A stretch of DNA of 64,000 nucleotides, from the sequence record MN648445. One strand, given 5' to 3'. Of this stretch, positions 1 through 64,000 are shown piece by piece; within the stretch, counting starts at the first letter, position 1, and each line of letters starts with the position of its first letter. Under the pieces are notes generated by a model. That model had not been told where the DNA came from and searched no databases. It saw only the letters and a program-made list of their open reading frames with translations. The stretch is from Escherichia phage FP43. A program made the translations under genes and the position numbers.

Positions 1-42
1 TGGTGGTAATGAAAAAGAACTTTACTCTGAGGACCTTTACTA

Positions 43-324
43 ATGAATCTTAAACAACTCCAGATTGATGCTATTGAAGCCCACATTAATCATATCAAAC
101 GCCTGAATGTTATGATGGAAGAAAATTATGGTATGTATGCTAATCAGCCTGGTTGGGATGCTTTAGATCATCCTTATTTGGTTAATTTATGTAAAGGTGA
201 TACGTTAGCAATTATTCGTGATGGGTTAAAACCTTTCTTGCGCGACATGTATATTAAAATGAACGAAGAAATTATTAGCTCGTTGCAATATCAATTAAGG
301 AAATTAGATGATGAGAATAATTGA
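43..324 (+). CDS. hypothetical small early protein (93 aa)
   Basis: ATG-initiated ORF upstream of asiA in the T4 arn/motA-side region; no motif recognised. Confidence 0.45.
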   Translation: MNLKQLQIDAIEAHINHIKRLNVMMEENYGMYANQPGWDALDHPYLVNLCKGDTLAIIRDGLKPFLRDMYIKMNEEIISSLQYQLRKLDDENN

Positions 325-535
325 TTCTAAAGCAGATTATTTTAATTCTGTTAATGATAAGAATAAAGCTTTAATTCGCCACTTTATTACTGAGATGGGT
401 TATACTGACTCTAAAGATTTGAAAGAGCACATTATCGAATGTTCTGTGGCTAAAAAGTTTTCTTTCACAGACAAATGTTTAAATGAGGTTATAAATCATT
501 ATGAACAATCTTGTAGCAAAACACGATTTCAATAA
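308..535 (+). CDS. hypothetical small early protein (75 aa)
   Basis: ORF overlapping the previous stop, same strand as neighbours. Confidence 0.35.
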   Translation: MMRIIDSKADYFNSVNDKNKALIRHFITEMGYTDSKDLKEHIIECSVAKKFSFTDKCLNEVINHYEQSCSKTRFQ

Positions 536-609
536 GGCTTCTGTCCATAAGGACAAGAAGAAATCAGAACTTCAATCTAAACGCAAACAAAAACATAAGG
601 GTAAAGACT

Positions 610-909
610 ATGCTTACTAAAATCAAAGAAAATCCTGCCACTGAACTTGTTATTCGTTGTGAAGAACTTGCAGAGCTTTATCAGGTTAACCGAGAAGTGT
701 GTCGTAGTGTTATCGTAGATATGGAAGACGAAGTATGTTCTCGTATTCCTTTTAGTGTCGATTTCAATCACATGAAGCCTGGTGAAATCACTATCGTCTT
801 TGGTTCTGACTATACTGAAGAACGGGCTCTTAATGCCCTAGAATATGAAATGTCATTCTTCGACATACAGGACTACATTGATAGTTATAAGGAACAATAT
901 GAGTCATAA
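610..909 (+). CDS. acidic hypothetical protein (99 aa), possible Arn-like
   Basis: ATG at 610; D/E-rich; sits where T4 carries arn-region genes; identity not confirmed. Confidence 0.4.
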   Translation: MLTKIKENPATELVIRCEELAELYQVNREVCRSVIVDMEDEVCSRIPFSVDFNHMKPGEITIVFGSDYTEERALNALEYEMSFFDIQDYIDSYKEQYES

Positions 910-1060
910 TCTTCAGAACGTAGTAGAGGCCGAACGTGAGCGTGAGGCTTTAGTCTATAATGAACTATTAGCTCCGTTCTTAGCCTTACACTCGTACGAA
1001 CAAGAAGACTACATTGATTATGTTAAAAGCGTAGAAAAAGCCGTTTACAATCAACACTGA
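899..1060 (+). CDS. hypothetical small protein (53 aa)
   Basis: ATG at 899 overlapping the upstream stop (ATGAGTCATAA); the track gives an alternative start at 845. Confidence 0.3.
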   Translation: MSHNLQNVVEAEREREALVYNELLAPFLALHSYEQEDYIDYVKSVEKAVYNQH

Positions 1061-1106
1061 TAATGGTACTATATCCATATCAACCAAGTGGAATGAATAA
1101 AACGTT

Positions 1107-1379
1107 ATGAATAAAGACATTGAAATCGTACGTGAAATTATTACTATTGCTTCTATTTTGATTAAATTCTCTAGGGAAGATATTGTTGAAGACCGAGCAA
1201 GTTTCATCGGATTCTTGAATGAGATTGGAATTAAAAAAGATGGTCGGCAGCTAAATCAGAATTCGTTCAGAAAACTAATTACAAATTTAACTGCCGAAGA
1301 AAAGAAAACACTGATTAGTGAATTCAATGAAGGTTTTGAAAATATTTATCGTCATTTAGCGATGTATTCTAACAACTAA
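1107..1379 (+). CDS. asiA: AsiA anti-sigma-70 factor
   Basis: 90 aa; N-terminus MNKDIEIVREIITIASILIKFSREDIVE matches T4 AsiA as recalled; adjacent to t. Confidence 0.9.
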   Translation: MNKDIEIVREIITIASILIKFSREDIVEDRASFIGFLNEIGIKKDGRQLNQNSFRKLITNLTAEEKKTLISEFNEGFENIYRHLAMYSNN

Positions 1380-2039
1380 TTATTTAGCCCTTCCTAGTAT
1401 TCGGACCGCTTGGTTGCATATAGCTGCTAAGCGATCTTCCTCAAGTATATTACTCCCCTTATACCAATACATCGTCACAGTTCCAGCATAGATGTTATCC
1501 AAATTAAAGTATGGACAACTATACATATAAGAAAGTTCAGCAGTCTTAGATTTTGTAGGCAAAAATGCAAATTCTGATTTAGATGAGAAATGACGGCCAC
1601 TTAAATGAATTATATATTCATTGGCCGTTTTATCCACCGGGAATCCGCCAAGGGACTTTTCAGAAATTGTGCTAGGTAGTTTGCCTTCATAAGCTATAAG
1701 GTCGACGAAATAATTTAAGTTTTTAGGTCTGAAAGAATACACAGCACTAAAATCTGCACCAGATGAGATATGAACTATTTGCAGTTGTTCTAGAGCCGCA
1801 GATTCAAAACGTAAAGCTCGTTCTTTTTGGATTATTTCAGTATAAGTATCATACTTAGCTCTTACATAATAATCCAGCAAAATACTTCCTTTGTACCATA
1901 TTAGTGCCATTAGGAACAAAAGAATAATTACCGCTACTCGGGACATTAAAACCTTTCCAGTAGCGTTATCTTTGAAAATACGATCTAGCAACCCAAATAG
2001 AATATCACTAAGCGAAAATGATACTTTTGGTGTTGCCAT
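1380..2039 (-). CDS. t: holin
   Basis: 219 aa; near-identical to T4 holin T as recalled (N-terminal TM, C-terminal CPYFNLDNIYAG... RILGRAK). Confidence 0.9.
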   Translation of the reverse strand: MATPKVSFSLSDILFGLLDRIFKDNATGKVLMSRVAVIILLFLMALIWYKGSILLDYYVRAKYDTYTEIIQKERALRFESAALEQLQIVHISSGADFSAVYSFRPKNLNYFVDLIAYEGKLPSTISEKSLGGFPVDKTANEYIIHLSGRHFSSKSEFAFLPTKSKTAELSYMYSCPYFNLDNIYAGTVTMYWYKGSNILEEDRLAAICNQAVRILGRAK

Positions 2040-2048
2040 AATACCTCC

Positions 2049-2600
2049 TTACTTAAAGATATTTATAATCGCTTTGATAATAGATTTGTTTTCAAGGTCA
2101 GGGAATTTAGGGAATTCGCCGCCAAGATGTTCATGTTTTTCTAAAAGGGCAAAGAATTTTTTGAGCTCTTTAAATTTTCGTTTTTCTTCTCTATTAGCAA
2201 CCTCTGCGTCAATAAGAGAACTTAAAACACTGAATAATTTATAGAGTTCATGAATTTTCTTATCACGTTGAACTACTCGTTTATATGCTTCATCTTCCTT
2301 CCACCCGTCGTCGGTCCAAATGTCAAATTCACCAGGTTCTTCTGTAGTAACATTTTGAAGAGCACCTGGAGTGTCAATAACAATTTTTTGCTTATCATAT
2401 GTCCATACTGTTTTTCCTCGATGGTCTTCAACATATACCCATTCTTGCTCGCGTTCGTCAAATATAACAGCATAGCCTTCTTTAGGGTCTAAAGGTTTTT
2501 TTGGTGTCGAATGAGCTGGAAATCCTACGCCTTTTAATGGTTTATAATTTTCTTCTTTGTAAAATTCTTTAGTGTCAAAATAATAGTGATAGAGTTTCAT
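2049..2600 (-). CDS. 38: gp38 long tail fiber assembly protein (T4-type chaperone)
   Basis: 183 aa, same length as T4 gp38; immediately downstream of gene 37. Confidence 0.85.
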   Translation of the reverse strand: MKLYHYYFDTKEFYKEENYKPLKGVGFPAHSTPKKPLDPKEGYAVIFDEREQEWVYVEDHRGKTVWTYDKQKIVIDTPGALQNVTTEEPGEFDIWTDDGWKEDEAYKRVVQRDKKIHELYKLFSVLSSLIDAEVANREEKRKFKELKKFFALLEKHEHLGGEFPKFPDLENKSIIKAIINIFK

Positions 2601-2603
2601 ATT

Positions 2604-2625
2604 ATAAAAAGGGACAGAAGTCCCT
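2604..2625 (-). terminator. hairpin + U-tract between genes 37 and 38
   Basis: GGGAC-AGAA-GTCCC (2611-2625) followed by a T-run on the minus strand. Confidence 0.5.
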
Positions 2626-2630
2626 TCTCC

Positions 2631-5600
2631 TTATGCTAAACGAACGATATAGTTAAAAGCAACGTTTTTAACAGTGTTTTCTGTATTTCCTGTGGCATTT
2701 ACAGTTATTGTATGGCCATGGGAACCAATTGCAACAGTATGAGAATGAGCACCAATACCCACCGAATGGGTATGAGCACCAATACCTACCGTATGAGCAT
2801 GGTTACCCGTAGAGCTAGTAGTTCCTGACCAACTATGGGTGTGGGCACCGTCATTTGATGTTTTACCGACCTTAGTTGCTAAAGTCGAACCAGTGATACC
2901 TGAGTTAATTTTAGCATATGAGTTTGCACCTATCGTAGTAACCCCGTCTCTAAACAAATCGTCTGCCCATGCAGCAGTGACCTGTGGACCTGAACGCGCG
3001 TGTTGGTGAGCTCCTGCGGAACTAGTATTACCACTCACTGTATGGTTATGGTTACCAGTGGTATTACTGGTCTTAGTACCATAATCAAAGCTTGAAGTCG
3101 TTTTGCTACCGTAATCAAAACTAGAAGTGGTCTTAGTACCCAAATCTGTGTTTGATGCACTTGCACTATGGCTATGTGACTTAACACCGTCTGCTTCTGT
3201 ACTTAATACAGCGCGCCCAGATGGTTTACCCTTGATAGTTTGACCACGCATATCAGGCAGAGCGCCAGAAGGATACACCGCAGCTAACTTAGGATACAAG
3301 CCAGTATCAAATGTTTGGCCTTCCATTATGGCATAACCTTCAGGAGGTGTATCGGTAGGCCAAGGAATCGGAGCACCAATTGGGTAACTCGAGACAATAT
3401 CCGTTTTAAGGTTATTTATTGTGGTATTCAAGTTAGCAAAGTTGCCAGAACCACCAGTAATATTACCATCAGTACCGAATTGAGCATTACCAACTTTTAA
3501 TGGTTTAGTAATATCGACAGAATCAGAGTTTAATGCAATACCATGTGAATATGTGTAGCTGTGCATACGAACGACGTTGCCGCCATCTCCAATACCTAAA
3601 TACCATTTCGGAACATCTGCTTTACGTCCTTGAATGAAGTTAGAAGACTCTTGTGTTGGAGCATTTATTCTAATAGCATCTGATGCCATATTTACTGTTA
3701 TGCGTTGACCAGCCGTAGTTCCAGCCGCTTCTACTTTAAATCTACCGCCGCCGATATCTACATCATGATCCATGGAAACTTTACCAGTACTTAATGTAAT
3801 ATAGAACGGACGTAAATTAGAAATACCACCTGATTCACCAACATTCTGTGGAGTTGGAATAATATAAAGCTTATCTTCAGAACGACGGAAAATAGCCCCG
3901 TATTCAGCATCGTAAATACGGAAAGCATCAGCAGTCCCGCCAATTTTAACCTGTCCAGTAATTGAGGCACCACCTTGAACAAACAATCCATTATTCATTG
4001 TAACGTTGCCAACTAGAGTGCTTAATCCGTTAACTCTAAGACTTCCGTCGGTTATTAAGCTTCCTCTAGCATTAACCTGTCCATTGAACTGAGTTACAAC
4101 AGGGCCTGTAGTTTCAGAACCGGTCGGAGCTACGCGTTGAGAATAGAAATAATAACCTTGGCCATCAGAAACCTCAAATACGGTTTCTCGAGCTTTATCA
4201 CCAGTAGCATTAAATGAGTTACCCCATGCTTTCACGGTCACATAACTTTTGTTCTGACCTGCACGAGTACCGCCTTCCCAAAGGATTTGTTTGGTGCCAT
4301 CAATACCTGAAGCCGCTTTAAAAACTAGAGAAGCATTAGTTCCATCACCATTAAAATATAATCCATTATTAAGTTTTAACGTTTGAACAGAAGCGATGGT
4401 ACCATCAGCACGCAAATTTAACGAATTTGAACCAGTTTTAATATCTAAAATGCCAGGCTCAACAAGAAGCCCATCACCCATACTAACGGACATACGACCA
4501 GTGCCACGGAAATAGTGATACATCTTGGCATTGCTGCTATAACCAATATGAGTCTGACCGTCACCGTTATTATTACCATCAACATCGGTACGCGCAGTAA
4601 ACATTGCTTGGTTGTTATTTGGGTAATCCCAAGTAGAACCAGAATCTCGACTATAACCAACCATCAATTTTTTAGTACTGTTAATACCGTTATTAAGAAT
4701 AGTGCCGGCAGAAATACCATTCGAAACTAAATCGATAACCCCGTCACGAACCCATTTAATACCAGTATCATTGTCACCAATTGCAATACCTTTACCAAAC
4801 GAAACCAATGGATAACGTCCTTGGTCACCAACATCAGCAAGACCTATACCTATCGAATTAGCAACAGACATACGCCCATCTGTGGTATAAGACCATTGAT
4901 AAACTTCAGCATTACGTCCCGTCCAATACGAAATATTCTGTGGTTTACCTGAACGAGCATCAGCAACTTCATGGAAAATAGCAGAAGAAACATGTCCGCG
5001 GAATTTACGAAGGTAGTTTATACCATTAGTATCCAAATCTGTTTCGGTTGGAGTATAGTGCCAAGTCGGTAATGAAACTAAATCATATGCAGTATCAATA
5101 TTAGTGTCCCAAGATTTAGTGCTCACATTGATATTTTTGGTAATAACTTTAGGACCAATTAAAGAACCAGCTTTAGTTTCAATATTACTTTGAGTAACTA
5201 AATATCCATTAGATACTAATAAACTTCCGGAATCAACTTGAAAATTACCGTTTCGATTAAAAGTCCAGTATTTTGAAGTCCCGGTTTCATCAATATAATG
5301 GAATTTAAAACTACCTTCGTTTACTAATGTACCAGCAGAAAAAGTTCCATCTTTATAGCGTTGTTTAATCAGTGGATGGTATTCTGAAACAGAAGTAGTT
5401 GAACTTAAATCTGTAAAGATAGGGGCTTTATTCGAATGTTGGTTAGCCCAAGCGCCATTTCCAGTGGTTTTAGGTAAAAATTCAATGTATTTTCCTGCAT
5501 AAACAAACTGATTTCCATTGAGATTATACGTGCCGTTTTGTAAATAATCGCCAGTTTGAGTTACATTACCGTTAATATCCCCACCCTTAGCAAAGCCTAG

Positions 5601-5747
5601 GCTAATAATATTACCGAGGTCATCTTTAGTAAAAAGAGTTCGATCTTTTAAGTTTATCGCTAATTCGCCTTCGGCTAATTGTGCTGCAGTAGGATTAACT
5701 CCTGCTACTTTGCTTCTTTTAAATTGTATCTGTTTTAATGTAGCCAT
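2631..5747 (-). CDS. 37: gp37 long tail fiber distal subunit (receptor-binding tip)
   Basis: 1038 aa; C-terminal His-x-His repeats (GAHTHS, GAHSHT, GSHGHT) typical of the T4 gp37 needle; position between 36 and 38. Confidence 0.9.
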
Positions 5748-5755
5748 AAGTCCTC

Positions 5756-6421
5756 TTAATAATAGCCGAAATCTTGAACAGAATCTTTAATTACAATCTG
5801 GTCGAAACGAGGAACATGATTAGCCTCAGACGCCGGATTCTGTGAGAAAAAGTTTGGTGCTGTTAAAGTACCAGTCATGGTATCGCCTTTACGCAATACA
5901 CGGGAATTTGCGTTATCCGTAACAATATTTATTCGTCCATCAACATAATCTTTTCTTGTGAGATCATTTGCTGCAACCGGCGCAGTAGCGTTAGAACGGA
6001 CAGGACCAGTTGCATAAATACCACCTTTAGTGCTGATATCACCAGTACGAGTGTTAACAACAACAGTTCTACCTGCAGATCCTTGTGATGATTTAAAACC
6101 AATGCCATACCATGAAACAATATCAATATTTGCTGTATCAAAAGTAGCAGCATCGCCATTGCCAGGATAAATACCACTTTGATTTGTGTTATTTACGGCA
6201 TAAGGTACTTGCACACCATTATTAAATGTTACTCGAGCGGCATACGTACCACCATTAGCTTTAGAAACGAAATCGTTATCAGCCGCTTGTGGTTTATTAT
6301 ATTCTGAATAGAGTTTAAACGTTTTATACAGGACGTCATCACCTGCTGGCATTAAAGGGAAATTACCTTGATGCCATATAACAGCACCGCCAGTTGTACT
6401 ACCAGCTTTTAAATCGGCCAT
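5756..6421 (-). CDS. 36: gp36 long tail fiber distal connector
   Basis: 221 aa; length and position as T4 gp36. Confidence 0.85.
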
Positions 6422-6445
6422 AGTTGTCTCCTTATATGTATACCA

Positions 6446-6453
6446 TATTTATA
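6446..6453 (-). promoter_or_regulatory. late promoter TATAAATA for gene 36
   Basis: Exact TATAAATA on the minus strand, after the terminator hairpin and before the gene 36 RBS. Confidence 0.7.
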
Positions 6454-6461
6454 CAAAAATA

Positions 6462-6477
6462 GGAGACCGAAGTCTCC
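6462..6477 (-). terminator. hairpin terminator after gene 35
   Basis: GGAGAC-CGAA-GTCTCC; on the minus strand followed by TATTTTTG, then the gene 36 late promoter. Confidence 0.6.
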
Positions 6478-6483
6478 CTAAAT

Positions 6484-7611
6484 TTATTCTGATGCTTCTT
6501 TAAATTCTTGTCCAAATACCTTACCAGTATCAGTTGAAGATTGAGTAGGTAGTGTCATTATGTCTGGGGCACTTAAAGATTCTGAAACATAATTTACACG
6601 AATACCATTTATACCAAACTCGGCCGGTTTTGAAACGCTTCCATTATATGATACTTCAGTGAATATAACGTTTCTTAATCCACCTTGCCCAACTGGAGCT
6701 GTACGATAACAATAAATCGTGAACCCGTCAGCACCAGCAGGAATTTCTATGTAGTCTTCATATATCTTCCATTCACCTGCACCCCCATCAAAGTTTATAT
6801 CCTTAAATGAAATAGGTGAAGTAGAAGGAGATTTAAAGAAACGAATAGAAAGTCGTGTCGTCCCTTGTGCTAACAAATCAGCATCGGCCATTAGTTGGAA
6901 TTTCATATAAAGGAAATCTCCAGGCTTCAATTTATACCCGGCGAGAGGTGTAATAACGGATGTTGTAGGCATCCTTTTAATTTCATTATTAGTACCTCCA
7001 ACAGCAGATAAAAATGTGTCTGTCGATTCGTACGTACGTCTAGGGAAGCCGGTAGCACCAATATCATCGATCGTGTCGTACACAACATCAAGTGGTGTAC
7101 TATAGTCGGTTGAAGTTTTCTTATTACTATACTTAATATGTTCTAGCGCTATAGCATTCTTACCAGAAATATAAAATGCAGAATAAGAAATGTCCACTAT
7201 ATTTAAAACTTGTTGAGCTAATGGAATAGCAGAACTCCCAGCTTTAGTAAACCATGCAAGAACTTCAGGTGGAAAGTTTGTTTTAGCGTTAGTAACAAGA
7301 GCAAATATAAAATTTGAAGCATACGCGTCCATGAAAGTAACAAATGCACTTGACGTGGCGTCGTTTTCAGTAGAGAAATTATATGTCTTAGATTCAACTA
7401 CTGCACCTGTTGTAGGATTTATTACACGAACGTTTAATCCAACGGAAAAAACCTGGGACCCAAGTGGATTATCTTGGAACTTAATATAAGCAGGAGATGT
7501 TGATAGCGGACAAGAGCCCGCTATGCTTAATTTAAATCGTACTGAATTGCTTTCCGATAAAAATGGCGTTTGGACGTATCCTTGTCCAAACTTAGCCATA
7601 AATTTTTCCAT
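6484..7611 (-). CDS. 35: gp35 long tail fiber hinge protein
   Basis: 375 aa; position between 34 and 36. Confidence 0.85.
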   Translation of the reverse strand: MEKFMAKFGQGYVQTPFLSESNSVRFKLSIAGSCPLSTSPAYIKFQDNPLGSQVFSVGLNVRVINPTTGAVVESKTYNFSTENDATSSAFVTFMDAYASNFIFALVTNAKTNFPPEVLAWFTKAGSSAIPLAQQVLNIVDISYSAFYISGKNAIALEHIKYSNKKTSTDYSTPLDVVYDTIDDIGATGFPRRTYESTDTFLSAVGGTNNEIKRMPTTSVITPLAGYKLKPGDFLYMKFQLMADADLLAQGTTRLSIRFFKSPSTSPISFKDINFDGGAGEWKIYEDYIEIPAGADGFTIYCYRTAPVGQGGLRNVIFTEVSYNGSVSKPAEFGINGIRVNYVSESLSAPDIMTLPTQSSTDTGKVFGQEFKEASE

Positions 7612-7619
7612 AATACCTC

Positions 7620-10600
7620 TTATTCAATCCACTCAAATTTAACAGATTTATTCACAGGGTCTGGAATAACGCGGACATTACCAATCCTTAAGAAATCCCT
7701 TATTGTCAAGTTTCCGATTGTTGCATTATCAGAAGGTAAAGCACCAATATCAGAAGGTTGAGGAGGGTTTCCACCATCAAATACCTGAACAAAACTTGAC
7801 CAAGAATTTTTAGTTTTCTGCCATGTACGTGTCCAACGGGTTGTACGTGCCTCTGGAGTTGTTGGATAAGTAATCCAATCTTGGTAAAGCGAATCAAGTG
7901 TATTACCAAACTGAGTCAATGTACCAGGAGATTTAACTTCTTCGCCACGTTCTAAGTATGGAAGCCCAGTCACTTCATTAGTTTTTTCAACCATTTTAAA
8001 ATAACCCGGGAACTGGTTATAAGTGGCTGAATCATTAATATCGATTGACCAGAATCCTACGGTATCAGATGTTGGCGCGCGGGTATATAAATCAGATGCT
8101 TTAGTACCCTGAGAACGAATTCTCGAGTTAACAGTTAAACCACCTGAATTTATAGTAGCACCTTTGGCAATGATTAAGCCTTCACCAATCGTTACTTGGC
8201 CAGATGCATTATTAATAGCCAAAGGACGTAATCCATTAAATCCACCGGTCTGATCACCGGATGCAGTAAGCATAAAATAGGTATTAGCAGCATCATTACG
8301 AATAAAGAATCCGTAATTACCACTAATTGCTCTGAATGCGTTTGCACTATAGGTTATAAATTCACCCTGTGCTGTCACCGAACGTCCAAATGTTGCCGCA
8401 CCATTAGCATTCAATGTTCCGGATGCATTAACATTAATCGGCCGAACTGTACCGTTGATGCTGAAAGTAATATTACCAAGGTTATCCCGTTGTGAATAAA
8501 AGTGGTTAGATGTTTCATCACCAACTTCAAATATCGTAGCACGAGATGTATCAGAACCGCCGGCGAATTGGTTACCCCATACACGGATATTCATCGCCTG
8601 AGCAGGGTTGTTTCCAGTTTGTGGACCTTTTTCAAATATTAAGCGAGTTGAAGCACCTGTATTAGAAATAGTTAATGTACTATTAGCAGATACCGAACCA
8701 CCAAACGTAGCAGTACTAGATGATACAAGAGGGGCACTCAGATTCGTTTGTTGGGTTAAGGTTAGTGAACCATTAACCGTCTGCGCAATGTCCCTACGAA
8801 TGAACTGAGATGAATCTAGGCCATCTAATAAATTTGCATCAGCAGCTTTAGCTTTCAATGGCAAATAGTTAGCAAGTACACGGTTTAATTCATATGGAGA
8901 TATAGCATAGCTATTTTTTTCATACGATTCTAAAGGTTGTGTTGAACCAACTGTATCATTACCAACAAATGTAATAGAACCAGATGAAGTTTTAACGAAT
9001 CCGCGAATTGCTGTAGTAGCAGCCCATGTTGGTTCATTCTGGACAATCCATTTTAAATTCTTAGGAGATACAGCAGTATTAGCAGAAGTTCCTGTTACAG
9101 TTTCAGCCTGAGTAGCAACCTTAATTACGCCTTCAGACGTTTCAGTGGACTTAGTCCCTAAAAGCTTTTTAGGAGTAATAAGAACATCATCTAAAGTTCC
9201 TGCATTAGATTCTGCCTGGGTCGCTACGCGAAGTGTACCACGTTGTGTTTCATTTGCTTTATAAATATCAAGAGTATAATGGTTCCACAAGGTTCCTTCT
9301 TCAATAAGTCCGGAATCAGAATTAACACTGGTACGGTCAGAAGAATCAAAATGAGTTTTAATTTTCAGTGGAGTCGAGATACGAGTATCATCAGTTCCAG
9401 TATCAAATTCAACTTGCGTAGCAATTTCGGCTATGCCGGATAATCCTTCCGTAGCTTTCCTATCATTTAACGTCTTAGGCGTTACTGCACGTGTATAATC
9501 AGTCCCAGCATTAGTTTCTGCTTGCGTAGCAATTTCAATTAAACCAATACGTCCATCAGTAGAAGTTTTCTTATGTAGTGTTTCAGGAGTTACTACAGCG
9601 TGAGAATAACCTGCTTGTGATTGACCAGCAATTACTTCACTATCAACAGCTAAAATTACTGCACCTTGTTGAGCATAAGTTGCTTTATATTGGTCAAGGG
9701 CTTTAGGAGAAATAGTTAAATTATTTACGGTTTTATTATAAACGTTAGTGCCTGCAGCCCCACGAGTTTCAGCAGGAGTAGCAGAAGTAGTTGATACATA
9801 TTTAACTATACCAGACAGTGTTTCAGAACCCTGACGTGCCTGTAATTTCTTAGGTGTAATAATCGTTGTGTCATCAAGACCAGCATCGGTTTCAACCTGA
9901 GTAGCAATTTCAGCAAGACCACGACGAGTTTCAGTTGCTGTACGCTCATTTAATTTTTTAGGCGTAACAATAGTATCGTCCACAAATGCTGCTGTGGAAT
10001 TCTGGTTAACTTGTGCTGTTGTAGCAATTTTAGCGATACCACGTCGAGCTTCAGTTGCTGTACGATTTGCCAACGTTTCAGGAGTAATAGCCACTTCTTT
10101 AGCTGGAGTATTCTCTAAATCAACATTTGCTTGCGCTTGAGTAGCAAGAGCAATAACACCTAAACGAGCTCGTGTAGCATCAGTTCCAGCATCGACACGT
10201 TCTACGGTTGGGACGTTTTGTTGAACAACCCAATAACGTGTACCAGCAACGGTGTCTTCGATATACGCTAATTCTAATACAGGAACATATGAAGTAGTGC
10301 CATTGAATTCTAGTTCAGTAACAGAGACCCATTGAGCATCAGGTGGATATTCAGAACGTTTAGGGAACTGAAGCAATGCAACAGTGGAAGCAATTGTATC
10401 ACCTTCGGCAGCTTTAATTTTTACTGTTTGGCCTTTACGCATGTAGTTCATTGAAATTTTAACAGTGTCACCACTCAAAATTCCGGTAGGCAGCGTAAGA
10501 TTAATAGTTCCGGTTGTAGCGTTATTTGTGCCAAAGATAAGAACTTCTTCATTTGGACGAATATTTGAATCCGCACGGATAATACGAAGACGCGATTTCT

Positions 10601-11495
10601 GGTCGCCTTCCCATATACGCCATAAACTATTTGCAGCATCAAAAACAAAAAACGCGTCAGAGTCATTTCTGCCTTCAGCAATATGAGTCCCGACTTCACC
10701 AATAGACGTTGTATCATCAAATGTTTTAACAATTGTATGATACAGTGGGTTTAATCTATCTAAATCGACTAGGCTGATTATATCACCATTGTTAGCATTA
10801 CGTGGAAGTGTAATGTTGATTGGTGCTGCACTAGTAAAACGACGAACGATAAAATCATTTGCTTGTGCTTGATATGGTGTCGCAGGTGTAACAGTGATTG
10901 ATTCTTTACCATAATCGGTAATATACATCTGCCACAAACGATTACTAAACACAAACAATAGTTGTGAACGTGGGCGCGTCATTAAAACCGTACGAACTTG
11001 TTCACCTCTAAAGTTTAAAATACTCTGTACAGACGCGTTAATCTGTACTTTAACTGTCCCGGTTCGTCCACCAATATCAGCCAAAACAACAGTATCACCA
11101 TCAACTGGAGTATTTGGCAATGTAAAAACCATATCATTGCCGGCCCCAGTGTTAACCGAAATCGATTCACCTGAAGAAAGTTGATAAGTCCCAGAAGCGA
11201 CAGTTATCCATTGTGCATCAGTACGAACTGCACGCCATTGTAAAAGGTTAAATGCCCCGGAAGGAGACACGATATCATTTATTGCTTGATATAAACGGTT
11301 GTCATAAAGAACAACAAATCCTTTGTTGTATCCACGCGTAGAATCATATACTTGAACGGTGTTTTCTTGTACCAGGAAGTCAACGTTTACGCCATCAGTA
11401 CCTACTGTACGGTCGGCTAATGCTACGTTAACAATCTTGTCGCCACCGGCGTCCAGACCGTCTTCGGCTCTGAACTTACGTTTGATGTCGGCCAT
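7620..11495 (-). CDS. 34: gp34 long tail fiber proximal subunit
   Basis: 1291 aa (T4 about 1289); internal repeated ~30-aa motifs (...IATQAET..GTDDT.I.TPKKL). Confidence 0.9.
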   Translation of the reverse strand: MADIKRKFRAEDGLDAGGDKIVNVALADRTVGTDGVNVDFLVQENTVQVYDSTRGYNKGFVVLYDNRLYQAINDIVSPSGAFNLLQWRAVRTDAQWITVASGTYQLSSGESISVNTGAGNDMVFTLPNTPVDGDTVVLADIGGRTGTVKVQINASVQSILNFRGEQVRTVLMTRPRSQLLFVFSNRLWQMYITDYGKESITVTPATPYQAQANDFIVRRFTSAAPINITLPRNANNGDIISLVDLDRLNPLYHTIVKTFDDTTSIGEVGTHIAEGRNDSDAFFVFDAANSLWRIWEGDQKSRLRIIRADSNIRPNEEVLIFGTNNATTGTINLTLPTGILSGDTVKISMNYMRKGQTVKIKAAEGDTIASTVALLQFPKRSEYPPDAQWVSVTELEFNGTTSYVPVLELAYIEDTVAGTRYWVVQQNVPTVERVDAGTDATRARLGVIALATQAQANVDLENTPAKEVAITPETLANRTATEARRGIAKIATTAQVNQNSTAAFVDDTIVTPKKLNERTATETRRGLAEIATQVETDAGLDDTTIITPKKLQARQGSETLSGIVKYVSTTSATPAETRGAAGTNVYNKTVNNLTISPKALDQYKATYAQQGAVILAVDSEVIAGQSQAGYSHAVVTPETLHKKTSTDGRIGLIEIATQAETNAGTDYTRAVTPKTLNDRKATEGLSGIAEIATQVEFDTGTDDTRISTPLKIKTHFDSSDRTSVNSDSGLIEEGTLWNHYTLDIYKANETQRGTLRVATQAESNAGTLDDVLITPKKLLGTKSTETSEGVIKVATQAETVTGTSANTAVSPKNLKWIVQNEPTWAATTAIRGFVKTSSGSITFVGNDTVGSTQPLESYEKNSYAISPYELNRVLANYLPLKAKAADANLLDGLDSSQFIRRDIAQTVNGSLTLTQQTNLSAPLVSSSTATFGGSVSANSTLTISNTGASTRLIFEKGPQTGNNPAQAMNIRVWGNQFAGGSDTSRATIFEVGDETSNHFYSQRDNLGNITFSINGTVRPINVNASGTLNANGAATFGRSVTAQGEFITYSANAFRAISGNYGFFIRNDAANTYFMLTASGDQTGGFNGLRPLAINNASGQVTIGEGLIIAKGATINSGGLTVNSRIRSQGTKASDLYTRAPTSDTVGFWSIDINDSATYNQFPGYFKMVEKTNEVTGLPYLERGEEVKSPGTLTQFGNTLDSLYQDWITYPTTPEARTTRWTRTWQKTKNSWSSFVQVFDGGNPPQPSDIGALPSDNATIGNLTIRDFLRIGNVRVIPDPVNKSVKFEWIE

Positions 11496-11525
11496 TCGTT
11501 TTTCCTTTATTGTTTCAATAATACT

Positions 11526-11533
11526 TATTTATA
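11526..11533 (-). promoter_or_regulatory. late promoter TATAAATA for gene 34
   Basis: Exact TATAAATA on the minus strand about 30 nt upstream of the gene 34 ATG. Confidence 0.7.
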
Positions 11534-11536
11534 CCA

Positions 11537-11566
11537 GTTTACGCTTTCAAATGAGTGTGTTACTAT
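11537..11566 (+). promoter_or_regulatory. early promoter GTTTAC-N18-TACTAT upstream of rnh
   Basis: -35 GTTTAC 11537-11542, -10 TACTAT 11561-11566. Confidence 0.6.
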
Positions 11567-11598
11567 AGACAAGTTGACTAACTGAACAAGAGGTTCAT

Positions 11599-12516
11599 AT
11601 GGATTTAGAAATGATGTTGGATGAAGATTACAAAGAAGGTATTGCACTTGCCGACTTTAGTAACATTGCGTTGGCAGCCGCATTAAACAACTTTGAAGAT
11701 GGCGATAAAATTACTGTTCCAATGGTTCGCCATGTAATATTGAATTCAATTCGTAAAAACGTAGTGATGTTCCGTAAGCAAGGCTATACAAAATTTGTAT
11801 TGTGTATGGATAATGCTACTTCAGGTTATTGGCGACGTGACTTTGCTTACTATTACAAGAAAAATCGCAAAACCGATCGTGAAGCTTCAAAGTGGGATTG
11901 GGAAGGATATTTTACTGCACTCCATCAAGTTGTTGATGAGATTAAGAAATACATGCCATACGTTGTAATGGATATTGACAAGTATGAAGCGGATGACCAT
12001 ATCGGTGTATTAACTAAATATTTGTCATTAGCTGGTCATAAGGTATGTATTGTTGCATCAGATGGTGACTTTACACAATTACACAAATATCCTAACGTTA
12101 AACAGTGGTCGCCACCACAGAAAAAATGGGTTAAAATTAAGAATGGTTCTGCTGAAATTGATTGCATGACTAAAATTCTTAAAGGCGACCGTAAGGATGG
12201 TGTTGCATCTGTTCGAGTTCGTGGTGACTTCTGGTTTACTCGAGTTGAAGGTGAACGAACTCCAAGCATGAAAACATCAATTATTGAAGCAATTGCTAAC
12301 GACCGTTCTCAAGCTGAAGTATTATTAAGTGCAGAAGAATATAAACGGTATCAAGAAAATTTGGTTCTCATTGATTTTGATTATATCCCTGATAATATTG
12401 CTTCAACCATTATAGAGTATTATAACTCGTATAAACAACAACCTAAAGGCAAGATTTATTCATACTTTGTAAAATCTGGTCTTTCTAAATTAACAAGTGT
12501 AATTAATGAATTCTGA
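11599..12516 (+). CDS. rnh: RNase H / 5'-3' flap exonuclease
   Basis: 305 aa as in T4; position between gene 34 and dsbA. Confidence 0.9.
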   Translation: MDLEMMLDEDYKEGIALADFSNIALAAALNNFEDGDKITVPMVRHVILNSIRKNVVMFRKQGYTKFVLCMDNATSGYWRRDFAYYYKKNRKTDREASKWDWEGYFTALHQVVDEIKKYMPYVVMDIDKYEADDHIGVLTKYLSLAGHKVCIVASDGDFTQLHKYPNVKQWSPPQKKWVKIKNGSAEIDCMTKILKGDRKDGVASVRVRGDFWFTRVEGERTPSMKTSIIEAIANDRSQAEVLLSAEEYKRYQENLVLIDFDYIPDNIASTIIEYYNSYKQQPKGKIYSYFVKSGLSKLTSVINEF

Positions 12517-12523
12517 GGTAAAC

Positions 12524-12793
12524 ATGGCTAAGAAAGAAGCAGTTGAATTTAATCAAGATGTGCATGGTGAAGAACTGGCTAAACTAGTCAAGGAAGCTTC
12601 CGATAACAAACTTAAAATTTCTGGTTATAATGAACTGATTAAAGACATTCGTACTCGTGCTAAAGAAGAGCTTGGTGTCGATGGAAAAATGTTTAATCGT
12701 TTGTTAGCTCTTTATCATAAAGATGCTCGTGACCAATTTGAAGCTGAAAACGAAGAGGTAGTCGAGCTTTATGACACAGTTTTCACTAAGTGA
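12524..12793 (+). CDS. dsbA: DsbA double-stranded DNA-binding protein
   Basis: 89 aa from ATG 12524 (SD GAGG); MAKKEAVEF... matches T4 DsbA; track start 12506 is probably too early. Confidence 0.8.
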   Translation: MAKKEAVEFNQDVHGEELAKLVKEASDNKLKISGYNELIKDIRTRAKEELGVDGKMFNRLLALYHKDARDQFEAENEEVVELYDTVFTK

Positions 12794-13109
12794 TATTAAA
12801 CCGGTTGATGAGGCCGGTTTATCTGAACAAGAATTAGCAGTAAAACATGATAAAGATGATATCGCTAAATTGCTTGACCGCCAAGAAAACGGATTCATTA
12901 TCGAATCTATGGTTGAACAATTTGGTATGTCTTATTTAGAAGCAACAACTGCTTTCTTGGAAGAAAATTCTATTCCAGAAACACAATTTGCTAAATTTAT
13001 TCCTACAGGAATTGTTGAAAAAATTACAAGCGAAGCAATTGACGAAAACATGCTTCGCCCATCAGTTGCTCGTGGTGAAAAAACTAATACGTTAGATTTC
13101 TTATTATGA
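12771..13109 (+). CDS. 33: gp33 late transcription co-activator
   Basis: 112 aa; MTQFSLSDIKPVDE... matches T4 gp33. Confidence 0.85.
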   Translation: MTQFSLSDIKPVDEAGLSEQELAVKHDKDDIAKLLDRQENGFIIESMVEQFGMSYLEATTAFLEENSIPETQFAKFIPTGIVEKITSEAIDENMLRPSVARGEKTNTLDFLL

Positions 13110-13759
13110 TTAAAATACGCATGCCTCCTGATGGAGAACGTTATATTAACGGAAAATCGGTATACAAACTATACTTGATGTGCAAACAACATTTTAATGG
13201 TCGGTATGACGTAATCAAATATAACTGGTGCATGCGTGTTTCGGATAATGCGTATCAAAAACGCCGAGATAAATATTTCTTTGAAAAACTAGCAGAGAAA
13301 TATAAATTGAAGGAACTCACCTTGATATTCATAAGCAACTTAGTTGCTAACCAAGACGCATGGATTGGTGAGATATCAGACGCTGATGCATTAGTTTTCT
13401 ATAGGGAATATATTGGACGTCTCAAACAAGCTAAAGAGACGTTTGCCGAAGACGTACGTAACATCTACTATTTCAGTAAGAAAGTTGAAGTTAGTGCGCT
13501 TCAAGAGATATTTGATTATAATAACAACGTTCAGTCGAGCTACATATTCAAATTGCTACAAAGCAATATAATTTCATTTGAAACCTTCTTGTTGTTGGAT
13601 TCATTCTTGAATATTATAGATAAGCATGACGAACTTACTGACAATTTAGTCTGGCAAAATTATTCTACAAAATTAAAGGCATATCGAAAAATACTTCAAA
13701 TCGATGGAAATGCTGCTAAGAAATTGTTCATAGAAACAATCAAATCATGTAAGTATTAA
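13106..13759 (+). CDS. 59: gp59 helicase loader
   Basis: 217 aa as in T4; position between 33 and 32. Confidence 0.85.
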   Translation: MIKIRMPPDGERYINGKSVYKLYLMCKQHFNGRYDVIKYNWCMRVSDNAYQKRRDKYFFEKLAEKYKLKELTLIFISNLVANQDAWIGEISDADALVFYREYIGRLKQAKETFAEDVRNIYYFSKKVEVSALQEIFDYNNNVQSSYIFKLLQSNIISFETFLLLDSFLNIIDKHDELTDNLVWQNYSTKLKAYRKILQIDGNAAKKLFIETIKSCKY

Positions 13760-13788
13760 GCTTTATTTCTTGTGTGTTAAAATTACTT

Positions 13789-13796
13789 TATAAATA
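13789..13796 (+). promoter_or_regulatory. possible late promoter TATAAATA upstream of gene 32
   Basis: Exact TATAAATA on the plus strand about 80 nt upstream of the gene 32 ATG. Confidence 0.4.
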
Positions 13797-13804
13797 AATC
13801 ATAC

Positions 13805-13875
13805 CAGCTACGAGGTATAAGTGTCGTAGCAACCAACTGTAAATAAATTAAATAATCTAAATAAAGGTAAATATA
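13805..13875 (+). promoter_or_regulatory. gene 32 translational operator (pseudoknot-like stem + A/U-rich tract)
   Basis: GCTACGAGG (13807-13815) pairs with TCGTAGC (13824-13830); then AAATAAATTAAATAATCTAAATAAAGG leading into the RBS, as in the T4 gp32 autoregulatory site. Confidence 0.6.
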
Positions 13876-14775
13876 ATGTTTAAACGTAAATCTACTGCTG
13901 ACCTCGCTGCTCAAATGGCTAAACTGAACGGTAACAAAGGTTTCTCTTCAGAAGATAAAGGCGAATGGAAGCTGAAGCTAGATGCATCAGGTAATGGTCA
14001 AGCGGTAATTCGTTTCCTGCCAGCAAAAACTGATGACGCACTACCATTTGCAATTCTTGTTAACCACGGTTTCAAGAAAAATGGTAAATGGTATATTGAA
14101 AATTGCTCTTCTACACATGGTGATTACGACTCTTGTCCTGTATGTCAGTACATTATTAAAAATGACCTGTACAATACCAACAAAACTGAATATTCTCAAC
14201 TGAAACGTAAAACTTCTTATTGGGCTAATATTCTGGTTGTTAAAGACCCTCAAGCTCCAGATAACGAAGGTAAAGTATTTAAATATCGTTTCGGTAAAAA
14301 GATTTGGGACAAAATCAATGCAATGATTGCAGTTGATACCGAAATGGGTGAAACTCCGGTTGATGTTACTTGCCCGTTTGAAGGTGCCAACTTCGTTCTG
14401 AAAGCTAAGCAGGTTTCCGGTTTTAGCAACTATGACGAATCTAAATTCTTGGGTCAATCTGAAATTCCTCGTATTAATGACGAAGCATTCCAGAAAGAAC
14501 TATATGACCAGATGGTAGACCTTACTACTTTGACGGCTAAAGACCAGTTCAAATCCTTTGAAAAATTAAATGAATCTTTCGCTAAGGTTCTTGGTACTGC
14601 CGCTCTTGGTGGTGCAGCAGCTGCCGCAGCTTCTGTTGCAGATAAAGTTGCTTCTGACCTCGACGATTTTGATAAAGACATGGAAGCCTTTAGTTCTGCA
14701 AAAACTGAAGATGACTTCATGAGTTCCTCGTCTTCTGACGATGGCGACCTCGATGACCTGTTAGCTGGTCTATAA
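13876..14775 (+). CDS. 32: gp32 single-stranded DNA-binding protein
   Basis: 299 aa; [36 protein letters not shown]... matches T4 gp32; acidic C-terminus. Confidence 0.95.
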
Positions 14776-14781
14776 TAAATT

Positions 14782-14804
14782 GGGAGACTTCGGTCTCCCT
14801 TTTG
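14782..14804 (+). terminator. rho-independent terminator after gene 32
   Basis: GGGAGAC-TTCG-GTCTCCC + TTTT. Confidence 0.8.
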
Positions 14805-14831
14805 GGCATCTGTAACTTACCTAAAAAAGTT

Positions 14832-14860
14832 GTTTACTTCCTCCAAGGACATGATACTAT
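14832..14860 (+). promoter_or_regulatory. early promoter cassette (PeSL-like)
   Basis: GTTTAC 14832-14837, N17, TACTAT 14855-14860; then CAACAACATGAGGAAA RBS block. Confidence 0.65.
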
Positions 14861-14889
14861 AGACCTATCAACAACATGAGGAAATCAAG

Positions 14890-15276
14890 ATGGAAATCGG
14901 AAAAACTTATATCATTAACCCTTTATTTAAAGATGACTTTGTCCAAGAAGCTCCACGCAATAACAGCCGGATGCTAGATTTGATCGAGAAACATGGCCCA
15001 AGTTTTGTTGTGGAAGAAGATGAATATGATGGCGACGGCTACAACGTAGTATGTGTAACCATGGAAGATGGCACAGAATGTTCTGCTGGCGGTCCGGCAG
15101 AAACTTATTTTGAAATTTATCCTGACGAGTTCAAATACTTCAACGAGGTGACTTTAGAAAAGCCTCAACCTATTGACGAAGGTATAGTTTTAGGTGTAAC
15201 AAAAATTCATTGTGTCGTGGATGAAACTAACGTTGACGAAATCATCGAACTTTTGCAAAAAACTTTTAAAAAGTAG
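14890..15276 (+). CDS. hypothetical protein (128 aa), paralog of 15338..15700
   Basis: Shared IGKTYIINP...HGPSFVV...DEFK.F.EV blocks with the next ORF; own promoter cassette. Confidence 0.6.
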   Translation: MEIGKTYIINPLFKDDFVQEAPRNNSRMLDLIEKHGPSFVVEEDEYDGDGYNVVCVTMEDGTECSAGGPAETYFEIYPDEFKYFNEVTLEKPQPIDEGIVLGVTKIHCVVDETNVDEIIELLQKTFKK

Positions 15277-15314
15277 TATACAAAAAGATAGGACTATGTT
15301 ATAGTAGTCCTATC
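15276..15314 (+). promoter_or_regulatory. early promoter cassette (GTATAC variant) with 10-bp hairpin around the -10
   Basis: GTATAC 15276-15281, -10 TATAGT 15300-15305; inverted repeat GATAGGACTA (15287-15296) / TAGTCCTATC (15305-15314). Confidence 0.55.
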
Positions 15315-15337
15315 AAAACAAATGAGAGGAAATCAAA

Positions 15338-15700
15338 ATGAAAATTGGAAAAACTTATATCATCAATCCAGAATGTAAAGCTATCTTCGCCAATGAATGC
15401 CCACAAAACGCCGATATGCTGGCTTTGATTGAGCTTCATGGTCCTAGTTTTGTTGTAAAAGACATGAACACAGATTATGATGATGATAAATGTGTAACCC
15501 GTGTAACTATGCGAGACGGTACTGAATTCGGTTTTGATGGTAAGCCAGGTTCATATTTTGAGCTTTATGATGATGAGTTTAAACACTTCATCGAGGTATC
15601 TCCAGAGTCTATTTCTAAACAATCACTCATCTTTGAAGTGACTACGGAAAATGCTCGAGATGTGATTGCAGAAATTAAAGAAATTTTTGGAATAAAATAG
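15338..15700 (+). CDS. hypothetical protein (120 aa), paralog of 14890..15276
   Basis: Clear similarity to the upstream ORF; own promoter cassette. Confidence 0.6.
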   Translation: MKIGKTYIINPECKAIFANECPQNADMLALIELHGPSFVVKDMNTDYDDDKCVTRVTMRDGTEFGFDGKPGSYFELYDDEFKHFIEVSPESISKQSLIFEVTTENARDVIAEIKEIFGIK

Positions 15701-15736
15701 TATACAACAGAGTAATGGTGTGATACTATTACTCTG
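15700..15736 (+). promoter_or_regulatory. early promoter cassette (GTATAC variant) with 9-bp hairpin around the -10
   Basis: GTATAC 15700-15705, TACTAT 15724-15729; inverted repeat CAGAGTAAT (15708-15716) / ATTACTCTG (15728-15736). Confidence 0.55.
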
Positions 15737-15765
15737 TCAAAACAAATGAAGCAACGGAGAATAAA

Positions 15766-16014
15766 ATGAAATTACAACGCCAAAGCATTAACGATTCTGA
15801 AGTTAAAGGCAAATGGTACTTCAACATCCTTGATAAAGATGCTGAACTCCTTGAACAAGCTGAAGCAGCTTTACGTGAAATGGGCTGGAATGAAGAATGT
15901 GATGGATGTCCACTTTATGAAGACGGCGAAAGCGCAGGATTCTGGATTCACCACTCCGACGTTGAAATGTTCAAAGCTGATTGGAAAGTTGTTAAAGCAA
16001 ATCTGAGGAAATAA
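15766..16014 (+). CDS. hypothetical protein (82 aa)
   Basis: ATG ORF with its own upstream promoter cassette. Confidence 0.5.
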   Translation: MKLQRQSINDSEVKGKWYFNILDKDAELLEQAEAALREMGWNEECDGCPLYEDGESAGFWIHHSDVEMFKADWKVVKANLRK

Positions 16015-16016
16015 AA

Positions 16017-17792
<1,776 letters not shown>

Positions 17793-17793
17793 A

Positions 17794-18048
17794 ATGATTT
17801 TACGTTTTATTAATTCATATGGCACCACAATTTTTGAAATGAAAAATCCAAGTGAACTGGATATCCCTTCACCGAATAGTGAAATCACAGTTAAAGGTGA
17901 ACGATTCATTTGCCATTCACATGAACGAATTTATGAATATCGTGAATTTTGTGGTGGATTCGGTATGGAAAAAGAGCCTCTGGTTTATTTCGATATTACA
18001 GTCTTGACTCCTAAAGAATATGAAGAAATTATTGCTGAGGATAATTAA
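17794..18048 (+). CDS. hypothetical protein (84 aa)
   Basis: ATG 17794, 1 nt after the td stop; track start 17731 overlaps td. Confidence 0.45.
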   Translation: MILRFINSYGTTIFEMKNPSELDIPSPNSEITVKGERFICHSHERIYEYREFCGGFGMEKEPLVYFDITVLTPKEYEEIIAEDN

Positions 18049-18072
18049 CGCTTCAGTTTAAAAGTGTATAAT
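18047..18072 (+). promoter_or_regulatory. possible middle (MotA-type) promoter upstream of nrdA
   Basis: CGCTTCA MotA-box-like element about 12 nt upstream of TATAAT 18067-18072. Confidence 0.35.
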
Positions 18073-18079
18073 AAATTAA

Positions 18080-18098
18080 CGGGATAAATACTATCCCG
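18080..18098 (+). terminator. hairpin in the nrdA leader
   Basis: CGGGATA-AATAC-TATCCCG then TTTGG; after the ORF ending at 18048. Confidence 0.35.
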
Positions 18099-18135
18099 TT
18101 TGGAGTAATGATTACTAACCTATGCTGAGGAATAT

Positions 18136-20391
18136 ATGCAAGTAACTAAGAGTAGTGGTGTAAGCCAGAATTTTGATGCACAAAAAATTATCCAAGTCTT
18201 AACTTGGCAATGTGAAGGAACACAAATCGACCCATATGAATTGTACGAAGAAATTAAGACCCATCTTGTCGATGGGATGAGCACCAAAGATATCCAGAAG
18301 ATTTGTATTAAAGTTGCAGCTAACTTGATTTCTGTCGAAGAACCTGACTATCAATATGTTGCCGCTAAAGGATTAATGTTTGCACTTCGTAAAGATGTAT
18401 ATGGGCAGTTTGAACCGCCTGCTTTTATCGACCATATTTCTTACTGTGTTAATGAAGGCAAATATGACCCTGAGCTGTTGTCTCAATATTCAGCAGAAGA
18501 AATCATTTATCTCGATTCACAGATTAAACATGAACGAGACTTTGATCTGACTTATGCTGGTGCTATGCAGCTTAAAGAAAAATATCTAGTTAAAGATAAA
18601 ACAACTGGGAAGATTTATGAAACTCCACAGTTTGCTATCATGGCTATTGGCATGGCCTTACATCAAGACGAAACTCATGACCGTTTGAAACATATTATTC
18701 GTTTTTATGATGCCGTTTCTACTCATCAAGTTTCATTGCCAACCCCAATTATGGCAGGTGCTCGTACTCCAACTCGCCAGTTCTCTAGTTGTGTAGTTAT
18801 TGAAGCCGGTGATTCGTTAAAATCTATTAACAAAACTTCAGCATCAATTATTGAATATATTTCTAAACGAGCTGGTATCGGTATCAACGTTGGTATGCTT
18901 CGTGCAGAAGGTTCTAAGATCGGTACGGGTGAAGTTCGACATACAGGTGTTATTCCATTCTGGAAACATTTCCAAACTGCAGTAAAATCTTGTTCTCAAG
19001 GTGGTATTCGTGGTGGTGCTGCTACAGCGTATTATCCGATGTGGCACTTAGAAGTAGAGAACCTGTTAGTTCTGAAAAATAACAAAGGCGTGGATGAAAA
19101 CCGTATTCGACATATGGACTACGGAATTCAGATTAATGACCTTATGATGGAACGCCTTGGTAAAAATGATTATATTACTTTATTTAGCCCTCACGAAATG
19201 TCAGGCGAACTATACTACTCGTTCTTTGAAGATCAAGATAAATTCCGTGAGCTTTATGAGAAAGCTGAAAAAGACCCAACAATCAGAAAGAAAAGAATCA
19301 AAGCACTAGAACTCTTTGAATTGTTCATGACTGAACGTTCTGGCACTGCTCGAATTTATCCACAGTTTGTTGATAACACGAATAACTACACTCCATTTAT
19401 TCGTGAAAAAGCTCCAATTCGACAGAGTAACTTATGTTGTGAAATCGCTATTCCAACTAATGATGTGAATGGTCCTGATGCTGAAATTGGATTGTGCACA
19501 TTATCTGCTTTTGTATTAGATAAATTTGATTGGCAAGACCAAGATAAAATTAATGAACTTGCTGAAGTACAAGTACGTGCACTTGATAACCTGTTAGACT
19601 ATCAAGATTATCCGGTTCCAGAAGCTTTAAAAGCTAAAAAGCGTCGAAACCTAGGTGTCGGTGTTACGAACTATGCCGCATGGTTAGCTTCTAACTTCGC
19701 TTCATATGAAGACGCTAACGATTTGACTCATGAATTGTTTGAGAGATTGCAATATGGCCTTATCAAAGCATCAATCAAACTCGCCAAAGAAAAAGGATGT
19801 TGCGAGTATTATTCAGACACTAAATGGTCTAGAGGCGAATTACCTATCGACTGGTACAATAAAAAGATTGACCAAATCGCAGCCCCGAACTACGTCTGTG
19901 ACTGGGAAGAACTTCGAGCTGAACTCAAAGAACATGGAATTCGTAACTCAACGTTGTCTGCACTCATGCCTTGTGAGTCAAGCAGTCAAGTATCGAACTC
20001 TACAAACGGGATTGAGCCACCACGCGGCCCAGTAAGTATTAAAGAATCTAAAGAAGGCAACTTCCGACAGGTTGTTCCTAATATCGAACATAACATGAGT
20101 CTTTACGACTATGCGTGGAAACTTGCTAAGAAAGGTAATAAACCTTATTTGACTCAAGTTGCTATCATGTTGAAATGGGTGTGCCAATCTGCTTCTGCTA
20201 ATACTTACTATGACCCTGCAGTATTTGAGAAAGGTAAAGTGCCAATGTCAGTAATGCTTGACGATCTGCTTTACTTCTGGTACTTTGGTGGAAAAAACCT
20301 CTACTATCATAACACTCGTGATGGGTCAGGTACAGATGACTATGAATTAGAAACACCTAAAGCTGAAGATTGTTCTGCTTGTAAGCTTTAA
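18136..20391 (+). CDS. nrdA: ribonucleotide reductase large subunit
   Basis: 751 aa; class Ia RNR alpha; C-terminal CSACKL-type tail. Confidence 0.95.
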   Translation: MQVTKSSGVSQNFDAQKIIQVLTWQCEGTQIDPYELYEEIKTHLVDGMSTKDIQKICIKVAANLISVEEPDYQYVAAKGLMFALRKDVYGQFEPPAFIDHISYCVNEGKYDPELLSQYSAEEIIYLDSQIKHERDFDLTYAGAMQLKEKYLVKDKTTGKIYETPQFAIMAIGMALHQDETHDRLKHIIRFYDAVSTHQVSLPTPIMAGARTPTRQFSSCVVIEAGDSLKSINKTSASIIEYISKRAGIGINVGMLRAEGSKIGTGEVRHTGVIPFWKHFQTAVKSCSQGGIRGGAATAYYPMWHLEVENLLVLKNNKGVDENRIRHMDYGIQINDLMMERLGKNDYITLFSPHEMSGELYYSFFEDQDKFRELYEKAEKDPTIRKKRIKALELFELFMTERSGTARIYPQFVDNTNNYTPFIREKAPIRQSNLCCEIAIPTNDVNGPDAEIGLCTLSAFVLDKFDWQDQDKINELAEVQVRALDNLLDYQDYPVPEALKAKKRRNLGVGVTNYAAWLASNFASYEDANDLTHELFERLQYGLIKASIKLAKEKGCCEYYSDTKWSRGELPIDWYNKKIDQIAAPNYVCDWEELRAELKEHGIRNSTLSALMPCESSSQVSNSTNGIEPPRGPVSIKESKEGNFRQVVPNIEHNMSLYDYAWKLAKKGNKPYLTQVAIMLKWVCQSASANTYYDPAVFEKGKVPMSVMLDDLLYFWYFGGKNLYYHNTRDGSGTDDYELETPKAEDCSACKL

Positions 20392-20444
20392 GACTTTTGA
20401 TTATAATTTACTCATGGATGAGTTAAAACTAAGTGAGAAATATA

Positions 20445-21623
20445 ATGAGTACAGTTTTTAACACACAACAAGTCGATGTTTTGAATGAACCGATGTTCTT
20501 TGGTTCTGGTCTTGGTATTGCGCGTTATGATATTCAACGCCATAAAGTTTTTGAAGATTTGACCGAAAAGCAATTGTCATTTTTCTGGCGCCCCGAAGAG
20601 GTAAACTTGATGTTGGACTCTGCGCAGTTCAATAAGCTTCCTCAGTTCCAACAGGACATCTTTACAAACAATCTTAAGTATCAATCATTATTAGATTCTA
20701 TCCAAGGCAGGGCCCCATCTGCGGTACTTATGGCACTGATTTCTGACCCTTCATTAGATACATGGGTTGCAACATGGACATTCAGTGAAACTATTCACTC
20801 TCGTTCGTATACTCATATTATGCGAAATCTTTATACAGACCCATCTAAGGTATTTGATGAGATTGTATTAGACGAAGCAATCATGAAACGAGCTGAATCA
20901 ATAGGTAAATATTACGATGATGTTCTGGTTAAAACTCGTTATTGGGAAAACGCTAAAGCTGATATCGAATACCAAAAAGAAATTAATGCAGACGAAGACG
21001 TTATTGAAGATGCTATTGAGCATGAGACATATTGGAAGCGTGAGCTAATGAAATCTCTTTACCTCTGCCTCCATGTAATCAACGCGTTGGAAGCTATTCG
21101 TTTTTACGTATCATTTGCATGTACTTTCAACTTCCATAAAAATATGGAAATTATGGAAGGTAATGCAAAGATTATGAAGTTCATTGCTCGTGACGAACAA
21201 CTCCACCTCAAGGGTACTCAGTACATTATCCGTCAACTTCAATCTGGTACTGATGGTGATGAGTGGGTTCAAATTGCTAAAGAATGCGAACAAGAAGCAG
21301 TTGATATTTTTATGGAAGTAAATAGACAAGAGAAGGAATGGGCTGCACACCTCTTTAAAGACGGTACATGTCCAGGTATCAATACGCAGAGTATGTGTGC
21401 TTTTGTCGATTACTTGACTGTGTCTCGTATGAAACAGTGTGGTTTGCCATGCCCAATCACTGATGCTCCGACCAAGCATCCGTATCCTTGGATTCGTGAA
21501 TATCTGAACTCCGATTTAGTTCAAGCAGCTCCTCAGGAAGTTGAAATCAGTTCTTATCTTGTCGCACAAATTGATAATGATGTAGACCAAAATGTAATCA
21601 ATTCATACAAAAAATATTTCTAA
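20445..21623 (+). CDS. nrdB: ribonucleotide reductase small subunit (continuous, no intron)
   Basis: ATG 20445 gives MSTVFNTQQVDVLNEPMFFGSG... as in T4 NrdB; the track start 20433 is a GTG. Confidence 0.95.
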   Translation: MSTVFNTQQVDVLNEPMFFGSGLGIARYDIQRHKVFEDLTEKQLSFFWRPEEVNLMLDSAQFNKLPQFQQDIFTNNLKYQSLLDSIQGRAPSAVLMALISDPSLDTWVATWTFSETIHSRSYTHIMRNLYTDPSKVFDEIVLDEAIMKRAESIGKYYDDVLVKTRYWENAKADIEYQKEINADEDVIEDAIEHETYWKRELMKSLYLCLHVINALEAIRFYVSFACTFNFHKNMEIMEGNAKIMKFIARDEQLHLKGTQYIIRQLQSGTDGDEWVQIAKECEQEAVDIFMEVNRQEKEWAAHLFKDGTCPGINTQSMCAFVDYLTVSRMKQCGLPCPITDAPTKHPYPWIREYLNSDLVQAAPQEVEISSYLVAQIDNDVDQNVINSYKKYF

Positions 21624-21627
21624 GGAC

Positions 21628-21648
21628 GGGACTTCGGTCCCACTTTAT
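21628..21648 (+). terminator. hairpin after nrdB
   Basis: GGGAC-TTCG-GTCCC then ACTTTATT (weak U-tract). Confidence 0.5.
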
Positions 21649-21649
21649 T

Positions 21650-22060
21650 ATGAAAGATATTGCCGCCGAATATTCCTTTATTAAATATACAGAATTGGAG
21701 CTATTAGAAGATGCAACAATTAAAACAGTTGATGTCCCTAATAAGAAAAATGTCATATACGCTATTGCTATAGATGACGAACTTGTGTATATTGGTAAAA
21801 CCAAGAATTTAAAGAAACGCATTAACTATTATCGAACAGCCATAAATCGAAAAGACCAGACTTCAGATTCAAGAAAATCACTTATGATTTTGGATGCCTT
21901 AATGCAAGGCAAAAAGGTTGAATTCTGGGCCCGCCAATGTTTTGACCTTTCAGTCACCAACGAACTTGGTTCAATGACCATCGCAACAATGGACCTTGAA
22001 GAACCGCTTTTTATCAAAAAGTTCAACCCGCCTTGGAATATCCAACATAAGAAAAAGTAG
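21650..22060 (+). CDS. denA: endonuclease II (GIY-YIG family)
   Basis: 136 aa; VIYAIAIDDELVYIGKT...KKRINYY GIY-YIG motif; matches T4 DenA. Confidence 0.9.
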   Translation: MKDIAAEYSFIKYTELELLEDATIKTVDVPNKKNVIYAIAIDDELVYIGKTKNLKKRINYYRTAINRKDQTSDSRKSLMILDALMQGKKVEFWARQCFDLSVTNELGSMTIATMDLEEPLFIKKFNPPWNIQHKKK

Positions 22061-22089
22061 TTTACACACCACAAGGATTGTGGTATAAT
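22060..22089 (+). promoter_or_regulatory. early promoter upstream of rnlA
   Basis: GTTTAC 22060-22065, N18, TATAAT 22084-22089. Confidence 0.65.
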
Positions 22090-22106
22090 TTAAAAAAACT
22101 AACTGA

Positions 22107-23240
<1,134 letters not shown>

Positions 23241-23242
23241 TG

Positions 23243-23272
23243 GTTTACAAACACCAAGGAAGGTGTTACTAT
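23243..23272 (+). promoter_or_regulatory. early promoter upstream of alc
   Basis: GTTTAC 23243-23248, N18, TACTAT 23267-23272. Confidence 0.6.
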
Positions 23273-23302
23273 GGCTTTTATCAATAACACGAGGAGAAAA
23301 TT

Positions 23303-23803
23303 ATGAATATGCAATTGATTACTAATGATATGGTCGTAACCGCTTTTGGAGACACAACTGACGGAATCCGAGTCTTTAAGAAAGGACGTCCAGTTGGTTA
23401 TCTTACTGACCTACGTGTTACACTGGCCAAAAATCTTAAAAAGAAAGTAAAACAAAAAGAGTATTCCACCCGATACGCTGAAGAGAAACGTGAAGCAATG
23501 CCGGAAGCAGTTAATGCCATGGTAGAATTTCTTCAAAACAATTTGACTAAATATGACGCTAATGTTTTCGTTAATATTAGTCAACCAAACGTACATATCG
23601 CAGGTATAAAATTCTACATTATTTGCGACCCTCTTACCGACAAATTCAACCGCCTCGGAATTTCAAGTCCATATCATACAGCAGAAGAGTTGTGTGTATT
23701 GTTTGAATCGTACAAAATCCAGTGTGATGGTTTGAAAACCGTTCTTATCAATGGATTATCCCGAGATGAAATCATTGAGATTATTAAAACATGCTTAAAG
23801 TAA
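23303..23803 (+). CDS. alc: Alc inhibitor of host transcription
   Basis: 166 aa (T4 167); position after rnlA. Confidence 0.8.
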   Translation: MNMQLITNDMVVTAFGDTTDGIRVFKKGRPVGYLTDLRVTLAKNLKKKVKQKEYSTRYAEEKREAMPEAVNAMVEFLQNNLTKYDANVFVNISQPNVHIAGIKFYIICDPLTDKFNRLGISSPYHTAEELCVLFESYKIQCDGLKTVLINGLSRDEIIEIIKTCLK

Positions 23804-24147
23804 ATCCAATTTATGCTATAGTAGCAGCTTTTGCTCTAGTTTCTACGGTAACAATAGTTGTCTTAAACAACAAAGTTGATTCGTTGAATACTGAATTAGC
23901 TTCTGTTAAAAAGACCGCTAAAAACAATGCTAAAGTATTAGACGACTTCAAAGCTCAATATCAGTCAATCGAAGAAATGACTTACAAGAATCGTGTTTTA
24001 GTTGACCAACTTAAGGCCGAAAATGAAAAGCTCCGTAAGGATTCGAAGAAGAAGAACGTGGTGGCAAGTAAACCAGGATTGGTCGAAAAACAAATCAACA
24101 AGTCCTTCGATTCCTTTGCAGAAGACCTCAGGAAGCTCTCAGAATGA
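23791..24147 (+). CDS. pseT.3: i-spanin (Rz-like)
   Basis: 118 aa; N-terminal TM helix (IYAIVAAFALVSTVTIVVL) then coiled coil; overlaps the next ORF; T4 pseT.3 position. Confidence 0.7.
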   Translation: MLKVNPIYAIVAAFALVSTVTIVVLNNKVDSLNTELASVKKTAKNNAKVLDDFKAQYQSIEEMTYKNRVLVDQLKAENEKLRKDSKKKNVVASKPGLVEKQINKSFDSFAEDLRKLSE

Positions 24148-24434
24148 TTAAATTAACCGCAGTTGTATTATCTATTGGTATTTTGGCTGGATGTGCCCAG
24201 GATGTGCCCTTAAGCCCTAAAGAAACTTTACATCCGCCATGGCCTGAATCTATTGTTGAATATAACCAGAAATGGCAAGTAAAGGTTATTGATGGTAATC
24301 CATGGGTTGGAATGCCATTTGAAGACTCTCAAGAATTTCGTATCTGGTTAAACGACGTAAAAAGATATGTACATGACCAGAAGACTATGATATGTTATTA
24401 TCGTAGTGGTTTAAAAGAGGAAAAATGCCAATGA
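24144..24434 (+). CDS. pseT.2: o-spanin lipoprotein (Rz1-like)
   Basis: 96 aa; lipoprotein signal with lipobox ILAGC; directly follows the i-spanin. Confidence 0.7.
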   Translation: MIKLTAVVLSIGILAGCAQDVPLSPKETLHPPWPESIVEYNQKWQVKVIDGNPWVGMPFEDSQEFRIWLNDVKRYVHDQKTMICYYRSGLKEEKCQ

Positions 24435-24649
24435 CTAAAGAACAGCATGAATACATTAAAGGGCTTATCTATGAATCTGAAATGGCGGCTATGATTTATG
24501 GGCGCCAGATTCAACGATTAGAATCTTTGCCTCCGACTAATGACCGCTTGTTAGTTCAGTCTCGTGCTAATCTGAAAAATGAATATCAGAATAAGTGGGC
24601 AGTAGCGACTAAAGCTCTTCACGAGTATATTGAATCTTTAGTAAAATAG
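24425..24649 (+). CDS. hypothetical protein (74 aa)
   Basis: ATG ORF overlapping the upstream stop. Confidence 0.45.
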   Translation: MPMTKEQHEYIKGLIYESEMAAMIYGRQIQRLESLPPTNDRLLVQSRANLKNEYQNKWAVATKALHEYIESLVK

Positions 24650-24678
24650 TTTACAAACTCTCAGGAGCAGAGTATAAT
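24649..24678 (+). promoter_or_regulatory. early promoter cassette
   Basis: GTTTAC 24649-24654, N18, TATAAT 24673-24678; flanking AGGAGC/GCTCCT inverted repeat. Confidence 0.6.
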
Positions 24679-24706
24679 GCTCCTATGGATAATTGAGGAA
24701 ATCTAA

Positions 24707-25005
24707 ATGAAAACATTACTAGAGAATTACATCAAACGGTCTGATGAGTATATTGATATCTGCCGTGGAATGTCACTTGGCAATTATGACAAAGATGCAG
24801 CAAAGGCACTAGATGAAGCAGGTAAAGCTCTTCGTAAAGCTGCTAAAGAAAAAGGGTTGGATTTGCAACAACTCAAAAGTCATATGATTAAATTTATTTC
24901 TTCAAACGTTAGAAGTACGTCAATTAATAAAAACGTTGCTGAAATTAATAAAGACCGGCGCGAGCATAACATTCGTATTCTTGAAATTTTCTTAGGAATA
25001 AAATA

Positions 25006-25006
<1 letters not shown>
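24707..25006 (+). CDS. hypothetical protein (99 aa)
   Basis: ATG ORF preceded by promoter cassette and RBS GAGGAAA. Confidence 0.5.
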
Positions 25007-26092
<1,086 letters not shown>

Positions 26093-26093
<1 letters not shown>

Positions 26094-26284
26094 TGAAACG
26101 ATTATATGAAGTGATTGAGGCCATCGAACAGCATAAAGAATATTTGTTTGTAGCCTGGCCTTTAGTAAATGGACAGTTCGGTATTGATGTGCTGGACTAT
26201 GAGCATGAAGAACGTTTGGACGGTGGTATATTTGATAACGTCGACCAGGCAATTGAATGGTTAAATGAAAACTATGTACGATAA
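26093..26284 (+). CDS. hypothetical protein (63 aa)
   Basis: ATG overlapping the pseT stop. Confidence 0.4.
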
Positions 26285-26489
26285 ACATCATGAAATCGAA
26301 GATGAAGCATACAAAATGCTTCGTAAACTAGTGGGACTTAATATGAGTCCTACATTAATCAACAAACTCGCAGGAATTCGTAATGATCTGAATACTCGTT
26401 ACAAAGGCGAATATCATGTAGAGTTTGTTCCTGTAGGTGAACCGACCGAGCGATTTGTTGTTCGAGTTAAAGTAAATACTGTACACTGA
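26265..26489 (+). CDS. hypothetical protein (74 aa)
   Basis: ATG ORF in the cd.x-like region. Confidence 0.4.
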   Translation: MKTMYDKHHEIEDEAYKMLRKLVGLNMSPTLINKLAGIRNDLNTRYKGEYHVEFVPVGEPTERFVVRVKVNTVH

Positions 26490-26496
26490 GGTAATT

Positions 26497-26772
26497 ATGT
26501 TCCCAACTTATTCTGAAATTGTAAAGGTAGTCTTCAGTCAGATTATTGCTAATAATATGTTTGAAGTGCTTGATAATGCAGCCGAACTCAGAGTTCATGC
26601 TCAACTAACTCATGTACTCAATGCTTTGCTCCCAGACCAAGTAGATTCTATTGCTATTACTCTTCTCCCTGGGTCTGCACACGTCATAGTGGTATTTGAT
26701 CTTGACGGCGATTTAGTTATCCAATGTGATATCAATTTCGGTACACAAAAAATTGAATGCAAAGCAATTTAA
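26497..26772 (+). CDS. hypothetical protein (91 aa)
   Basis: ATG ORF with short spacing to neighbours. Confidence 0.45.
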   Translation: MFPTYSEIVKVVFSQIIANNMFEVLDNAAELRVHAQLTHVLNALLPDQVDSIAITLLPGSAHVIVVFDLDGDLVIQCDINFGTQKIECKAI

Positions 26773-26774
26773 TG

Positions 26775-26813
26775 GTTTACAACATGGTGGAGTTGTGATA
26801 CTATAACTCTACC
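26775..26813 (+). promoter_or_regulatory. early promoter cassette (PeSL-like)
   Basis: GTTTAC 26775-26780, N18, TACTAT 26799-26804; imperfect 9-bp inverted repeat 26786-26794 / 26805-26813. Confidence 0.6.
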
Positions 26814-26832
26814 AACAAATGAGGAAATAGAA

Positions 26833-27069
26833 ATGCTAAGTGAAAACCCAATTACAGTACACGAATTTCAGATTAAAGTAAAAGAATTTGCTCAAGCACT
26901 CATCAATAAAGTGTCTGAACGTTTCCAAGATGCAACATTACGAGTTATTCAAGAATCTCCACGTTCTTTTCTCATAATCGTTAATCCTAAAGATGGTGAC
27001 CAAATTACTAATCTTAAATTAGGCAGTGATGGTCTTGTTGAAGCAACTCGAGTATATGGAACACTATAA
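26833..27069 (+). CDS. hypothetical protein (78 aa)
   Basis: ATG ORF preceded by promoter cassette and RBS GAGGAAA. Confidence 0.5.
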   Translation: MLSENPITVHEFQIKVKEFAQALINKVSERFQDATLRVIQESPRSFLIIVNPKDGDQITNLKLGSDGLVEATRVYGTL

Positions 27070-27187
27070 TGAGAGCTATCTCATTACTATCGAGAATGGT
27101 CATAAATCTGAGCACTACCAACTTAGCCTATCTAATCCGGTTAAAGGTATTGTTGAATCAGAATCTGTTTATATCTCCTAAGGATTG
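27056..27187 (+). CDS. possible small ORF (43 aa)
   Basis: ATG 27056 overlapping the upstream stop; fills the 120-nt gap before the DAHP synthase gene; below the ORF-track size cutoff; weak RBS. Confidence 0.2.
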
Positions 27188-27189
27188 TT

Positions 27190-28182
27190 ATGTTACCTGT
27201 CATCAGAAAACTTATTTCTCCAAAAGAACTGGCTGAGATTATTCCTTTGTCGGAAGCTTACGCATCACAAGTGGCTTCTCATCGCGAACAAGTTAATTCG
27301 ATTATGAACGGTGAAGACCCACGCAAACTTATTGTTGTAGGTCCTTGTTCAATTCATGACCCTATTGCTGCTGTTGAATACGGCAAACGTCTGGCTGAAC
27401 TTCAAACTCGTCTTCCTAATGTTCTGTTAGTGATGCGCGTTTATTTTGAAAAGCCTCGAACTACCGTAGGTTGGAAAGGTCTTGTAAATGATCCATATCT
27501 TGACGGAAGTTTTGATATGAACCACGGTCTTATAGTTGCACGAACATTGTGTCGTAAACTTCTACGTATGGGACTTCCATTAGCAACTGAAGTATTAGAC
27601 CCATTCACGATTAAGTATCTTTCTGGTATTTTCTCATGGGTTGCTATTGGCGCCCGTACGACTGAAAGTCAGACACATCGTGAAATTGCTTCGGGTCTAC
27701 CGATGTGCGTAGGCTTCAAGAACGCAACCAATGGTTCTATTAAAGTAGCTACAGACGCGATGTATAGTGCCGCCTGGCCTCATCGGTATATGGGTATGGA
27801 CGTCGATGGTACTGTAGGCATTGTTGAAGCTGAAGGTAATCAGAATACGCATATCGTATTGCGTGGCGGGACCAACGGCCCGAACTATCATTCTTCTGAT
27901 ATTCAAGAAGCTTCTAACAAAGCAAGGGCAGTAGGTCTGAATCATTATGTAATGGTTGACTGTAGCCATGCAAACGCTGATGGGCATTATAGCAATCAAA
28001 TTGGTATTGGTAAAAATTTAGCAGCTAATGATTTGGTCAAAGGAATTATGATAGAATCATTCCTACATGAAGGAAATCAAAAAATTTCCGATAATATGTC
28101 CTATGGCGTTTCCGTTACCGATGCGTGCATCAGTTGGGAACAAACTAAAGAGCTGTTAACTTATATTAATAAGGTTCAATAA
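27190..28182 (+). CDS. 3-deoxy-D-arabino-heptulosonate-7-phosphate (DAHP) synthase, class I (AroG/F/H-like)
   Basis: 330 aa; VVGPCSIHD and VYFEKPRTTVGWKGL and AIGARTTESQTHRE motifs align with E. coli AroG as recalled. Confidence 0.85.
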   Translation: MLPVIRKLISPKELAEIIPLSEAYASQVASHREQVNSIMNGEDPRKLIVVGPCSIHDPIAAVEYGKRLAELQTRLPNVLLVMRVYFEKPRTTVGWKGLVNDPYLDGSFDMNHGLIVARTLCRKLLRMGLPLATEVLDPFTIKYLSGIFSWVAIGARTTESQTHREIASGLPMCVGFKNATNGSIKVATDAMYSAAWPHRYMGMDVDGTVGIVEAEGNQNTHIVLRGGTNGPNYHSSDIQEASNKARAVGLNHYVMVDCSHANADGHYSNQIGIGKNLAANDLVKGIMIESFLHEGNQKISDNMSYGVSVTDACISWEQTKELLTYINKVQ

Positions 28183-28763
28183 TGAAAGCTAGCACATACC
28201 TTCAGATTGCATATCTGATTTCTCAAGAATCAAAATGTTGTTCATGGAAAGTTGGCGCAGTCATTGAAAAAGATGGGCGCATTATTTCTACTGGGTATAA
28301 CGGTTCACCTGCAGGTGGCGTTAACTGTTGCGAACATGCATCTGAAAATGGTTGGTTGAAGAATAAACCAATCCCAGTCATCGTTGCTGGGCATAAAGAA
28401 GGCACTACAGCATTTGGACGGGCCGATAATTTTGTTTTGGCTAAAGAACATCGGGCTGCTCATAGTGCATGGTCTGCCAATAACGAAATCCATGCGGAAC
28501 TGAATGCAATTTTGTTTGCAGCTCGTAAAGGTAATTCTATTGAAGGTGCTACGTTGTATACGACACTTTCTCCATGTCCTGATTGCACTAAAGCTATTAC
28601 ACAGTCAGGTATTAAAAAGGTTGTATATGCAGAATTATATGACCGATCTCCTGAAAATTGGGCAGACATTCTTAAACAAGCTGGTATTGAAGTAATTCAG
28701 TACTCTCGTAATAATCTTCGTTCTCTGAATTGGGAACAAATCCGAAACTTTTGTGGTGAATAA
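28182..28763 (+). CDS. cd: dCMP deaminase
   Basis: 193 aa as in T4 Cd; HAELNA and PCPDC zinc motifs. Confidence 0.9.
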   Translation: MKASTYLQIAYLISQESKCCSWKVGAVIEKDGRIISTGYNGSPAGGVNCCEHASENGWLKNKPIPVIVAGHKEGTTAFGRADNFVLAKEHRAAHSAWSANNEIHAELNAILFAARKGNSIEGATLYTTLSPCPDCTKAITQSGIKKVVYAELYDRSPENWADILKQAGIEVIQYSRNNLRSLNWEQIRNFCGE

Positions 28764-28764
28764 T

Positions 28765-29061
28765 ATGATTTTAACTGAACAAGAAACTATGGTTCTTCGT
28801 GAACGTATTAAAACTATTCTGTCTGTAGGCGTTCATTGTGTTGTATTTGAAAAGGCTAACGGTGATGTTCGTACGATGTTTGCCTCCCGTGATGAACTTG
28901 AAGTCAAATACGAAAATAACAATCCGGCAACAGAAGTTCGTTATGAACCTCGTGAATCAGTTCGAGCATTCGATACCAAGTTAGGCCAGTGGCGTTCTTT
29001 CCGCCTTGATAAAGTAATTTCGGTTGATGGTACTCCGGTAGAACGTTTGCTTCTTATGTAA
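28765..29061 (+). CDS. hypothetical protein (98 aa)
   Basis: ATG 28765 just after the cd stop; the track start 28753 is a GTG. Confidence 0.5.
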   Translation: MILTEQETMVLRERIKTILSVGVHCVVFEKANGDVRTMFASRDELEVKYENNNPATEVRYEPRESVRAFDTKLGQWRSFRLDKVISVDGTPVERLLLM

Positions 29062-29063
29062 TA

Positions 29064-29088
29064 TGCTTTACGAATAGTATGGTATTAT
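29064..29088 (+). promoter_or_regulatory. middle promoter (MotA box + -10) upstream of gene 31
   Basis: TGCTTTA 29064-29070, 12-nt gap, TATTAT 29083-29088. Confidence 0.55.
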
Positions 29089-29118
29089 TAATCTATCGAC
29101 AAACAACAAGGAAATAAG

Positions 29119-29451
29119 ATGTCTGAAGTACAACTCCCAATTCGTGCTGTTGGTGAATATGTCATTCTGGTTTCTGAACCCGCTCAAGCAGGTGATGAAG
29201 AAGTTACCGAATCAGGACTTGTGATTGGTAAACGTGTTCAAGGTGAAGTTCCTGAACTATGCGTAGTTCATTCTGTAGGTCCTGATGTTCCTGAAGGTTT
29301 TGTTGAAGTCGGTGATTTGACTCCACTACCAGTTGGACAAATTCGAAATGTTCCACATCCATTTGTGGCTTTGGGACTTAAACAACCTAAAGAAATTAAA
29401 CAGAAATTCGTAACATGCCACTATAAAGCTATTCCGTGTCTTTATAAGTGA
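29119..29451 (+). CDS. 31: gp31 co-chaperonin (GroES-like)
   Basis: 110 aa; matches T4 gp31 as recalled. Confidence 0.9.
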
Positions 29452-29459
29452 TATAAATA
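29452..29459 (+). promoter_or_regulatory. possible late promoter TATAAATA upstream of rIII
   Basis: Exact TATAAATA on the plus strand right after the gene 31 stop. Confidence 0.35.
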
Positions 29460-29575
29460 ACTATATGAAGAGAACACTCTTCTAAGCGGTAGCCTACAAC
29501 TGAGAGACTTGTCGAAAGAAGGTGAAATTCAGACGAACGTGGCTACTAAATATTATCTCGAATTGAGAATTTAAA

Positions 29576-29824
29576 ATGATTAAACAATTACAACACGCTC
29601 TTGAACTGCAACGCAACGCATGGAATAACGGTCACGAAAACTACGGCGCGTCAATTGATGTTGAAGCCGAAGCACTGGAAATCCTGCGTTATTTCAAACA
29701 CCTGAATCCTGCTCAGGCTACTCTGGCTTCTGAACTGGAAGCTAAAGATGAATTGAAATATGCTAAGCCTCTGGCTTCTGCAGCACGCAAAGCAGTTCGT
29801 CATTTTGTTATTACCCTTAAATAA
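29576..29824 (+). CDS. rIII: rIII lysis inhibition accessory protein
   Basis: 82 aa as in T4 RIII; position after gene 31. Confidence 0.8.
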   Translation: MIKQLQHALELQRNAWNNGHENYGASIDVEAEALEILRYFKHLNPAQATLASELEAKDELKYAKPLASAARKAVRHFVITLK

Positions 29825-30118
29825 GTTTTAGGTGATTCGCTACCTTAGTGCGGCTAGAAAATCGAGGAGCCGTCGAACTGTCTGATTAATGATTTGCGAA
29901 TCATTATAGTTTTAAGACCCCGGCAGTTTTACGGTGTACCTCTTGAATGTATTTTATACTATCACGCGTCAGAAAAAGGTTATCTGTCTAAGTCGTGGTT
30001 GGTATGATGACGGGTTTATGGTTATCCTGTCGTTAAATATCCAAAACCTATGTTCCCCTTGAGGGCTTGCGCAGGCAATGTCAATAAGTCCTGCATTTTC
30101 ATTTAAAGAGAATTTATA

Positions 30119-30298
30119 ATGGCAAAACAAGCTAAAGCAAAGAAAGCAGTTGAAAAGAAAGTTGATGGTACCTCTAAACGCGCTGGATACAAGCGTGGGT
30201 CGAACTCTCGTATTAATCAAACAGTTGAGAAGATCATGCGCAGAGCACGTGCAGTTCTTCGAGATGATGCTTCTCGTTTTGGAAAGGTTGTTGCATAA
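30119..30298 (+). CDS. small lysine/arginine-rich protein (59 aa)
   Basis: ATG 30119 to TAA 30296-30298; sequence MAKQAKAKKAVEKKVDGTSKRAGYKRGSNSRINQTVEKIMRRARAVLRDDASRFGKVVA; followed 5 nt later by a strong terminator; missing from the track (under 60 aa). Confidence 0.45.
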   Translation: MAKQAKAKKAVEKKVDGTSKRAGYKRGSNSRINQTVEKIMRRARAVLRDDASRFGKVVA

Positions 30299-30303
30299 TT
30301 TTA

Positions 30304-30326
30304 GGGAGACTTCGGTCTCCCTTTTG
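30304..30326 (+). terminator. rho-independent terminator after the small basic ORF
   Basis: GGGAGAC-TTCG-GTCTCCC + TTTTG. Confidence 0.8.
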
Positions 30327-30357
30327 TGCGTTTAGGGCAGAAAAAGTTTAAAAAGAT

Positions 30358-30386
30358 GTTTACTCTCCTGTAGGATGTGTTACTAT
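30358..30386 (+). promoter_or_regulatory. early promoter cassette
   Basis: GTTTAC 30358-30363, N17, TACTAT 30381-30386. Confidence 0.6.
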
Positions 30387-30428
30387 AGACTTGTACCATC
30401 TAATCAATAAAACAACCTGGAGAACAAA

Positions 30429-30797
30429 ATGAAAATCAATCTGAACTCATACATCAAATGTAAAGACCACGACGGTTATAAAGCTATCGAAATTAAAGAA
30501 TTCCAGTGGATGTTATACAAAGAGCAATTTGAGATCGTAAGTTGTATGACCCCTGAAGGTCCTTCAAATGATTTCTCTTGGAAAATTGTGTTAGCAAACT
30601 TTTTCACAGGTGACACATACGAATTAAAAACTATTATTACAGGTAAAATTCGCTCAGAAACATATGTTGACGAAGAAACTGGTTACTCTGAAGATGTCAC
30701 ATGGTATCAAAATGGACGCATTACAGCAGATAACCTGATCGAAAAAATGAAAGCCAAAGGTGTTTTAAATTTAGACAATTGGATTAAAGTTGCATAA
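30429..30797 (+). CDS. hypothetical protein (122 aa)
   Basis: ATG ORF with own promoter cassette and RBS. Confidence 0.55.
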   Translation: MKINLNSYIKCKDHDGYKAIEIKEFQWMLYKEQFEIVSCMTPEGPSNDFSWKIVLANFFTGDTYELKTIITGKIRSETYVDEETGYSEDVTWYQNGRITADNLIEKMKAKGVLNLDNWIKVA

Positions 30798-30801
30798 AAC
30801 A

Positions 30802-30841
30802 GTTTACTTTGGTACAGGTTATGTTATTATAGACCTGTACC
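30802..30841 (+). promoter_or_regulatory. early promoter cassette with 9-bp hairpin around the -10 (PeSL-like)
   Basis: GTTTAC 30802-30807, TATTAT 30825-30830; inverted repeat GGTACAGGT (30811-30819) / ACCTGTACC (30833-30841). Confidence 0.6.
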
Positions 30842-30871
30842 AACAAACAACTTAAACATCTGGAGAATAAA

Positions 30872-31237
30872 ATGAACTACATCAACTTCGAACGCAAATA
30901 TGTTTCTAACGGTATCGCTGGTTCTTCTGAAGTTATTTGCTTATGGAAACATAAAAATGGTTCAGTATGTGAAATTGAGCAGTATATGACTCCTAATTAC
31001 GTTTATATGCGATTTGAAAATGGCATCACGGTTTCAATCACGATGGAAGGTTCCAACTTCAAAATTGCATTAGATGACGATTTCCGTCAGCGTGATTTAG
31101 GTACTCATCCTTGCTGGAATGGTGATAATCGTAAACTTCTGGTTAAAACTTGGATTCGTCATATCCTGAGTAACCGAGCTAAACCTGAACATCTCGAAGC
31201 AATCTTTGATGTAGTTCTTAATGAATTCGATATCTAA
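30872..31237 (+). CDS. hypothetical protein (121 aa)
   Basis: ATG ORF with own promoter cassette and RBS GGAGAA. Confidence 0.55.
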   Translation: MNYINFERKYVSNGIAGSSEVICLWKHKNGSVCEIEQYMTPNYVYMRFENGITVSITMEGSNFKIALDDDFRQRDLGTHPCWNGDNRKLLVKTWIRHILSNRAKPEHLEAIFDVVLNEFDI

Positions 31238-31244
31238 TTTAACT

Positions 31245-31259
31245 GGGAGCTTCGGCTCC
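31245..31259 (+). terminator. hairpin after ORF 30872..31237
   Basis: GGGAGC-TTCG-GCTCC; no clear U-tract. Confidence 0.35.
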
Positions 31260-31272
31260 TACTGAGGAAATT

Positions 31273-31887
31273 ATGTTTAAAGTTAATACTTTTTATAAAA
31301 TGAATTTTAAAAATGGGGATATTACTCCACGCCTTAAAAACATGTTCTCATATGACCTTATCGAGCCTTTTGAAGTTTTAGAAGTTACTGATGCCGGCTC
31401 AGTTTGTGAAATTAGAACTTCTGAAGGTAAAATTTATCAGGCAGGTGTCGGTAAATTCAGTAATTGTTTTACTTTAATATTCTCGACTGATTTAGATGAG
31501 CATTTTATTGAATGTCCTAACCCTAAGGTCTATGAAGTTCCACATCAAGAAATTAAGAAAAATGGACCGCACGAATATACGAAGGTTGAAACTCCTCACG
31601 GCGTGATGTGGCGTCATAACTCTCCTTTTGGAAGTAAAGGAACATTTGCTCAACTGGCTAAGCCCTACGACGATGAAAAATATGTAGTAGTCCTTTTATC
31701 TGAACAGGGTACTCAAGACCGTGGATGTCAACGAAGTGGTTTACTAAGTGAACTCGAAGCTCATAACCGAGCACGTGAATTCGTTGAGAAAAATCCTGGT
31801 TCTGAAGCTCTAGTCATGAAAGCAATTACTCAATATATCACTGCTCAACCTGTTGTTCATCCGGTAGAAATTAATTTCATTAAGTAG
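31273..31887 (+). CDS. hypothetical protein (204 aa)
   Basis: ATG ORF with RBS GAGGAAA. Confidence 0.55.
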   Translation: MFKVNTFYKMNFKNGDITPRLKNMFSYDLIEPFEVLEVTDAGSVCEIRTSEGKIYQAGVGKFSNCFTLIFSTDLDEHFIECPNPKVYEVPHQEIKKNGPHEYTKVETPHGVMWRHNSPFGSKGTFAQLAKPYDDEKYVVVLLSEQGTQDRGCQRSGLLSELEAHNRAREFVEKNPGSEALVMKAITQYITAQPVVHPVEINFIK

Positions 31888-31917
31888 TTTACATCCAAGG
31901 ACGGATTAGAGTATAAT
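31887..31917 (+). promoter_or_regulatory. early promoter
   Basis: GTTTAC 31887-31892, TATAAT 31912-31917 (19-nt spacer). Confidence 0.5.
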
Positions 31918-31943
31918 GATTTCTTTACTAAGTGGAAAAAAAT

Positions 31944-32141
31944 ATGAAATTTTTAATAGCACAAACAGTCCAATTAAAAGGTGTTGGAATTCCTGGGGTG
32001 ATTTTTAAAGTTCTCCCTGAATTTAAAACCAGCGCTGGAATTATCAATGAAGCGTATGCTGTTCAATGGGTTGATTGGACTTCTGACATACGTATGGGTA
32101 AAGAGTTATCTCCTATTAAAGGGTTGAAACATGTTGAATAA
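31944..32141 (+). CDS. hypothetical protein (65 aa)
   Basis: ATG 31944; the track start 31932 is a GTG. Confidence 0.4.
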   Translation: MKFLIAQTVQLKGVGIPGVIFKVLPEFKTSAGIINEAYAVQWVDWTSDIRMGKELSPIKGLKHVE

Positions 32142-32343
32142 ATTAATCCAGAAATTGTTAGGTACAGAAATGGTTGAAGTTACGTATCGTGTGACTGATG
32201 TAAGCCCATGGACCCGAAAAGTTGAACCATATACTAAAACAATTAAAATGCTGAAATATGACAGTGGATTATCTATCAAAGACCGTCTACCGGCTTATGG
32301 TCATTGGGCTGATGTTGAAATTATAAGTGTTAAAGATGTCTGA
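32131..32343 (+). CDS. hypothetical protein (70 aa)
   Basis: ATG overlapping the upstream stop (ATGTTGAATAA). Confidence 0.4.
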   Translation: MLNKLIQKLLGTEMVEVTYRVTDVSPWTRKVEPYTKTIKMLKYDSGLSIKDRLPAYGHWADVEIISVKDV

Positions 32344-32794
32344 GTTAGAGATAAGAAGCAATTTCAAGTGGCCGTCATGTGCATTAAGTAACTTTGCTCA
32401 ATGGCCTTTTGTTATGGATGGTATTCAATTCGGAGGTCTTGAAGGATTTCTCCAAGGATGTAAGGTGAAAAATGTTGAACAACAAAGACGTATATTTGGG
32501 TTGTCTGGATTGGCCGCACAGCAAGCTGGAAGGTCTTATGCAAGAGCTCAGGACCGTGGGACTCTCTTCTGGTTAGGAGTTCCATTTTCAAGATACTCCG
32601 AAGCGTGGAAAGAATTATACACAAATGCATATTTTGAAGCCGCGATCCAAAACAAGGGGTTTCGTGATGCCTTACAAGCCTCTAAAGGAAAAATTTTGAA
32701 GCACAGCATGGCCAGCCACCTAACAAAAGATGATACAATACTAACTGAAGATGAATTTATTGACGTGTTAAACCTATTAAGAGACTCTTTATGA
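32336..32794 (+). CDS. NADAR-like (YbiA/DUF1768-like) protein
   Basis: ATG 32336; ALSNFAQWPF..DGIQF...EGFLQGCKV resembles the NADAR signature of E. coli YbiA as recalled. Confidence 0.55.
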   Translation: MSELEIRSNFKWPSCALSNFAQWPFVMDGIQFGGLEGFLQGCKVKNVEQQRRIFGLSGLAAQQAGRSYARAQDRGTLFWLGVPFSRYSEAWKELYTNAYFEAAIQNKGFRDALQASKGKILKHSMASHLTKDDTILTEDEFIDVLNLLRDSL

Positions 32795-33606
32795 AGCCTA
32801 CTATTTTGACTGATATTGATGGTGTATGTTTAAGTTGGCAATCTGGACTTCCTTATTTTGCCCAAAAATATAATCTTCCATTAGAACATATTTTAAAAAT
32901 GATTCAGGACGAAAAATTTATTTCTCCTGGTAAACTGTTCAATACCGATGATAACCTCGGTAAACAATTAATAGAAAAATATAATCGCTCTGATTTTATT
33001 CGTTACTTAGCGCCTTATTCGGATGCTCTTCGAGTTATCAATAAACTAAAAGAAGACTATAATTTTGTAGCCGTGACGGCGCTAGGTGATTCAATTGATG
33101 CTCGATTGAATAGACAATTTAATTTGAATGCTTTGTTCCCAGGCGCTTTTTCTGAAGTAATGATGTGTGGTCATGATTCGTCAAAGGAACAATTATTCGA
33201 ACTAGCTAAAACAAAATATAACGTGATTTGTTACGTTGACGATTTAGCTCATCACTGTGACCATGCGGCAGAAATTCTTAATGTACCGATTTATTGGTTG
33301 GCCCGTGGTGAACGTGATGATATTCCTCGCACTGCACAACGTGTACACACGTGGGATGATATTGAATCTCGTTTGGTTCCACCCGAGCATAATTCAGATT
33401 CAGATCGTGAAGACCTTTTAAAACGATTGGCGGATTTGCTTAAAGAATCAGGTGCAACAAGCCCAGGTGCATGGCCTAATCAAATTGGCGCTCCGTCGAA
33501 TCCGTATACTTGGCGAACTCCAGGACCAACCGATATGCAGCCATGGTGGACGATTCAAAACTTTCCTTTAGATTCGTCCAAATGGACTTGGTCTATAAAT
33601 TGTTAA
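32791..33606 (+). CDS. HAD-superfamily phosphatase / nucleotidase-like protein
   Basis: 271 aa; N-terminal motif ILTDIDGVCL (DxDG nucleophile) and later YVDDL. Confidence 0.55.
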   Translation: MKPTILTDIDGVCLSWQSGLPYFAQKYNLPLEHILKMIQDEKFISPGKLFNTDDNLGKQLIEKYNRSDFIRYLAPYSDALRVINKLKEDYNFVAVTALGDSIDARLNRQFNLNALFPGAFSEVMMCGHDSSKEQLFELAKTKYNVICYVDDLAHHCDHAAEILNVPIYWLARGERDDIPRTAQRVHTWDDIESRLVPPEHNSDSDREDLLKRLADLLKESGATSPGAWPNQIGAPSNPYTWRTPGPTDMQPWWTIQNFPLDSSKWTWSINC

Positions 33607-33615
33607 GGGCTAATT

Positions 33616-33885
33616 ATGTTTGTAGTTCATGATATTACAGATGGCAAAAACACCACACGTGACTACGGTCATGTTAACATGTTCTTTCGAGACTGGCCGG
33701 TGTTTCGTTCAGTAAAAGACGCAGAAATATTTAAAGAGTGTGTTGAACAAGGGTTCATCTACATTTCAGAATATTATGTTGAAGGACTCGGTAAATGGAT
33801 TACCACTTATCAGAAAACGCTGAAATCGCTTCTAGATGAAGTGGCTTATAATAGAACCGTAACCAAAATCGAGGACATCAAATGA
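33616..33885 (+). CDS. hypothetical protein (89 aa)
   Basis: ATG ORF overlapping the ligase start. Confidence 0.45.
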   Translation: MFVVHDITDGKNTTRDYGHVNMFFRDWPVFRSVKDAEIFKECVEQGFIYISEYYVEGLGKWITTYQKTLKSLLDEVAYNRTVTKIEDIK

Positions 33886-35375
33886 TTTTAGATATTTTAA
33901 ACCAAATAGCTGCGATCGGTTCTACTAAAACAAAACAAGAAATCCTTAAGAAAAATAAGGACAACAAATTACTTGAACGTGTGTATCGTTTAACATATGC
34001 ACGTGGTATCCAGTATTATATTAAGAAATGGCCAGGACCAGGTGAAAGGTCTCAAGCGTATGGTCTTCTTGAATTAGATGACATGTTGGATTTTATTGAG
34101 TTCACATTAGCCACTCGTAAACTCACTGGTAATGCTGCAATTAAAGAGCTCATGGGTTATATCGCTGACGGTAAACCTGATGATGTAGAAGTCCTTCGTC
34201 GTGTAATGATGCGAGACCTTGAAGTAGGTGCTTCAGTGTCTATCGCGAATAAGGTGTGGCCTGGACTTATTCAATTGCAGCCACAGATGTTAGCATCTGC
34301 ATATGATGAGAAATTGATTACTAAAAATATTAAATGGCCTGCATTTGCCCAATTAAAGGCAGATGGTGCTCGTTGTTTCGCTGAAGTTCGCGATGATGGC
34401 GTTCAATTCTTTTCTCGTGCCGGTAACGAATACCATGGTCTTACTCTATTAGCAGATGAACTAATGGAAATGACTAAAGAAGCTCGTGAAAGACACCCTA
34501 ATGGGGTTTTAATCGACGGTGAATTAGTTTATCATTCATTTGATATTAAAAAGGCTGTGAGCTCAGGAAATGACCTGTCGTTCTTATTTGGCGATAATGA
34601 AGAATCCGAAGAAGTACAAGTTGCAGACCGTAGCACTTCAAATGGTTTAGCAAATAAATCTCTTCAAGGGACTATTTCTCCTAAAGAAGCGGAAGGTATG
34701 GTTCTTCAAGCCTGGGACTATGTTCCTTTAGATGAAGTCTACTCTGATGGCAAAATTAAAGGTCAGAAATACGATGTTCGTTTTGCTGCTCTTGAAAATA
34801 TGGCTGAAGGCTTTAAGCGAATTGAGCCAATTGAAAATCAGTTAGTTCGTAATCTTGACGAAGCTAAAGTGGTTTATAAAAAATATGTTGACCAAGGTCT
34901 TGAAGGTATTATCCTTAAAAACCGTGATTCATATTGGGAAAACAAACGCTCTAAGAACCTAATTAAATTTAAAGAAGTTATTGATATCGCTTTAGAAGTT
35001 GTAGGATACTACGAACACTCTAAAGACCCTAACAAATTAGGTGGTGTCGAACTCGTATCACGTTGTCGTCGTATTACAACCGATTGTGGTTCAGGGTTTA
35101 AAGATACAACTCATAAAACAGTTGATGGTGTAAAGGTTCTTATTCCTTTAGATGAGCGTCATGATTTAGACCGTGAACGATTAATGGCTGAAGCTCGTGA
35201 AGGTAAATTGATTGGACGTATTGCTGATTGCGAATGTAATGGTTGGGTTCATTCTAAAGGACGTGAAGGCACTGTAGGTATTTTCCTTCCAATTATTAAA
35301 GGGTTCCGTTTTGATAAAACAGAAGCGGATTCATTTGAAGACGTATTTGGACCGTGGTCCCAGACAGGTTTATAA
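33882..35375 (+). CDS. 30: ATP-dependent DNA ligase
   Basis: 497 aa; KADGAR adenylation motif; strong match to T4 gp30 as recalled. Confidence 0.95.
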   Translation: MILDILNQIAAIGSTKTKQEILKKNKDNKLLERVYRLTYARGIQYYIKKWPGPGERSQAYGLLELDDMLDFIEFTLATRKLTGNAAIKELMGYIADGKPDDVEVLRRVMMRDLEVGASVSIANKVWPGLIQLQPQMLASAYDEKLITKNIKWPAFAQLKADGARCFAEVRDDGVQFFSRAGNEYHGLTLLADELMEMTKEARERHPNGVLIDGELVYHSFDIKKAVSSGNDLSFLFGDNEESEEVQVADRSTSNGLANKSLQGTISPKEAEGMVLQAWDYVPLDEVYSDGKIKGQKYDVRFAALENMAEGFKRIEPIENQLVRNLDEAKVVYKKYVDQGLEGIILKNRDSYWENKRSKNLIKFKEVIDIALEVVGYYEHSKDPNKLGGVELVSRCRRITTDCGSGFKDTTHKTVDGVKVLIPLDERHDLDRERLMAEAREGKLIGRIADCECNGWVHSKGREGTVGIFLPIIKGFRFDKTEADSFEDVFGPWSQTGL

Positions 35376-35563
35376 TGAAAGCTTATTTAGAAACAGTTAT
35401 TGTAGCTAAGAAGGATGGTGGAGATGTTTCCACCTCTTGCTCTCAGATTATATTAGATTTTCCTAATAACGATTCCTATCATATTTTTATGGACAATTTC
35501 GATAAGTACGAAAAAGGCTCTAATTTTGAAGTTTATCGTACTTTGCTTCCGATTGTGGATTAA
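35375..35563 (+). CDS. hypothetical protein (62 aa)
   Basis: ATG 35375 overlapping the ligase stop; the track start 35354 is a GTG; followed by a terminator. Confidence 0.4.
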   Translation: MKAYLETVIVAKKDGGDVSTSCSQIILDFPNNDSYHIFMDNFDKYEKGSNFEVYRTLLPIVD

Positions 35564-35584
35564 GAGCCTTCGGGCTCTTTTTGG
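35563..35584 (+). terminator. rho-independent terminator upstream of alt
   Basis: AGAGCC-TTCG-GGCTCT + TTTTGG. Confidence 0.75.
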
Positions 35585-35618
35585 CATAAATATAAATTAT
35601 TACTAAAAGGAAAACACT

Positions 35619-37706
35619 ATGTCTGAACAATTAAATGAAGTGTTTGAATCTGAAGGCAGTCTTCCTGTCGTCAATTTGAACCCTAAAGCTAAAGTTCCAC
35701 AAGTCTGGAAAATTGGTGATATCGATACAAATATTGTAGTTCGTTTATTCTCTTACCTTTCCGAAGGCGACGCTGTAAAACAAGTTAAACTTGGCGACAA
35801 ATACGCTCATGTTGTTATTATGAGTCTGTCTGAAAAGGGTAATCTCGCTGAATTGAAAAATGGCCTTGGTCCTGCTCCTATTGATGCAATCAACACCATT
35901 TTCAATACAGTGTATGAACAGGTTAAAGCTCTTCGTATGGATGCAGTTCTGTTCCGATTCCCTACCAAGAAATTGAAAGGACGTGGACAACAACTTCAAA
36001 CTCTTCTTGCTCGTCTAGTTTCTACTAAAACCGGTGGTCGTTTTAAAGTATTGTCTGCAATGTATCAATTCACAGGTAAACACACCTATGTGATGATGGT
36101 TCGTAAAAATGCCAACATTGAAGATATTAAAGGCATCCCTAACATTAACACAGAGTTGTACACGAAAGTAGATTCTGATGTTGGCGAAGTTTATGTGAGT
36201 AAAAAGACTGGTGAAAAGGTCACCAAAGAAACGGCTATCGCTGGTTCTATTGCTGCTGTAGAAGAAAAACGTAAAGATAAGCCTGTTATTGCTCGTACTA
36301 AAATTTCTCGTCGTGCTATTGCAGCAAGTCAATCTTTAGAAGCTGACCGACAAGAAGGTGAGTTATTCCAGAAATACGAAAATTCTGCTAAAGAAGTTAG
36401 TGGCCCGGCTACAGCTGAATTACTTCCTGAAGCATATGAAATTGTACTAGCCCAAGCATCGTCCACAGCAAAAGGCACTTTAGTTGCTGATATCGAAAAT
36501 AAGATTTATAATCGTATTGATGAATCCTTTAAATTTGCCGATGAAGTTTCTTATGGTAGTGTTATTAAGCCGACTTTAGAAAAGTTTGCTAAGAAAATTA
36601 AAACTGAAAAAACAACATCTGTTAAAGCATTATCTGCTTTTGTTGAAGCTGCAAATGAAATTGCAGACTCTATTAAAGACGAATGGTTTGAAGATTTTAG
36701 ACGTGATAATTTCCAACTGCCTGACGACGTTTTAGCTGAAGTATCTGAAAGAACTTGGAAACAACGTAAATCAGCGTTCTTGTCTAATGTGATGTATACT
36801 TATGCCCGAGAATCGGCTAGAGGCACCTTTAATATAACAATGAATCGGGACCCTAAACAATACTCTGTTGCTGAAAAACGAGCTATTCGTGAATATGCCT
36901 CTTCTGCGTATACCGATATCAATAATATGTTGTTAGGTCGTTATAAACCGGATTTTTATGATGTTGCGGATGAAGATGAAGTTAAACGCGCTATTGATGG
37001 TCTTGATTCGGCGTTTTTAAATGGAGACCGTTTACCTGAAGGACTAACGTTATATAGAGCTCAGTCTATCAGAATGCCTATTTACGAAGCAATGGTTAAA
37101 AATAAGGTATTCTACTTCAGAAACTATGTTTCCACTTCACTAGCTCCTATTATTTTCGGTGGGTTTAAAGAGAACGTTGCCCTTGGACTTGCTCCTGAAG
37201 AAGTTCGCAAAGAGCTTAACATTGACAATAATGACGAAGGTGTTACTATTTCTCCTAGTCAAGTAAGAACAGCTATGCATGCACCAGAACAAATCCGTGT
37301 TAACGTTGGATGGGCTATTGATGGCGCCCATAAAGTTAACGTGATTTATCCAGGACAGTTGAGTAATCACCCTAATGAGCAAGAAATTATTTTGCCTAGA
37401 GGCATTCTCTTGCAGATAAATAAAATTACAGATGCGTCATCTGATACTGGTGCAGGTTTAGAATCCAACCTTAAATTTATTCAAGCTGAAGTTATGTCCT
37501 CAGACCAGTTGGATGAAGCCGTCATTTATGATGGTGATGTTCTCATGGAAACAGGCGAGGTGGTTGCTATGACGGGTGAAATCGAATCAGATGAGCCGGT
37601 ATCGTTCTCCTCATTTGTAGAAAAAACTAGTGCACCTAAAGGTTTGAAATTGTTAGCATCTTTAATGGATTTAGAATCAGTTCCGTTTAAATTTGTCCAA
37701 GGATAG
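35619..37706 (+). CDS. alt: Alt ADP-ribosyltransferase (packaged)
   Basis: 695 aa (T4 about 682); position after ligase, before gene 54. Confidence 0.8.
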   Translation: MSEQLNEVFESEGSLPVVNLNPKAKVPQVWKIGDIDTNIVVRLFSYLSEGDAVKQVKLGDKYAHVVIMSLSEKGNLAELKNGLGPAPIDAINTIFNTVYEQVKALRMDAVLFRFPTKKLKGRGQQLQTLLARLVSTKTGGRFKVLSAMYQFTGKHTYVMMVRKNANIEDIKGIPNINTELYTKVDSDVGEVYVSKKTGEKVTKETAIAGSIAAVEEKRKDKPVIARTKISRRAIAASQSLEADRQEGELFQKYENSAKEVSGPATAELLPEAYEIVLAQASSTAKGTLVADIENKIYNRIDESFKFADEVSYGSVIKPTLEKFAKKIKTEKTTSVKALSAFVEAANEIADSIKDEWFEDFRRDNFQLPDDVLAEVSERTWKQRKSAFLSNVMYTYARESARGTFNITMNRDPKQYSVAEKRAIREYASSAYTDINNMLLGRYKPDFYDVADEDEVKRAIDGLDSAFLNGDRLPEGLTLYRAQSIRMPIYEAMVKNKVFYFRNYVSTSLAPIIFGGFKENVALGLAPEEVRKELNIDNNDEGVTISPSQVRTAMHAPEQIRVNVGWAIDGAHKVNVIYPGQLSNHPNEQEIILPRGILLQINKITDASSDTGAGLESNLKFIQAEVMSSDQLDEAVIYDGDVLMETGEVVAMTGEIESDEPVSFSSFVEKTSAPKGLKLLASLMDLESVPFKFVQG

Positions 37707-37740
37707 TTTACAAACACATGGATGTGTGATACTATCATCC
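37706..37740 (+). promoter_or_regulatory. early promoter cassette (PeSL-like)
   Basis: GTTTAC 37706-37711, N18, TACTAT 37730-37735; GGATG/CATCC inverted repeat flanks the -10; then CAACAACATGAGGAAA. Confidence 0.6.
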
Positions 37741-37764
37741 CATCAACAACATGAGGAAAACGTT

Positions 37765-38058
37765 ATGAAATCTATGCTTCGCTTTAATGGTCAAGAACTA
37801 GTAGTTGAAGATGCTATCCCAGCGGATGATGTTTTTAACGAAGCTGTGATTGACGAATTGAATCGAGTATTCCCGGGTGCATTCCATATTGCTATGGAAC
37901 CTCTTAAAAACTTTCGTGACCCTGAGCACACTGATCAAATTTTTATCGGTGTACTGACAGGTCATTTAGAAACAGAGGTACCAATGGTCGTATTAGTTAA
38001 ATACTCTAAAGATGATACTCCATTCCGAGCACCAGCATTTCTTTCATTCCGTAAATAA
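37765..38058 (+). CDS. hypothetical protein (97 aa)
   Basis: ATG 37765 with promoter cassette and RBS; the track start 37693 overlaps alt. Confidence 0.5.
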   Translation: MKSMLRFNGQELVVEDAIPADDVFNEAVIDELNRVFPGAFHIAMEPLKNFRDPEHTDQIFIGVLTGHLETEVPMVVLVKYSKDDTPFRAPAFLSFRK

Positions 38059-38062
38059 ACCC

Positions 38063-38090
38063 CTAAAGGGAGACAACGTCTCCCTTTTTT
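38063..38090. terminator. bidirectional terminator between ORF 37765..38058 (+) and gene 54 (-)
   Basis: AAAGGGAGAC-AACG-TCTCCCTTT flanked by A-run and T-run. Confidence 0.75.
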
Positions 38091-38091
38091 C

Positions 38092-39054
38092 TTATAGACC
38101 TAAAACTCTTGAGGTAGAATTCACCATACCTGTCATTGTGTTTATATTAGACACACCTCCAGCGGTCCCACCTAATCTAGAAAGTCTTGATACTGCACTT
38201 CCTAGCCCAGAATCATTTTGATTATTCCCAAACATTCCTGAAACGCTACTAATAAGTCCTGATTCCAGCCATTCTAAAGCAGCCTGTCTATTTACAGCAC
38301 CTGATTGCATAACGCGATAAGCAAATGTTACATCAAAAACTGTTATCTGATTATCACCATCATACGTTAACTCAGGAGAAGAGACACTAACAGGAATACA
38401 TCCAGTGAACATGACAGCGGTATGTGGTAAACCATTTCGCGCATGTAAATTAACCTGAATATCTGCTTCGACGTCTTGTGGTAAAGCGCGAAGACCTGTT
38501 ACAGGGTCTTGGACCGAGTTTACCCAGTCTTGCATTGCTCTAAAGTTAGATGCTTCGGAATCCATTCTAAAGCTTATTACTAATGGGTCCATTTCTCTGC
38601 CGGTAATTCGGATGTTCGGGGAGTTATAGTTGAAATCCGTTTCATAAGATAATCGGTTCTCAGGCATTTTTACAGAATAAATCATTAAACCTGTATTATT
38701 ATACGCCATATTGAAGAAGTCTATCAGATAAGATCCTACCGTGAACTCACCTAACAAGCTTTGTACCGTACGTTGGCTCATTGCTCCAATCAGATATTTA
38801 CTTATACCTGATTTTCGAATTAATTTCTGTGTTCCTGCTGTAATCAGGGTTGTTACGCCCTGATTGATATCACCTTGAGTTAATCCTAACCAATCAGAAT
38901 CCAACCCTAAGTTATTATAAGCAAAACTACCAATTGACGAAATTAGTGAAGATGATTTGGTCGATGGCGTAGTAGCAAATACACAACTAAACATATTGTT
39001 TCGTTGGAAATCTGCATTTATAGCTTGGTTATTAAATTCTTCTAAAGAGTACAT
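38092..39054 (-). CDS. 54: gp54 baseplate tail tube initiator
   Basis: 320 aa as in T4; gene order. Confidence 0.85.
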   Translation of the reverse strand: MYSLEEFNNQAINADFQRNNMFSCVFATTPSTKSSSLISSIGSFAYNNLGLDSDWLGLTQGDINQGVTTLITAGTQKLIRKSGISKYLIGAMSQRTVQSLLGEFTVGSYLIDFFNMAYNNTGLMIYSVKMPENRLSYETDFNYNSPNIRITGREMDPLVISFRMDSEASNFRAMQDWVNSVQDPVTGLRALPQDVEADIQVNLHARNGLPHTAVMFTGCIPVSVSSPELTYDGDNQITVFDVTFAYRVMQSGAVNRQAALEWLESGLISSVSGMFGNNQNDSGLGSAVSRLSRLGGTAGGVSNINTMTGMVNSTSRVLGL

Positions 39055-40163
39055 TAGAAAGTCCCCGCATAAAGTGAAGAACGGTTTAATGTAATAATTT
39101 CTCGCATTGTTATCTCTAACGTAAATGTTGACGGTAAGTTAGGAGCAACAGCGAGACCATTAAATTGTCCATTTGGAGTTTTATCAAAACGTACACTTTG
39201 AATTTGACATGGGCCAAATACATCAGTTAACCCGTCAAATTTAGATGTATAACCAAAGTTTTTAACCATCCAAATTGTAGGGTTGCTTACAACTAATACA
39301 TTTGTTAATGACGCAGTAATCTTTTCAAACAATGTCTTATTTTTTACTGCATCATCTGGCGTCATAGGCTCAATAAACGTTGAACGGTACCATTCGTCTA
39401 AATAACTTTTAATCTCTTGGGCGTACTGTGATTTACCGGTCTCACCATATGAGAAATAGTTAAAATACTGGTAAATGTTTATAATAGCCATAAGGTCTTC
39501 AGTTGAACGTGGAGTTAAATCCCATGTAAAGACTTTAGTACGGTTCTCAGCACCGCCATACATACTACGAGAAGTCGTATAAATCTGTTCGTTATTATCG
39601 GCCATAAGCCCTTGAGTAATAGAATCTAATGCACCAAAGACTGCAGTGGAAGCAATGTTACTTAAAACACCTGTAGCAGTACCTCCACCTTTAGTAATAA
39701 GGCTATCACCGATATCATTAAAACGATGCGAAGTTGTATCAACGTCAGATTTGGAACGTGGCAAAAGTATATTAGCAACAGGAGTTTTATTTATAGTAGA
39801 CTTATTAGCTCCGGCAGGAAGCAATCCATTTGAGAATTTAGTCACTGCATCTTTCACGTTATCAGTTAAATCTGATATGATACCATTAGATGAAGTCCCG
39901 GCGTATGCCGGACGTAAATTCCTGAGGGATCCTGAATCGCGTGCAGACATATTGTACGCGGTAAATAATAATCCATTCTTATAAAGGTCTGTTACCTGGA
40001 AGTCTCCTGTGGAGTCATTTCCGGCTGCTCTTCCTGTAGGAAATTGAGCAACATAAGTTTTAGTAGTTGTTTCGGTTTTAGTGCTTTGCCCAGCACTTTC
40101 TGAGACTGGGATTGCTTTATTTAAATCCTTTGCATCTACTACTATTTCTTTTACACTAATCAT
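39054..40163 (-). CDS. 48: gp48 baseplate tail tube cap
   Basis: 369 aa (T4 364); gene order. Confidence 0.85.
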   Translation of the reverse strand: MISVKEIVVDAKDLNKAIPVSESAGQSTKTETTTKTYVAQFPTGRAAGNDSTGDFQVTDLYKNGLLFTAYNMSARDSGSLRNLRPAYAGTSSNGIISDLTDNVKDAVTKFSNGLLPAGANKSTINKTPVANILLPRSKSDVDTTSHRFNDIGDSLITKGGGTATGVLSNIASTAVFGALDSITQGLMADNNEQIYTTSRSMYGGAENRTKVFTWDLTPRSTEDLMAIINIYQYFNYFSYGETGKSQYAQEIKSYLDEWYRSTFIEPMTPDDAVKNKTLFEKITASLTNVLVVSNPTIWMVKNFGYTSKFDGLTDVFGPCQIQSVRFDKTPNGQFNGLAVAPNLPSTFTLEITMREIITLNRSSLYAGTF

Positions 40164-40171
40164 AATAATCC

Positions 40172-41944
40172 TTAATTAACACCGGTGGCATGGAAAATTC
40201 CAGGAGCCGTTGTACTTGTTACAGGGGTCATATTCTGGACTACGGTATTCTTTTTGACGACATTATTTGTGTTACTAATCGCCGCTACCGGTTGCTGTTG
40301 TTTAGATTCAGAAGCACGTCCTTTCTCTATTGACTGAACTTGTTTTGCTTCCGGAGATTTAGTCGAAGATTCAGGCTTAACTGTTGTCTGAGCCTTTTTG
40401 GCTTCAGCCATTTTATTATTTAGCTTTTCAAATCTAGCATCTATTTCCTTTTTAACAACAGGAGTTTTATTAAGTTCAGGGTCTTTAATAAGTTTACTTA
40501 AATCAGCATAAGACTTCTCGACGTTTTTAGCATTTTCCGGATTAGTCATATCGATTTTATCGATATAATCCTCAAATCTAACCAGTGCAGCACGAGTTTC
40601 ATTCGCTTTTATATACGCCTCTTTACGTTCCTCTTCAGGTAACTCTTTTAATTTTGCTGATTCCGCAGCGCGCTCATCACTTGTACTAAACTCTTCTTTA
40701 TTGTCGTTACCACGAACCCAGTTAGTAACGAATGTTTTGCCGCGTTGTAACATATCAAGACCTTTAGAAACGGTTCCTAATTCCCCGTCGTCACGCTTCA
40801 TTTGATATTTAGCGACTTTCTCTTGGTCTTCTTTCTTTAATTTGTTCCCAGTAGTTTCTTGGAATCCTTCTAAAGCACGTCCTTCTATTTCGTCTGCGGT
40901 ATCACCAAAACCTATAGCACGCAATATAGACGCGGAGAGTTTAGCCATTCCTAATTGAATTAGTTCACCTAAGTTCATTAATGCTGTTCCTACACCTTTG
41001 ACAATAGCAACGGTTAAACCACCCCAGTCTCCGGCTTCCCACAATTGTTTTATCGAGTCAATAGAAGTGAATATATCGCTTAAGAATTTACCCCACTCTT
41101 TAGCTTCATCGGAGAATTTAGTAAAGTTTTCATCAAATAAATCCCAGGCAGAAGTGAACTTGTCAGTCCAATATTTGAAATGGACTATCAATAAATCAAT
41201 ACCGATAACAATACCAAGAATAAGCGCGGCCATTTTTGCTGCTTCAATAGCGGCCGTTATAGTGTATTTGAAAAGCATTCCAGCAATTCTGTCTGAAATT
41301 GATATTGATTTATTAAACCCGGTTTGAACTGTTTTGGTGAGCATTGCGATTTTATCGCTCAATTTAAAGCTAATTCCGCCTTTAGAATCGGAAGTAGAAT
41401 TAGCACTTTCTTGAACCGGGGTTGGGAAGAAATCTTCGTCTGGCTTATTATCAATCTTTTCAGGTGTAGGTAATGCTTTAAACAACTCATCAGAAGTTTC
41501 ATTCTCAACCACTTTAACAGGTATTGCGTTCTCAATTACTTCAAGAGAGGTGCCTCCTGTATTTTGAATAGCGGTAGATGCTTGTAATTTTTGCTCTAAC
41601 AATGTAGCTAATCGGTCTAACTTAGAGCTTATTGCACTAGAAACTTCGTTTATACTTTTAGTGACTTCAGTTTGTTTTTCAATAACTTCTGCGATAAGCT
41701 CTGTGCCTTCAGCAGTATTATCTGTCGAATTCTTTAAGTCTCCAATTGATTCAATAATTCCATTGCCTTTATCTTCTACACTTTGTGATGTGAGTTCAGA
41801 CGCGGCTTGGACATCGTCTAGTTTTGATGAAATGTCATTCAATGCTTCTAATGAATCGGTAGCTGCTGTTGCAGCTACTTTTTGTGGTTTATTATCGGCA
41901 ATGACCTTATTTCTACGCATGGATTTCATTTCTTCAGGTTTCAT
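40172..41944 (-). CDS. 29: gp29 baseplate hub / tail length determinator
   Basis: 590 aa as in T4; coiled-coil rich. Confidence 0.85.
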   Translation of the reverse strand: MKPEEMKSMRRNKVIADNKPQKVAATAATDSLEALNDISSKLDDVQAASELTSQSVEDKGNGIIESIGDLKNSTDNTAEGTELIAEVIEKQTEVTKSINEVSSAISSKLDRLATLLEQKLQASTAIQNTGGTSLEVIENAIPVKVVENETSDELFKALPTPEKIDNKPDEDFFPTPVQESANSTSDSKGGISFKLSDKIAMLTKTVQTGFNKSISISDRIAGMLFKYTITAAIEAAKMAALILGIVIGIDLLIVHFKYWTDKFTSAWDLFDENFTKFSDEAKEWGKFLSDIFTSIDSIKQLWEAGDWGGLTVAIVKGVGTALMNLGELIQLGMAKLSASILRAIGFGDTADEIEGRALEGFQETTGNKLKKEDQEKVAKYQMKRDDGELGTVSKGLDMLQRGKTFVTNWVRGNDNKEEFSTSDERAAESAKLKELPEEERKEAYIKANETRAALVRFEDYIDKIDMTNPENAKNVEKSYADLSKLIKDPELNKTPVVKKEIDARFEKLNNKMAEAKKAQTTVKPESSTKSPEAKQVQSIEKGRASESKQQQPVAAISNTNNVVKKNTVVQNMTPVTSTTAPGIFHATGVN

Positions 41945-42474
41945 TCAAGCAATCCAATAATTTCTGCTATACCCTTAATAGGGCCATTAGGGCCTGGAAT
42001 AGCAATGGTTGTCGAAAGGTCTTCTGCCCATTTGATTACAAAAGCAGGCATCTCAAGGAAAGAAATTTCTTTCTCTTCGTCATTAACTTTTATTAAGCAA
42101 TTTGATAGCATTTCACTGATTGTAGCGAATTGTTCAAATTTGCCTGGGGGTCTAAAATAAAAAGTATTACCTTGAAATTGGAATTCTGTTCGTTGGCATA
42201 CATAGACGTCATCTAGTTTATAAGTGAATCCATCTTTTTCAACTTCAGACTTAAGTTTGTTATTAAATTCCAATATGTGTAGACATGCAAAATCAAAATC
42301 TGCCGGACTCATATTTTTACAAATAGAATCAGCTAAGATTTTCATGTTTTCGTCAGGACCTTTAACGTCCTTTAAAAGATTATAATGTTTGAGCCCCAAT
42401 TTGGGAATCATTACCTTTTTATTAGACTGTGGTAGAATTATTTTCTTTAGAGGTAGAATCAGATTTAAGTTCAT
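41941..42474 (-). CDS. 28: gp28 baseplate hub distal subunit
   Basis: 177 aa as in T4. Confidence 0.85.
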
Positions 42475-43594
42475 TTTTAACCTTAACTGGGTTAACAGGT
42501 TCTAACACCATTGAGTTGGTAAACATGTACAGATGAGTTTGTGAGTTGTTATTTGATAACTCATGAATAACTTCATCCACGTAAAATTCGGATTTGAATT
42601 GGTTCTTTTGGTCAACAAATATAATTTTAGTAGCAGGCGTTATGTTAAAATTGCCTGTAGTAGTGCATTTAGCATAACCGTCGTATTGAGCCATTGTCTG
42701 AAGACGACTTGCTTCTTCAAATCCATTACGATAGGTCATTTCAGAATATCCACCAGATCTTGACACAAGAATAGCATTATCACCATCACCTGTAACAATA
42801 ACCGGAATAGATGTATCTAAAAATGAATGGGCGAATATTGTGGCGTTTTTAATAGGGTCTCTTGTAAATTGGTTGGCTTTAGTCATCCAGGTGAAATCCC
42901 ATACTAATGGATACTCAAGCTCTTGAATATACTGACCTACGGTATTTGGCTCACCTACAATCATCTTAATGCCTTCCTGACCAATAAGAGTATCATAGTC
43001 AATCATGTTTACGCCTAAAATATCTTGCCATACGAATACGAACTTATCACTCGCTGTAGCAAGTCCTAATTCTCTGACATATGCCAAATAATCATCAAAT
43101 GTGCTTGTCCAAGGAATATCAGGAACATAAGCATTAATAGTGTTTATTGGCGGAGTAATTAACGTACGGTCTTTGTATATGACACCTAGCATTTCACGTA
43201 TAGATTCGCCTGCGTCTGGGAAGAATGGTCGCCCAAATTTAAGGTTCTCTATAGAATGTATTGTTCCAAGCTCAATTGCAATAATATTGTCACCTTTTGA
43301 GTCCACAGACACAGAATAATGTCTACATCCGTAAATTCGAGTTCTAACTTGGAGAGGTGTGTTTGAATTTGAAACAGAGATTTGGACTATCTGTCTACCA
43401 TCCATTTTAGTGTGGATGTTTTTAGTGTCATAAAATTGAAGAATCCCTTCATTTCTTCCATATAGTGAATCTCGCATGGTTAAAGTTGTTATTGTTGCTG
43501 CGAGTTCAACGTATCTATTTTCTTGCCAAGCCGAATAATCTTGGTATAATTTAACGCTTAAGTTAGGATATCCTGGACGTTGGAATACTGTCAT
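42422..43594 (-). CDS. 27: gp27 baseplate hub subunit
   Basis: 390 aa (T4 391). Confidence 0.85.
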
Positions 43595-44343
43595 TTTTTA
43601 TGGTCCTTTTCTACTAATGTTAAAGCAATACCACGTTCAACAGGAATCATTTGCATAATAGAATCCAATGTGTATTGACTCTTTACTAGTGAATGGTTTA
43701 TCTGATAGAATGTAAAAATCTCATCAGGGTTAACTAACAATTTAAAAACCTCTAAGATATCAGTATATGTTTTAACATGGCGTTCACAACAACCTAATCT
43801 AAGGGTCAAATTAATAGGGTTCATAGAAGCAATAACCTTCTCGAGAGAGTCAATGTCTATTGCTTCTATTACTTGGATTTGGTTCTCTTCAGTCAAATCA
43901 TTCCATGGGTACCATTCATCATTATAATATATTTCTTTTATGTTTTCACTTATCATTAATGCTTTATTGTCATAAAACTTTTCAGGGAAAGAAAAACGTA
44001 TTTTTATACCAGCAACATCAAGTTCAGGTTCGACTAGTTCTTTTTGATATATCTCAAATGGTGCAGTTTTTTCTTTAGAGCATTTAGGGCAAGTGAAAAT
44101 AACGGGAACTTTTGTTTTGCCTATAGATCCTGCAAAAACTTGCAGGAATATAAATGGTTGCCATGTTTTAGGGTACTCGCCAAAATAATCATCAATCAGA
44201 TCGGCAATTATTTCTTTTTGTTCTTGCGGCGAACGATGTTCGATATCATTTCTAACTAGTAAAAAGTCTCTATAATCCGCCACAGTGAACGGCTTAAAAC
44301 GATGAACACCATCCGGTAATTTACAACGAATTATATTAGCCAT
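43591..44343 (-). CDS. 51: gp51 baseplate hub assembly catalyst
   Basis: 250 aa (T4 249); CPKC...C..C Cys cluster. Confidence 0.8.
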
Positions 44344-44360
44344 AATTACTCCTTTTCTAT

Positions 44361-44368
44361 TATTTATA
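44361..44368 (-). promoter_or_regulatory. late promoter for gene 51
   Basis: Minus-strand TATAAATA inside the palindrome TATTTATAAATA. Confidence 0.55.
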
Positions 44369-44372
44369 AATA
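44365..44372 (+). promoter_or_regulatory. late promoter for gene 26
   Basis: Plus-strand TATAAATA inside the same palindrome, 19 nt upstream of the gene 26 ATG. Confidence 0.6.
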
Positions 44373-44390
44373 CACAATAAAGGAGTTAAC

Positions 44391-45017
44391 ATGTACAAAT
44401 ATACGTTTACCGTACGTTTAGGTGATAAAGAAGTGAATTGTAGGGCCTTTACTTTAAAAGAATATTTAGGGCTCATAGGTGCTCGGGCTACTGGTACTAT
44501 TGAATCAGCAGTGAACAATATTATCACTAATTGCTCTAACGCTAAAAACTTGACTAAACAAGAAGCCGAGTTATTGTTGGTAAATCTGTGGGCACATTCA
44601 TTAGGTGAAGTGAATCAAGAACACACCTGGAATTGTTCCTGTGGGCATTCATTTCAAGTCTATATGAATTTATTGCACACTCAATTAGATGAACAGGCCG
44701 ATCCCTGGTATTCGTTCAGCGGTATTAAAATTAAGTTCCGTCAACCTAAATTATTTGATGATAAAAATATCGCATTAATGATTGCTTCATGTATTGAGGC
44801 CGTTTTTGTCAATGGAGAGTCCATCCCTGTTGAAGATTTAACTGAAGCAGAAATAAACGACCTTTATGGCCTTATAACGGAAGATGACATGATCAATATT
44901 AAAAATCTTTTAGTATCACCATCAATTTATCTAGCAACCCCTATTAAATGTCCCAAATGTGGGGCGTCACACGTTCACACAATACGAGGCCTCAAAGAAT
45001 TCTTTGAGTTACTATAA
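44391..45017 (+). CDS. 26: gp26 baseplate hub subunit
   Basis: 208 aa as in T4; divergent from 51. Confidence 0.8.
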   Translation: MYKYTFTVRLGDKEVNCRAFTLKEYLGLIGARATGTIESAVNNIITNCSNAKNLTKQEAELLLVNLWAHSLGEVNQEHTWNCSCGHSFQVYMNLLHTQLDEQADPWYSFSGIKIKFRQPKLFDDKNIALMIASCIEAVFVNGESIPVEDLTEAEINDLYGLITEDDMINIKNLLVSPSIYLATPIKCPKCGASHVHTIRGLKEFFELL

Positions 45018-45415
45018 TGTCTAATATCAATAAACTTTATTCAGATATCGACCCAGAAATGCGTATGGATTGGAACAAGGACGTTGCTCGTTCTGTAGGA
45101 CTTCGTTCTATTAAAAATAGTCTTCTTGGCATAGTGACAACTAGAAAAGGCTCACGCCCCTTCGACCCTGAATTTGGATGCGATTTGGTTGATGAACTTT
45201 TCGAGAACATGACACCACTTACAGCCGATACTATTGAGCGTAATATCCAGGCAGCTGTTCGTAACTATGAGCCACGCATCGACAAACTTTCTGTAAGTGT
45301 AACGCCAGTATATGATGACTATACAGTTATAGTAGAGATTAGATTTTCAGTCGTAGACAACCCTGATGATATCGAACAAATCAAACTTCAGTTAGCATCA
45401 AGCAATAGAGTGTAA
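45017..45415 (+). CDS. 25: gp25 baseplate wedge subunit
   Basis: 132 aa; near-identical to T4 gp25 as recalled. Confidence 0.9.
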   Translation: MSNINKLYSDIDPEMRMDWNKDVARSVGLRSIKNSLLGIVTTRKGSRPFDPEFGCDLVDELFENMTPLTADTIERNIQAAVRNYEPRIDKLSVSVTPVYDDYTVIVEIRFSVVDNPDDIEQIKLQLASSNRV

Positions 45416-45440
45416 TGCTTCAAGGCAACCTATGTATAAT
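45416..45440 (+). promoter_or_regulatory. middle promoter upstream of uvsY
   Basis: TGCTTCA 45416-45422, 12-nt gap, TATAAT 45435-45440. Confidence 0.6.
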
Positions 45441-45495
45441 GGTTTTAGGTCCTTCCGATACAGCCGGGAGATTATTAGTTAAAAGAGAGAACATT

Positions 45496-45909
45496 ATGAA
45501 GCTGGAAGATTTACAGGAAGAGTTAGACGCAGACTTAGCTATTGATACGACAAAGTTGCAATATGAGACGGCGAATAATGTTAAGTTATACAGCAAATGG
45601 CTACGTAAGCACTCATTTATTCGTAAAGAAATGTTGCGTATAGAGACTCAGAAGAAAACTGCTCTAAAAGCAAGATTAGACTACTACTCGGGACGAGGTG
45701 ATGGTGATGAATTCAGTATGGACCGATACGAAAAATCTGAAATGAAAACTGTCCTGGCCGCAGATAAAGATGTGCTTAAAATAGAGACTACTTTACAATA
45801 CTGGGGAATTTTACTTGAGTTCTGTAGTGGTGCACTTGACGCAGTTAAGTCTCGTAGTTTTGCACTTAAACATATCCAGGATATGCGAGAATTTGAAGCG
45901 GGGCAATAA
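45496..45909 (+). CDS. uvsY: UvsY recombination mediator
   Basis: 137 aa from ATG 45496 (MKLEDLQEEL...); the track start 45415 is further upstream. Confidence 0.9.
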   Translation: MKLEDLQEELDADLAIDTTKLQYETANNVKLYSKWLRKHSFIRKEMLRIETQKKTALKARLDYYSGRGDGDEFSMDRYEKSEMKTVLAADKDVLKIETTLQYWGILLEFCSGALDAVKSRSFALKHIQDMREFEAGQ

Positions 45910-46133
45910 TGCGTTATTCAATTGAAGATGCCTTTAATAATGATGAAGAATTTGAAACAGAAATTAAATTCTTAATGGAAAAGTATCGTCTACGACGTCA
46001 GGATATTCGTATCCTGGCAGACCACCCTTGTGGTGAAGACGTCCTTTATATTAAAGGGAAGTTTGCTGGGTATATCGACGAGTATTTTTATACAAAAGAT
46101 ATGGGTATCGATATGTGCATGCGAGTGGTATAA
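45909..46133 (+). CDS. hypothetical protein (74 aa)
   Basis: ATG overlapping the uvsY stop. Confidence 0.45.
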   Translation: MRYSIEDAFNNDEEFETEIKFLMEKYRLRRQDIRILADHPCGEDVLYIKGKFAGYIDEYFYTKDMGIDMCMRVV

Positions 46134-46165
46134 ATAGATATGTAATTTCAACTTAGGAGGCAATC

Positions 46166-46333
46166 ATGTCAGATAAGATTTGTGTTGTCTGTAAAACTCC
46201 AATCGATTCTGCATTGGTTGTTGAAACAGACAAAGGTCCAGCACATCCTGGTCCTTGTTATAATTATGTCCAACAATTGCCGGTTTCAGAAAGTTCAGAA
46301 GAGCAATTGAACGAAACCCAACTTTTACTATAG
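46166..46333 (+). CDS. small Cys-containing protein (55 aa)
   Basis: Strong SD AGGAGG 8 nt upstream of ATG 46166; CVVC...C; the antisense track ORF 46164..46370 has no comparable signal. Confidence 0.4.
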   Translation: MSDKICVVCKTPIDSALVVETDKGPAHPGPCYNYVQQLPVSESSEEQLNETQLLL

Positions 46334-46359
46334 TGTTACCTTTTTTGCCTATGGTTTTT

Positions 46360-46388
46360 GGCCCTTCCAAAAAGGTCGGGCCTTTTTT
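46360..46388. terminator. convergent terminator between the small + ORF and uvsW.1
   Basis: GGCCC...GGGCC stem flanked by T-runs on both sides. Confidence 0.45.
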
Positions 46389-46390
46389 AA

Positions 46391-46624
46391 TTAGAAGTCT
46401 TCTTCCTCATCCTCATCATCGTCGCCTTCAAGTTCGGCACGCTTACCTGCTAAGGCATCCCTGACAGAAATATCATCTGTATCTTTTAATTCCGTTTCTT
46501 TTATACGTTTCTTATAATAAGCTTCCAATTCTTCAAGCCCTTCTAAGGTATGACAACTAGCAATTTTACCCATGAATTCGTCAATAGATGCTTCGTATAA
46601 AAATTGTTTAAATTCAAGTACCAT
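46391..46624 (-). CDS. uvsW.1: UvsW.1 small acidic protein
   Basis: 77 aa, acidic C-terminus; directly downstream of uvsW. Confidence 0.7.
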   Translation of the reverse strand: MVLEFKQFLYEASIDEFMGKIASCHTLEGLEELEAYYKKRIKETELKDTDDISVRDALAGKRAELEGDDDEDEEEDF

Positions 46625-46636
46625 TTTTATCTCCTA

Positions 46637-46650
46637 AGGGCCGAAGCCCT
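46637..46650 (-). terminator. hairpin between uvsW and uvsW.1
   Basis: AGGGC-CGAA-GCCCT; no U-tract; may be an RNA structure rather than a terminator. Confidence 0.3.
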
Positions 46651-48164
46651 TATAAATTAATTGTTTTCATTACATAGTTAAATTTCTCATCAGCGTAACG
46701 CTGGATACGATCAATACCGTGTTTTAACAAGTAATTAAGATGAGTATACTTCTTTTTAGTATTTAATGATTTAGGTTTTACACCTGCGTCATCGATGAGA
46801 TCCCAAACTGTAGCAACGGCTTTAGAACCATGCTTACGAAGCACACGACCTACTGTTTGAAGTACGATAATTTTTGATTTAACACCATGGGCAAAAATAA
46901 CATGATGAAGATTCTTGACTGAAATACCAGTAGAGAATACTCCATATGATGCGACAATAATAATGCCTTTACCATTTTCTGCCATGACTTTAAGCGCGTT
47001 ACGTGTTTCGGTATCAACTTCACCTGATACGTAATAAACTTTTTCGTATCCAAGCTCTTTAATAGCTTCAAATATTTCTTTACCATGTGTAACATGTTTA
47101 AACATTACAAAGGCGTTCTCGTCTTTCTTAGCCAATTTGACTGAAAGTTGAGCAATCCACTTTGTACGACGTTTTAGTCCGGTAATAATTTTAACTTCTT
47201 CTTGGTATGTTTTACCTTTTAATTTAACAGTGAATTCGTCCGGATAACGAAGGAAAATACTATTAATCTTAAGCTCAGTTACTTGACCGTCTTCCGTTAA
47301 TTTAGACGTGCTAACAGGACGGAAGATTTCGCCGAACATACCTACGTACTGCATTACATTGGCTTTTCCGTCTCTTAATGAGCCGGATAAACCGAATTTA
47401 AACATGCAATTATTTAATCCTGAGATGATTGAAGAAATACTTTTGCCTGTTGCTAAGTGGCATTCATCGTTCATCATCATACCGAACTGAGAGAACCATT
47501 CTTTAGGCTGCTTAACTACCGTTTGCCATGTGCCAACAATAATTAGAGCGTCGTTTTTAGATTTGTCAGCTTTATCAGCACCACCACCAATTTTCTTAAT
47601 CATCGAATGACTAAACAAGCGATAATCAACAAAATCATTAGCCATCTGGGTTGTCAATGCTGTTGTAGGGACGATAATGAGAATTTTACCTTCATAGTTC
47701 TCTAAATAATACCGAGCTAAAAGTGCTTGGATTAGTGATTTACCTGCTGATGTCGGAAGGTTTAAAATTCGACGACGATTAACTAGACCTTCATATACTG
47801 CATCTTTTTGATACCAATGTGGTTCGATTTTGGCGTTGCCTGAATAAATTTCTTGTTTAGAAAGCCATGCGTCAAAATCTTCCCTGGTAAGGTCTTCAGT
47901 CTCAAAGATTTTAGGGTCAATCCATACAGAATAACTCATATTGTTACAGAACTTTTTTATTTGTCCTACAAGTCCATACGGTAACAAACGATTGTAATCT
48001 AAAAGTCGAATTCTACCATCCCATTGCCCATAGCGATATTTTGGGTTAAATTTATACCCGTCAGCTTCAAAGCTAAAAAAGTCACGAAGTTCGTAAAACG
48101 TACTTTCGTCGCATTCAATGCGAACGTGACTAAAATCATGAAAATGTACTTTAATGTCAGTCAT
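46650..48164 (-). CDS. uvsW: UvsW DNA helicase
   Basis: 504 aa; SF2 helicase motifs (PTSAGKS, DECH). Confidence 0.9.
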   Translation of the reverse strand: MTDIKVHFHDFSHVRIECDESTFYELRDFFSFEADGYKFNPKYRYGQWDGRIRLLDYNRLLPYGLVGQIKKFCNNMSYSVWIDPKIFETEDLTREDFDAWLSKQEIYSGNAKIEPHWYQKDAVYEGLVNRRRILNLPTSAGKSLIQALLARYYLENYEGKILIIVPTTALTTQMANDFVDYRLFSHSMIKKIGGGADKADKSKNDALIIVGTWQTVVKQPKEWFSQFGMMMNDECHLATGKSISSIISGLNNCMFKFGLSGSLRDGKANVMQYVGMFGEIFRPVSTSKLTEDGQVTELKINSIFLRYPDEFTVKLKGKTYQEEVKIITGLKRRTKWIAQLSVKLAKKDENAFVMFKHVTHGKEIFEAIKELGYEKVYYVSGEVDTETRNALKVMAENGKGIIIVASYGVFSTGISVKNLHHVIFAHGVKSKIIVLQTVGRVLRKHGSKAVATVWDLIDDAGVKPKSLNTKKKYTHLNYLLKHGIDRIQRYADEKFNYVMKTINL

Positions 48165-48193
48165 GTCAAATTACCATGTAATAAATATAGTTA

Positions 48194-48201
48194 TATTTAT
48201 A
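48194..48201 (-). promoter_or_regulatory. late promoter for uvsW
   Basis: Minus-strand TATAAATA about 30 nt upstream of the uvsW ATG. Confidence 0.55.
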
Positions 48202-48214
48202 ATGAGGAAATACT

Positions 48215-48883
48215 ATGATCGATAAAGACTATATTGAAGAGTTACGTGCTCTTTCTGATAAAAAGGAAGCCAAAGCTAAACTGTTTGAATATGCGGAACA
48301 ATTTGGCATTAGTGTTAAGAAAACAAAATCATTCGATAATATTGTTATTGATATCGAAGAAGCTCTTAACGCACTGGCTGATGAACCATTACCTGAAACT
48401 GATGGATTATCTATCACCGATTTAATTACTGCAGCAGATGATGTGGACGGTGTTAATTTCACCAACGAAGAGGTTAAAGAAGAAGCTATTCTGTTGTTTG
48501 ATTCTCCAACAGAACAAGTTGAAGTATTAGAAGTTGTCGAACAAGAAAAAGAATTCGACCATGATAAATTCGAAGAAGCAATTACTCAGGTTGTTGAATC
48601 TGAAAAAGAGCCTGAGTCAGAGGTAAATAAAGAAGTAAAATTTGTTCTGCCTGAAAATTTTAGTCCTACACTCATTAAATTAGGCAAAGGCCCAGGGTAT
48701 GTTACTGTTCCTTGGTGGATTTATCAATGGATAGCCGAAACCCCAGATTGGAAATCTCGCCCAACTAGTTTTGTACACGCTTCTGCTCACCAAACATTAT
48801 TTAGCTTAATTTATTATATTAATCGCGATGGATCAGTTCTAATTCGTGAAACTCGTAATTCTTCTTTCGTAACATTAAAATAA
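48215..48883 (+). CDS. inh: Inh-like inhibitor of prohead protease
   Basis: 222 aa (T4 about 226); position between uvsW and hoc. Confidence 0.6.
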   Translation: MIDKDYIEELRALSDKKEAKAKLFEYAEQFGISVKKTKSFDNIVIDIEEALNALADEPLPETDGLSITDLITAADDVDGVNFTNEEVKEEAILLFDSPTEQVEVLEVVEQEKEFDHDKFEEAITQVVESEKEPESEVNKEVKFVLPENFSPTLIKLGKGPGYVTVPWWIYQWIAETPDWKSRPTSFVHASAHQTLFSLIYYINRDGSVLIRETRNSSFVTLK

Positions 48884-48892
48884 GGATAACTT

Positions 48893-50311
48893 ATGGCTTT
48901 TACAGTTAATATAAATCCTAAAACACCTACTGGAGTTATAGGACAGACCCAGCAGTTTACTGCCACACCTAGTGGTCAGGCTGAAGGTGGAACTATTACA
49001 TATGCTTGGACTTTGGATGGTGTTCCGCAAGATGGAGCTGAAGCAACTTTTAGTTATGTACTAAAAGGACCTGCCGGTCAAAAGACTATTAAAGTAGTTG
49101 CAACAAATACAGTTCCAGAAGCTGAAGCTGAAACAGCAGAAACTACTGCAACTATCACAGTTAAAAATAAAACTCAGACAACTACTCTGGCTATAACTCC
49201 TGATAGCCCTGCTGCTGGAGTAATCGGAACAGCTGTTAAATTTACTGCGGCTTTAGCTTCTCAACCGTCAGGCGCATCTGCTACGTATCAATGGCACGTT
49301 GACGGTTCTCCTGTGAGCGAAGCAACTTCTGCTACATTCAATTACACTCCTACCACAAGCGGAGTTAAAAAAATTAAATGTGTAGCCCAAGTGACGGCAA
49401 CAGACTATGACACAAAAGAAGTTACTTCTAATGAAGTATCACTGACTGTTAATAAAAAGACACAGACAACTACCTTGGCAGTAACTCCTGATAGTCCTTC
49501 AGCTGGAGTAATTGGAACCCCAGTTCAATTTACTGCTGCCTTAGCTTCTCAACCGGCTGGAGCGTCTGCTACGTATCAGTGGTATGTAGATGATTCACAA
49601 GTTGGTGGAGAAACTAACTCTACATTTAATTATACTCCAACTACAAGTGGAGTAAAAAGAATTAAATGCGTAGCCCAAGTAACTGCTGAAAATTACAATG
49701 AAAAGGAAGTTACTTCTAATGAAGTATCATTAACGGTTAATAAGAAGTCAATGAATCCACAGGTTACATTGACTCCTCCTTCTATTAACGTTCAGCAAGA
49801 TGCTTCAGCTACATTTACCGCTAATGTCACTGATGCTCCAGAAGAAGCGCAAATTGAATATTCATGGAAGAAAGATTCTTCTCCTGTAGAAGGGTCAACT
49901 AATGTATATACCGTTGATACTTCATCTGTTGGAAGTCAAACTATTGAAGTGACTGCCATCGTTACTGCAGATGACTATGATAGCAAAACTATTACAGCAG
50001 AAGGTCAAGTTCAAGTGACTGATAAAGTTGCTCCGGAACCAGAAGGTGAATTACCTTATGTTCATCCTCTTCCACATCGTACTTCAGCTTACATCTGGTG
50101 CGGTTGGTGGGTTATGGATGAAATCCAAAAAATGACTGAAGAAGGTAAAGATTGGAAAATTGACGATCCAGATAGTAAATACTACCTGCATCGTTATACG
50201 CTTCAGAAGATGATGAAAGACTATCCGGAAGTTGATGTTCAAGAATCACGTAATGGATACGTCATCAATAAAACTGCTTTAGAAACTGGTATCATCTATA
50301 CATATCCATAA
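48893..50311 (+). CDS. hoc: Hoc outer capsid protein with four Ig-like domains
   Basis: 472 aa; four ~95-aa Ig-like repeats plus a C-terminal domain. Confidence 0.8.
   Translation: MAFTVNINPKTPTGVIGQTQQFTATPSGQAEGGTITYAWTLDGVPQDGAEATFSYVLKGPAGQKTIKVVATNTVPEAEAETAETTATITVKNKTQTTTLAITPDSPAAGVIGTAVKFTAALASQPSGASATYQWHVDGSPVSEATSATFNYTPTTSGVKKIKCVAQVTATDYDTKEVTSNEVSLTVNKKTQTTTLAVTPDSPSAGVIGTPVQFTAALASQPAGASATYQWYVDDSQVGGETNSTFNYTPTTSGVKRIKCVAQVTAENYNEKEVTSNEVSLTVNKKSMNPQVTLTPPSINVQQDASATFTANVTDAPEEAQIEYSWKKDSSPVEGSTNVYTVDTSSVGSQTIEVTAIVTADDYDSKTITAEGQVQVTDKVAPEPEGELPYVHPLPHRTSAYIWCGWWVMDEIQKMTEEGKDWKIDDPDSKYYLHRYTLQKMMKDYPEVDVQESRNGYVINKTALETGIIYTYP
49163..49738 (+). repeat. tandem duplication of ~288 bp within hoc (two adjacent Ig-like domain units)
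   Basis: Units about 49163-49450 and 49451-49738 align over long stretches (roughly 80 percent identity by eye); the encoded 96-aa domains are near-identical. Confidence 0.7.
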
Positions 50312-50317
50312 TCGTAA

Positions 50318-50340
50318 GGGGCTTCGGCCCCTTTCTTCGT
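50318..50340 (+). terminator. rho-independent terminator after hoc
   Basis: GGGGC-TTCG-GCCCC + TTTCTTCGTTTTT. Confidence 0.75.
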
Positions 50341-50412
50341 TTTTAAAGCATACAAAACACAACTTGAGATTGATGTATATAATGGCACAAACCAAATAAT
50401 ACGGGATCGATT

Positions 50413-50607
50413 ATGAGAGCTGAAGTTGAAGTTTATACATTACATGAGGCGGGATTTTCATTCGTAGAAATTGCTCAAAAAATTGGTTTACAACCTAAAG
50501 AAGTTGGATTACTATGGACTAAAGCCGAGACAGCTCGGTCAAAGTTTAAAGCAAAAGAAAAAGTTGTATACCGTAAACGTTTGATTAACAAAAAGGTGAA
50601 GAAATGA
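50413..50607 (+). CDS. hypothetical small basic protein with HTH-like segment (64 aa)
   Basis: GFSFVEIAQKIGLQPKEVG resembles a helix-turn-helix; basic C-terminus. Confidence 0.45.
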   Translation: MRAEVEVYTLHEAGFSFVEIAQKIGLQPKEVGLLWTKAETARSKFKAKEKVVYRKRLINKKVKK

Positions 50608-50855
50608 GTTTTGCACAGGAATTAAGAGAAAGGGCTCTGGCCACTAAGGCCAATTTGTTGAGTGATTTTATTACTAACTTCTCTGTGATGGCAGAGAAAG
50701 CCGCTGACAAAGGCCAGACACAATTCACGTACTATCCGTCAAAGAATGATTTAACTATCACCGAGCAAATCGGTCAATGGCTTCGTGATAACGGCTTTCA
50801 GTACAAAATTAATCACGACCAACGTGATGGACATTGGATAGAAATCAAGTTCTAA
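50604..50855 (+). CDS. hypothetical protein (83 aa)
   Basis: ATG overlapping the upstream stop. Confidence 0.45.
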   Translation: MSFAQELRERALATKANLLSDFITNFSVMAEKAADKGQTQFTYYPSKNDLTITEQIGQWLRDNGFQYKINHDQRDGHWIEIKF

Positions 50856-50857
50856 TA

Positions 50858-50883
50858 TGCTTTACATTTTTTGATGGTATAAT
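50858..50883 (+). promoter_or_regulatory. middle promoter upstream of rnlB
   Basis: TGCTTTA 50858-50864, 13-nt gap, TATAAT 50878-50883. Confidence 0.5.
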
Positions 50884-50974
50884 GAATCTAGGTTCTATCC
50901 ATTCAAATTAAACATCGGGTCGGAGATAGAGTCTCTGCTAATTATTTTGATATTATTATTTATAATGGTGATTT

Positions 50975-51973
50975 ATGTTTAAGAAATACAGCAGTCTTGA
51001 AAACCACTACAACTCTAAGTTTATTGAAAAACTCTACACTAATGGTTTGACTACTGGTGTTTGGGTAGCACGTGAGAAAATCCACGGGACCAACTTCTCG
51101 TTAATAATTGAACGTGACAATGTCACATGCGCCAAGCGCACAGGCCCTATTCTTCCAGCAGAAGATTTTTATGGTTATGAAATCGTACTCAAGAAGTATG
51201 ATAAAGCTATTAAAGCCGTTCAGGAATTCATGTACACAGCTCGAGCCGTATCATATCAAGTATTCGGTGAATTCGCTGGTGGTGGAATCCAGAAAGGTGT
51301 TGACTACGGTGAAAAAGATTTTTATGTGTTCGATATCCTTATCAATACAGAAAGTGGTGATAATACGTATTTGACCGATTACGAAATGCAAGATTTCTGT
51401 AATGAATTCGGTTTTAAAATGGCACCAATGCTTGGTCGTGGAACATTTGATTCTCTTATCATGATTCCAAATGACCTTGATTCCGTCTTAGCCGCTTATA
51501 ACGCTACGGCATCGGAAGACCTTGTCGAAGCAAATAATTGCGTATTTGATGCTAATGTTATTGGTGATAATACTGCAGAAGGTTATGTTCTGAAGCCTTG
51601 TTTCCCTAAATGGCTGCCAAACGGTACTCGTGTAGCGATTAAGTGCAAGAACTCTAAATTCAGTGAAAAGAAAAAGTCTGATAAGCCTATTAAAACTCAG
51701 GTTCAATTAACTGAAATTGACAAAAACTTGCTTGATGTTCTAGCTTGTTATGTTACACTAAATCGTGTTAACAATGTGATTTCTAAGATTGGGACAGTAA
51801 CGCCAAAAGATTTCGGTAAAGTGACTGGATTGACTGTTAAAGATATTCTAGAAGAAACTTCTCGTGAAGGTATTGTATTAACATCATCCGATGACCCGAG
51901 TCTTGTTAAGAAAGAATTAATTAGAATGGTGCAAGATGTTCTGCGTCCTGCATGGATTGAATTAGTATCATAA
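50975..51973 (+). CDS. rnlB: RNA ligase 2
   Basis: 332 aa (T4 334); KIHGTN adenylation motif. Confidence 0.85.
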
Positions 51974-51975
51974 CA

Positions 51976-52002
51976 AAAAAAGGGACCTTACGGTCCCTTT
52001 TT
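51976..52002. terminator. bidirectional terminator between rnlB (+) and gene 24 (-)
   Basis: AAAAAGGGACC-TTAC-GGTCCCTTTTT. Confidence 0.8.
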
Positions 52003-52005
52003 CGT

Positions 52006-53289
52006 TTATTCATCTATAATAATTTTAGGCAATTTAACACCGAGTAAAACAGACAAGTCTGAACGTCCTGCCATTTTATCCATGTCCCCGCCATCAATTA
52101 CTCTCGCTTCTTTTTCATCTTTTGCTACTGTGTAAGGATTTGCTGATAAAGCATATCTAACCAATAAACCTATAGACGGTTGTAAGCTTTCCGGATCAAC
52201 TACAACTTTAAATGCACCGACATGTTCCGGGTCGTCTAAATCCATTCCTTCAGTGTATGGAGCATAAAAGATGGACCCTACAATCTCTTTTTCGCCGATA
52301 TTTTCTACAACACCCACAATAACATAATCTAACGGACTGTTGGTATCGCAGTAAAGAGGTAATCCATTTGCCAAGAATCCATAAGCATTTTGTGAAAGAT
52401 ACTTATCATCTTCCGGCTTATGTTTTAACCAACCAGAAGCAGCAAGAATAGCAGCTGCACGAGCTGAAGCTACGCAAAACGTTGCAGTATAAGTTGACTC
52501 TTTTTGGATATGCGAAACCATTTCACACACCATTCGATATAACGAACGACCTGCTTCCGGAGCAGATGCATAACTCAAGTCAATAAATCCGGTGTCAGTA
52601 ATTCCAGTAACTTTATAACGTTTAGATACAGTAATTAAAGACTGAAGAATATCTTTATTAATTTCATCAGCCATTTCAGTAGCAAGCAAATCTTCTAAGA
52701 AGTTAGGGGCATCAAATCCATTCGCTTCTAAATCTTGCGCTAATTCAACCGTGAGGCCGGTTTTAAGTTTACGAGATTTGACTGAAGTTTGCCATTTATT
52801 AATCTGGAATCTTGCATCAGAAATTTCGCTACCAGAGCTTTCAAATTTGCTTGTTACCGCTGCATCTGAAAATAGCCGTACCTTTAAATGAACGACCGCA
52901 ATCTGAAGAGCTAATTCTAGATCACTTTCCTGAATATCTGCAAACGGCGTATCTTCTAACACTTTATAGACGATATTATTATATTTGAAAAAATCACCTT
53001 TATTTAGTGTGACTTTTGATTCTTCTGTGAGCTCAGTAATTTTTTCTCGGTCTACATATCCAGCTTCGCCTGCATAAGTAGCACCAGTTTTAAATGTTAA
53101 TTCGTTGTCTGGGTTAAGATATTTAATACCATAAAAAGCAGCAACAGGTTGATTAGTTCTTTGTGTTGCCACAATGTCAGAATATATTAATTTAGTCGTA
53201 GCGCGAGTCAAAGCAACGAGATTTGGGCGACCGATTGAGTTGCTAGTAGACGTTGTAGATTCACGCAATAATTTTTGGATTTTACTCAT
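52006..53289 (-). CDS. 24: gp24 head vertex protein
   Basis: 427 aa as in T4; similar to gp23. Confidence 0.9.
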   Translation of the reverse strand: MSKIQKLLRESTTSTSNSIGRPNLVALTRATTKLIYSDIVATQRTNQPVAAFYGIKYLNPDNELTFKTGATYAGEAGYVDREKITELTEESKVTLNKGDFFKYNNIVYKVLEDTPFADIQESDLELALQIAVVHLKVRLFSDAAVTSKFESSGSEISDARFQINKWQTSVKSRKLKTGLTVELAQDLEANGFDAPNFLEDLLATEMADEINKDILQSLITVSKRYKVTGITDTGFIDLSYASAPEAGRSLYRMVCEMVSHIQKESTYTATFCVASARAAAILAASGWLKHKPEDDKYLSQNAYGFLANGLPLYCDTNSPLDYVIVGVVENIGEKEIVGSIFYAPYTEGMDLDDPEHVGAFKVVVDPESLQPSIGLLVRYALSANPYTVAKDEKEARVIDGGDMDKMAGRSDLSVLLGVKLPKIIIDE

Positions 53290-53315
53290 TGCATTTTTCC
53301 TTATGTGATATAGAT

Positions 53316-53323
53316 TATTTATA
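53316..53323 (-). promoter_or_regulatory. late promoter for gene 24
   Basis: Minus-strand TATAAATA about 27 nt upstream of the gene 24 ATG. Confidence 0.65.
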
Positions 53324-53329
53324 AAGATT

Positions 53330-53359
53330 GTTTACAACGTATTTGGTATGTGATACTAT
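53330..53359 (+). promoter_or_regulatory. early promoter cassette between genes 24 and 23
   Basis: GTTTAC 53330-53335, N18, TACTAT 53354-53359. Confidence 0.6.
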
Positions 53360-53389
53360 AGACTTATCAACTACAGAGGAGTAAACAAA

Positions 53390-53659
53390 ATGACTAAAGC
53401 ACGTTTCTTACGAGATACTTTAAAAGTTCTGGAAGCTGAAGCAGTTAAGTTAGTAGAAAAATATGGTGCAAAAGTTAATGGTAATGCCTTCAACAAAGTA
53501 TGGATGAAAGTTGATTCTGAAGCTCGAGCTAAAGGTTATTGGGCCACTGATAAACTTGCATCATTCAAAAACAAAGACGGTTCTCCAGCATATGTCCAAG
53601 AAGGTATGCCTAATTGGCAAAATATTTTGAAAACTTACATCGAAATTGCACAGAAATAA
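53390..53659 (+). CDS. hypothetical protein (89 aa)
   Basis: ATG ORF with promoter cassette and RBS GAGGAG, between late genes 24 and 23. Confidence 0.5.
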   Translation: MTKARFLRDTLKVLEAEAVKLVEKYGAKVNGNAFNKVWMKVDSEARAKGYWATDKLASFKNKDGSPAYVQEGMPNWQNILKTYIEIAQK

Positions 53660-53669
53660 AACCAAAAAT

Positions 53670-53687
53670 GGGAGACCGAAGTCTCCC
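53670..53687. terminator. bidirectional terminator between ORF 53390..53659 (+) and gene 23 (-)
   Basis: GGGAGAC-CGAA-GTCTCCC flanked by A/T runs. Confidence 0.75.
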
Positions 53688-53711
53688 AAAATAAGATTTA
53701 ATCAATTAAGA

Positions 53712-55280
53712 TTAGATGCCTTTTACATATACACGGCGGAAGTAAGCGTTCTTACCAAGGCTGTTCAGGATAGACGGCATACCGGACTGGATGCGAGCAC
53801 CTGGAGCCTGCAGGGAACTTTCAGCAAACGGGTTAACACCGATACCGTAACGAGTTTTAAAGCCCATTACCGGCTGGAAGTTCTTAGGATCGGAACCACG
53901 CAGTGGGGTAAGTGCAACGTAAGGAGCATAGTAGATACCTGCATCCATTTCGTTAGCGCCTTTGTAACCAACGGTGAAGTAATCCTGTTTAGCATACTGG
54001 TCGATGTATACGCGGTATTTACCACCAAGTACACCGGCAAATACAGACTTAGTAGTGTCGGTATTAAAACCAGAAGCCAGACCCTGTGCAGCGTAAGAAA
54101 TACCAGTATCAACTGAAGCCAGTACGTTAACTACGTTACGGGAAGCGATAATGAAGTTACCTTCACCACGACCGGTTTGACGAGCAATTTCAACTGCTTC
54201 TTTATCAATCTGGAACAACAGAGATTTAAAGCTTTCACCGGCCCAACGAGCACCACGGATATCAATCGGGTCCTGGAAGTCAAATACACCAGCTTTAGAA
54301 CCCGGAGTCAGGGTCATACCGGATTTACCAACCTGTGCTGAGTAGTTAATCCAATCAACAACTTCACGGTTGATTTCTAGCATAATTTCTGTAGCCAGAA
54401 TACCGCTCAGTTCAGCATCAGCATCCATACCGTGTACTGCACGGAGGTCTTGTGCTAATTCGATAGAGTAAGCAGCTTTCAGCTGGCGAGATTTAGCTTC
54501 GATAACTTGTTTATCGATACGGAAGCCCATTTCATTCCATGGGTTATCGGTAGAACCGTTGAAACCTTCCTGGAGTTCAGCGATAGAAGTAGCCATACCT
54601 TCAGCGATTTCTACCAGTGCACCGGCTTCCATTTGTTTCTTAACTTCTGCATCTAATTTAGCTGCATCAGTTGCACCAGAATCAAGTGTTACGACAGCAG
54701 AAGCTTGCAAATATACAGTACCAGTTTCTTGGAAGAAGTGAGTATAGATATCACCTACAACAGTAGTAGTGTCAGCAGCCAGAGCTGGGAATTTCTTAGC
54801 AGCACCCTGACCAGAGAACATCGCGTCTGGGGCATACATCGGATGGAAAGCTTCTTTAGCGCCAGCAGCGATAGGGTCTTTACCATATACTGCACGGAGA
54901 GCAAATACCTGACCGGTCGGGCTGTTCATAGGCTGAACACCACAAATATCAAAAGCGATCAGATTAGGAATAGCACGACGAACCATACCCATAACTGCCG
55001 GCCCAATTTGGGTTACTGCACCAGAGGTTTGACCTGCTGCGATGTTCTGAGCATTATAACCATGGTCACCACCAATTTCAGCTTCGGTCAAGAAAGAACC
55101 AAATGCCTGAGCGATTTTCTCGTCTTTATATTCAGGGGATACTTCGAAATCTTTTTCCTGGTTTTCGAAGATTTTAGCGATAATAGCCTGCTTGCTATTA
55201 GCGATTTCCGGCAGGCCTTCACCTTCCAGCAGTTCTTTCCATTTGTCTACGAGCTGAGCTTTAGTTTTGATAGTAGTCAT
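53712..55280 (-). CDS. 23: gp23 major capsid protein
   Basis: 522 aa (T4 521); gene order. Confidence 0.95.
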   Translation of the reverse strand: MTTIKTKAQLVDKWKELLEGEGLPEIANSKQAIIAKIFENQEKDFEVSPEYKDEKIAQAFGSFLTEAEIGGDHGYNAQNIAAGQTSGAVTQIGPAVMGMVRRAIPNLIAFDICGVQPMNSPTGQVFALRAVYGKDPIAAGAKEAFHPMYAPDAMFSGQGAAKKFPALAADTTTVVGDIYTHFFQETGTVYLQASAVVTLDSGATDAAKLDAEVKKQMEAGALVEIAEGMATSIAELQEGFNGSTDNPWNEMGFRIDKQVIEAKSRQLKAAYSIELAQDLRAVHGMDADAELSGILATEIMLEINREVVDWINYSAQVGKSGMTLTPGSKAGVFDFQDPIDIRGARWAGESFKSLLFQIDKEAVEIARQTGRGEGNFIIASRNVVNVLASVDTGISYAAQGLASGFNTDTTKSVFAGVLGGKYRVYIDQYAKQDYFTVGYKGANEMDAGIYYAPYVALTPLRGSDPKNFQPVMGFKTRYGIGVNPFAESSLQAPGARIQSGMPSILNSLGKNAYFRRVYVKGI

Positions 55281-55297
55281 TTGTGTTAACCTTTAAA

Positions 55298-56110
55298 TTA
55301 GAAACGAGATGCGACTTTCGCATATAAACTTACATTAGAATTCTGTTCTACCTGAGTTGTGGTAGTGTCAACTGCTTCGGCAACAAAATTAAGACCGGCA
55401 GCGTCATTGTCAACTGTATTTATACTTTCGGTAATAGCGGCTTCTTCTTTAGTAGAACCTTTAACCATTTCTACAATAGCAGTTAACTTAGTACCAAATG
55501 CGTCAGAATAATCCATACCTTCAACCAGGCCAATAACTTTTTCTTTCTGAGATTCAGTCAGGTCTTTTACGCTTTCATTAATAGCGGTTTCACGCTGAAC
55601 GTAATTGATATATGCATCACGTTTGGTAACTTCTTCGAACAAACGAGCGGTTTCTTCTTTATGTTCGGCCAGCTCTTCTTCCATTTCTGCTACAACATCT
55701 ACAGATTCTTCTGGAACAACAACGTTATGTTCAACAAACAGTTCTTTCAGACCACCAAGCATGGATTCGAACAAATCAGCTTTAATGCCTTTATCAACTG
55801 CGATTTGGTTTTCTGCGAGCCATTCTTTTGCAAGATGGTCCAGGAATTTAGAAGCTTGTTCAGCCAATTTTTTATCAGCTTTCTCTTCAGCATCTTCTTT
55901 AGCCTTTTCAACTTCTTCTTCGGCTTTTTCGGCGATAGCTTTGATATGAGATTCAGCTAGTTTGACTGCTTCCTGCTTAACGGTGGCTTCGAATACAGTG
56001 CTGAAATTAGCTTTAACGTCCGGAGACAGTTCTACTGATTCGAAAACACTATTAAGAGCAACTGAAGTCTCGATATTCTGAGCTTCTTTCAAAAGTTGTT
56101 CTTTGATCAT
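55298..56110 (-). CDS. 22: gp22 prohead core scaffold protein
   Basis: 270 aa; acidic, helical. Confidence 0.85.
   Translation of the reverse strand: MIKEQLLKEAQNIETSVALNSVFESVELSPDVKANFSTVFEATVKQEAVKLAESHIKAIAEKAEEEVEKAKEDAEEKADKKLAEQASKFLDHLAKEWLAENQIAVDKGIKADLFESMLGGLKELFVEHNVVVPEESVDVVAEMEEELAEHKEETARLFEEVTKRDAYINYVQRETAINESVKDLTESQKEKVIGLVEGMDYSDAFGTKLTAIVEMVKGSTKEEAAITESINTVDNDAAGLNFVAEAVDTTTTQVEQNSNVSLYAKVASRF
55417..55424 (-). promoter_or_regulatory. late promoter for gene 23 (inside the gene 22 3' end)
   Basis: Minus-strand TATAAATA about 137 nt upstream of the gene 23 ATG. Confidence 0.5.
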
Positions 56111-56140
56111 TTTAGTGTCCTGTGGTTTAGATTACATTAT

Positions 56141-56148
56141 TATTTATA
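56141..56148 (-). promoter_or_regulatory. late promoter for gene 22
   Basis: Minus-strand TATAAATA about 31 nt upstream of the gene 22 ATG. Confidence 0.65.
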
Positions 56149-56785
56149 ATGCTTTTAAACTCTCTGCGAGAGCTTTAAATGCTTCATCAGCACTGTTTTT
56201 GGTGATTTCCACCGAATTTTCTGATTCTGATATTTGTTTAGGAGTAACCCAAGCATCTGGAGCAGAAGGTCCCCATACGGCATCTACACCGACGGTTAAT
56301 TTAAATCCTTCGTTCACGATACGGTACCCTTTATTGGTGTCGGTTAAAGAACCAAGACCACGAGAGGAAACACCTGGAATCCAACCAGCTCGTATATTAG
56401 CAGCTAATTTATCGCCGGGACCATGGTCACCTTCAATAATTCTAGCACGTCCATATACATCGTTTCCTTTCCACCACATATCTTCAATAATGATAGCGGC
56501 TTGCATAGGGTCAACATTTGCACGAGGTGGATGATTTAATTCTCCAAGGGCTTGTTTGGTTGCGACTTGTTCTTTAATATAGTCGCTTACGGCTTTTTCC
56601 AAAACATGTTTAGGATATAAACGTTTATTTCGGTTAACAACCTCTGCCTGAAGAAAAATACCTTCTATATAAAGCCCTGGTTTTAAGCCAGAATCTTTTC
56701 CATCATGAGATTCCAACATTGGAACGCCATCAATAATCTCACCGGGTTGACCCCAAGTTTCAATAAGTAACTCGGGTTTATTCAT
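56144..56785 (-). CDS. 21: gp21 prohead protease
   Basis: 213 aa (T4 212). Confidence 0.9.
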   Translation of the reverse strand: MNKPELLIETWGQPGEIIDGVPMLESHDGKDSGLKPGLYIEGIFLQAEVVNRNKRLYPKHVLEKAVSDYIKEQVATKQALGELNHPPRANVDPMQAAIIIEDMWWKGNDVYGRARIIEGDHGPGDKLAANIRAGWIPGVSSRGLGSLTDTNKGYRIVNEGFKLTVGVDAVWGPSAPDAWVTPKQISESENSVEITKNSADEAFKALAESLKAL

Positions 56786-57210
56786 TAGCTTAATCCTAAT
56801 GCTTTACGACGTTTAAGAGCTTTTTTACGCTTACGCATGCCTTTAACTTGGCCTGAAGGGTTAGCTTTTTTAGCTTTAACGACCTTACGAGCGATTTGTC
56901 TACGTTTTGCTTTAGAAAGACCGGTTGTTTGGAACGCGTTACGTTCACGAGTTTTACGGTCTTTAGTGCGGGTGACTTCACCACGAGAAGAAACATGTTT
57001 AACGATAAACTCATTTAACTGTTCTTCATTAATAATGGAAGCCATTGCAACAGCTAAATCCGTTTCAGTTTCAAGCATGTTCTCGATAATAGTATTTATA
57101 TCGTCAATATCGAGAGCAGAAGACAATGCATCGATTCGGCCCTGTGCTTCAGGAATAAGTGCTTCGACATTTTCGAGTACCAATTCATAAGATTCAGGGA
57201 TAAGATACAT
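56785..57210 (-). CDS. 68: gp68 prohead core protein
   Basis: 141 aa as in T4; basic C-terminus. Confidence 0.75.
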
Positions 57211-57446
57211 TATTCATCGTCCTCATCATCTTCGTCTTCGTCGTCATCGCCTTCATCAGCGTCGTCTTCCGAAGCTTTAGCTTTCTTTTCTTCTTCAGGT
57301 TCTTCGCCTTCAATCAAAAATTGAGAAGCGATTTCTGCTTTGCGTGCTTCAATCAAACGAACCGTTTTTTCTGCCATTGCACTTTCAAAAAACTTTCGAG
57401 TAGCAACGAGGTCGTTTGATTTAATAGCTTGAATTAAATCGTCCAT
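57210..57446 (-). CDS. 67: gp67 prohead core protein
   Basis: 78 aa; poly-acidic C-terminus. Confidence 0.75.
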
Positions 57447-59017
57447 TAAAAATCCTCTTGTTCTTGGTCGGGGTCTTGGAAACGAGCCTCTTTCGACTCT
57501 TCTTCAATTTGCTTAGCCTCTTGTTCAATTTCCTCGTCAGACATCTGAAGAATATCTTTCATAGCTGTTCTGTGAGAAATATATTTACCAATAAATGGTT
57601 CGGCCATCTGAAGCATATTAATTCGACGCTCCAGAATCTCAGCATCCTTTAATTCAGAGAAATAACTATCCCGATGAAATTTTATCTTAATATTATTTAT
57701 TTCATCATTCCACTCATCTTCTGTAATAATTCCTTTAAGAATTAAATTAGTTTTAAGCGGGTCTAGGAATATCTCTTCAAATTTATGTTGCAGCTCACGA
57801 ATAAATTTACCAAATGATAATTCATCTCGTGTAATAGAAGTACCAGCATCAAACTGTATACCACCTTGGTCACTTGGAATACGGGTAATAGGAATACGTA
57901 AAGCCATATAAAGCGCATTACGGAACCAACGTACATCTTCCATATTTCCAGTATTATCTGCACCTGGTAATGTGTCAACTTCTGTTACTGCTTTACCATC
58001 ACGTCGTTGTAACCAATAATCTTCGGTCATCGACATAATATGCTGCTGGTTTTTAATCTTGCCTGTAGTAGCATCATATGCAATACGGTTTTTCATCGTG
58101 TTCATAACATGTTGCATATGTTCTGCTGCTTTTCTTGAAGGCATATTACCTGTATCAACGTACCATACACGACGATCGGGAGCGCGAGTAATACGATAAA
58201 TTACGACGGCATCTTCAAGAAGTTTTAATTGGTTCGCCGGCTTAATAGCCCGATGCAAATAACCAATGATATTTTTACCACAACAATCAACTAAACCAGA
58301 ATGGGCATAAACAATCGCGGCTTTAGGGATTTTTATTTTTGTGCCAGCTTCATATATGCGACCATCACAAGCATAAGATTCGTGTGATGTGTCATAAATG
58401 AAATATTCTTTATAACCCTTGACTATTTTAACACCGGCTTCAGTGGTTGTAATAACTTCACGGACATATTGAACTTGACGTGGGTCTAAACGACGAAGCT
58501 CTTTAATACCTTCTTTAGGGCGTTTAGGGTCAATAATTTTATGGAAGAAAATTCGAGAATCCACATACCAACGTCTAAAATGATCTGAACCTTTACGTTG
58601 GAAAGATAAATGATTCAACACTTCGTTAAATTCATCCAACATCATTGATTTGATATTTGGACTAAATTTTGTGTTGTCTAAATTTATAGAAACGACTTCT
58701 GTATCATCTTCATATACGATAGCATCGGAAACTATTTCAGAGACCGCGTTATCCACTTCATAGTTCGTCATCAGATTTCGATACGTATCGATTAATTCAC
58801 GGGTTGATTTGAGCCCTGGTTCTTGACTACCGAACATTCTCTGAAACATAGCATTATATGTTTGCTGTGCTTCATTTTCAGATACTTCGTATTCTTTCGC
58901 ACCGTCGTCCAATTTTGGTGTGGTGATCGATTCTAAATTTTCTTTTTCTTGGTCTTTGTAATCACGTTCGTCCATTTTTGCCCATGGAGCAAACAAACTT
59001 AAGATATTAAATTTCAT
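57446..59017 (-). CDS. 20: gp20 portal vertex protein
   Basis: 523 aa (T4 524). Confidence 0.9.
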
Positions 59018-59045
59018 TGTATTCTCCGAATGGGAATTATAGTTA

Positions 59046-59053
59046 TATTTATA
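59046..59053 (-). promoter_or_regulatory. late promoter for gene 20
   Basis: Minus-strand TATAAATA about 29 nt upstream of the gene 20 ATG. Confidence 0.65.
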
Positions 59054-59101
59054 TGGACTTCTCCGTCATCACGGGAAGCTGGGGATTTCTCCCCAACCAG
59101 A

Positions 59102-59593
59102 TTATTCCCACCAATCAAGAGCAAGAGTTACTTCGAACGTTTCAATCTCGTTATTGCTGTCCCAATCAAGAGATACTTCGCCAACGTTAGTAGGCCACAA
59201 GCCGACAATTTCGACTTCTTTAGTGACCGTTTTAGCATCGCGAGCAAATTGGCGAACAATAGCAGACTTTTTATATTCAGCAGGTTTACCACCGGTAATT
59301 TCATTACCTTGTCCTGCTGCAATACCTTGCCAATCAACAAATTTCTGACGAATGCTATGAGCATCATCGTTCATTACTGTAATAGTCCAATCATCAAATG
59401 TACGATCACCGGCCACATTAATTTTACGGTTCATATAAGAAACAGGAACCTTTTCAACGATCGCAGCTGGAAGAGCCGTAGCACGACACTGGAAGCTAAA
59501 GTTTTGCCCAAGATAAGAGATTTCTACTTCGAACAGGTTAGGGCGAGCGAAATCACCTGATTCGAAGGCACGAGTTACGTCATCTACAAACAT
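59102..59593 (-). CDS. 19: gp19 tail tube protein
   Basis: 163 aa as in T4. Confidence 0.9.
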   Translation of the reverse strand: MFVDDVTRAFESGDFARPNLFEVEISYLGQNFSFQCRATALPAAIVEKVPVSYMNRKINVAGDRTFDDWTITVMNDDAHSIRQKFVDWQGIAAGQGNEITGGKPAEYKKSAIVRQFARDAKTVTKEVEIVGLWPTNVGEVSLDWDSNNEIETFEVTLALDWWE

Positions 59594-59665
59594 ATTAGCC
59601 TCTGTAGTAATATGGGCTTAGGATTAACCAGACGCCCATAGAATTAATTTTTAAACGATATAGTA

Positions 59666-59673
59666 TATTTATA
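59666..59673 (-). promoter_or_regulatory. late promoter for gene 19
   Basis: Minus-strand TATAAATA, abutting the hairpin 59673-59694. Confidence 0.55.
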
Positions 59674-59694
59674 TGGGCTACCGAAATAGCCCAT
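59673..59694 (-). terminator. hairpin after gene 18
   Basis: ATGGGCTA-CCGAAA-TAGCCCAT, 8-bp stem, abutting the gene 19 late promoter. Confidence 0.5.
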
Positions 59695-59705
59695 CAGGCG
59701 TCTTA

Positions 59706-61688
59706 TTAACCACCTACAGCACCAATCAGTTCGTCGAAATCGGCACCAGTTGCTGTTGCTACAAAGTTCAACGTAATATAATTTATCGAGCGGGCCGGTT
59801 GTAAGTAGAAAGTAGCTACAAATTCATTACGGTCGATAACTGCTGGGGTGTTATTGGTAGTATCACAAACAACTTTAAAGTTATATACACCACCGAGAGC
59901 TTTAATACCCTGTAGATATTGAGAAGTCTCTGTACGGAAAGAAGAACGGGTAAATGCGTTGTTCAATTCAAACAGGCGATATTTAGATGCTGAACCAATG
60001 TTCGTTTTAACCATATTGAACAAACGACGAACGTTAATACGGTCAAATGGTGAAGGAACAGAAGTGGCAGTTTTATCACCGTACAGAACATACCCATCAC
60101 CACCGGTACCAGTAACAGGGTTAATAGCTTCCTGATACAAACGATCACGTTGTGCTTGGCGAGTTTCAATTGCAAGCTTAATAACGTTAAGAATTTGTCC
60201 ACGGTTATAACCGGCAGGAGACATCCAAGGCTGAGAAATATTGTCTGTGCGAGCACAAAGACCAGCAATATCAGCAGCTAATGGAACCCAACGATTCACA
60301 TCATTATATTTATCATATTGATATTTATAGTTACCGTCAATAGCGGCATAAGTAGAACTTACATTAAAGTTATTATCAGTGTAAGTTCCTGACGCAGTAC
60401 GCCAATCAACCAGATTATCAACTGCACGATTAACAGGAATACCGACTATAGTTGCACGTGGCGGTGAGCAAAGAACCAAGCAATCTTGGCGAGAATCACC
60501 AATTGCTACAACATGTTTCTGAACTGTAGAAGCAACTTCTAAAGATTCACCTGCACAAGAACCTGCAATAAACAACTGCGCATTAACAGATTCGCGGTCA
60601 GCAAACAAATCCCAAGCTTCCATTAAATCGCCAGCGTCAACCGTTTCATTAGATGATAAGCCACCGCCAAGTTTGATTACGCCAGAGAAACCTTTTGGCC
60701 AACCTTGTGCTGTAGCGAAAATATAATTGCTTGCGCCTTTAGCAAAGAAATCATCAATAAAGATATTACTACCATAAATATCGCGTTCACCACGTTTAGT
60801 AGAAAGAACTACACTCTGGACTACAGCATCGTTACGACGAACGATAATTGCATATTGGTCATCAGTTTGTGGGCCATACCCAAAGATTGCTTTAGCAGTA
60901 GATGCGCGAGTACCACCATCAGGATAAATTTTTAACTGGGCTGAAGCACCTTTGTCGTAGTCTGCTTTAGATACGATTTCAATTTCGAGCTGGTCGCCAA
61001 GTTCACCAGGATAAAGAGCAACTACGCCTGGGACACCATATTTTTTAATAGATTCTTGGAAAGTTAGAGAAGTAATAGCTTCTTCAGAAGTTTCAACTTC
61101 AGTTAACAGAATACCCGAATCGGTTACGATAGAACCAATTGTAATAACGCCAGAGAGTCCAGAAGAAGAACTGGCAACTTCGGCGGTCCAGTTAGAACCC
61201 AATGCCGGATATTCATTAATTTCTTTTGCACGAGCAATAATTTTACCGGTTGGGATATAAATGTTAAGAATTTTACCATCGACATCAACTGAAGTGACAT
61301 AACCATCTGCTTCAACAGTTTCGGTCAAATACTTAACGATAATTTTATCACCAACTGCATAGTTACTACCAGCAGCAGAGATTGTGAATTCAATATTGCC
61401 TGCTACAGGAGATGAGTTCTTAGCAGTATCACGGTCAACTGCGCGTACAACACGAAGGTCATTACCATATTGAAGGAAGTTCATAGCAGACATGAAATAA
61501 TCTGCTGTATCCGTATTAGGAGTACCAAACATATCAACCAATGCAACTTCATCAGTGATTTGTTTAATCTGGAATGCAGGTCCCCATTGGAATTTTCCAG
61601 CCAAGGCAGCAGTACCAGTGGAGTTATTAACTACAGTACTCTGTACGGTAGTTTCTTTGAGCTCAACGCCCGGAGAGAGAAGTGACAT
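59706..61688 (-). CDS. 18: gp18 tail sheath protein
   Basis: 660 aa (T4 659). Confidence 0.95.
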   Translation of the reverse strand: MSLLSPGVELKETTVQSTVVNNSTGTAALAGKFQWGPAFQIKQITDEVALVDMFGTPNTDTADYFMSAMNFLQYGNDLRVVRAVDRDTAKNSSPVAGNIEFTISAAGSNYAVGDKIIVKYLTETVEADGYVTSVDVDGKILNIYIPTGKIIARAKEINEYPALGSNWTAEVASSSSGLSGVITIGSIVTDSGILLTEVETSEEAITSLTFQESIKKYGVPGVVALYPGELGDQLEIEIVSKADYDKGASAQLKIYPDGGTRASTAKAIFGYGPQTDDQYAIIVRRNDAVVQSVVLSTKRGERDIYGSNIFIDDFFAKGASNYIFATAQGWPKGFSGVIKLGGGLSSNETVDAGDLMEAWDLFADRESVNAQLFIAGSCAGESLEVASTVQKHVVAIGDSRQDCLVLCSPPRATIVGIPVNRAVDNLVDWRTASGTYTDNNFNVSSTYAAIDGNYKYQYDKYNDVNRWVPLAADIAGLCARTDNISQPWMSPAGYNRGQILNVIKLAIETRQAQRDRLYQEAINPVTGTGGDGYVLYGDKTATSVPSPFDRINVRRLFNMVKTNIGSASKYRLFELNNAFTRSSFRTETSQYLQGIKALGGVYNFKVVCDTTNNTPAVIDRNEFVATFYLQPARSINYITLNFVATATGADFDELIGAVGG

Positions 61689-61715
61689 TTTAATTCCTCT
61701 TAATTTGCTTTATTT

Positions 61716-64000
<2,285 letters not shown>

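Follow-up and report, generated by a model that had tools for sequence, protein, structure and literature searches.

The DNA analysed here, a 64,000-nucleotide stretch of Escherichia phage FP43 referred to throughout as the window, shares 97–98% DNA identity with Mosigvirus genomes, and we assign its source to an RB69-like Mosigvirus. An open-reading-frame check returned two plus-strand ORFs, at 30429..30797 (122 amino acids) and 30872..31237 (121 amino acids), just where an earlier note on this DNA (the original prediction) had placed them. As that note also described, each ORF has its own early-promoter cassette before it, and the pair lies in the plastic region between rIII and ligase. By sequence comparison we identify the two ORFs as the Mosigvirus orthologues of T4 genes 30.8 and 30.7, which are already named and have no known function. 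The promoter-ORF layout is genuine, but it is usual within T4-type phages.

Genes 30.8 and 30.7 and their T4 counterparts

The product of the 30.8 orthologue (pI 5.0, soluble) matched the Pfam family PF06019 (Phage_30_8) with E = 1.7e-44 and 151.1 bits (cut-off 25), residues 2-121 aligning to model positions 3-123, and matched phrog_1507 with E = 2.9e-48. The product of the 30.7 orthologue (pI 6.1, soluble) matched PF06919 (Phage_T4_Gp30_7) with E = 4.1e-53 and 178.6 bits (cut-off 27), residues 1-120 aligning to positions 1-118, and phrog_1582 with E = 1.1e-65. The gene order, cd-31.1-31-rIII-30.9-30.8-30.7-...-30.3-30.2-30.1-30, is that of T4. Within it, 30.8 sits between 30.9 and 30.7, and 30.7 lies downstream of rIII-30.9-30.8 and upstream of 30.3-30.2-30.1-30, positions that match those of the T4 genes. 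The original prediction had taken the two ORFs for novel genes; they are instead T4 30.8 and 30.7, each with a Pfam and a PHROG family carried by 1,037 and 996 phage records, respectively. It had set against this the possibility of conserved core genes with known function. Conserved and named they are, but they are neither core genes nor genes of known function.

T4 30.7 (NP_049821) also encodes 121 amino acids, has the same neighbours, and is preceded by an early promoter with a stem-loop around the -10. FP43 shares its ribosome site, GGAGAAUAAAA, and the UUCG hairpin downstream of it, and the two proteins, 95% identical (dS 0.61, dN/dS 0.05), differ by only six amino-acid changes. The loci part downstream of 30.7, where FP43 has a 204-amino-acid ORF (orf204) and T4 has gene 30.6. 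T4 30.8 (NP_049822) shares with FP43 its family, its position between 30.9 and 30.7, the kind of promoter and the upstream terminator, but FP43 30.8 is a deeply diverged allele (38-44% amino-acid identity, dS ~2.5, 122 versus 110 amino acids).

Both T4 genes are classed as early-RNA and early-protein genes (PMC9697503, supplementary files 4 and 6), and their knock-down by CRISPRi-ART was scored 'Not Fit', that is, without fitness effect, in a laboratory host (PMC11879866, supplementary file 15). By analogy with T4, 30.8 and 30.7 of FP43 can be regarded as non-essential, immediate-early accessory genes.

Early promoters, RegB/S1 sites and hairpins

The cassettes proposed at 30358 and 30802 are confirmed as a 57-nt direct repeat (30358-30414 and 30802-30858, 74% identical), which extends into a second common block at the ribosome site, CTGGAGAAyAAAATGAA. 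The motif GTTTAC-N17-TAYTATAGA occurs exactly three times in the window (14832, 30358 and 30802). When up to two mismatches were allowed in the core, four matches were found against 0.52 expected, a number reached in none of 100 shuffles.

The predicted 30.8 promoter (30340..30389, plus strand) comprises an A-rich stretch (30340-30357), a -35 GTTTAC (30358-30363), a 17-nt spacer and a -10 TACTAT (30381-30386). The predicted 30.7 promoter (30802..30833, plus strand) begins 4 nt past the 30.8 stop codon, with its -35 GTTTAC at 30802-30807 and its -10 TATTAT at 30825-30830. Both show the marks of a T4-type early promoter: the -35, the 17-nt spacer, a -10 of the form TAnnAT, A-rich sequence upstream, plus-strand orientation and an early gene directly downstream. 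A generic sigma-70 scan left the first promoter unscored and gave the second only 9/12, and the total of promoter-like sites that it returned in the region was no higher than in shuffles. The promoter assignment therefore rests on the T4-specific consensus together with conservation. The position of the 30.8 promoter is kept in T4, teqskov, SA79RD, K65PH164 and PM2. The 30.7 promoter is near-identical in T4 and teqskov, the SA79RD annotation lists it as a T4 early promoter, and nearly all of 35 distinct relatives have a promoter of their own upstream of 30.7. Each gene is thus predicted to lie behind a T4-type early promoter, the kind used by the unmodified host sigma-70 polymerase in the first minutes.

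The Shine-Dalgarno sequence of each gene, GGAG, is embedded in an 11-nt plus-strand site of the RegB/S1 type, for which the consensus is GGAGRAYARAA and the T4 optimum is GGAGAAUAAAA (Durand 2006, PMC1702504). The 30.7 site (30862..30872) reads GGAGAATAAAA, an exact copy of the optimum; the 30.8 site (30419..30429) reads GGAGAACAAAA, which fits the degenerate consensus, its last A being the A of the 30.8 ATG. The consensus is matched three times in the window against 0.42 expected. In folds of 30358-30416 and 30802-30860 the RNA just 5' of the Shine-Dalgarno sequence is unpaired, the 11-mers lying just beyond the folded stretches. RegB cleavage in the Shine-Dalgarno region of the T4 30.7 early transcript is known from experiment (PMC9409239, citing Truncaite et al. 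2006), and a functional regB, a gene that lies outside the window, has been reported in RB69-type phages (PMC3014915). Both FP43 ribosome sites are predicted targets of the RegB endoribonuclease, aided by ribosomal protein S1. The RegB-controlled early transcripts of T4 (motA, 30.7 and others) likewise combine a GGAG Shine-Dalgarno sequence and an A-rich tract in an 11-nt site with an early promoter; cleavage is established on the T4 30.7 transcript, and the FP43 sites are predicted from sequence. Truncaite et al. (2006, Virology 344:378) reportedly described this region in 16 T4-type phages including RB69, where it has a pair of early promoters along with a terminator, a stem-loop and RegB sites. 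That study, Sanson and Uzan (1993) and Durand et al. (2006, PMC1702504) are the sources for the T4 transcripts.

From the T4-type promoter and the RegB/S1-matching ribosome site a short burst of synthesis straight after infection is predicted. As in T4, the two elements together would give a short, self-limiting pulse of each protein.

Upstream of the first cassette, after gene 30.9, lies a predicted intrinsic terminator (30303..30328, plus strand), with an 8-bp stem, a C(UUCG)G tetraloop and a following UUUUGUG. Its hairpin (30303-30322) folds at -14.1 kcal/mol (z = -3.9, equalled in 0 of 200 shuffles), and T4, teqskov and K65PH164 retain the stem pairing through the different, compensatory sequence GGACTCC/GGAGTCC. 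An identical 22-nt copy of the hairpin is found at 14783, after gene 32. This hairpin followed by its U-run is the sole canonical terminator at the locus. The ORFs had been described as self-contained promoter-ORF units, but neither has a canonical terminator behind it, so the units are not closed; transcripts from both promoters probably continue into the downstream genes.

The hairpin that the original prediction noted behind the second stop codon is genuine. It spans 31244..31261 (plus strand), directly before the Shine-Dalgarno sequence (GAGG) of orf204 (31273-31887), and its C(UUCG)G-capped core GGGAGC-UUCG-GCUCC folds at -10.8 kcal/mol (z = -2.7). T4, teqskov and Klebsiella phage K65PH164 retain it, and the change of an A-U to a G-C pair is compensatory. 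Because a U-run is absent behind it, it is not a canonical intrinsic terminator. An Rfam scan of 29400-32400 gave a chance match only, which scored 20 bits where the gathering score is 382.

PeSL-like cassettes, a promoter stem-loop and ORF exchange

In T4-like phages, PeSL elements consist of a stem-loop, an A-rich stretch, an early promoter TTTACW-N17-TAYWAT and a Shine-Dalgarno/ATG (Arbiol et al. 2010, PMC2839356; Comeau et al. 2014, PMC4122927). Both FP43 cassettes match the PST/T4 clade consensus for PeSL promoters, with TTTACT-N17-TACTAT in the first, TTTACT-N17-TATTAT in the second and GGAG...ATG behind each. The first is a full PeSL, with the terminator hairpin at 30303-30322 as its 5' stem-loop part, followed by the A-rich stretch, the promoter at 30358 and the Shine-Dalgarno sequence. 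A third copy of the cassette, with the identical terminator hairpin, occupies 14783-14863. Like the FP43 cassettes, PeSLs are repeated intergenic elements that flank small accessory ORFs in plastic parts of the genome and coincide with ORF replacement or insertion. The genes between the FP43 cassettes are widely conserved and not ORFans, and the likeness is one of sequence; terminator or attenuator activity and mini-circles have been described for the RB49/phi1 elements only (PMC2839356).

The second cassette is a variant. A PeSL stem-loop stands upstream of the promoter, whereas here it wraps the -10 (30809..30843, plus strand). This perfect 11-bp inverted repeat (arms 30809-30819 and 30833-30843), which the original prediction did not mention, folds as RNA at -19.7 kcal/mol (z = -5.0). 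The longest perfect stem of at least 7 bp encloses the -10 in 26 of the 35 distinct 30.7 upstream regions, and the best stem in these regions averages 9.7 bp against 5.96 +/- 0.96 in shuffles.

An inverted repeat of this kind could also be a DNA element, either an operator for a dimeric repressor or a recombination cruciform; it overlaps the -10, a place for a repressor to act, and a recombination-site role has been proposed for PeSL stem-loops (PMC2839356). The stems of the relatives make this quite improbable. Their sequence is wholly different in at least seven lineages while pairing is retained, unlike a sequence-specific protein site; their G-U pairs are found in the plus (mRNA) sense only, which fits an RNA structure; and in one lineage, of Salmonella/Klebsiella type, the 3' arm has shifted onto the Shine-Dalgarno sequence, some 25 nt further downstream, an arrangement that is sensible for RNA only. 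As an RNA stem-loop it could form only in read-through RNA, because the predicted start site falls downstream of its 5' arm. There it would most likely either mark or protect the upstream message at its 3' end or attenuate read-through. With strong covariation behind it, the stem-loop is a candidate transcriptional or translational insulator.

That the cassettes serve as exchange points is borne out in relatives. The Tequatrovirus teqskov carries a 30.8 allele of the window type between T4-type cassettes. Before the 30.8 ATG its sequence is 90-100% T4-like, the 30.8 ORF is 72-95% window-like and only 38-65% T4-like, and from the stop codon/-35 onwards it is T4-like again; the junctions coincide with the start codon on one side and the stop codon/-35 on the other, and 30.8 has been swapped whole. 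In other genera (PM2, ZX14, K65PH164, L008 and L009) 30.8 and 30.7 are separated by one or two inserted ORFs. In these comparisons the conserved cassettes are the places of ORF exchange or insertion, and the region offers a clean natural case of single-ORF exchange with junctions exactly at regulatory cassettes. As a genome feature the locus adds little, the genes, the promoters and the role of the cassettes in shuffling having already been described for T4-type phages.

Protein features, conservation and possible function

AlphaFold models of both proteins were of high predicted confidence by pLDDT (92.8 for gp30.8, 91.1 for gp30.7). The gp30.8 model combines about nine beta strands with a C-terminal helix and a pair of short terminal strands; that of gp30.7 has seven beta strands and two C-terminal helices. 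Neither fold had a convincing match in the PDB or BFVD, and a Foldseek search of gp30.7 against BFVD returned family members only. Sequence searches of the PDB with single proteins and with profiles gave nothing under E = 0.4, and there was no functional match in Pfam, NCBIfam, PHROGs or PADLOC, the last of which models defence and not anti-defence proteins. A full-text literature search found no functional study of gp30.7 or gp30.8, and two phage transposon-mutagenesis studies do not include T4 genes. The claim that the products lack a recognisable enzymatic motif or function held up in the family, catalytic-residue and fold comparisons. In the gp30.8 family W118 is the sole invariant residue, with G44, D48, G72, A100 and G111 near-invariant; a candidate catalytic DHDG motif is lost across the family, as is C39. 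The two genes are not tandem paralogues (hhalign probability 0.2). Neither orf204 (2.6) nor the neighbour of 30.8 in phage 4MG, considered as a hidden 30.7 (0.2), was retained as a relative of 30.7.

The Cys and His residues highlighted in the second ORF are present, but two of them had been misnumbered, positions 80 and 82 being H79 and C81. With C23, C33, C81, H27, H79, H97 and H107, FP43 gp30.7 could be thought a small zinc-binding protein. However, among 47 sequences H27 and H79 are the only invariant Cys/His residues: relatives carry T, L or E in place of C23, A in place of C33, and S, G or A in place of C81. The alignment holds no conserved four-ligand Cys/His set, and gp30.7 has no match to the zinc-finger families of Pfam. 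As the cysteines are unconserved, a zinc site is extremely unlikely. What is invariant is an Arg/His cluster, R72-x-R74...H79...W82...R87.

The two families are found in about half of 2,024 gp32-bearing records, and neither occurs under any cyanophage, Acinetobacter or Vibrio name in the list of T4-likes. Both are restricted to phages of Enterobacterales, with 30.8 additionally in Aeromonas phages and, without 30.7, in the Vequintavirinae (rV5-like phages). By identity to T4, few proteins of the region are better conserved than gp30.7: gp30.7, gp31, rIII and 30.3 are all 93-97% identical to T4 with dS of 0.2-0.6. The window-type 30.8 allele also occurs in some Tequatroviruses, such as teqskov (87%, dN/dS 0.11). 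The low dN/dS of both genes (0.05 for 30.7) counts toward both ORFs being real. Such extreme conservation of gp30.7 is unlike the usual expectation for an arms-race protein, and so counts against the host- or defence-binding reading given below.

A gp30.7 as conserved as its block neighbours suggests a conserved partner, which might belong to the phage itself. In that case gp30.7, and perhaps gp30.8, might for instance serve as an accessory or regulatory subunit of neighbouring nucleotide-metabolism or replication/repair proteins (cd, ligase, 30.3) instead of acting on the host. The 30.8 ... 30.7 order, which is intact even in the most distant carrier (37% identity), also speaks for this. We think this unlikely: knock-down in T4 carried no fitness cost (PMC11879866), most T4-likes with the same core replication and nucleotide enzymes (such as cyanophages, Acinetobacter and Vibrio phages) lack the family, and rV5-like phages have 30.8 without 30.7.

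The explanation that best covers the whole, to which we give a probability of roughly 80%, is that the locus holds the orthologues of T4 30.8 and 30.7 in early-promoter cassettes with RegB sites. For the products themselves we suggest tentatively, at somewhat less than even odds and from context, that they are small, soluble proteins of a single domain that lack conserved catalytic residues and bind an Enterobacterales-specific host or defence component. For gp30.7 the partner would be strongly conserved, perhaps an anionic ligand, and contacted through the R72/R74/H79/W82/R87 cluster, and gp30.8 would exist as several deeply diverged, exchangeable alleles.

The original prediction went further, in expecting host-takeover or anti-defence genes. 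Dedicated inhibitors or sponges directed against an Enterobacterales immune system are possible, if doubtful. The genes are immediate-early in T4 and dispensable in a laboratory K-12/B host, and they occur in phages of Enterobacterales (30.8 also of Aeromonas). The alleles of 30.8 are deep and exchangeable, the gene has moved into the unrelated Vequintavirinae, both products are small and single-domain, with folds that nothing in the PDB convincingly matches, and the invariant Arg/His/Trp cluster of gp30.7 would be well suited to bind a nucleotide signal. Against this, neither protein resembles a characterised inhibitor in sequence or fold (Pfam, NCBIfam, PHROGs, PDB and BFVD), PADLOC was empty, though its models cover defence proteins, and the literature searched gave no experimental hint. 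gp30.7, at 95% identity across genera and a dN/dS of 0.05, showed no sign of diversifying selection.

A more speculative picture, which we would sooner doubt than adopt, joins these elements: two unrelated effectors with folds unlike any solved one, released in a RegB-limited pulse as infection begins, would each neutralise a specific Enterobacterales factor, the invariant Arg/His/Trp pocket of gp30.7 sequestering an anionic ligand and the stem-loop acting as a general insulator. If so, the effector targets might be, for example, an immune sensor or signal; the insulator would uncouple the cassette from upstream transcription, and the lineage with its 3' arm on the Shine-Dalgarno sequence would translate only from the cassette's own promoter.

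The two families are abundant (about 1,000 phages each), are expressed early in T4 and can be dispensed with in the laboratory. Purifying selection on both is strong, and neither has a recognisable solved fold. Their abundance, early expression, purifying selection and laboratory dispensability make them reasonable candidates for host-range, anti-defence and host-takeover screens.

An exhaustive HMM search of 1.84 billion representatives with the gp30.8 profile returned only 29 matches. Two long SprB-repeat proteins, in which a beta-hairpin stretch was matched repeatedly, were judged spurious, and the others are either proteins of about 100-130 amino acids or fragments.

A known T4 early gene pair

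The two ORFs, at 30429..30797 (122 aa) and 30872..31237 (121 aa), are present as the original prediction had placed them. The first matches PF06019 "Phage GP30.8" with 151 bits (cut-off 25) and falls in PHROG 1507, while the second matches PF06919 "Phage Gp30.7" with 179 bits (cut-off 27) and falls in PHROG 1582; both PHROGs are function-unknown families. As the gene order of the window (cd, 31.1, 31, rIII, 30.9, 30.8, 30.7, ..., 30.3, 30.2, 30.1, 30 [ligase]) is also that of T4, these matches identify the ORFs as orthologues of T4 genes 30.8 and 30.7. Across 30300-31300 the DNA is 97-98% identical to Mosigvirus genomes, e.g. Mizar, phiEC1 and SA79RD, and the phage is a T4-type member of the RB69 group (Mosigvirus). 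We conclude with high confidence that this is the known T4 early gene pair 30.8/30.7 in a known regulatory setting; the feature is real, already known and ordinary for the T4-type phage group. A conserved terminator, early promoters, a stem-loop and RegB sites were reportedly described here by Truncaite and colleagues (Virology, 2006) for 16 T4-type phages including RB69. Novel genes had been expected in this hyperplastic region, but gp30.8 occurs in 1,037 phage records and gp30.7 in 996, about half of the 2,024 with a gp32 homologue. The idea that 30.7 and 30.8 are paralogues of one another was rejected.

Among the neighbouring genes, a 330-aa DAHP synthase (PF00793, the first enzyme of aromatic amino-acid synthesis) is encoded just upstream of cd (27190-28182), a gene not found at that place in T4 and annotated in related Mosigviruses (SA79RD). 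The 59-aa gp30.9 (30119-30298; pI 11.4, 18 Lys/Arg), which has its own terminator and is 95-96% identical to T4 gp30.9, resembles small nucleic-acid-binding or ribosome-associated proteins in composition.

Promoters, stem-loops and ribosome sites

The proposal that each ORF has its own promoter cassette (30358, 30802) was borne out, as a 57-nt direct repeat lies upstream of the two ORFs (30358-30414, 30802-30858; 74% identical), with both ribosome sites in a second common block. The window holds exactly three copies of the core GTTTAC-N17-TAYTATAGA (14832, 30358, 30802), and four when up to two mismatches are allowed, against 0.5 expected. Judged by its sequence, this core is the T4 early-promoter form, and both cassettes fit the consensus TTTACW-N17-TAYWAT of the promoter/early stem-loop (PeSL) shuffling elements of the T4/PST pair (PMC4122927). 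About a dozen T4-type early promoters lie in the 64 kb, every one on the + strand, and those at 30358 and 30802 are the closest pair (444 nt apart). These calls rest on the phage-specific consensus and on cross-genus conservation; a generic sigma-70 scan was uninformative here, giving no more sites than shuffles, scoring the 30.7 promoter only 9/12 and missing that of 30.8. Five other + strand early promoters (22060, 23243, 24649, 26775, 37706) have short dyad symmetry within the 17-nt spacer, e.g. ACCACAA..TTGTGGT or ACACAT..ATGTGT, with AGG at the centre.

Upstream of the 30.8 promoter, gene 30.9 is followed by a canonical terminator at 30303-30322 (-14.1 kcal/mol, z = -3.9), which has a C(UUCG)G loop and a U-run; its stem differs in sequence in T4-type relatives while keeping its pairing. 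Cassette 1, the region before 30.8, comprises a stem-loop, an A-rich stretch, promoter, Shine-Dalgarno (SD) sequence and ATG, and therefore shares every listed part of a PeSL element. A 22-nt hairpin, GGGAGACTTCGGTCTCCCTTTTG, identical to that at 30304-30326 also directly follows gene 32; together with the early promoter downstream of it (at 14832, GTTTAC-N17-TACTATAGA, of the same kind as those of the cassettes) it occupies 14783-14863, and behind this two tandem paralogous small ORFs (14890-15276, 15338-15700) both start M(E/K)IGKTYIINP.

Cassette 2, before 30.7, starts 4 nt past the 30.8 stop codon and is a variant of the PeSL arrangement, as its stem-loop, a perfect 11-bp inverted repeat (30809-30819/30833-30843; -19.7 kcal/mol, z = -5.0), wraps the -10 element instead of lying upstream of the promoter. 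We compared the 95 nt upstream of 30.7 from each of 44 phage loci, giving 35 distinct sequences. In 26 of these the longest perfect stem (at least 7 bp) encloses the -10 hexamer, and the stems fall into at least seven unrelated sequences, e.g. TTGGTACAGGT, GCTGATTGAGTGT, TTTGTAGGAGAC, TTGGGTGGT, TTGGTGTAGGAGTA, GGTGAGGGTCT and GCAAGGGCATC. The best stem averages 9.7 bp; dinucleotide shuffles average 5.96 +/- 0.96 bp and reach 9 bp in only 1.5% of cases. G-U pairs are present in the mRNA sense. Covariation strongly supports the reading of this stem as an RNA structure. As the predicted start site is downstream of its 5' arm, the stem would form only in read-through RNA from upstream, where it may attenuate read-through or shield the upstream message at its 3' end. 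One lineage (30.7-carrying loci L023, L024, L027, L040, L041 and L043) has a stem that begins in the promoter spacer and a 3' arm shifted to the GGAG of the 30.7 SD/RegB site (CTCCGTTGTAT ... ATACAACGGAG); hiding this GGAG would silence 30.7 translation from read-through RNA only.

The phage endoribonuclease RegB, helped by ribosomal protein S1, cuts at GGAGRAYARAA, with GGAGAAUAAAA as the T4 optimum (Durand et al. 2006, PMC1702504). The predicted 30.7 site (30862-30872) is exactly this optimum and that of 30.8 (30419-30429), GGAGAACAAAA, fits the degenerate consensus; the window holds only three such sites against 0.42 expected, and the next gene, orf204, has GAGG without a RegB/S1 site. In T4, the SD region of the 30.7 early transcript has served as a RegB site in experiments (PMC9409239), and both genes are assigned to the early class at the RNA and the protein level (PMC9697503 supplementary files 4 and 6). 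FP43 would be expected to make both proteins in a strong burst at the onset of infection, followed by RegB shut-off. Taken together, sequence, conservation and the T4 literature support well a mechanism of early promoter, RegB-sensitive SD, stem-loops and cassette-mediated exchange.

The two genes had further been described as self-contained units. Each does bring a promoter and a ribosome site of its own, but no canonical terminator follows either ORF. The hairpin predicted after the 30.7 stop is real (31244-31261, -10.8 kcal/mol), and its conservation involves a compensatory change; it lies directly against the SD of orf204 and lacks a U-run. By analogy with the T4 cluster "preceding gene 30", transcripts started at either promoter probably extend into downstream genes. 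At 31273-31887 the 204-aa orf204 (phrog_17531, no Pfam family) takes the place of T4 gene 30.6, and a near-consensus sigma-70 promoter follows it (TTTACA-N18-TATAAT, 11/12, 31888-31917).

The proteins and their possible role

Both proteins are soluble (pI 6.1 for gp30.7, 5.0 for gp30.8) and under purifying selection (dN/dS 0.05 for 30.7 against T4, 0.11 for 30.8 against teqskov). Structure prediction, suggested alongside the original prediction, gave confident AlphaFold models, neither of which has a recognisable solved fold. That of gp30.8 (pLDDT 92.8) combines about nine beta strands with a C-terminal helix and has two short strands at the termini, and that of gp30.7 (pLDDT 91.1) consists of seven strands with two helices at the C-terminus. 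When 1.84 billion proteins were searched exhaustively with a gp30.8 profile, only 29 cluster representatives matched; all are small and single-domain except two SprB-repeat matches, which were spurious. The gp30.8 family keeps only structural-looking residues, and its DHDG motif and C39 are lost. In gp30.7, N5, F6, H27, R74, H79, A110 and D113 are invariant and R72, W82, R87, K92 and R96 nearly so. The Cys residues previously pointed out in gp30.7 vary among relatives, and a zinc site was therefore rejected. The sole functional hint is a conserved Arg/His/Trp patch where the last strand meets the first helix.

Carriers infect Escherichia, Shigella, Klebsiella, Enterobacter, Yersinia, Salmonella, Citrobacter, Serratia, Erwinia and Pectobacterium, with Aeromonas for 30.8 only; cyanophages and Acinetobacter or Vibrio phages are absent from the organism names listed for carriers. 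Our preferred reading, to which we give a probability of roughly 40%, is that gp30.7 and gp30.8 are non-enzymatic binding proteins acting against a host or defence component peculiar to Enterobacterales. The first of two main alternatives, a dedicated anti-defence role, is somewhat unlikely; the second, a role within the phage's own machinery, we consider improbable. The fitness of T4 in the laboratory host is unaffected when either gene is knocked down (PMC11879866 supplementary file 15). What keeps the region of some interest is this pair of abundant early proteins, which come from function-unknown families and show no solved fold that could be recognised, together with the covarying stem-loop that encloses the -10 of the 30.7 promoter.

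Exchange of genes at the cassettes

Compared with T4 (locus L001), 28182-35375 forms a sharp mosaic of interleaved conserved and diverged genes. Genes 31, rIII, 30.9, 30.7 and 30.3 have 93-97% amino-acid identity (dS 0.2-0.6), cd, 30.2, 30.1 and 30 have 57-73% (dS 1.3 to above 2.5), and 30.8 has 38-44% (dS about 2.5). This pattern suggests repeated Tequatrovirus/Mosigvirus recombination on a gene-by-gene scale.

The 30.8 allele of the window also occurs in Tequatrovirus teqskov (87% identity). In a three-way alignment, teqskov follows T4 at 90-100% identity as far as the 30.8 ATG, is then 72-95% window-like and 38-65% T4-like across the ORF, and becomes T4-like again from the stop codon/-35. 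As identity switches at these points, the 30.8 ORF has been exchanged as a unit; the junctions lie in shared regulatory sequences, as proposed by the PeSL model of ORF exchange (PMC2839356). The 30.8/30.7 junction is an insertion site too: PM2 and ZX14 each have two additional ORFs there, K65PH164 has a single one, and two close metagenomic contigs differ in their inserts. Vequintavirinae such as 4MG carry 30.8 without 30.7. The 30.9 and 30.8 ORFs share their last 9 nt, GTTGCATAA (…Val-Ala-stop; 30290-30298 and 30789-30797), which may be a remnant of a former cassette junction or a coincidence. Finally, a 154-aa predicted protein (P0011) on a 2,021-base ENA contig combines the N-terminal two thirds of gp30.7 with a 30.3 (PF08010) domain, representing either a natural deletion that fused 30.7 and 30.3 or an assembly artefact.

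Follow-up and report, generated by a model that had tools for sequence, protein, structure and literature searches.

An intact adfN gene and a neighbouring gene for a predicted, deoxyribonucleotidase-like HAD phosphatase in the 30.x cluster of Escherichia phage FP43

The closest described system is that of phage T4. The T4 gene 30.3 was renamed adfN by Johannesman et al. (Nat Commun 2025, PMC11825919), and its deletion has been shown to prevent T4 and T2 from plating on DarTG1 hosts (PMC11825919). The allele of phage RB69 is frameshifted and inactive and encodes a product without the C-terminal helix; this phage is rescued by ectopic AdfN (PMC11825919). Purified AdfN alone strips ADP-ribose from DarT1-modified DNA in vitro, and the protein is impaired by the substitutions E36A and K43A as well as by an RB69-type C-terminal truncation (PMC11825919). 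Full activity of AdfN is reached only in T-even infection, and the authors infer the participation of a further phage factor (PMC11825919). T4 AdfN displays no antitoxin action in uninfected cells (PMC11825919, PMC11125620). A phage NADAR is also active on guanine-ADPr in vitro, the tested NADARs show specificity for this adduct in DNA, and the last strand carries His in phage NADARs instead of the Glu or Asp of other NADARs (PMC11125620). The reversal of DarT-type guanine ADP-ribosylation, which an earlier note on the FP43 DNA had cited as a reported activity of NADAR proteins, is already known for a phage NADAR from the work of 2024–2025 on the T4 orthologue, a protein 96% identical to the one encoded here. 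For the product of the adjacent gene, gp30.2, no paper was found in the literature searches.

The DNA analysed here, referred to as the window, is a stretch of 64,000 nucleotides of Escherichia phage FP43 (MN648445), a T4-like coliphage. Its segment 31200–35400 is matched by 749 phage records and shares 97–98% identity with the Escherichia phages p000y, 55, CAU_ECP01 and JS09. According to the annotated T4 genome, the genes of this locus follow one another as 30.5, 30.4, 30.3, 30.2, 30.1, 30 (DNA ligase), alt.1 and alt (Table 1), and this order identifies ORF1 as gene 30.3 and ORF2 as gene 30.2. Both open reading frames are present as described in the earlier note, ORF1 at 32336–32794 and ORF2 at 32791–33606, together with the NADAR-like and HAD-like motifs quoted from them and the ATGA that they share. 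The pair had been placed upstream of the DNA ligase gene. The ligase gene does lie downstream, with the small gene 30.1 in between. The ADP-ribosyltransferase Alt, expected about 3 kb downstream, has a homologue that starts 3.3 kb past the start of ORF1 and 2.0 kb past the end of ORF2.

Table 1. Features of the adfN–gp30.2 region of phage FP43 (window coordinates).
Feature	Position	Strand	Remarks
Sigma-70-like promoter match TTTACA-18-TATAAT	31888..31917	+	11/12 consensus positions; just 5′ of the 30.5 homologue
gp30.4 homologue, 70 aa	32131..32343	+	phrog_2042, E 4.5e-34; ~46% identity to T4 30.4
adfN (gene 30.3), 152 aa, intact	32336..32794	+	NADAR superfamily; E36, K43, H123, C-terminal helix 138-151
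gp30.2 catalytic core, residues 1-195	32791..33375	+	predicted HAD phosphatase fold with C1 helical cap; nearest characterised family NT5C
gp30.2 C-terminal tail, residues ~196-271	33376..33606	+	variable; missing in many homologues
gp30.1 homologue, DUF3045, 89 aa	33616..33885	+	PF11243, E 1.1e-26
gp30 ATP-dependent DNA ligase, 497 aa	33882..35375	+	annotated relatives; 64% identity to T4 ligase
Alt-like ADP-ribosyltransferase, 695 aa	35619..37706	+	41% identity to T4 Alt, full length

The genes of this region are tightly packed. The stop codon of 30.4 overlaps the start of adfN, by 8 nt (ATGTCTGA), the stop of ORF1 and the start of ORF2 share the ATGA at 32791–32794, and the stop of 30.1 overlaps the ligase start by 4 nt, again as ATGA. 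In the T4 annotation, overlaps of 1, 4 or 8 nt are found at most junctions of the 30.x region, and the ATGA between 30.3 and 30.2 is likewise present there. Since overlaps of starts and stops are usual throughout the cluster, the ATGA shared by ORF1 and ORF2 says little about function. The promoter match in front of the 30.5 homologue is a possible candidate for an early promoter of the array 30.5-30.4-30.3-30.2-30.1-30; the total of promoter-consensus matches across the region is no higher than the shuffled expectation.

The product of ORF1, read from an ATG to a TGA codon, contains LSNFAQWPFVMDGIQFGGLEGFLQG. It matches the family PF08010 (Bacteriophage protein GP30.3) with 232.1 bits, where the curated cut-off is 36, over profile positions 1–138 of 138. 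The alignment with T4 gp30.3 is free of gaps and shows 146 of the 152 residues to be identical (96%). The six substitutions (window residue first) are K11R, E89P, I120V, M125I, H128G and D139A, none of them at an invariant position, and on the codon level 32 synonymous differences stand beside 6 non-synonymous ones. The residues E36, K43 and H123 are invariant in an alignment of 50 homologues reaching down to 35% identity. E. coli YbiA is matched by a profile built from the family alignment (E 0.0028), and the match spans the catalytic motif E-x-x-F-Q-x-x-K. The AlphaFold model of the protein (pLDDT 93.5) displays the NADAR alpha+beta fold. The reading frame extends to residue 152 without an RB69-type frameshift, and the modelled structure includes the helix 138–151. 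PF08719, the general NADAR profile by which the earlier note had proposed to check the assignment, did not match ORF1 at E values up to 1, and a single-sequence search of the PDB with ORF1 found nothing. One homologue, P0162, bears both Pfam assignments, PF08010 and PF08719. The missing PF08719 match reflects the limited sensitivity of that model and is no argument against NADAR membership. Sequence, fold, catalytic residues and C-terminal helix agree in placing ORF1 within the NADAR superfamily, in its AdfN/gp30.3 clade. The NADAR-type assignment in the earlier note is borne out, as is the presence of the catalytic Glu and Lys on alignment.

Because E36, K43, H123 and the C-terminal helix are all in place, the AdfN protein of the window should be active as a DNA ADP-ribosylglycohydrolase, as judged from orthology with the 96%-identical T4 protein. 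From the same intact residues and helix, the phage is predicted to be resistant to DarTG1, unlike RB69 with its frameshifted allele. A recent transfer of adfN from T4 to Mosigvirus, suggested by the 96% protein identity against 64% for the ligase, was considered and rejected on the basis of the nucleotide identity of only 90% and the 32 synonymous changes. In view of these two values, the high protein identity of AdfN is attributed to purifying selection.

The second gene, ORF2, extends from the ATG at 32791 to the TAA at 33606 and encodes a protein of 271 aa with the N-terminus MKPTILTDIDGV. Its product matches phrog_420 with 266 bits and shares 70% identity overall with T4 gp30.2. Over the first 190 residues the identity amounts to about 85–87% (tblastn and codon count), with 71 synonymous and 24 non-synonymous codon differences. 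Past residue ~190 the identity collapses, and only a short TWRTPG motif is common to both tails. The PF08010 and phrog_420 scores, together with the excess of synonymous over non-synonymous differences from T4, indicate that both ORFs are real genes.

The four HAD motifs of gp30.2 are formed by D8/D10 (motif I, the DxD nucleophile and general acid), T96 (II), K132 (III) and the acidic pair D150/D151 (IV). In an alignment of 45 homologues, all of them from T4-like phages, D8, D10, G11, K132 and R172 are invariant, and T96, D150 and D151 are conserved in at least 90%. The AF2 model consists of a Rossmannoid HAD core with a pLDDT above 90 and a five-helix C1 cap inserted between motifs I and II. 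The tail is modelled as one amphipathic helix followed by a disordered Trp/Pro-rich stretch, with pLDDT values below 50 from residue ~230 onwards. Profile scores of the single sequence are low: HAD_2 gives 15.5 bits (E 0.02) with a cut-off of 23.8, and TIGR01428 gives 12.7 bits with a cut-off of 125.4. The NCBIfam and PADLOC scans of the ORFs returned nothing useful. The sub-threshold HAD scores are a matter of divergence, and the HAD fold is present. With the four catalytic motifs and a capped core fold, ORF2 belongs to the HAD superfamily. The HAD assignment of the earlier note, made from the DxD nucleophile motif, holds, and D8 and D10 are found on alignment as the note had required. Of the profile check that it had suggested, the Pfam matches to NADAR (PF08719) and to HAD failed to appear at threshold, but the family profiles, folds and residue conservation confirm both assignments.

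The likeness of ORF2 to the NT5C family is transitive. Pfam NT5C (PF06941; 5′ nucleotidase, deoxy, cytosolic type C) did not match ORF2 of the window directly, and the best PDB match of the single sequence is a mitochondrial deoxyribonucleotidase with an E value of 0.8. More remote relatives of gp30.2 were taken from environmental viral contigs. These viral HADs are about 200 aa long and share 25–34% identity with ORF2, and alignment of the gp30.2 profile with their profile by hhalign gives a probability of 99.8% (E 1.3e-29). Pfam NT5C matched 18 of the 25 alignment members scanned (24 remote viral HADs and the window core), and its cut-off of 24.8 bits was exceeded by five of the ten members examined. 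The profile of the remote viral HADs also matches the human deoxyribonucleotidase mdN (1mh9) with an E value of 0.005. The invariant W16 of gp30.2 aligns to the mdN Phe located eight residues past the nucleophile, which in the mdN structures stacks on the nucleotide base. The genes neighbouring the remote family members encode PhoH and a clamp-loader subunit, as in the replication region of T4-like phages; this neighbourhood is uninformative on the substrate. The best-supported reading of gp30.2 is that of a putative small-molecule nucleoside-monophosphate phosphatase.

We propose, with a probability of about 0.8, that the locus contains two independent early genes of the packed 30.x cluster, encoding AdfN and the NT5C-like HAD protein gp30.2, and that the two do not form a dedicated pathway. 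The host toxin DarT1 would ADP-ribosylate guanine in the phage DNA and thereby block its replication. AdfN, a stand-alone N-glycosidase of the NADAR fold with the predicted catalytic residues E36, K43 and the phage-clade H123, would hydrolyse the bond between base and ribose, so that ADP-ribose is freed and the DNA restored. The restored DNA would allow the phage to escape DarTG1, by the mechanism demonstrated for the T4 orthologue. The gp30.2 protein is predicted to be a Mg-dependent HAD phosphatase of the small-molecule type with a C1 cap, and a nucleoside monophosphate is its most likely substrate, which would give it a place in the nucleotide-pool economy of the phage. It would be dispensable for the counter-defence exerted by AdfN, and the ATGA overlap would reflect the general gene packing of the T4 early regions.

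Linkage of gp30.2 to the DNA ligase is the basis of an alternative that we regard as unlikely. In this case, gp30.2 would be a partner of the ligase, either as a 3′-phosphatase acting on DNA ends, as T4 polynucleotide kinase does with its HAD domain, or as an enzyme removing a by-product of ligation such as AMP. The T4-like loci (n = 27) were collected with the gp30.2 profile, and 6 kb was taken as the neighbourhood. The ligase gene lies 0–2 kb downstream of gp30.2 in all 27, and in some of them the two genes abut, as in the locus L040 (HAD 7143–7736, ligase 7738–9249). The gene order of T4-like phages is strongly inherited, however, so that this linkage may be merely ancestral, and in marine T4-like contigs no ligase was detectable near the remote homologues. 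The structural model also speaks against a DNA-end substrate, as its five-helix C1 cap covers the active site. A C1 cap is typical of small-molecule HAD phosphatases, whereas HAD enzymes with DNA ends or proteins as substrates are usually capless. Furthermore, gene 30.2 of T4 is non-essential on K-12, with 72 of 72 TA sites hit, while the ligase gene is essential (10.1101/2025.11.20.689424).

A joint function of the two genes, suggested in the earlier note as a counter-defence or nucleotide-repair module, is very improbable. Under this explanation gp30.2 would process the released ADP-ribose or the repaired DNA, or it would be the T-even factor that AdfN needs; the observation that AdfN functions fully only in T-even infection is in its favour, as is the ATGA overlap found in the window and in T4. 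The genetic evidence from T4 argues against it. In the HIDEN-SEQ preprint, a saturated T4 transposon library was screened on a DarTG1 host (10.1101/2025.11.20.689424). In the table for this host, which was recognised by its position (where Data S6 is expected) and by the complete loss of 30.3 and not by its header, insertions in 30.3 are lost (log2FC -7.25, adjusted p 0), and insertions in 30.2 are neutral (log2FC -0.12, p 0.61, 71 TA sites) (10.1101/2025.11.20.689424). The T4 transposon data show no requirement of a second gene, 30.2, for the DarTG1 phenotype. Insertions in 30.4 are mildly depleted in the same screen (log2FC -1.79, adjusted p 0.014) (10.1101/2025.11.20.689424). The product of 30.4 was considered as a partner of AdfN and rejected. 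This gene is located directly 5′ of adfN and overlaps its start, so that the depletion is most simply read as a polar effect. Homologues of gp30.4 were found only in close T-even relatives.

The gene neighbourhoods point in the same direction as the transposon data. The genes adjoin in genomes of the Tequatrovirus and Mosigvirus type and in some further T4-like ones, with a NADAR gene within 6 kb of gp30.2 at 11 of the 27 loci, and on an unrelated contig of 166 kb a distant HAD gene precedes a NADAR gene by 0.7 kb. At the remaining 16 loci, however, no NADAR gene is present within 6 kb. Among the best 80 NADAR loci, a gp30.2-like gene lies within this distance at 22 and none at 58, and at least six complete genomes hold the two genes 54–69 kb apart. 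The adjacency of adfN and gp30.2 is not conserved beyond shared ancestry and has been lost in most T4-like lineages. Overlaps similar to the ATGA are commonplace, being found at 30.4/30.3, at 30.1/30 and between many other T4 neighbours, and purified AdfN de-ADP-ribosylates DNA in vitro by itself.

There is a comparably slim chance that gp30.2 is tied to AdfN in a way missed by the single-gene screen, or that it represents an undescribed (d)NMP phosphatase with a docking tail. In the former case, the T-even factor needed by AdfN might exist redundantly, with gp30.2 as one version of it, or gp30.2 might dispose of products derived from ADP-ribose. A redundant role would be invisible to a single-gene screen, and nothing points specifically to gp30.2. 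In the latter, more modest case, the enzyme could shape the nucleotide pool of T4-like phages, and its disordered aromatic tail could dock on another phage protein. It is hardly credible that the phage NADAR mainly degrades soluble ADP-ribose signals or reverses the modifications made by Alt, ModA and ModB instead of repairing DNA: the Alt gene does lie 2 kb downstream in the window, but this role is largely refuted as an account of the DarTG1 phenotype by the T4 experiments, in which AdfN de-ADP-ribosylates DNA and the phenotype is specific to DarTG1, by the specificity of the tested NADARs for guanine-ADPr in DNA, and by the neutrality of alt insertions on DarTG1 (log2FC -0.01, not significant; 10.1101/2025.11.20.689424), which also speaks against the functional link to Alt hinted at in the earlier note.

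With two independent genes as the preferred reading, the FP43 window adds another intact adfN allele to those described. For gp30.2, the link to NT5C provides a concrete hypothesis that is cheap to address biochemically, although the enzyme kind would be an ordinary one.

Among the known systems, T4 AdfN (gp30.3, PF08010 Phage_30_3) is the closest to the ORF1 product. The two proteins are alike in their length of 152 aa, their sequence, the place of their genes between 30.4 and 30.2, the NADAR fold, the residues E36, K43 and H123 and the C-terminal helix, and they differ by the six substitutions only. The RB69 allele is frameshifted, whereas adfN of the window is not. The NADAR antitoxins associated with DarG1/DarT1 (Geobacter lovleyi, 8bat) and E. 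coli YbiA (2b3w) are far more distant, with 14–19% identity. In comparison with these proteins, AdfN of the window lacks the N-terminal extension and has a His in place of the Asp or Glu of the last strand. It is also an orphan without a linked toxin. The orthologue of the ORF2 product is the hypothetical protein gp30.2 of T4 (phrog_420), which counts among the roughly 100 T4 gene products with no role assigned and with which it shares its neighbours and the ATGA overlap with 30.3. T4 gp30.2 and several homologues carry a GIEYL...P motif near the C-terminus, which the window allele does not have. From the 5′(3′)-deoxyribonucleotidases of the NT5C family (PF06941; human mdN 1mh9 and cdN 6g2n), gp30.2 differs by its below-threshold score and by an extra disordered C-terminal tail of about 75 residues. 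It is like them in the HAD core, the C1 helical cap, the DxDGV sequence, the aromatic residue eight positions past the nucleophile (W16 in gp30.2, Phe in mdN), the motifs II to IV and the domain size of about 190 aa.

The AdfN protein, a NADAR-superfamily enzyme encoded by gene 30.3 at 32336–32794 of the window, is 96% identical to its T4 orthologue, whereas the products of the neighbouring genes, DNA ligase, gp30.1 and gp30.4, share only 64%, 58% and 46% identity with their T4 counterparts, respectively. The ligase gene occupies 33882–35375. At the nucleotide level, adfN is 90% identical to the T4 gene, and the codon differences comprise 32 synonymous and 6 non-synonymous changes. The predominance of synonymous changes in the compared sequences indicates that AdfN is under unusually strong purifying selection, and it disfavours a recent transfer of the gene as the source of the high protein identity. 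The T4 annotation additionally contains 30.3′, an internal out-of-frame ORF of 30.3 encoding 75 aa. In the window, the corresponding frame stays open for 34 codons before a stop codon breaks it, which speaks against conservation of 30.3′ as a gene.

In public data, close homologues of adfN are in many cases called as truncated proteins of 83–126 aa or as fusions that include Pfam domains (PF06919 and PF11097, for example) from adjacent T4 genes. These calls suggest that frameshifts or rearrangements are frequent at the adfN locus, as in the RB69 frameshift, and a part of them may be gene-calling artefacts.

In the T4 transposon screen, insertions in 30.4 were significantly depleted on DarTG1 (log2FC -1.79, adjusted p 0.014), and 30.5 displayed a downward trend (-3.0) which was not significant (10.1101/2025.11.20.689424). 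Since 30.4, whose homologue in the window lies at 32131–32343, overlaps the start of adfN by 8 nt, the simplest explanation of its depletion is polarity on adfN. Gene 30.4 may also itself contribute on DarTG1; homologues of its product are restricted to close T-even relatives.

The HAD-family protein gp30.2 ends in a disordered tail rich in Trp and Pro, with the recurrent short motif W-[RK]-x-P. The tail is hypervariable among phages and is absent in many homologues, which are forms of about 200 aa. Several homologues, including that of T4, end with a GIEYL...P motif, which the window allele lacks. The tail may be a docking peptide.

Positions of the features discussed
Feature	Coordinates	Strand	Location
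30.3′ counterpart region	32472–32699	+	window, other reading frame inside adfN
gp30.2 tail	33376–33606		window, residues ~196–271
L047 gp30.2-like HAD	4736–5308		IMGVR_UViG_2786546475_000015, 166 kb
L047 NADAR gene	5989–6456		IMGVR_UViG_2786546475_000015, 166 kb

NT5C-like HAD proteins of about 200 aa, with the pattern ILTDIDGVxLDWE...NESA...ITSLS...EDK, are widespread in environmental T4-like contigs (loci L111–L162). A PhoH gene lies nearby in 16 of the 52 loci and a clamp-loader subunit gene in 11; no ligase or NADAR gene was found near the HAD genes of these loci. On the distant T4-like contig L047, a NADAR gene is located 0.7 kb downstream of a gp30.2-like HAD gene, whose product (sequence MSKFLLTDIDGCVLNW...) is 24% identical to gp30.2. 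The two genes may have kept this proximity from an ancestral gene order, or they may have come together independently. The gene order, with the HAD gene upstream of the NADAR gene in this single instance, is the reverse of that in T4.

Follow-up and report, generated by a model that had tools for sequence, protein, structure and literature searches.

A probable alt.-3 ortholog with conserved expression signals between alt and gene 54 of Escherichia phage FP43

Introduction

What is the small open reading frame (ORF) that lies between alt and gene 54 in Escherichia phage FP43, and how might an early gene be expressed at this position? The window analyzed here is a stretch of 64,000 nucleotides of this phage (sequence record MN648445). 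An earlier note, made from the letters of the window, described the ORF as an early gene of unknown function that is wedged between two late genes, possesses its own promoter cassette and a conserved ribosome-binding site (RBS) block, is closed by a bidirectional terminator and forms an insulated single-gene module. Here, we show that the ORF is very probably the Mosigvirus ortholog of T4 alt.-3, with conserved expression signals. Public records already contain this gene and its family, together with its early timing in T4 and the flanking terminators. The ORF is no new gene but one known to lie near alt in T4 (alt.-3, Pfam DUF5498), an outcome that the earlier note had itself named as speaking against its reading.

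Gene identity and distribution

The 97-aa ORF is present as described (Table 1). The ORF listing also includes a longer, TTG-initiated form (37693-38058); the start shared by all relatives compared is the ATG at 37765, with GAGGA about 7-8 nt 5′ of it. Residues 1-97 of the protein align with profile positions 1-96 of 96 in Pfam DUF5498 (PF17602; E 4.1e-24, 85.4 bits, the cut-off being the Pfam gathering score of 27 bits), and the protein also matches phrog_1739 (E 9.7e-39). It shares approximately 50% identity with T4-group proteins named alt.-3, the T4 protein included, and the same gene is annotated as 'similar to Alt.-3' in phage PhAPEC2. All of the residues that alignments show to be conserved in the family (E11, F24, F50, G66, E71, F92, F95 and R96, together with a C-terminal F-R-K) are found in the window protein. 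DUF5498 is a small family, of which 1.84 billion proteins yielded 14 representatives at 50% identity, and appears to be confined to T4-like phages. A single-sequence, word-indexed protein search with alt.-3 returned its own cluster only, and a profile built from seven genera recovered 33 clusters. That the ORF is not a real gene is ruled out by its conservation across genera, the confident fold predicted for its product and the detection of the T4 protein. A literature text search for DUF5498, PF17602, P39493, NP_049808 and T4p197 yielded chance string matches only.

Table 1. Features at and around the alt.-3 locus of the window
Feature	Position	Strand	Basis and details
Intrinsic terminator after alt.1 ortholog	35564..35582	+	GAGCC-ttcg-GGCTC-TTTTT, read from sequence; annotated likewise in PhAPEC2
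Late-promoter-like element	35591..35598	+	TATAAATT, 21 nt 5′ of the alt ATG; read from sequence
alt (Alt ADP-ribosyltransferase)	35619..37706	+	695 aa; ORF listing, annotation
T4-type early (sigma-70) promoter	37706..37735	+	GTTTACA (-35) 37706-37712, 17-nt spacer, TGn 37727-37729, TACTAT (-10) 37730-37735; sigma-70 scan, conservation, published consensus
Predicted 5′ leader	37742..37764	+	ATCAACAACATGAGGAAAACGTT; start predicted from promoter geometry; Shine-Dalgarno GAGGA 37753-37757
alt.-3 ortholog	37765..38058	+	97 aa, DUF5498; ATG 37765, TAA 38056-38058
GC-rich hairpin and T-run	38065..38093	.	AAAGGGAGAC-aac-GTCTCCCTTT = 38065-38087
Gene 54 (baseplate tail-tube initiator)	38092..39054	-	ORF listing, annotation

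The comparison of the alt-54 junction that the earlier note had proposed found alt.-3 flanked by an Alt-family gene upstream and by convergent gp54 downstream in all 31 loci retrieved and across seven genera. T4-like phages of at least eight genera have alt.-3 in this slot, and the orthologous junctions carry the same promoter, RBS and hairpin. The occupants belong to Mosig-, Tequatro-, Gapriver-, Karam-, Moon-, Gelderland- and Jiaodavirus (the last with a divergent copy, hhalign 93.6%) as well as to an unclassified Klebsiella straboviridae phage. Protein identity among them falls to about 27-33%, and the persistence of one gene in one slot at such divergence points to vertical inheritance from an old ancestor; the idea that the gene had been wedged in as an insertion is therefore not supported. 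Elsewhere, alt directly abuts gene 54 (Tulanevirus, which lacks alt.-3 there), Alt-like genes are accompanied by an unrelated 161-aa ORF in the slot (Krischvirus), or alt.-1 and alt.-2 are inserted just upstream of alt.-3 (T4). Since T4-like phages generally keep their gene order, the position of alt.-3 tells little about its function.

Promoter, leader and transcriptional context

The T4 late promoter consensus is TATAAATA, and the element 5′ of alt matches it at 7/8 positions. The terminator upstream of this element is predicted to isolate alt from transcription of the upstream gene 30/alt.1 region. Neither the scan nor reading of the sequence revealed a terminator between alt and alt.-3 or a hairpin in 37600-37706, so alt transcripts should read into alt.-3, and the insulation of the proposed module holds at its 3′ end only. 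On the opposite strand, the convergent late operon 29-48-54 ends with gene 54, and a gap of 33 nt separates the two convergent stop codons.

The claim that alt.-3 has a promoter of its own is borne out. The promoter was picked up by a simple sigma-70 scan, is kept upstream of alt.-3 in 31/31 distinct junctions, and fits the T4-type early consensus of GTTTAC(A/T), 17-nt spacer, TGn and TAYWAT (PMC4122927, PMC2988021), which is given for T4/PST as TTTACW-N17-TAYWAT (PMC4122927). GTTTAC-N18-TANNAT has nine matches in the window, all of them on the + strand, compared with 0.24 expected, and a looser pattern has 14 (12 on the + strand and two on the - strand), most of those examined lying ~30 nt 5′ of a Shine-Dalgarno sequence and ATG. 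The TAG stop of alt overlaps the first base of GTTTACA (GGATAGTTTACA), and the 25 nt 5′ of the -35 element, where an A/T-rich UP element would lie, are alt coding sequence (ttccgtttaaatttgtccaaggata) that appears only moderately A/T-rich.

Two repeats were considered in the promoter region. The GGATG/CATCC pair pointed out previously does exist (37720-37724 and 37736-37740), but it is ruled out as a functional stem or cassette part, as the orthologous promoters examined in other genera lack CATCC and the promoter region folds no better than shuffled sequences (z +0.54). A spacer palindrome, ACACAT-gg-ATGTGT (37714-37727), recurs and is significant within the 64-kb window; as a universal feature of T-even promoters it is ruled out, being not significant in T4 1-50 kb.

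The RBS block described in the earlier note is likewise substantiated. The 16-mer CAACAACATGAGGAAA at 37744-37759, within the leader, has a second exact copy at 14869, and four matches with no more than three mismatches are found in the window versus 0.93 expected, a number reached in 0/100 shuffles. The leader motif ATCAAC...GAGGA is common to other early cassettes in the window.

In T4, alt.-3 was classed as early-RNA and early-protein, and Alt and gp54 as late proteins (PMC9697503), which agrees with the description of an early gene between late genes, Alt being a protein that is packaged in the virion and gene 54 one of the late baseplate/tail-tube genes. Early expression of alt.-3 in FP43 would thus be expected from its conserved promoter and its T4 ortholog.

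Hairpin between the convergent genes

The hairpin after the ORF, previously given as 9 bp with a 4-nt loop, is present but has 10 bp, including five G-C pairs, and a 3-nt loop; the gene 54 stop codon lies 4 nt from it. Its two strands differ. On the + strand, the scan called it a terminator (-12.8 kcal/mol, z -3.7), and the U-tract TTTTTTCTT directly follows the GC core, giving a U6 tail. On the - strand (-14.7 kcal/mol, z -3.1), the stem is followed by no more than UUU and then AGGGGUUUAUUU (AGGGG), and the scan made no call; in PhAPEC2, whose record is 97.5% identical, both strands carry annotated ARNold terminators. The proposal of a bidirectional terminator is therefore plausible, albeit for an asymmetric element.

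Across 17 divergent junctions, 98.7% of stem positions are paired versus 80.4 ± 2.5% with arms swapped, the best hairpin having been taken in each sequence, a choice that slightly favors pairing. Pairs were counted anchored at the loop; a MAFFT alignment set 3-nt and 4-nt loops out of register. Two-sided changes occur at five stem positions, and A/T runs flank the hairpin in most genera. An Rfam search gave no hits. For alt/alt.-3 transcripts on the + strand, the element has the look of a canonical intrinsic terminator, and for the convergent gene 54 operon it is a weaker candidate terminator or 3′ stabilizer.

The locus may accordingly be pictured as follows. Immediately after infection, unmodified host sigma-70 RNA polymerase would fire the GTTTACA/TGn/TACTAT promoter and produce a short monocistronic mRNA, some 350 nt in length and with a ~23-nt leader, that would stop at the hairpin and U6 tract. 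Later, transcripts from the late-type promoter of alt would cross alt.-3, because no terminator intervenes, and end at the same hairpin. On the opposite strand, the hairpin would cap the late 29-48-54 operon and limit convergent read-through, and it probably protects 3′ ends. The start site, the efficiency of termination and read-through from alt in FP43 are what we infer from these signals.

Protein fold and possible function

Alt.-3 of the window is acidic (pI 4.9, net charge -6), as is the whole family (pI 4.4-5.2). An AlphaFold2 model of the 97-aa protein (pLDDT 95.3, pTM 0.83) predicts a beta-beta-alpha-beta-alpha-beta-beta fold. A sequence-profile search of the PDB with alt.-3 gave noise only (E ≥ 0.27), the best Foldseek match of the model in the PDB had an E of 0.24 with TM ≤ 0.35, NCBIfam and PADLOC searches gave no hits, and Foldseek matches in BFVD were limited to uncharacterized proteins of T4-like phages. 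Alt.-3 thus has a confident predicted fold that is without neighbor among solved structures, and, in agreement with the earlier note, which assigned the gene no function, no homology or fold match to any characterized protein was found.

Recently, it was reported that T4 alt.-3 is dispensable, uncharacterized and not the trigger of the CmdTAC defense, on which the wild-type protein has no effect, and that T4 mutants whose Alt.-3 reaches 110 or 117 aa through a C-terminal extension prevent the degradation of CmdA and escape CmdTAC (2024 Nature paper, PMC11618068). Since wild-type Alt.-3 does not act on CmdTAC, the anti-defense idea rests on a gain-of-function mutant. Our tentative reading is that Alt.-3 could be a small, acidic, single-domain immediate-early protein that binds a host or defense protein, serving as an accessory host-takeover or counter-defense factor that the phage can do without in laboratory hosts. 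Systems controlled by proteolysis or chaperones may be involved, because a short C-terminal extension suffices in T4 to block ClpP-dependent breakdown of the CmdA antitoxin. A bolder version, which we consider distinctly unlikely, holds that Alt.-3 might be a conserved immediate-early counter-defense/host-takeover protein whose fold is absent from the structures solved so far and which would naturally act on a host system gated by proteolysis or a chaperone, for example a toxin-antitoxin-chaperone module or a Clp/Lon substrate-delivery step. If this were true, what the CmdTAC-escaping extended mutants of T4 show would be no accident but an activity already latent in the wild-type scaffold.

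Alternative explanations

Small immunity proteins sit beside ADP-ribosyltransferase toxins, and many protein inhibitors are small and acidic. Alt.-3, which has these properties, might therefore be made early to bind the injected or newly made ADP-ribosyltransferase and tune or stop its activity, and both its place immediately 3′ of an Alt-family gene in 31/31 loci and the late co-transcription expected in the absence of an intervening terminator would agree with such a coupling. We regard it as quite improbable, however, considering that Alt does not need Alt.-3 in Tulanevirus (alt without alt.-3) or Krischvirus (unrelated 161-aa ORF), that adjacency is weak evidence where overall gene order is so strongly conserved, and that T4 without alt.-3 is viable (PMC11618068). 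Even less credence is given to a recently inserted mobile cassette of promoter, ORF and terminator, of the PeSL (promoter-early stem-loop) type, that shuffling brought to the alt-54 junction. Another cassette, at 14833-14884, carries a nearly identical promoter-to-RBS block, homology patches of this kind drive PeSL-mediated shuffling (PMC2839356, PMC4122927), and the slot varies at greater distance (alt.-1/alt.-2 in T4, another ORF in Krischvirus, none in Tulanevirus); the same gene in the same slot of eight phage groups, diverged to ~27-33% identity, nevertheless indicates old vertical inheritance, and the upstream stem-loop, a defining part of PeSL, is absent, which makes a mobile origin very improbable.

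With regard to the hairpin, it might mainly be a 3′-end stabilizer or a recombination-prone palindrome instead of an efficient terminator in either direction, in which case the transcripts converging on it would overlap and it would do no more than set the processed 3′ ends. The poor - strand U-tract and the degraded T4 copy with its 5-bp stem are consistent with this, and loop inversions between close relatives show that the palindrome is recombinationally active. In addition, gene 54 RNA is labeled 'early' in the T4 dataset although the protein is late (PMC9697503), which could reflect antisense read-through from alt.-3; this label is not interpretable in that way, as the paper's text, when searched, did not state that the RNA-seq library was strand-specific. 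The + strand, on the other hand, has the form of a textbook intrinsic terminator (7-bp GC-rich core, U6 tail), compensatory changes keep the stem, A/T runs flank it in most genera, and ARNold calls both strands in PhAPEC2. We thus judge this alternative unlikely and retain the reading of a terminator that is canonical on the + strand.

Significance

The locus has little consequence for genome annotation, as alt.-3 is already catalogued. Among the many conserved, early, non-essential genes of T4-like phages, Alt.-3 is a well-defined target: the T4 gene is one mutation away from disabling CmdTAC (PMC11618068), and the partner of the wild-type protein, once identified, would add one entry to the early host-interaction factors of phages. 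The locus also offers a clean natural case of one ORF with an early promoter and a shared terminator amid late genes, and it could serve as an expression slot in phage engineering.

Comparison with known systems

The locus resembles PeSL elements (Arbiol 2010, Comeau 2014) in its strong TTTACW-N17-TAYWAT early promoter followed by a Shine-Dalgarno sequence, an ATG and a small non-essential ORF, and near-identical copies elsewhere in the FP43 genome could provide homology for recombination. It differs in that no stem-loop stands just 5′ of the promoter, where the alt stop abuts the -35 element, the sole stem-loop being 3′ of the ORF, and in that alt.-3 is stably inherited and has conserved genes on both sides instead of a hyperplastic region around it. 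PeSLs are linked to indels and replacements between close relatives; the slot is stable in eight genera and differs in T4, Krischvirus and Tulanevirus. Compared with bidirectional Rho-independent terminators, FP43 likewise has one GC-rich hairpin in a 33-nt convergent gap, with A-rich/T-rich flanks and a compensated stem, but the element is asymmetric (U6 on one strand, U3 on the other), and its function here is predicted from sequence.

The closest comparison is T4 alt.-3 itself (NP_049808.1, UniProt P39493, T4p197). In T4, unlike FP43, two extra small ORFs, alt.-1 and alt.-2, separate alt from alt.-3, which places the promoter within the 3′ end of alt.-2. The palindrome of the FP43 spacer is missing from the T4 one, and the T4 hairpin is shorter (5 bp, tttc loop) and has its better U-run on the strand of gene 54. 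The two genes nevertheless share their position and orientation 3′ of alt and convergent with gene 54, the GTTTAC-N18-TAnnnT geometry, the CATGAGGA RBS and the intergenic hairpin. Their products (96 aa in T4, 97 aa here) both end in F-x-S-F-R-K and belong to the same Pfam and PHROG family, DUF5498/phrog_1739, of which the FP43 protein is an ordinary full-length member.

Identity and setting of the ORF

The phage is T4-like (genus Mosigvirus), and about 150 records, that of PhAPEC2 among them, share 97-99% identity with it in this region. The 97-codon ORF between alt and gene 54 encodes a protein that is covered along its whole length by Pfam DUF5498 (E 4e-24) and also matches phrog_1739 (E 1e-38). 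tblastn with this protein returned matches in 825 phage records, and where T4-group records give the gene a name, that name is alt.-3. The PhAPEC2 annotation describes it as similar to T4 Alt.-3 (NP_049808.1), and the T4 record places alt.-3 (96 aa) downstream of alt and convergent with gene 54. All elements described in the earlier note were found in the sequence where it had placed them (see table), but the ORF is what the note itself had named as grounds for refuting its reading, a known T4 alt-proximal gene: it belongs to an already known family in its usual place and is not novel. The family is small and tight: a set of 1.84 billion proteins contains 14 representatives of it at the 50% identity level, almost all ~96 aa long. 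All members are acidic (pI 4.4-5.2), and residues E11, F24, F50, G66, E71, F92, F95 and R96 are invariant. In addition, P0015, a 1150-aa protein of the representative library, has four weak stretches matching Alt.-3 residues 16-48 (E 3e-4), which may reflect a repeat protein or chance.

Features of the alt.-3 region (window positions)
Feature	Position	Strand
DNA ligase (gene 30)	33882-35375	+
69-aa ORF, T4 alt.1 ortholog	35354-35563	+
Intrinsic terminator 5' of alt, GAGCC-ttcg-GGCTC-T5	35564-35582	
Late-promoter-like TATAAATT 5' of alt	35591-35598	
alt	35619-37706	+
-35 element GTTTACA	37706-37712	
Spacer between -35 and -10 of the alt.-3 promoter, 17 nt		
TGn	37727-37729	
-10 element TACTAT	37730-37735	
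16-mer CAACAACATGAGGAAA with GAGGA 7 nt 5' of ATG	37744-37759	
alt.-3 (target ORF, 97 codons)	37765-38058	+
Hairpin AAAGGGAGAC-aac-GTCTCCCTTT, then T-run reaching the gene 54 stop codon	38065-38087	
Gene 54	38092-39054	-
Gene 48	39054-40163	-
Gene 29	40172-41944	-

Conservation of the alt-54 junction

The junction was compared in Mosig-, Tequatro-, Gapriver-, Karam-, Moon- and Gelderlandvirus and an unclassified Klebsiella phage, and the addition of 26 IMG/VR loci gave 31 distinct junctions. An Alt-family gene lies upstream and convergent gp54 downstream in all 31 fetched loci, and every one of the 31 distinct junctions has both a promoter of the form GTTTAC, ~18-nt spacer, TAnnnT and a (C)ATGAGGA or CTGAGGA RBS. 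In Jiaodavirus, the slot holds a 92-aa ORF that is a divergent Alt.-3 family member (hhalign 93.6%, E 2e-7), with promoter and hairpin as in the other alt.-3 junctions. At greater distance among T4-like phages, the contents of the slot differ: in Krischvirus FL15 (L034 4465-4950) an unrelated ORF of 161 aa overlaps a short Alt-like gene, alt abuts gene 54 with no ORF between them in Tulanevirus ZHF (L035 4358-4387), and a Morganella phage differs in gene order at this region. Conservation across genera indicates that alt.-3 is an old, vertically inherited resident of the junction rather than a recent insertion, so that its description as wedged between late genes is not borne out. In Moonvirus KM16 (L004 1-2940), alt.-3 is preceded by two full-length alt paralogues in tandem.

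Early promoter and leader

The alt.-3 promoter agrees with both the published T4/PST early promoter consensus TTTACW-N17-TAYWAT (PMC4122927) and the published description of T4 early promoters as "UP/-35/TGn/-10" (PMC2988021). The pattern GTTTAC-N18-TANNAT occurs nine times in the window, always on the + strand (0.24 expected), and a relaxed pattern gives 14 sites (12 on the + and 2 on the - strand), the majority of those examined lying ~30 nt 5' of an SD and ATG. An ATCAAC...GAGGA leader is common to several window cassettes, and the RBS 16-mer recurs without mismatch at 14869. The GGATG/CATCC repeat that had been considered part of the cassette is present, but it shows no folding signal (z +0.54), is missing from orthologous promoters of other genera and is irrelevant to the module.

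A second early cassette (14833-15276) shares the -10-to-RBS block of alt.-3, with GATACTAT, a gap of 6 nt and then ATCAACAACATGAGGAAA, the last of which is identical to the alt.-3 leader; it precedes an acidic 128-aa ORF (14890-15276). Papers on promoter-early stem-loop (PeSL) cassettes of T4-type phages propose that short homologies drive cassette shuffling, and this block is a homology of that kind.

A separate observation concerns the early-promoter spacers (16-18 nt) of this phage, which are enriched for short palindromes around a GGA core. Such promoters start at 14833, 22061, 23244, 24650, 30359, 31888 and 37707 (among 14 compared); the mean best spacer stem is 3.93 bp, a value attained by none of 2000 shuffles (2.54 +/- 0.19), and the core occupies a fixed position at the palindrome centre in 10 of 14 spacers versus 16% of random 18-mers. 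The arms of the alt.-3 spacer covary across genera (ACACAT/ATGTGT, CCACA/TGTGG, GCAC/GTGC, CATCC/GGATG, ATCAC/GTGAT). Since enrichment is not significant in T4 1-50 kb (3.0 vs 2.69 +/- 0.22), the palindromes seem to mark a subtype of promoter or a lineage; reviews speak only of 'additional regions of consensus'.

Probable terminator hairpin

On either strand the hairpin folds significantly better than shuffles (z -3.7 and -3.1), and a GC-rich hairpin occupies the 26-34-nt gap before gene 54 in all junctions compared. Its stems vary by genus yet remain complementary (GGGAGAC, GGAGAGC, GGGAGCC, GGGGAGC, GGGGACC, GGGACCC), with 98.7% of stem positions paired versus 80.4 +/- 2.5% once the 3' arms have been reassigned among the sequences; at five positions both partners of the pair have changed. 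On the - strand, the hairpin lies 4 nt past the gene 54 stop codon, the U-tract is just UUU followed by AGGGG, and a terminator scan of the window made no call for that strand; in PhAPEC2, ARNold calls terminators on both strands. These results make bidirectional termination plausible but asymmetric.

Close relatives whose stems are (nearly) identical carry the loop in one orientation or the other, ~10-35 nt past the alt.-3 stop in the alt.-3/54 intergenic region (tttc/gaaa, gtga/tcac and ttgc/gcaa; loci L012/L015 vs T4/L014/L016, L024 vs L003/L023/L025 and L030 vs L028/L029/L031), which points to repeated small inversions at the palindrome. The T4 reference hairpin (L002 5217-5242) lacks two G residues in its 5' arm, which leaves a degraded stem of 5 bp (GGACC/GGTCC); T4-group relatives have 9 bp (ATGGGGACC/GGTCCCCAT).

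Expression of the module

Early expression of alt.-3 is supported by its T4 ortholog, classed as "early-RNA_early-Protein" in time-resolved omics data, in which Alt protein is late and its RNA middle-class, alt.-1 and alt.-2 RNA are likewise middle-class, and gp54 is a late protein although gene 54 RNA is classed 'early' (PMC9697503 supplements). The latter class might represent antisense read-through from alt.-3, but a search of that paper's text turned up no statement of library strandedness.

Bracketed 5' by a terminator and a late-promoter-like element, alt itself appears to be a late transcription unit of its own, preceded by the early/middle unit of gene 30 and alt.1. From alt to alt.-3 the window sequence shows no terminator, since the TAG of alt extends into the -35 element. 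This arrangement suggests two expression routes: an early monocistronic alt.-3 transcript from the sigma-70 promoter, and a later alt mRNA that would carry alt.-3 at its 3' end. Each would presumably stop at the hairpin and U6 tract. The proposed insulation therefore holds at the 3' end and fails at the 5' end. Overall, the reading in the earlier note is partly supported: a predicted early gene with its own promoter, a probable shared terminator and no assigned function stands, whereas novelty, insertion, 5' insulation and the GGATG/CATCC repeat do not.

Protein fold and function

AlphaFold2 (32-sequence alignment) predicts a confident single domain (pLDDT 95.3, pTM 0.83) with beta-beta-alpha-beta-alpha-beta-beta topology. 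Foldseek found no neighbour among solved structures (best E 0.24, TM 0.35 or less), and its BFVD matches are solely uncharacterised T4-like phage proteins, including those of Yersinia TG1, Morganella MP1 and Aeromonas phage 25; sequence searches of PDB, NCBIfam and PADLOC were empty. The best suggestion for its role, offered with low confidence, is that Alt.-3 is made immediately early as a small acidic protein and would bind a protein of the host or of a defence system.

The sole experimental information comes from work on the toxin-antitoxin-chaperone defence system CmdTAC (Vassallo et al. 2024, PMC11618068). T4 tolerates deletion of alt.-3, the deletion confers no escape from CmdTAC, and the wild-type protein is neither its trigger nor its blocker. 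All escape mutants carried an Alt.-3 lengthened at its C-terminus, the whole protein being 110 or 117 aa long, and in this longer form it prevents the antitoxin CmdA from being degraded (PMC11618068). Jiaodavirus KP17 Alt.-3 (L037 4449-4727) lacks the (nearly) invariant C-terminal F-R-K and ends in ...GFIGCIA, a notable difference given that C-terminal changes alter the activity of T4 Alt.-3 against CmdTAC.

Follow-up and report, generated by a model that had tools for sequence, protein, structure and literature searches.

Sequence comparison identifies a 55-codon reading frame of Escherichia phage FP43 as the orthologue of T4 uvsY.-2, with a predicted zinc-finger product

Does the short reading frame between uvsY.-1 and uvsW.1 of Escherichia phage FP43 encode a protein, on which of the two strands does the coding sequence lie, and what may the product do? 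In the present study, these questions were addressed in a window of 64,000 nucleotides (record MN648445), which is the whole stretch of DNA that was analysed. The 1.3 kb around the frame has 99.9% identity to Escherichia phage p000v, a T4-like Mosigvirus. A sequence-only reading of this DNA had proposed a 55-aa plus-strand ORF from ATG 46166, and our reading of the sequence and the ORF listing both bear this out; the frame closes with TAG at 46331-46333 and its product is MSDKICVVCKTPIDSALVVETDKGPAHPGPCYNYVQQLPVSESSEEQLNETQLLL. The CxxC pair and the third Cys noticed at that time are C6/C9 and C31, and the product also has H27, a potential ligand which that reading did not mention. The description of the frame as unannotated did not hold. 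The same CDS is annotated in p000v (YP_010099994), T4 carries it as uvsY.-2 (T4p185, NP_049797, UniProt Q00778), a protein of 55 aa with 93% identity to the FP43 protein, and it has its own Pfam family, DUF2685 (PF10886). The product matched this family over model positions 1-55 of 55 with 109.4 bits, against a cut-off of 25, and an E-value of 1e-31, and the match to phrog_1043 also covered 1-55 of 55 (E 7.5e-30). The use of the protein as a tblastn query returned about 1250 phage records, and among the matches listed most lay under annotated CDSs; the hosts include Escherichia, Klebsiella, Shigella, Acinetobacter, Vibrio and Aeromonas. NCBIfam gave no match with the product, an Rfam scan over 45300-46800 gave none either, and the literature under other gene names and accessions yielded nothing past two T4 data papers (PMC9697503, PMC11879866). 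By sequence comparison, the FP43 ORF is the Mosigvirus orthologue of T4 uvsY.-2 and hence a gene already catalogued. To the best explanation overall, which covers this orthology, the expression of the gene, a two-module product and a proposed role (the last graded on its own below), we assign a probability of roughly 90%. The features are collected in Table 1.

Table 1. Coordinates of the features discussed in the text; positions refer to the window, except where another locus is named
Feature	Coordinates	Strand	Details and basis
Probable MotA-dependent middle promoter of the uvsY/uvsY.-1/uvsY.-2 unit	45413..45440	+	Sequence
Candidate T4-type late promoter TATAAATA	46129..46136	+	Overlaps uvsY.-1 stop; ends 29 nt before uvsY.-2 ATG
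Shine-Dalgarno AGGAGG	46155..46160	+	Sequence; 5-nt spacer (caatc) to ATG
Antisense ORF	46164-46370	-	68 aa, TTG start; ORF listing
uvsY.-2 CDS, DUF2685 family	46166..46333	+	55 aa and TAG; Pfam, phrog_1043, T4 synteny, dN/dS
Predicted zinc-finger core	46181..46258	+	Codons C6 46181-46183, C9 46190-46192, H27 46244-46246, C31 46256-46258
Acidic, probably disordered tail	46286..46330	+	Residues 41-55, SESSEEQLNETQLLL; conservation, pLDDT 45-71
Putative intrinsic terminator of the plus-strand transcript	46360..46388	+	Split GC stem 46360-46382, T6 46383-46388
126-aa form, Proteus phage Pm5461 gp190	L049 1501-1881		Between uvsY and uvsW.1

The ORF listing holds an open frame on the opposite strand, which the earlier reading had described as lacking comparable signals; in agreement with this, it has a TTG start without a Shine-Dalgarno and no family match. 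The codon-substitution pattern in relatives was used to settle the strand. Orthologous ORFs were taken from 41 related loci (viral contigs), giving 36 distinct sequences with 48-100% identity to the FP43 protein. In the plus frame, pairs of sequences diverged on average by 0.25, 0.17 and 0.48 at codon positions 1, 2 and 3, pN/pS was 0.34 and the median dN/dS was 0.17, and internal stops were found in 0 of the 36 sequences. The frame of the antisense ORF gave a pN/pS of 1.9 and stops in 24 of the 36. All five frames other than the plus frame were interrupted in 24-36 of the 36 sequences; one further antisense frame had a low pN/pS (0.43), because third positions are shared (the usual mirror effect), but it was closed in 35 of the 36. 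The codon test is decisive, and the plus strand is the coding strand. That the minus-strand ORF is the real gene and the plus-strand ORF a by-product has practically no probability: it is the longer open frame here, but with the substitution pattern and interruptions just given it has no Pfam or PHROG match, lacks a conventional start signal and is annotated by neither the p000v nor the T4 record. The uvsY.-2 frame is well beyond chance: its Pfam and PHROG matches span the full length, it alone shows purifying selection, and GGAG is conserved upstream of it.

The gene order was compared across relatives. In FP43, uvsY.-2 is the last gene of the plus-strand run 26-25-uvsY-uvsY.-1-uvsY.-2, which is convergent on uvsW.1-uvsW, and the placement between uvsY.-1 and uvsW.1 given by the earlier reading is the slot that uvsY.-2 has in the T4 annotation. 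In 43 of 43 loci examined, the gene was found at the 3' end of the 26-25-uvsY run, between uvsY(.-1) and convergent uvsW(.1); tblastn detected uvsW.1 in 40 of these loci and uvsY.-1 in 12. Since uvsY.-2 is always present and uvsY.-1 is found in only 12 of the 43 loci, uvsY.-2 is the more stable member of the pair. Several loci (e.g. L010, L012, L016) have 500 to 700 nt between uvsY and uvsY.-2 with no match to the seven query genes. On the minus strand at 46391-48164, uvsW (504 aa) and uvsW.1 (77 aa, Pfam UvsW-1) each have an ORF of their own (cf. locus L002, 675-2441); the T4 RefSeq record has a single fused uvsW CDS of 587 aa, with a note on sequence discrepancies. The FP43 gene shares with T4 uvsY.-2 the length of 55 aa, the slot and orientation between uvsY.-1 and convergent uvsW(.1), the GGAG ribosome-binding site, the octamer TATAAATA about 30 nt upstream, and the downstream hairpin with a T-run. 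The two proteins differ by four substitutions only, V26A and I35V/K36Q/E37Q, the latter three in the linker after the helix. Overall, the architecture is alike, and we regard the two as one gene in sister genera.

Concerning expression, the T4 orthologue gives some guidance. In the supplement to PMC9697503, T4 uvsY.-2 (Q00778) is detected by mass spectrometry and classed as 'middle RNA / late protein', and uvsY and uvsY.-1 are in an RNA class other than that of uvsY.-2. All T4 data used here concern the 93%-identical orthologue, not FP43 itself. In the FP43 sequence, the signals upstream of the gene are in keeping with more than one route of transcription. The middle promoter probably consists of the MotA box taaTGCTTCA (45413-45422), a 12-nt spacer and TATAAT (45435-45440); for this assignment, the region was compared with the established T4 middle-promoter consensus and with the T4 oriF/PuvsY at the equivalent place. 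uvsY as usually annotated (45415-45909, 164 aa, as in p000v) has 27 N-terminal codons beyond T4 UvsY (137 aa), the PHROG match of the annotated protein begins at residue 28, and the extension holds the MotA box, the TATAAT and a hairpin-like site at 45452-45470. The true uvsY start is probably ATG 45496 (MKLEDLQ...), the extension being a middle promoter/oriF-like region (45413-45498).

The window has 20 copies of the candidate late promoter octamer TATAAATA, where 7.2 +/- 2.7 would be expected, and 11 of these 20 copies lie 17-30 nt ahead of an ORF start (ORFs of at least 50 aa); the 29-nt gap between the octamer and the start of uvsY.-2 is the same as that at uvsW. T4 and 12 of 39 distinct upstream regions have the octamer without a mismatch, and most of the others are one base off, AATAAATA. 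Furthermore, the motif ATAAATAGATATGTAA before uvsY.-2 is kept in relatives with uvsY.-1 present or absent. Because of this conservation even without uvsY.-1, uvsY.-2 probably has a late promoter of its own, which fits its separate RNA class in T4. Elsewhere in the window, two overlapping divergent copies of TATAAATA, at 44361-44368 on the minus strand and 44365-44372 on the plus strand, sit between two divergent genes, one at 44343 on the minus strand (by T4 synteny gene 51) and one at 44391 on the plus strand (gp26), and the site 44361-44372 looks like a compact back-to-back late promoter pair. With respect to translation, AGGAGG had been placed 8 nt before the ATG; the strong Shine-Dalgarno is present, but its spacer is 5 nt, which is still near-optimal. 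GGAG is found at about equal distance in most of the 41 related loci. The GGAG of the ribosome-binding site (46156-46159, alike in most relatives) is a target of the T4 RegB endoribonuclease, and, as pure speculation, RegB cleavage of early or middle read-through RNA at this place could contribute to the 'middle RNA / late protein' behaviour. In our proposal, uvsY.-2 would be transcribed by read-through from the MotA-type middle promoter before uvsY and, late, from its own octamer, both of which are probable, and it would be translated from its own AGGAGG.

The plus-strand transcript would end at a hairpin and U-tract downstream of the gene. The GC-rich hairpin with T-runs on both sides that had been reported from the sequence is found at 46360-46382: GGCCC-TT-CC-AAAAA-GG-TC-GGGCC folds at -13.2 kcal/mol, with TTTTT at 46355-46359 and TTTTTT at 46383-46388. 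The split stem recurs in relatives, with a compensatory swap of GGCCC/GGGCC to GCCCC/GGGGC and the T-run always downstream. A simple terminator scanner missed this hairpin owing to its 2x2 internal loop, and a perfect-stem finder likewise; the split-stem relatives were compared by eye. The hairpin had also been expected to terminate the convergent uvsW.1 transcript, and this part of the claim was rejected after both strands had been read and folded. The minus-strand RNA has A-runs on both sides of the stem (AAAAAAGGCCC...GGGCCAAAAA) and reads ...GGGCCAAAAACC, with A5 and no U-tract after the stem. Because the T-runs of the plus strand are A-runs on the minus strand, a canonical hairpin with a U-tract exists for the plus strand only. 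A bidirectional terminator needs an A-run upstream of the stem on the plus strand, and FP43 has TTTTT at that place. Among 19 distinct downstream regions where the simple stem finder scored a hairpin, 0 had an A-rich flank outside the stem, and the split-stem relatives which it missed all have T-rich upstream flanks (by eye). In a few distant relatives (L024, L030/L031, L041) the stems are symmetric and A...T-flanked, and these could work both ways. We infer from the sequence that the FP43 hairpin would be a one-way terminator for the plus strand. It has the GC-rich stem and following U-tract of canonical Rho-independent terminators and stands, like bidirectional types, between two convergent stop codons (57 nt apart), but it differs from the bidirectional terminators of convergent genes in having no upstream A-tract. 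In many relatives (L009-L033), the first 35 nt past the uvsY.-2 stop codon contain another small AT-rich hairpin ahead of the terminator, e.g. ATAGCCATTTTATGGTTAT or AACCAACTTGTTGGTT; FP43 46343-46356 holds a mere remnant of it (GCCTATGGT).

What kind of protein is made? A profile search over 1.84 billion representatives gave only 55 clusters, nearly all of them stand-alone proteins of 51-66 aa. In 54 aligned representatives, down to 32% identity, C6, C9, H27, G29, C31 and E42 are invariant, and K10, G24 and L53 are nearly so (L53 at least 90% conserved). The FP43 protein has all the marks of the family, namely C-x2-C...H-x-G-x-C, a C-terminal E-x-[QE]-L-L-x and a stand-alone length of about 55 aa, and its ligand pattern is C-x2-C-x17-H-x3-C (Cys2-His-Cys). 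The AlphaFold models (overall pLDDT 76 and 80, core 82-90) have two beta-hairpins, a helix at 30-37 and then a tail modelled with low confidence. With Foldseek against the PDB, the best matches were LIM half-domains (2dlo, probability 0.91-0.93, E 0.39-0.46, below significance), and 2dlo was superposed with an rmsd of 1.7 A over 29 columns; the next were eL24/Rlp24 and GATA fingers, all treble-clef and none significant (E at least 0.4). A non-significant Foldseek E-value is expected for a finger of about 35 residues. The weak Pfam matches among the 54 members were all to zinc-finger families and sub-threshold, including zf-FCS and zf-FLZ, and one of the 54 members matched Pfam LIM (E 0.026). 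A sequence search of solved structures gave a chance match only (E 0.11), and a fold search of the viral predicted-structure library returned solely uncharacterised members of the family itself.

The first finger of LIM domains, C-x2-C-x16-23-H-x2-C, belongs to this spacing class, and in the model the zinc knuckle is on a beta-hairpin and the last two ligands are at the start of a short helix, as in LIM. The differences are that uvsY.-2 has a single finger, whereas LIM is a tandem pair, and that the H-C spacing is 3 instead of 2. The protein resembles LIM in fold class and is not a member of the LIM family. Because the ligands are invariant and the model has the knuckle-plus-helix geometry, the N-terminal module is predicted to be a Cys2-His-Cys treble-clef zinc finger, and both the zinc binding and the fold rest on this prediction. 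In Bragavirus and a few relatives, the domain forms the C-terminal half of a 126-aa ORF (phrog_26998), as in Pm5461 gp190 (Table 1). The N-terminal 72 aa of the Pm5461 form have their own PHROG as the sole match and bear no relation to uvsY.-1. The fusion may not be obligate, and the uvsY.-2 part is possibly translated separately, because an internal AAGGA and ATG are retained just before it. This natural fusion was considered as a clue to function and dropped, as the N-terminal part had no informative match and the internal start is retained.

The second module is the C-terminal tail. The final eight residues conform across the family to L-x-E-[TVI]-[QE]-L-[LI]-[LMI]-COOH, which in FP43 is L-x-E-T-Q-L-L-L. 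With 8 acidic residues against 3 basic ones, the whole protein carries a net charge of about -5, and it has no basic patch. A position-specific matrix was made from the uvsY.-2 family tails and scored on the C-termini of all 409 T4 ORFs; uvsY.-2 obtained 24 bits and the next T4 ORF 6.

The importance of the gene has been examined in T4. In a dCas13d translational knock-down screen, T4 uvsY.-2 was classed as 'Semi-Fit', the three listed guides over its ribosome-binding site scoring about 2.1-2.3, while uvsY.-1, uvsY and uvsW were 'Not Fit' in the same screen (PMC11879866). A single-guide plaque assay validated the result for uvsY.-2, and trans-complementation restored plating efficiency and plaque size (PMC11879866). 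The phenotype was mild, with a pooled-screen KS p-value of 0.12, and the authors described uvsY.-2 as important for T4 infection and of unknown function (PMC11879866). The gene is expressed in T4 and matters for T4 fitness.

On this basis, we propose that the product would comprise two modules, an N-terminal zinc finger and a flexible acidic tail with a conserved hydrophobic C-terminus, and that it may serve as a small protein-protein adaptor or competitor which docks by the tail and possibly by the finger. LIM-like fingers are protein-binding modules. The adaptor role is suggested because the protein is acidic, its fold class is LIM-like and the extreme C-terminus is conserved; nucleic-acid binding is disfavoured because of the acidic character. 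We put the adaptor role forward as a possibility well short of even odds. The docking partner would more likely belong to the DNA metabolism or late development of the phage than to a strain-specific defence of the host, because the synteny is fixed across host genera and the phenotype was found in a laboratory host. In this tentative form, uvsY.-2 may have been overlooked as an accessory factor that acts as a zinc-finger adaptor in DNA replication, recombination or late gene expression of the T4 type, a suggestion we hold with the same reserve.

Among the alternatives, the most durable is that uvsY.-2 is directed at the host: with its acidic tail and finger bound to a bacterial target, it would block or take over a host protein or act against a defence. 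It shares small size, acidity and lack of enzymatic character with many T4 host-takeover proteins, its tail is unlike the C-terminus of any other T4 protein, and the CRISPRi-ART authors list it among the unknown 'Semi-Fit' genes that possibly point to defence inhibition (PMC11879866). However, its position in the core genome is fixed in phages of Escherichia, Klebsiella, Proteus, Acinetobacter, Aeromonas and Vibrio, which is easier to reconcile with a phage partner that is conserved, or a host partner that is highly so, than with a strain-specific defence. In addition, uvsY.-2 scored as fit in the screen, and anti-defence genes without relevance for the laboratory strain did not (PMC11879866), and the protein is made late according to the PMC9697503 supplement. 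We consider a host-directed role rather doubtful.

A different use of the finger is conceivable, in which it would bind RNA or DNA in the manner of eL24 or FCS-type fingers and uvsY.-2 would be a small translational or transcriptional regulator. The eL24/Rlp24 and GATA fingers among the fold matches, the weak Pfam matches to zf-FCS and zf-FLZ and the nearly invariant K10 by the CxxC knuckle speak for it, but all of these fold and Pfam matches are sub-threshold, acidic residues outnumber basic ones and there is no basic patch, so that we judge such a role unlikely. Still less credit is given to the idea that the tail is a peptide binding the gp45 sliding clamp, like those of gp33, gp43 and gp55, with uvsY.-2 riding on or competing for the clamp. 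The C-termini are superficially alike (uvsY.-2 NETQLLL; gp33 in the window NTLDFLL; T4 gp43 SLDFLFG; T4 gp55 SLDFLYEAND), and uvsY.-2 is expressed late and sits amid replication and recombination genes. The tails of gp33, gp43, gp55 and gp32, all of them DNA-metabolism or late-transcription proteins of the phage, have in common with it a short acidic-then-hydrophobic peptide at the extreme C-terminus. The motifs themselves differ, being L-x-E-T-Q-L-L-L in uvsY.-2, [ST]-L-D-F-L-[FLY] in the clamp binders and D-L-D-D-L-L-x-x-L in gp32. By the family tail matrix, gp33, gp43 and gp55 had negative scores and ranked 36, 135 and 296 of the 409 T4 ORFs, and neither the Phe nor the Leu-Asp of the LDFL core ever occurs in the family; clamp binding is accordingly very improbable. 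Mimicry of the acidic gp32 tail found no support either, gp32 having rank 22 of 409 with the same matrix.

Taken as a finding, uvsY.-2 is ordinary: T4 gene lists have included it for decades, Pfam gives it a family, and hundreds of genomes carry its annotation. An ORF track biased towards length had missed this 55-codon gene; the case illustrates that a short ORF with good signals can still be recovered and that a codon-substitution test settles the strand. For the biology of these phages, uvsY.-2 is a conserved T4 gene whose effect on fitness can be measured, and the invariant Cys2-His-Cys site and the conserved C-terminal peptide are two precise handles for mutagenesis and for hunting partners. 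If the proposal of an accessory factor is true, the L-x-E-T-Q-L-L-L peptide would dock onto a core phage protein, or a universally conserved host protein, and this would explain the fixed place of the gene by uvsY/uvsW across at least 6 host genera as well as the knock-down defect in T4.

Follow-up and report, generated by a model that had tools for sequence, protein, structure and literature searches.

Tandem Ig-like domain units in the Hoc capsid decoration protein of Escherichia phage FP43

The window analysed here is a stretch of 64,000 nt of Escherichia phage FP43 (sequence record MN648445), a Mosigvirus-type T-even phage. Its closest match is Escherichia phage Mizar, with 98.6% nucleotide identity over 20 kb and 99.1% over hoc, a gene annotated in Mizar as 'capsid decoration protein'. 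An earlier note on this DNA had assigned to hoc an ORF of 472 aa, which is indeed present on the + strand with an ATG start codon (Table 1). Its product hits PHROG 1149 'Hoc-like head decoration' (E 1e-139) and, in a phmmer search against PDB, the Hoc protein of T4 (5vf3_Z, E 2.5e-214; T4 Hoc of entry 8t1x is also aligned). The gene order, established by setting the ORF map of the window against the annotated loci of Mizar, p000v, SHSML-52-1, moskry and T4, is T4-like: uvsW, inh, hoc, two small ORFs resembling 24.3/24.2, rnlB and gene 24. Similarity and synteny together uphold the assignment. The protein also matches Pfam PKD (PF00801) with 45.2 bits for a cut-off of 23.5, as well as Ig_2 and PKD_3/4, and its computed pI of 4.65 makes it acidic; a pI of about 4-5 is found in Hoc homologs (PMC10385173). 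A ribosome-binding site is annotated in the Mizar record at the position equivalent to the AAGGA that precedes the ATG in the window.

Table 1. Features of the hoc locus in the window (positions in the 64,000-nt stretch).
Feature	Position	Strand	Basis
Shine-Dalgarno AAGGA, 6 nt 5' of hoc ATG, overlapping inh stop codon	48882..48886	+	sequence read
hoc CDS, 472 aa, head outer capsid decoration protein	48893..50311	+	ATG ORF; PHROG, Pfam, PDB, synteny
Ig-like domain 1 (D1), aa 1-88, equivalent to T4 Hoc domain 1	48893..49156	+	unit HMM aa 4-77, E 1e-9; AlphaFold2 beta-sandwich, pLDDT 85-93
Unit A of the tandem repeat (aa 89-184): Ig-like domain of first-copy ('alpha') type, extra relative to T4	49157..49444	+	
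Unit B of the tandem repeat (aa 185-280): Ig-like domain of later-copy ('beta') type, corresponding to T4 Hoc domain 2	49445..49732	+	
Fourth Ig-like domain (D3), aa 281-376, domain 3 equivalent	49733..50020	+	unit HMM, Ig_3 / I-set, AlphaFold2
C-terminal capsid-binding domain (CTD), aa 377-472, alpha/beta, non-Ig	50021..50308	+	near identity to T4 Hoc 281-376
Strong, GC-rich intrinsic-terminator-like hairpin AAGGGGC-TTCG-GCCCCTT followed by T-run, 5 nt past hoc stop	50316..50345	+	

Several observations concern the surroundings of the gene. uvsW and inh are immediate neighbours in the window (48165-48214), with no seg-type gene between them; in T4 (GT7, locus L003, 1144-1761) the homing endonuclease gene segE is found upstream of inh and hoc. 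Over the whole window there are 20 occurrences of the T4 late-promoter motif TATAAATA, for 7.2 expected. One of them, at 48194-48201 on the - strand, is situated just upstream of uvsW. From uvsW to hoc the + strand has no exact TATAAATA; a sequence matching 7 of its 8 positions, aATAAATA, is present on that strand upstream of inh at about 48181-48188. Downstream, rnlB (RNA ligase 2, 50975-51973) is 999 nt long, as in moskry, and 1008 nt long in Mizar, p000v and SHSML-52-1, so that its length differs slightly among relatives that are otherwise about 98% identical.

A profile HMM built from the two tandem units matches the protein four times, at aa 4-77, 89-184, 185-280 and 281-370. The last of these matches (E 1.7e-9) coincides with hits to Ig_3 and I-set at aa 289-373 and with a pLDDT of about 88-94 in the AlphaFold2 model. 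The model, built on an alignment of 32 sequences, displays four beta-sandwiches with pLDDT of at least 90 over most of aa 1-376, and the top PDB matches given by Foldseek are four-Ig fragments of Dscam1 and ICAM-5. The prediction of four Ig-like domains in the earlier note is thus borne out. It had also described the outer Ig-like domains as more divergent than the central pair, and D1 and D3 are 37-41% identical to the tandem units. The carboxyl terminus is matched by PHROG 21694 and 14282 (aa 390-472), the former with E 1.4e-39 on aa 408-472. The shallow alignment gave a low-confidence model of this domain, which was left out of the argument for capsid binding; the assignment rests on sequence identity to T4 Hoc, in which residues 281-376 form the capsid-binding domain (PMC10385173).

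The repeat search identified units A and B as a head-to-tail direct repeat of 288 nt per copy with 78% identity. Tandem Repeats Finder (TRF) reported independently 2.0 copies of period 288 at 49160-49747. The earlier note had placed the units at 49163-49450 and 49451-49738, which is the same repeat displaced by 6 nt, a difference that the arbitrary phase of tandem arrays allows. The two copies align without gaps and in frame and share 224 of 288 bases; this agrees with the claim that they are clearly alignable in DNA. They were also said to be near-identical in protein, a description that does not suit the 76 of 96 residues (79%) that they share. The 64 base differences fall on codon positions 1, 2 and 3 in the numbers 15, 8 and 41, and the longest identical run in register is 24 nt. 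Identity between adjacent 288-nt segments of the ORF is 0.78; in 500 codon shuffles it averaged 0.35 and peaked at 0.417, so that the internal repeat seen when hoc is compared to itself stands above every shuffle. Equal length, one domain per copy and similarity beyond chance are what is found in an in-frame tandem duplication of a domain; 78% nucleotide identity, 79% amino acid identity and a dS of 1.04 are not those of a recent or near-identical one.

T4 Hoc is 376 aa long, exactly 96 aa shorter than Hoc of the window. The comparison of lengths and the attribution of the extra length to an internal duplication therefore both stand: the protein is longer because the 288-nt segment coding for the second Ig/PKD-like domain is doubled, head to tail and in frame, and one such unit accounts for the 96 aa. 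The phmmer alignment pairs residues 1-113 of T4 Hoc with residues 1-113 of the window protein and residues 93-376 with 189-472. Unit B has diverged little from the single unit of T4 (dS 0.21, 90% nucleotide identity), whereas unit A is as distant from the T4 domain-2 unit as it is from B (dS 1.04). On this comparison of units, the domain that is extra relative to T4 is copy A, and T4 domain 2 corresponds to copy B.

The divergence between the copies gives an indication of their age. Units A and B have a dS of 1.04, a dN of 0.118 and a dN/dS of 0.11; the corresponding copies have a dS of 1.07 in moskry and of 0.81 in an IMG/VR locus (L008). D1, D3 and CTD, compared between the window and T4 as orthologs, have a dS of 0.30-0.47. 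Since the latter values are less than half the dS of about 1.0 that separates A from B, the split of the two units predates the divergence of Tequatrovirus and Mosigvirus at the hoc locus. Judging from these rates, the duplication is old and did not originate in this phage, and purifying selection acts on both copies. Among the 472-aa alleles variation is highest in unit A, with a dS of 0.57-0.67 between orthologous first copies.

Hoc homologs of 376, 472 and 568 aa, which occur in T-even phages closely related to each other, hold one, two and three units, respectively. Among the best 120 clusters of a large protein collection, 81 are 376-379 aa long, 30 are 468-472 aa long and 9 are 567-570 aa long, again with one, two and three units. 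Several of the 472-aa clusters have 58-167 member sequences that come from independent assemblies (NCBI, ENA, Logan). At the DNA level a 140-nt probe over the unit-unit junction matched 616 phage records, of which 60 evenly spaced ones were classified: 24 (about 40%) have a contiguous unit-unit junction and thus at least two units, 29 are single-unit (T4, T2 and RB32 among them), 2 are ambiguous and 5 are partial matches. This census of copy number covers the sampled records and the best-listed protein clusters, a subset of all records; a scan of IMG/VR gave 21 loci, too few for a census of DNA. The 1419-bp hoc gene recurs in numerous genomes of independent assembly, among them Mizar, G53, slur02/04, PST and wV7, and the GenBank record of moskry (MN850651) annotates a repeat_region within hoc. 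Extrapolating from the sampled records and the clusters, the four-Ig allele is common and already sequenced, and hundreds of T-even phages share the duplication. Divided or doubled hoc annotations are also met, such as 'PKD domain protein (x2)' over a span of 1474 nt in G29, 'Hoc part 1' in FriedrichMiescher and 'split head outer capsid protein' in PG7, which suggests frameshifts or insertions in several lineages.

Variation in the number of Ig domains of Hoc has been published (Fokine 2023), with 1 to 10 Ig-like domains among homologs (PMC10385173). Only general statements of this kind on domain number, and no explicit account of a four-Ig T-even Hoc or of its duplication, were found in the searchable literature. 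What is added here is mildly new: an explicit polymorphism of one, two and three units, the distinction between first-copy and later-copy units, and single units of hybrid type, for which the searchable literature yielded no description.

First-copy and later-copy units are distinct types that are kept apart across genes with two and three units. A segment-wise nearest-pool analysis was used to type units. Strict position-diagnostic A/B residues were tried for this purpose and dropped, as only 4 such sites exist and the units are highly mosaic. The single units (n = 82) include 17 that are purely of the first-copy type, 29 purely of the later-copy type, 30 hybrids that pass from first-copy to later-copy sequence and 3 that pass in the opposite direction. 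An example is the single unit of TH12, a phage whose hoc flanks are 98% identical to those of the window: it is 100% identical to unit A of the window over nt 1-213 and continues with a tail 92% identical to the second unit of moskry. phiEC1, p000v and SHSML-52-1, which share about 98% identity with the window across 20 kb, carry one beta-type unit each and a divergent D1. Relatives with flanks about 98% identical differ therefore in unit number, with two units in Mizar and one in TH12, phiEC1 and p000v. Within hoc, the same three phages phiEC1, p000v and SHSML-52-1 share 97-99% identity with the window over D3 and CTD and only 80-84% over domain 1, a contrast that points to a putative intragenic recombination breakpoint and to hypervariable distal Ig domains.

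The mosaic and hybrid patterns fit homologous recombination. Recombination in register between copies, and between the genomes of co-infecting phages, could expand, collapse and shuffle the array. The patterns do not give the direction, gain or loss, of single events. The asymmetry between the two kinds of hybrids was considered as a means to decide between gain and loss and was rejected, because ordinary exchange between genomes with one and two units yields the same asymmetry. Recombination in T4 needs roughly 50 bp of homology. As identical runs between A and B do not exceed 24 nt, spontaneous collapse of the array should be infrequent.

Taken together, we consider it highly probable that the ORF is hoc of a Mosigvirus-type T-even phage, that its product is a capsid-surface fibre, presumably monomeric, of composition Ig1-Ig2a-Ig2b-Ig3 followed by the capsid-binding CTD, and that the doubled domain is an old module, variable in copy number and shuffled by recombination. 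Two accounts that would deprive the array of this age were weighed against it. Assemblers are known to err at tandem repeats, and the second unit could have been produced by mis-expansion of a single one. Copies made in this way would be near-identical, while A and B differ at 64 of 288 positions, mostly synonymously and with the frame kept; many independent assemblies contain the same 1419-bp gene, and clusters of 472-aa proteins reach 167 members. An artefact is accordingly given next to no credence. The second account, a recent duplication specific to the FP43 lineage, finds an argument in the variable copy number of the nearest relatives (two in Mizar; one in TH12, phiEC1 and p000v), which is better explained by exchange or collapse of units that had already diverged. 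The dS of about 1.0 between A and B, more than twice the orthologous divergence of the window and T4, and the occurrence of the same alpha-beta arrangement in Tequatrovirus and Mosigvirus genomes and in three-unit genes make such a recent event very improbable. That the copies are divergent and yet under purifying selection excludes, for practical purposes, both accounts.

The route by which the old array arose is a different matter, on which two further proposals bear. The array could have been built by an out-of-register crossover that stacked diverged alpha and beta alleles of domain 2 from co-infecting phages. Unit A is indeed as far from every beta or T4-type unit (dS about 1.0) as from its own neighbour B, the alpha type is the sole unit in some 376-aa genes (the 17 of 82 single units mentioned above), and the linker TV(K/N)(N/K)K, present at the D1-unit, unit-unit and unit-D3 junctions, offers short homology for shifts of register. 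Pure alpha single units could equally come from collapse, and genes with two and three units nearly always have alpha before beta; this suggests one origin, which fits stacking of alleles as well as duplication. We hold allele stacking to be possible, though less likely than not. A four-Ig form ancestral in T-even phages, from which the three-Ig form of T4 type derived by deletion between repeats, receives from us a similarly reserved judgement. At hoc, units A and B separated before Tequatrovirus and Mosigvirus did, and many single units are alpha-to-beta hybrids with differing switch points, as collapse in register predicts; plain exchange between one-unit and two-unit genes makes hybrids as well. 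Distant Hoc lineages are mostly three-Ig, among them the Klebsiella/Enterobacter clade of 373-377 aa, whose four-Ig members carry a different and independent duplication. The three Ig domains of RB49 Hoc (PMC10385173) also count against four-Ig ancestry.

Returning to the preferred reading of an old module shuffled by recombination, it can be extended to a more ambitious hypothesis, which we put forward tentatively and with less than even confidence. The domain-2 array could be a cassette system driven by recombination, in which one to three copies and alpha/beta/gamma mosaics would be exchanged among co-infecting Tequatrovirus and Mosigvirus phages. It would provide rapid variation in the length of the capsid fibre and in its adhesive specificity, while strong synonymous divergence between the units would prevent their collapse under the very active recombination of T4 type.

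T4 Hoc is a fibre of 180 Å composed of four domains (PMC10385173), and attachment to mucin glycans and bacterial surfaces is mediated by the Ig-like domains of Hoc (PMC9271167, PMC11853027, PMC10385173). By analogy we infer that the extra Ig domain would lengthen the fibre of the window Hoc by roughly 40-45 Å, and that the doubling of the unit would provide a further copy of a kind of domain implicated in adherence to mucin, to glycans and to the bacterial surface. A longer fibre with altered adhesion is plausible. In phage PNJ-9, domain 2 of Hoc binds MUC2 via S183/L184/T185, at the end of the domain (PMC11853027). Both units A and B of the window Hoc end with the motif EVSLTVNKK; the phage may thus display twice a putative MUC2-binding site of PNJ-9 type. 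Hoc mediates the adherence of T-even phages to mucus and serves as a scaffold for T4 phage display and vaccines. Proteins of the T4 Hoc family sit on the mature capsid as single monomers, each at the centre of a gp23 hexamer. Natural alleles with three, four and five Ig domains show how far the fibre can be extended, and they are ready-made variants of length and valency. For the window the practical value lies in a correct annotation of the gene, which codes for a four-Ig Hoc and is no error, and current understanding is left unchanged.

The protein finds its place among known Hoc proteins as follows. T4 Hoc (376 aa; PDB 5vf3, 8t1x) is the product of the same gene at the same genomic position, shares the acidity and the string of Ig/PKD-like domains, and aligns end to end in D1, D3 and CTD; it lacks unit A, the 96-aa Ig-like domain that stands in the window Hoc between D1 and the equivalent of T4 domain 2. 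The 472-aa proteins of Mizar (PV714129), moskry (MN850651), slur02/04, wV7 and Yersinia phage PST have an identical architecture with the same 288-nt tandem unit and differ from the window Hoc only in allelic sequence. Proteins of 568-570 aa, like those of Escherichia phages UGKSEcP1 and UGKSEcP2, have the same D1, D3, CTD and unit family, with three units instead of two, the third being often of a further 'LVDGETT' subtype. Hoc of Klebsiella phage Marfa (MN044033; 471 aa) has also reached four Ig-like domains by internal tandem duplication. In that case the duplication is independent: its unit is 282 nt long and starts from about aa 187, the copies (2054-2626 of locus L013) are 76% identical, and the lineage is about 48% identical to the window Hoc, with many relatives in Klebsiella and Enterobacter phages that are exactly one unit shorter. 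Other members of the family differ from the window Hoc in domain count, namely Hoc of PNJ-9, described with two Ig-like domains and a C-terminal domain and without domain 3 (PMC11853027), and Hoc of Serratia phage Muldoon with 10 Ig-like domains (PMC10385173), in keeping with a natural variation of Ig number to which the four domains of the FP43 protein belong.
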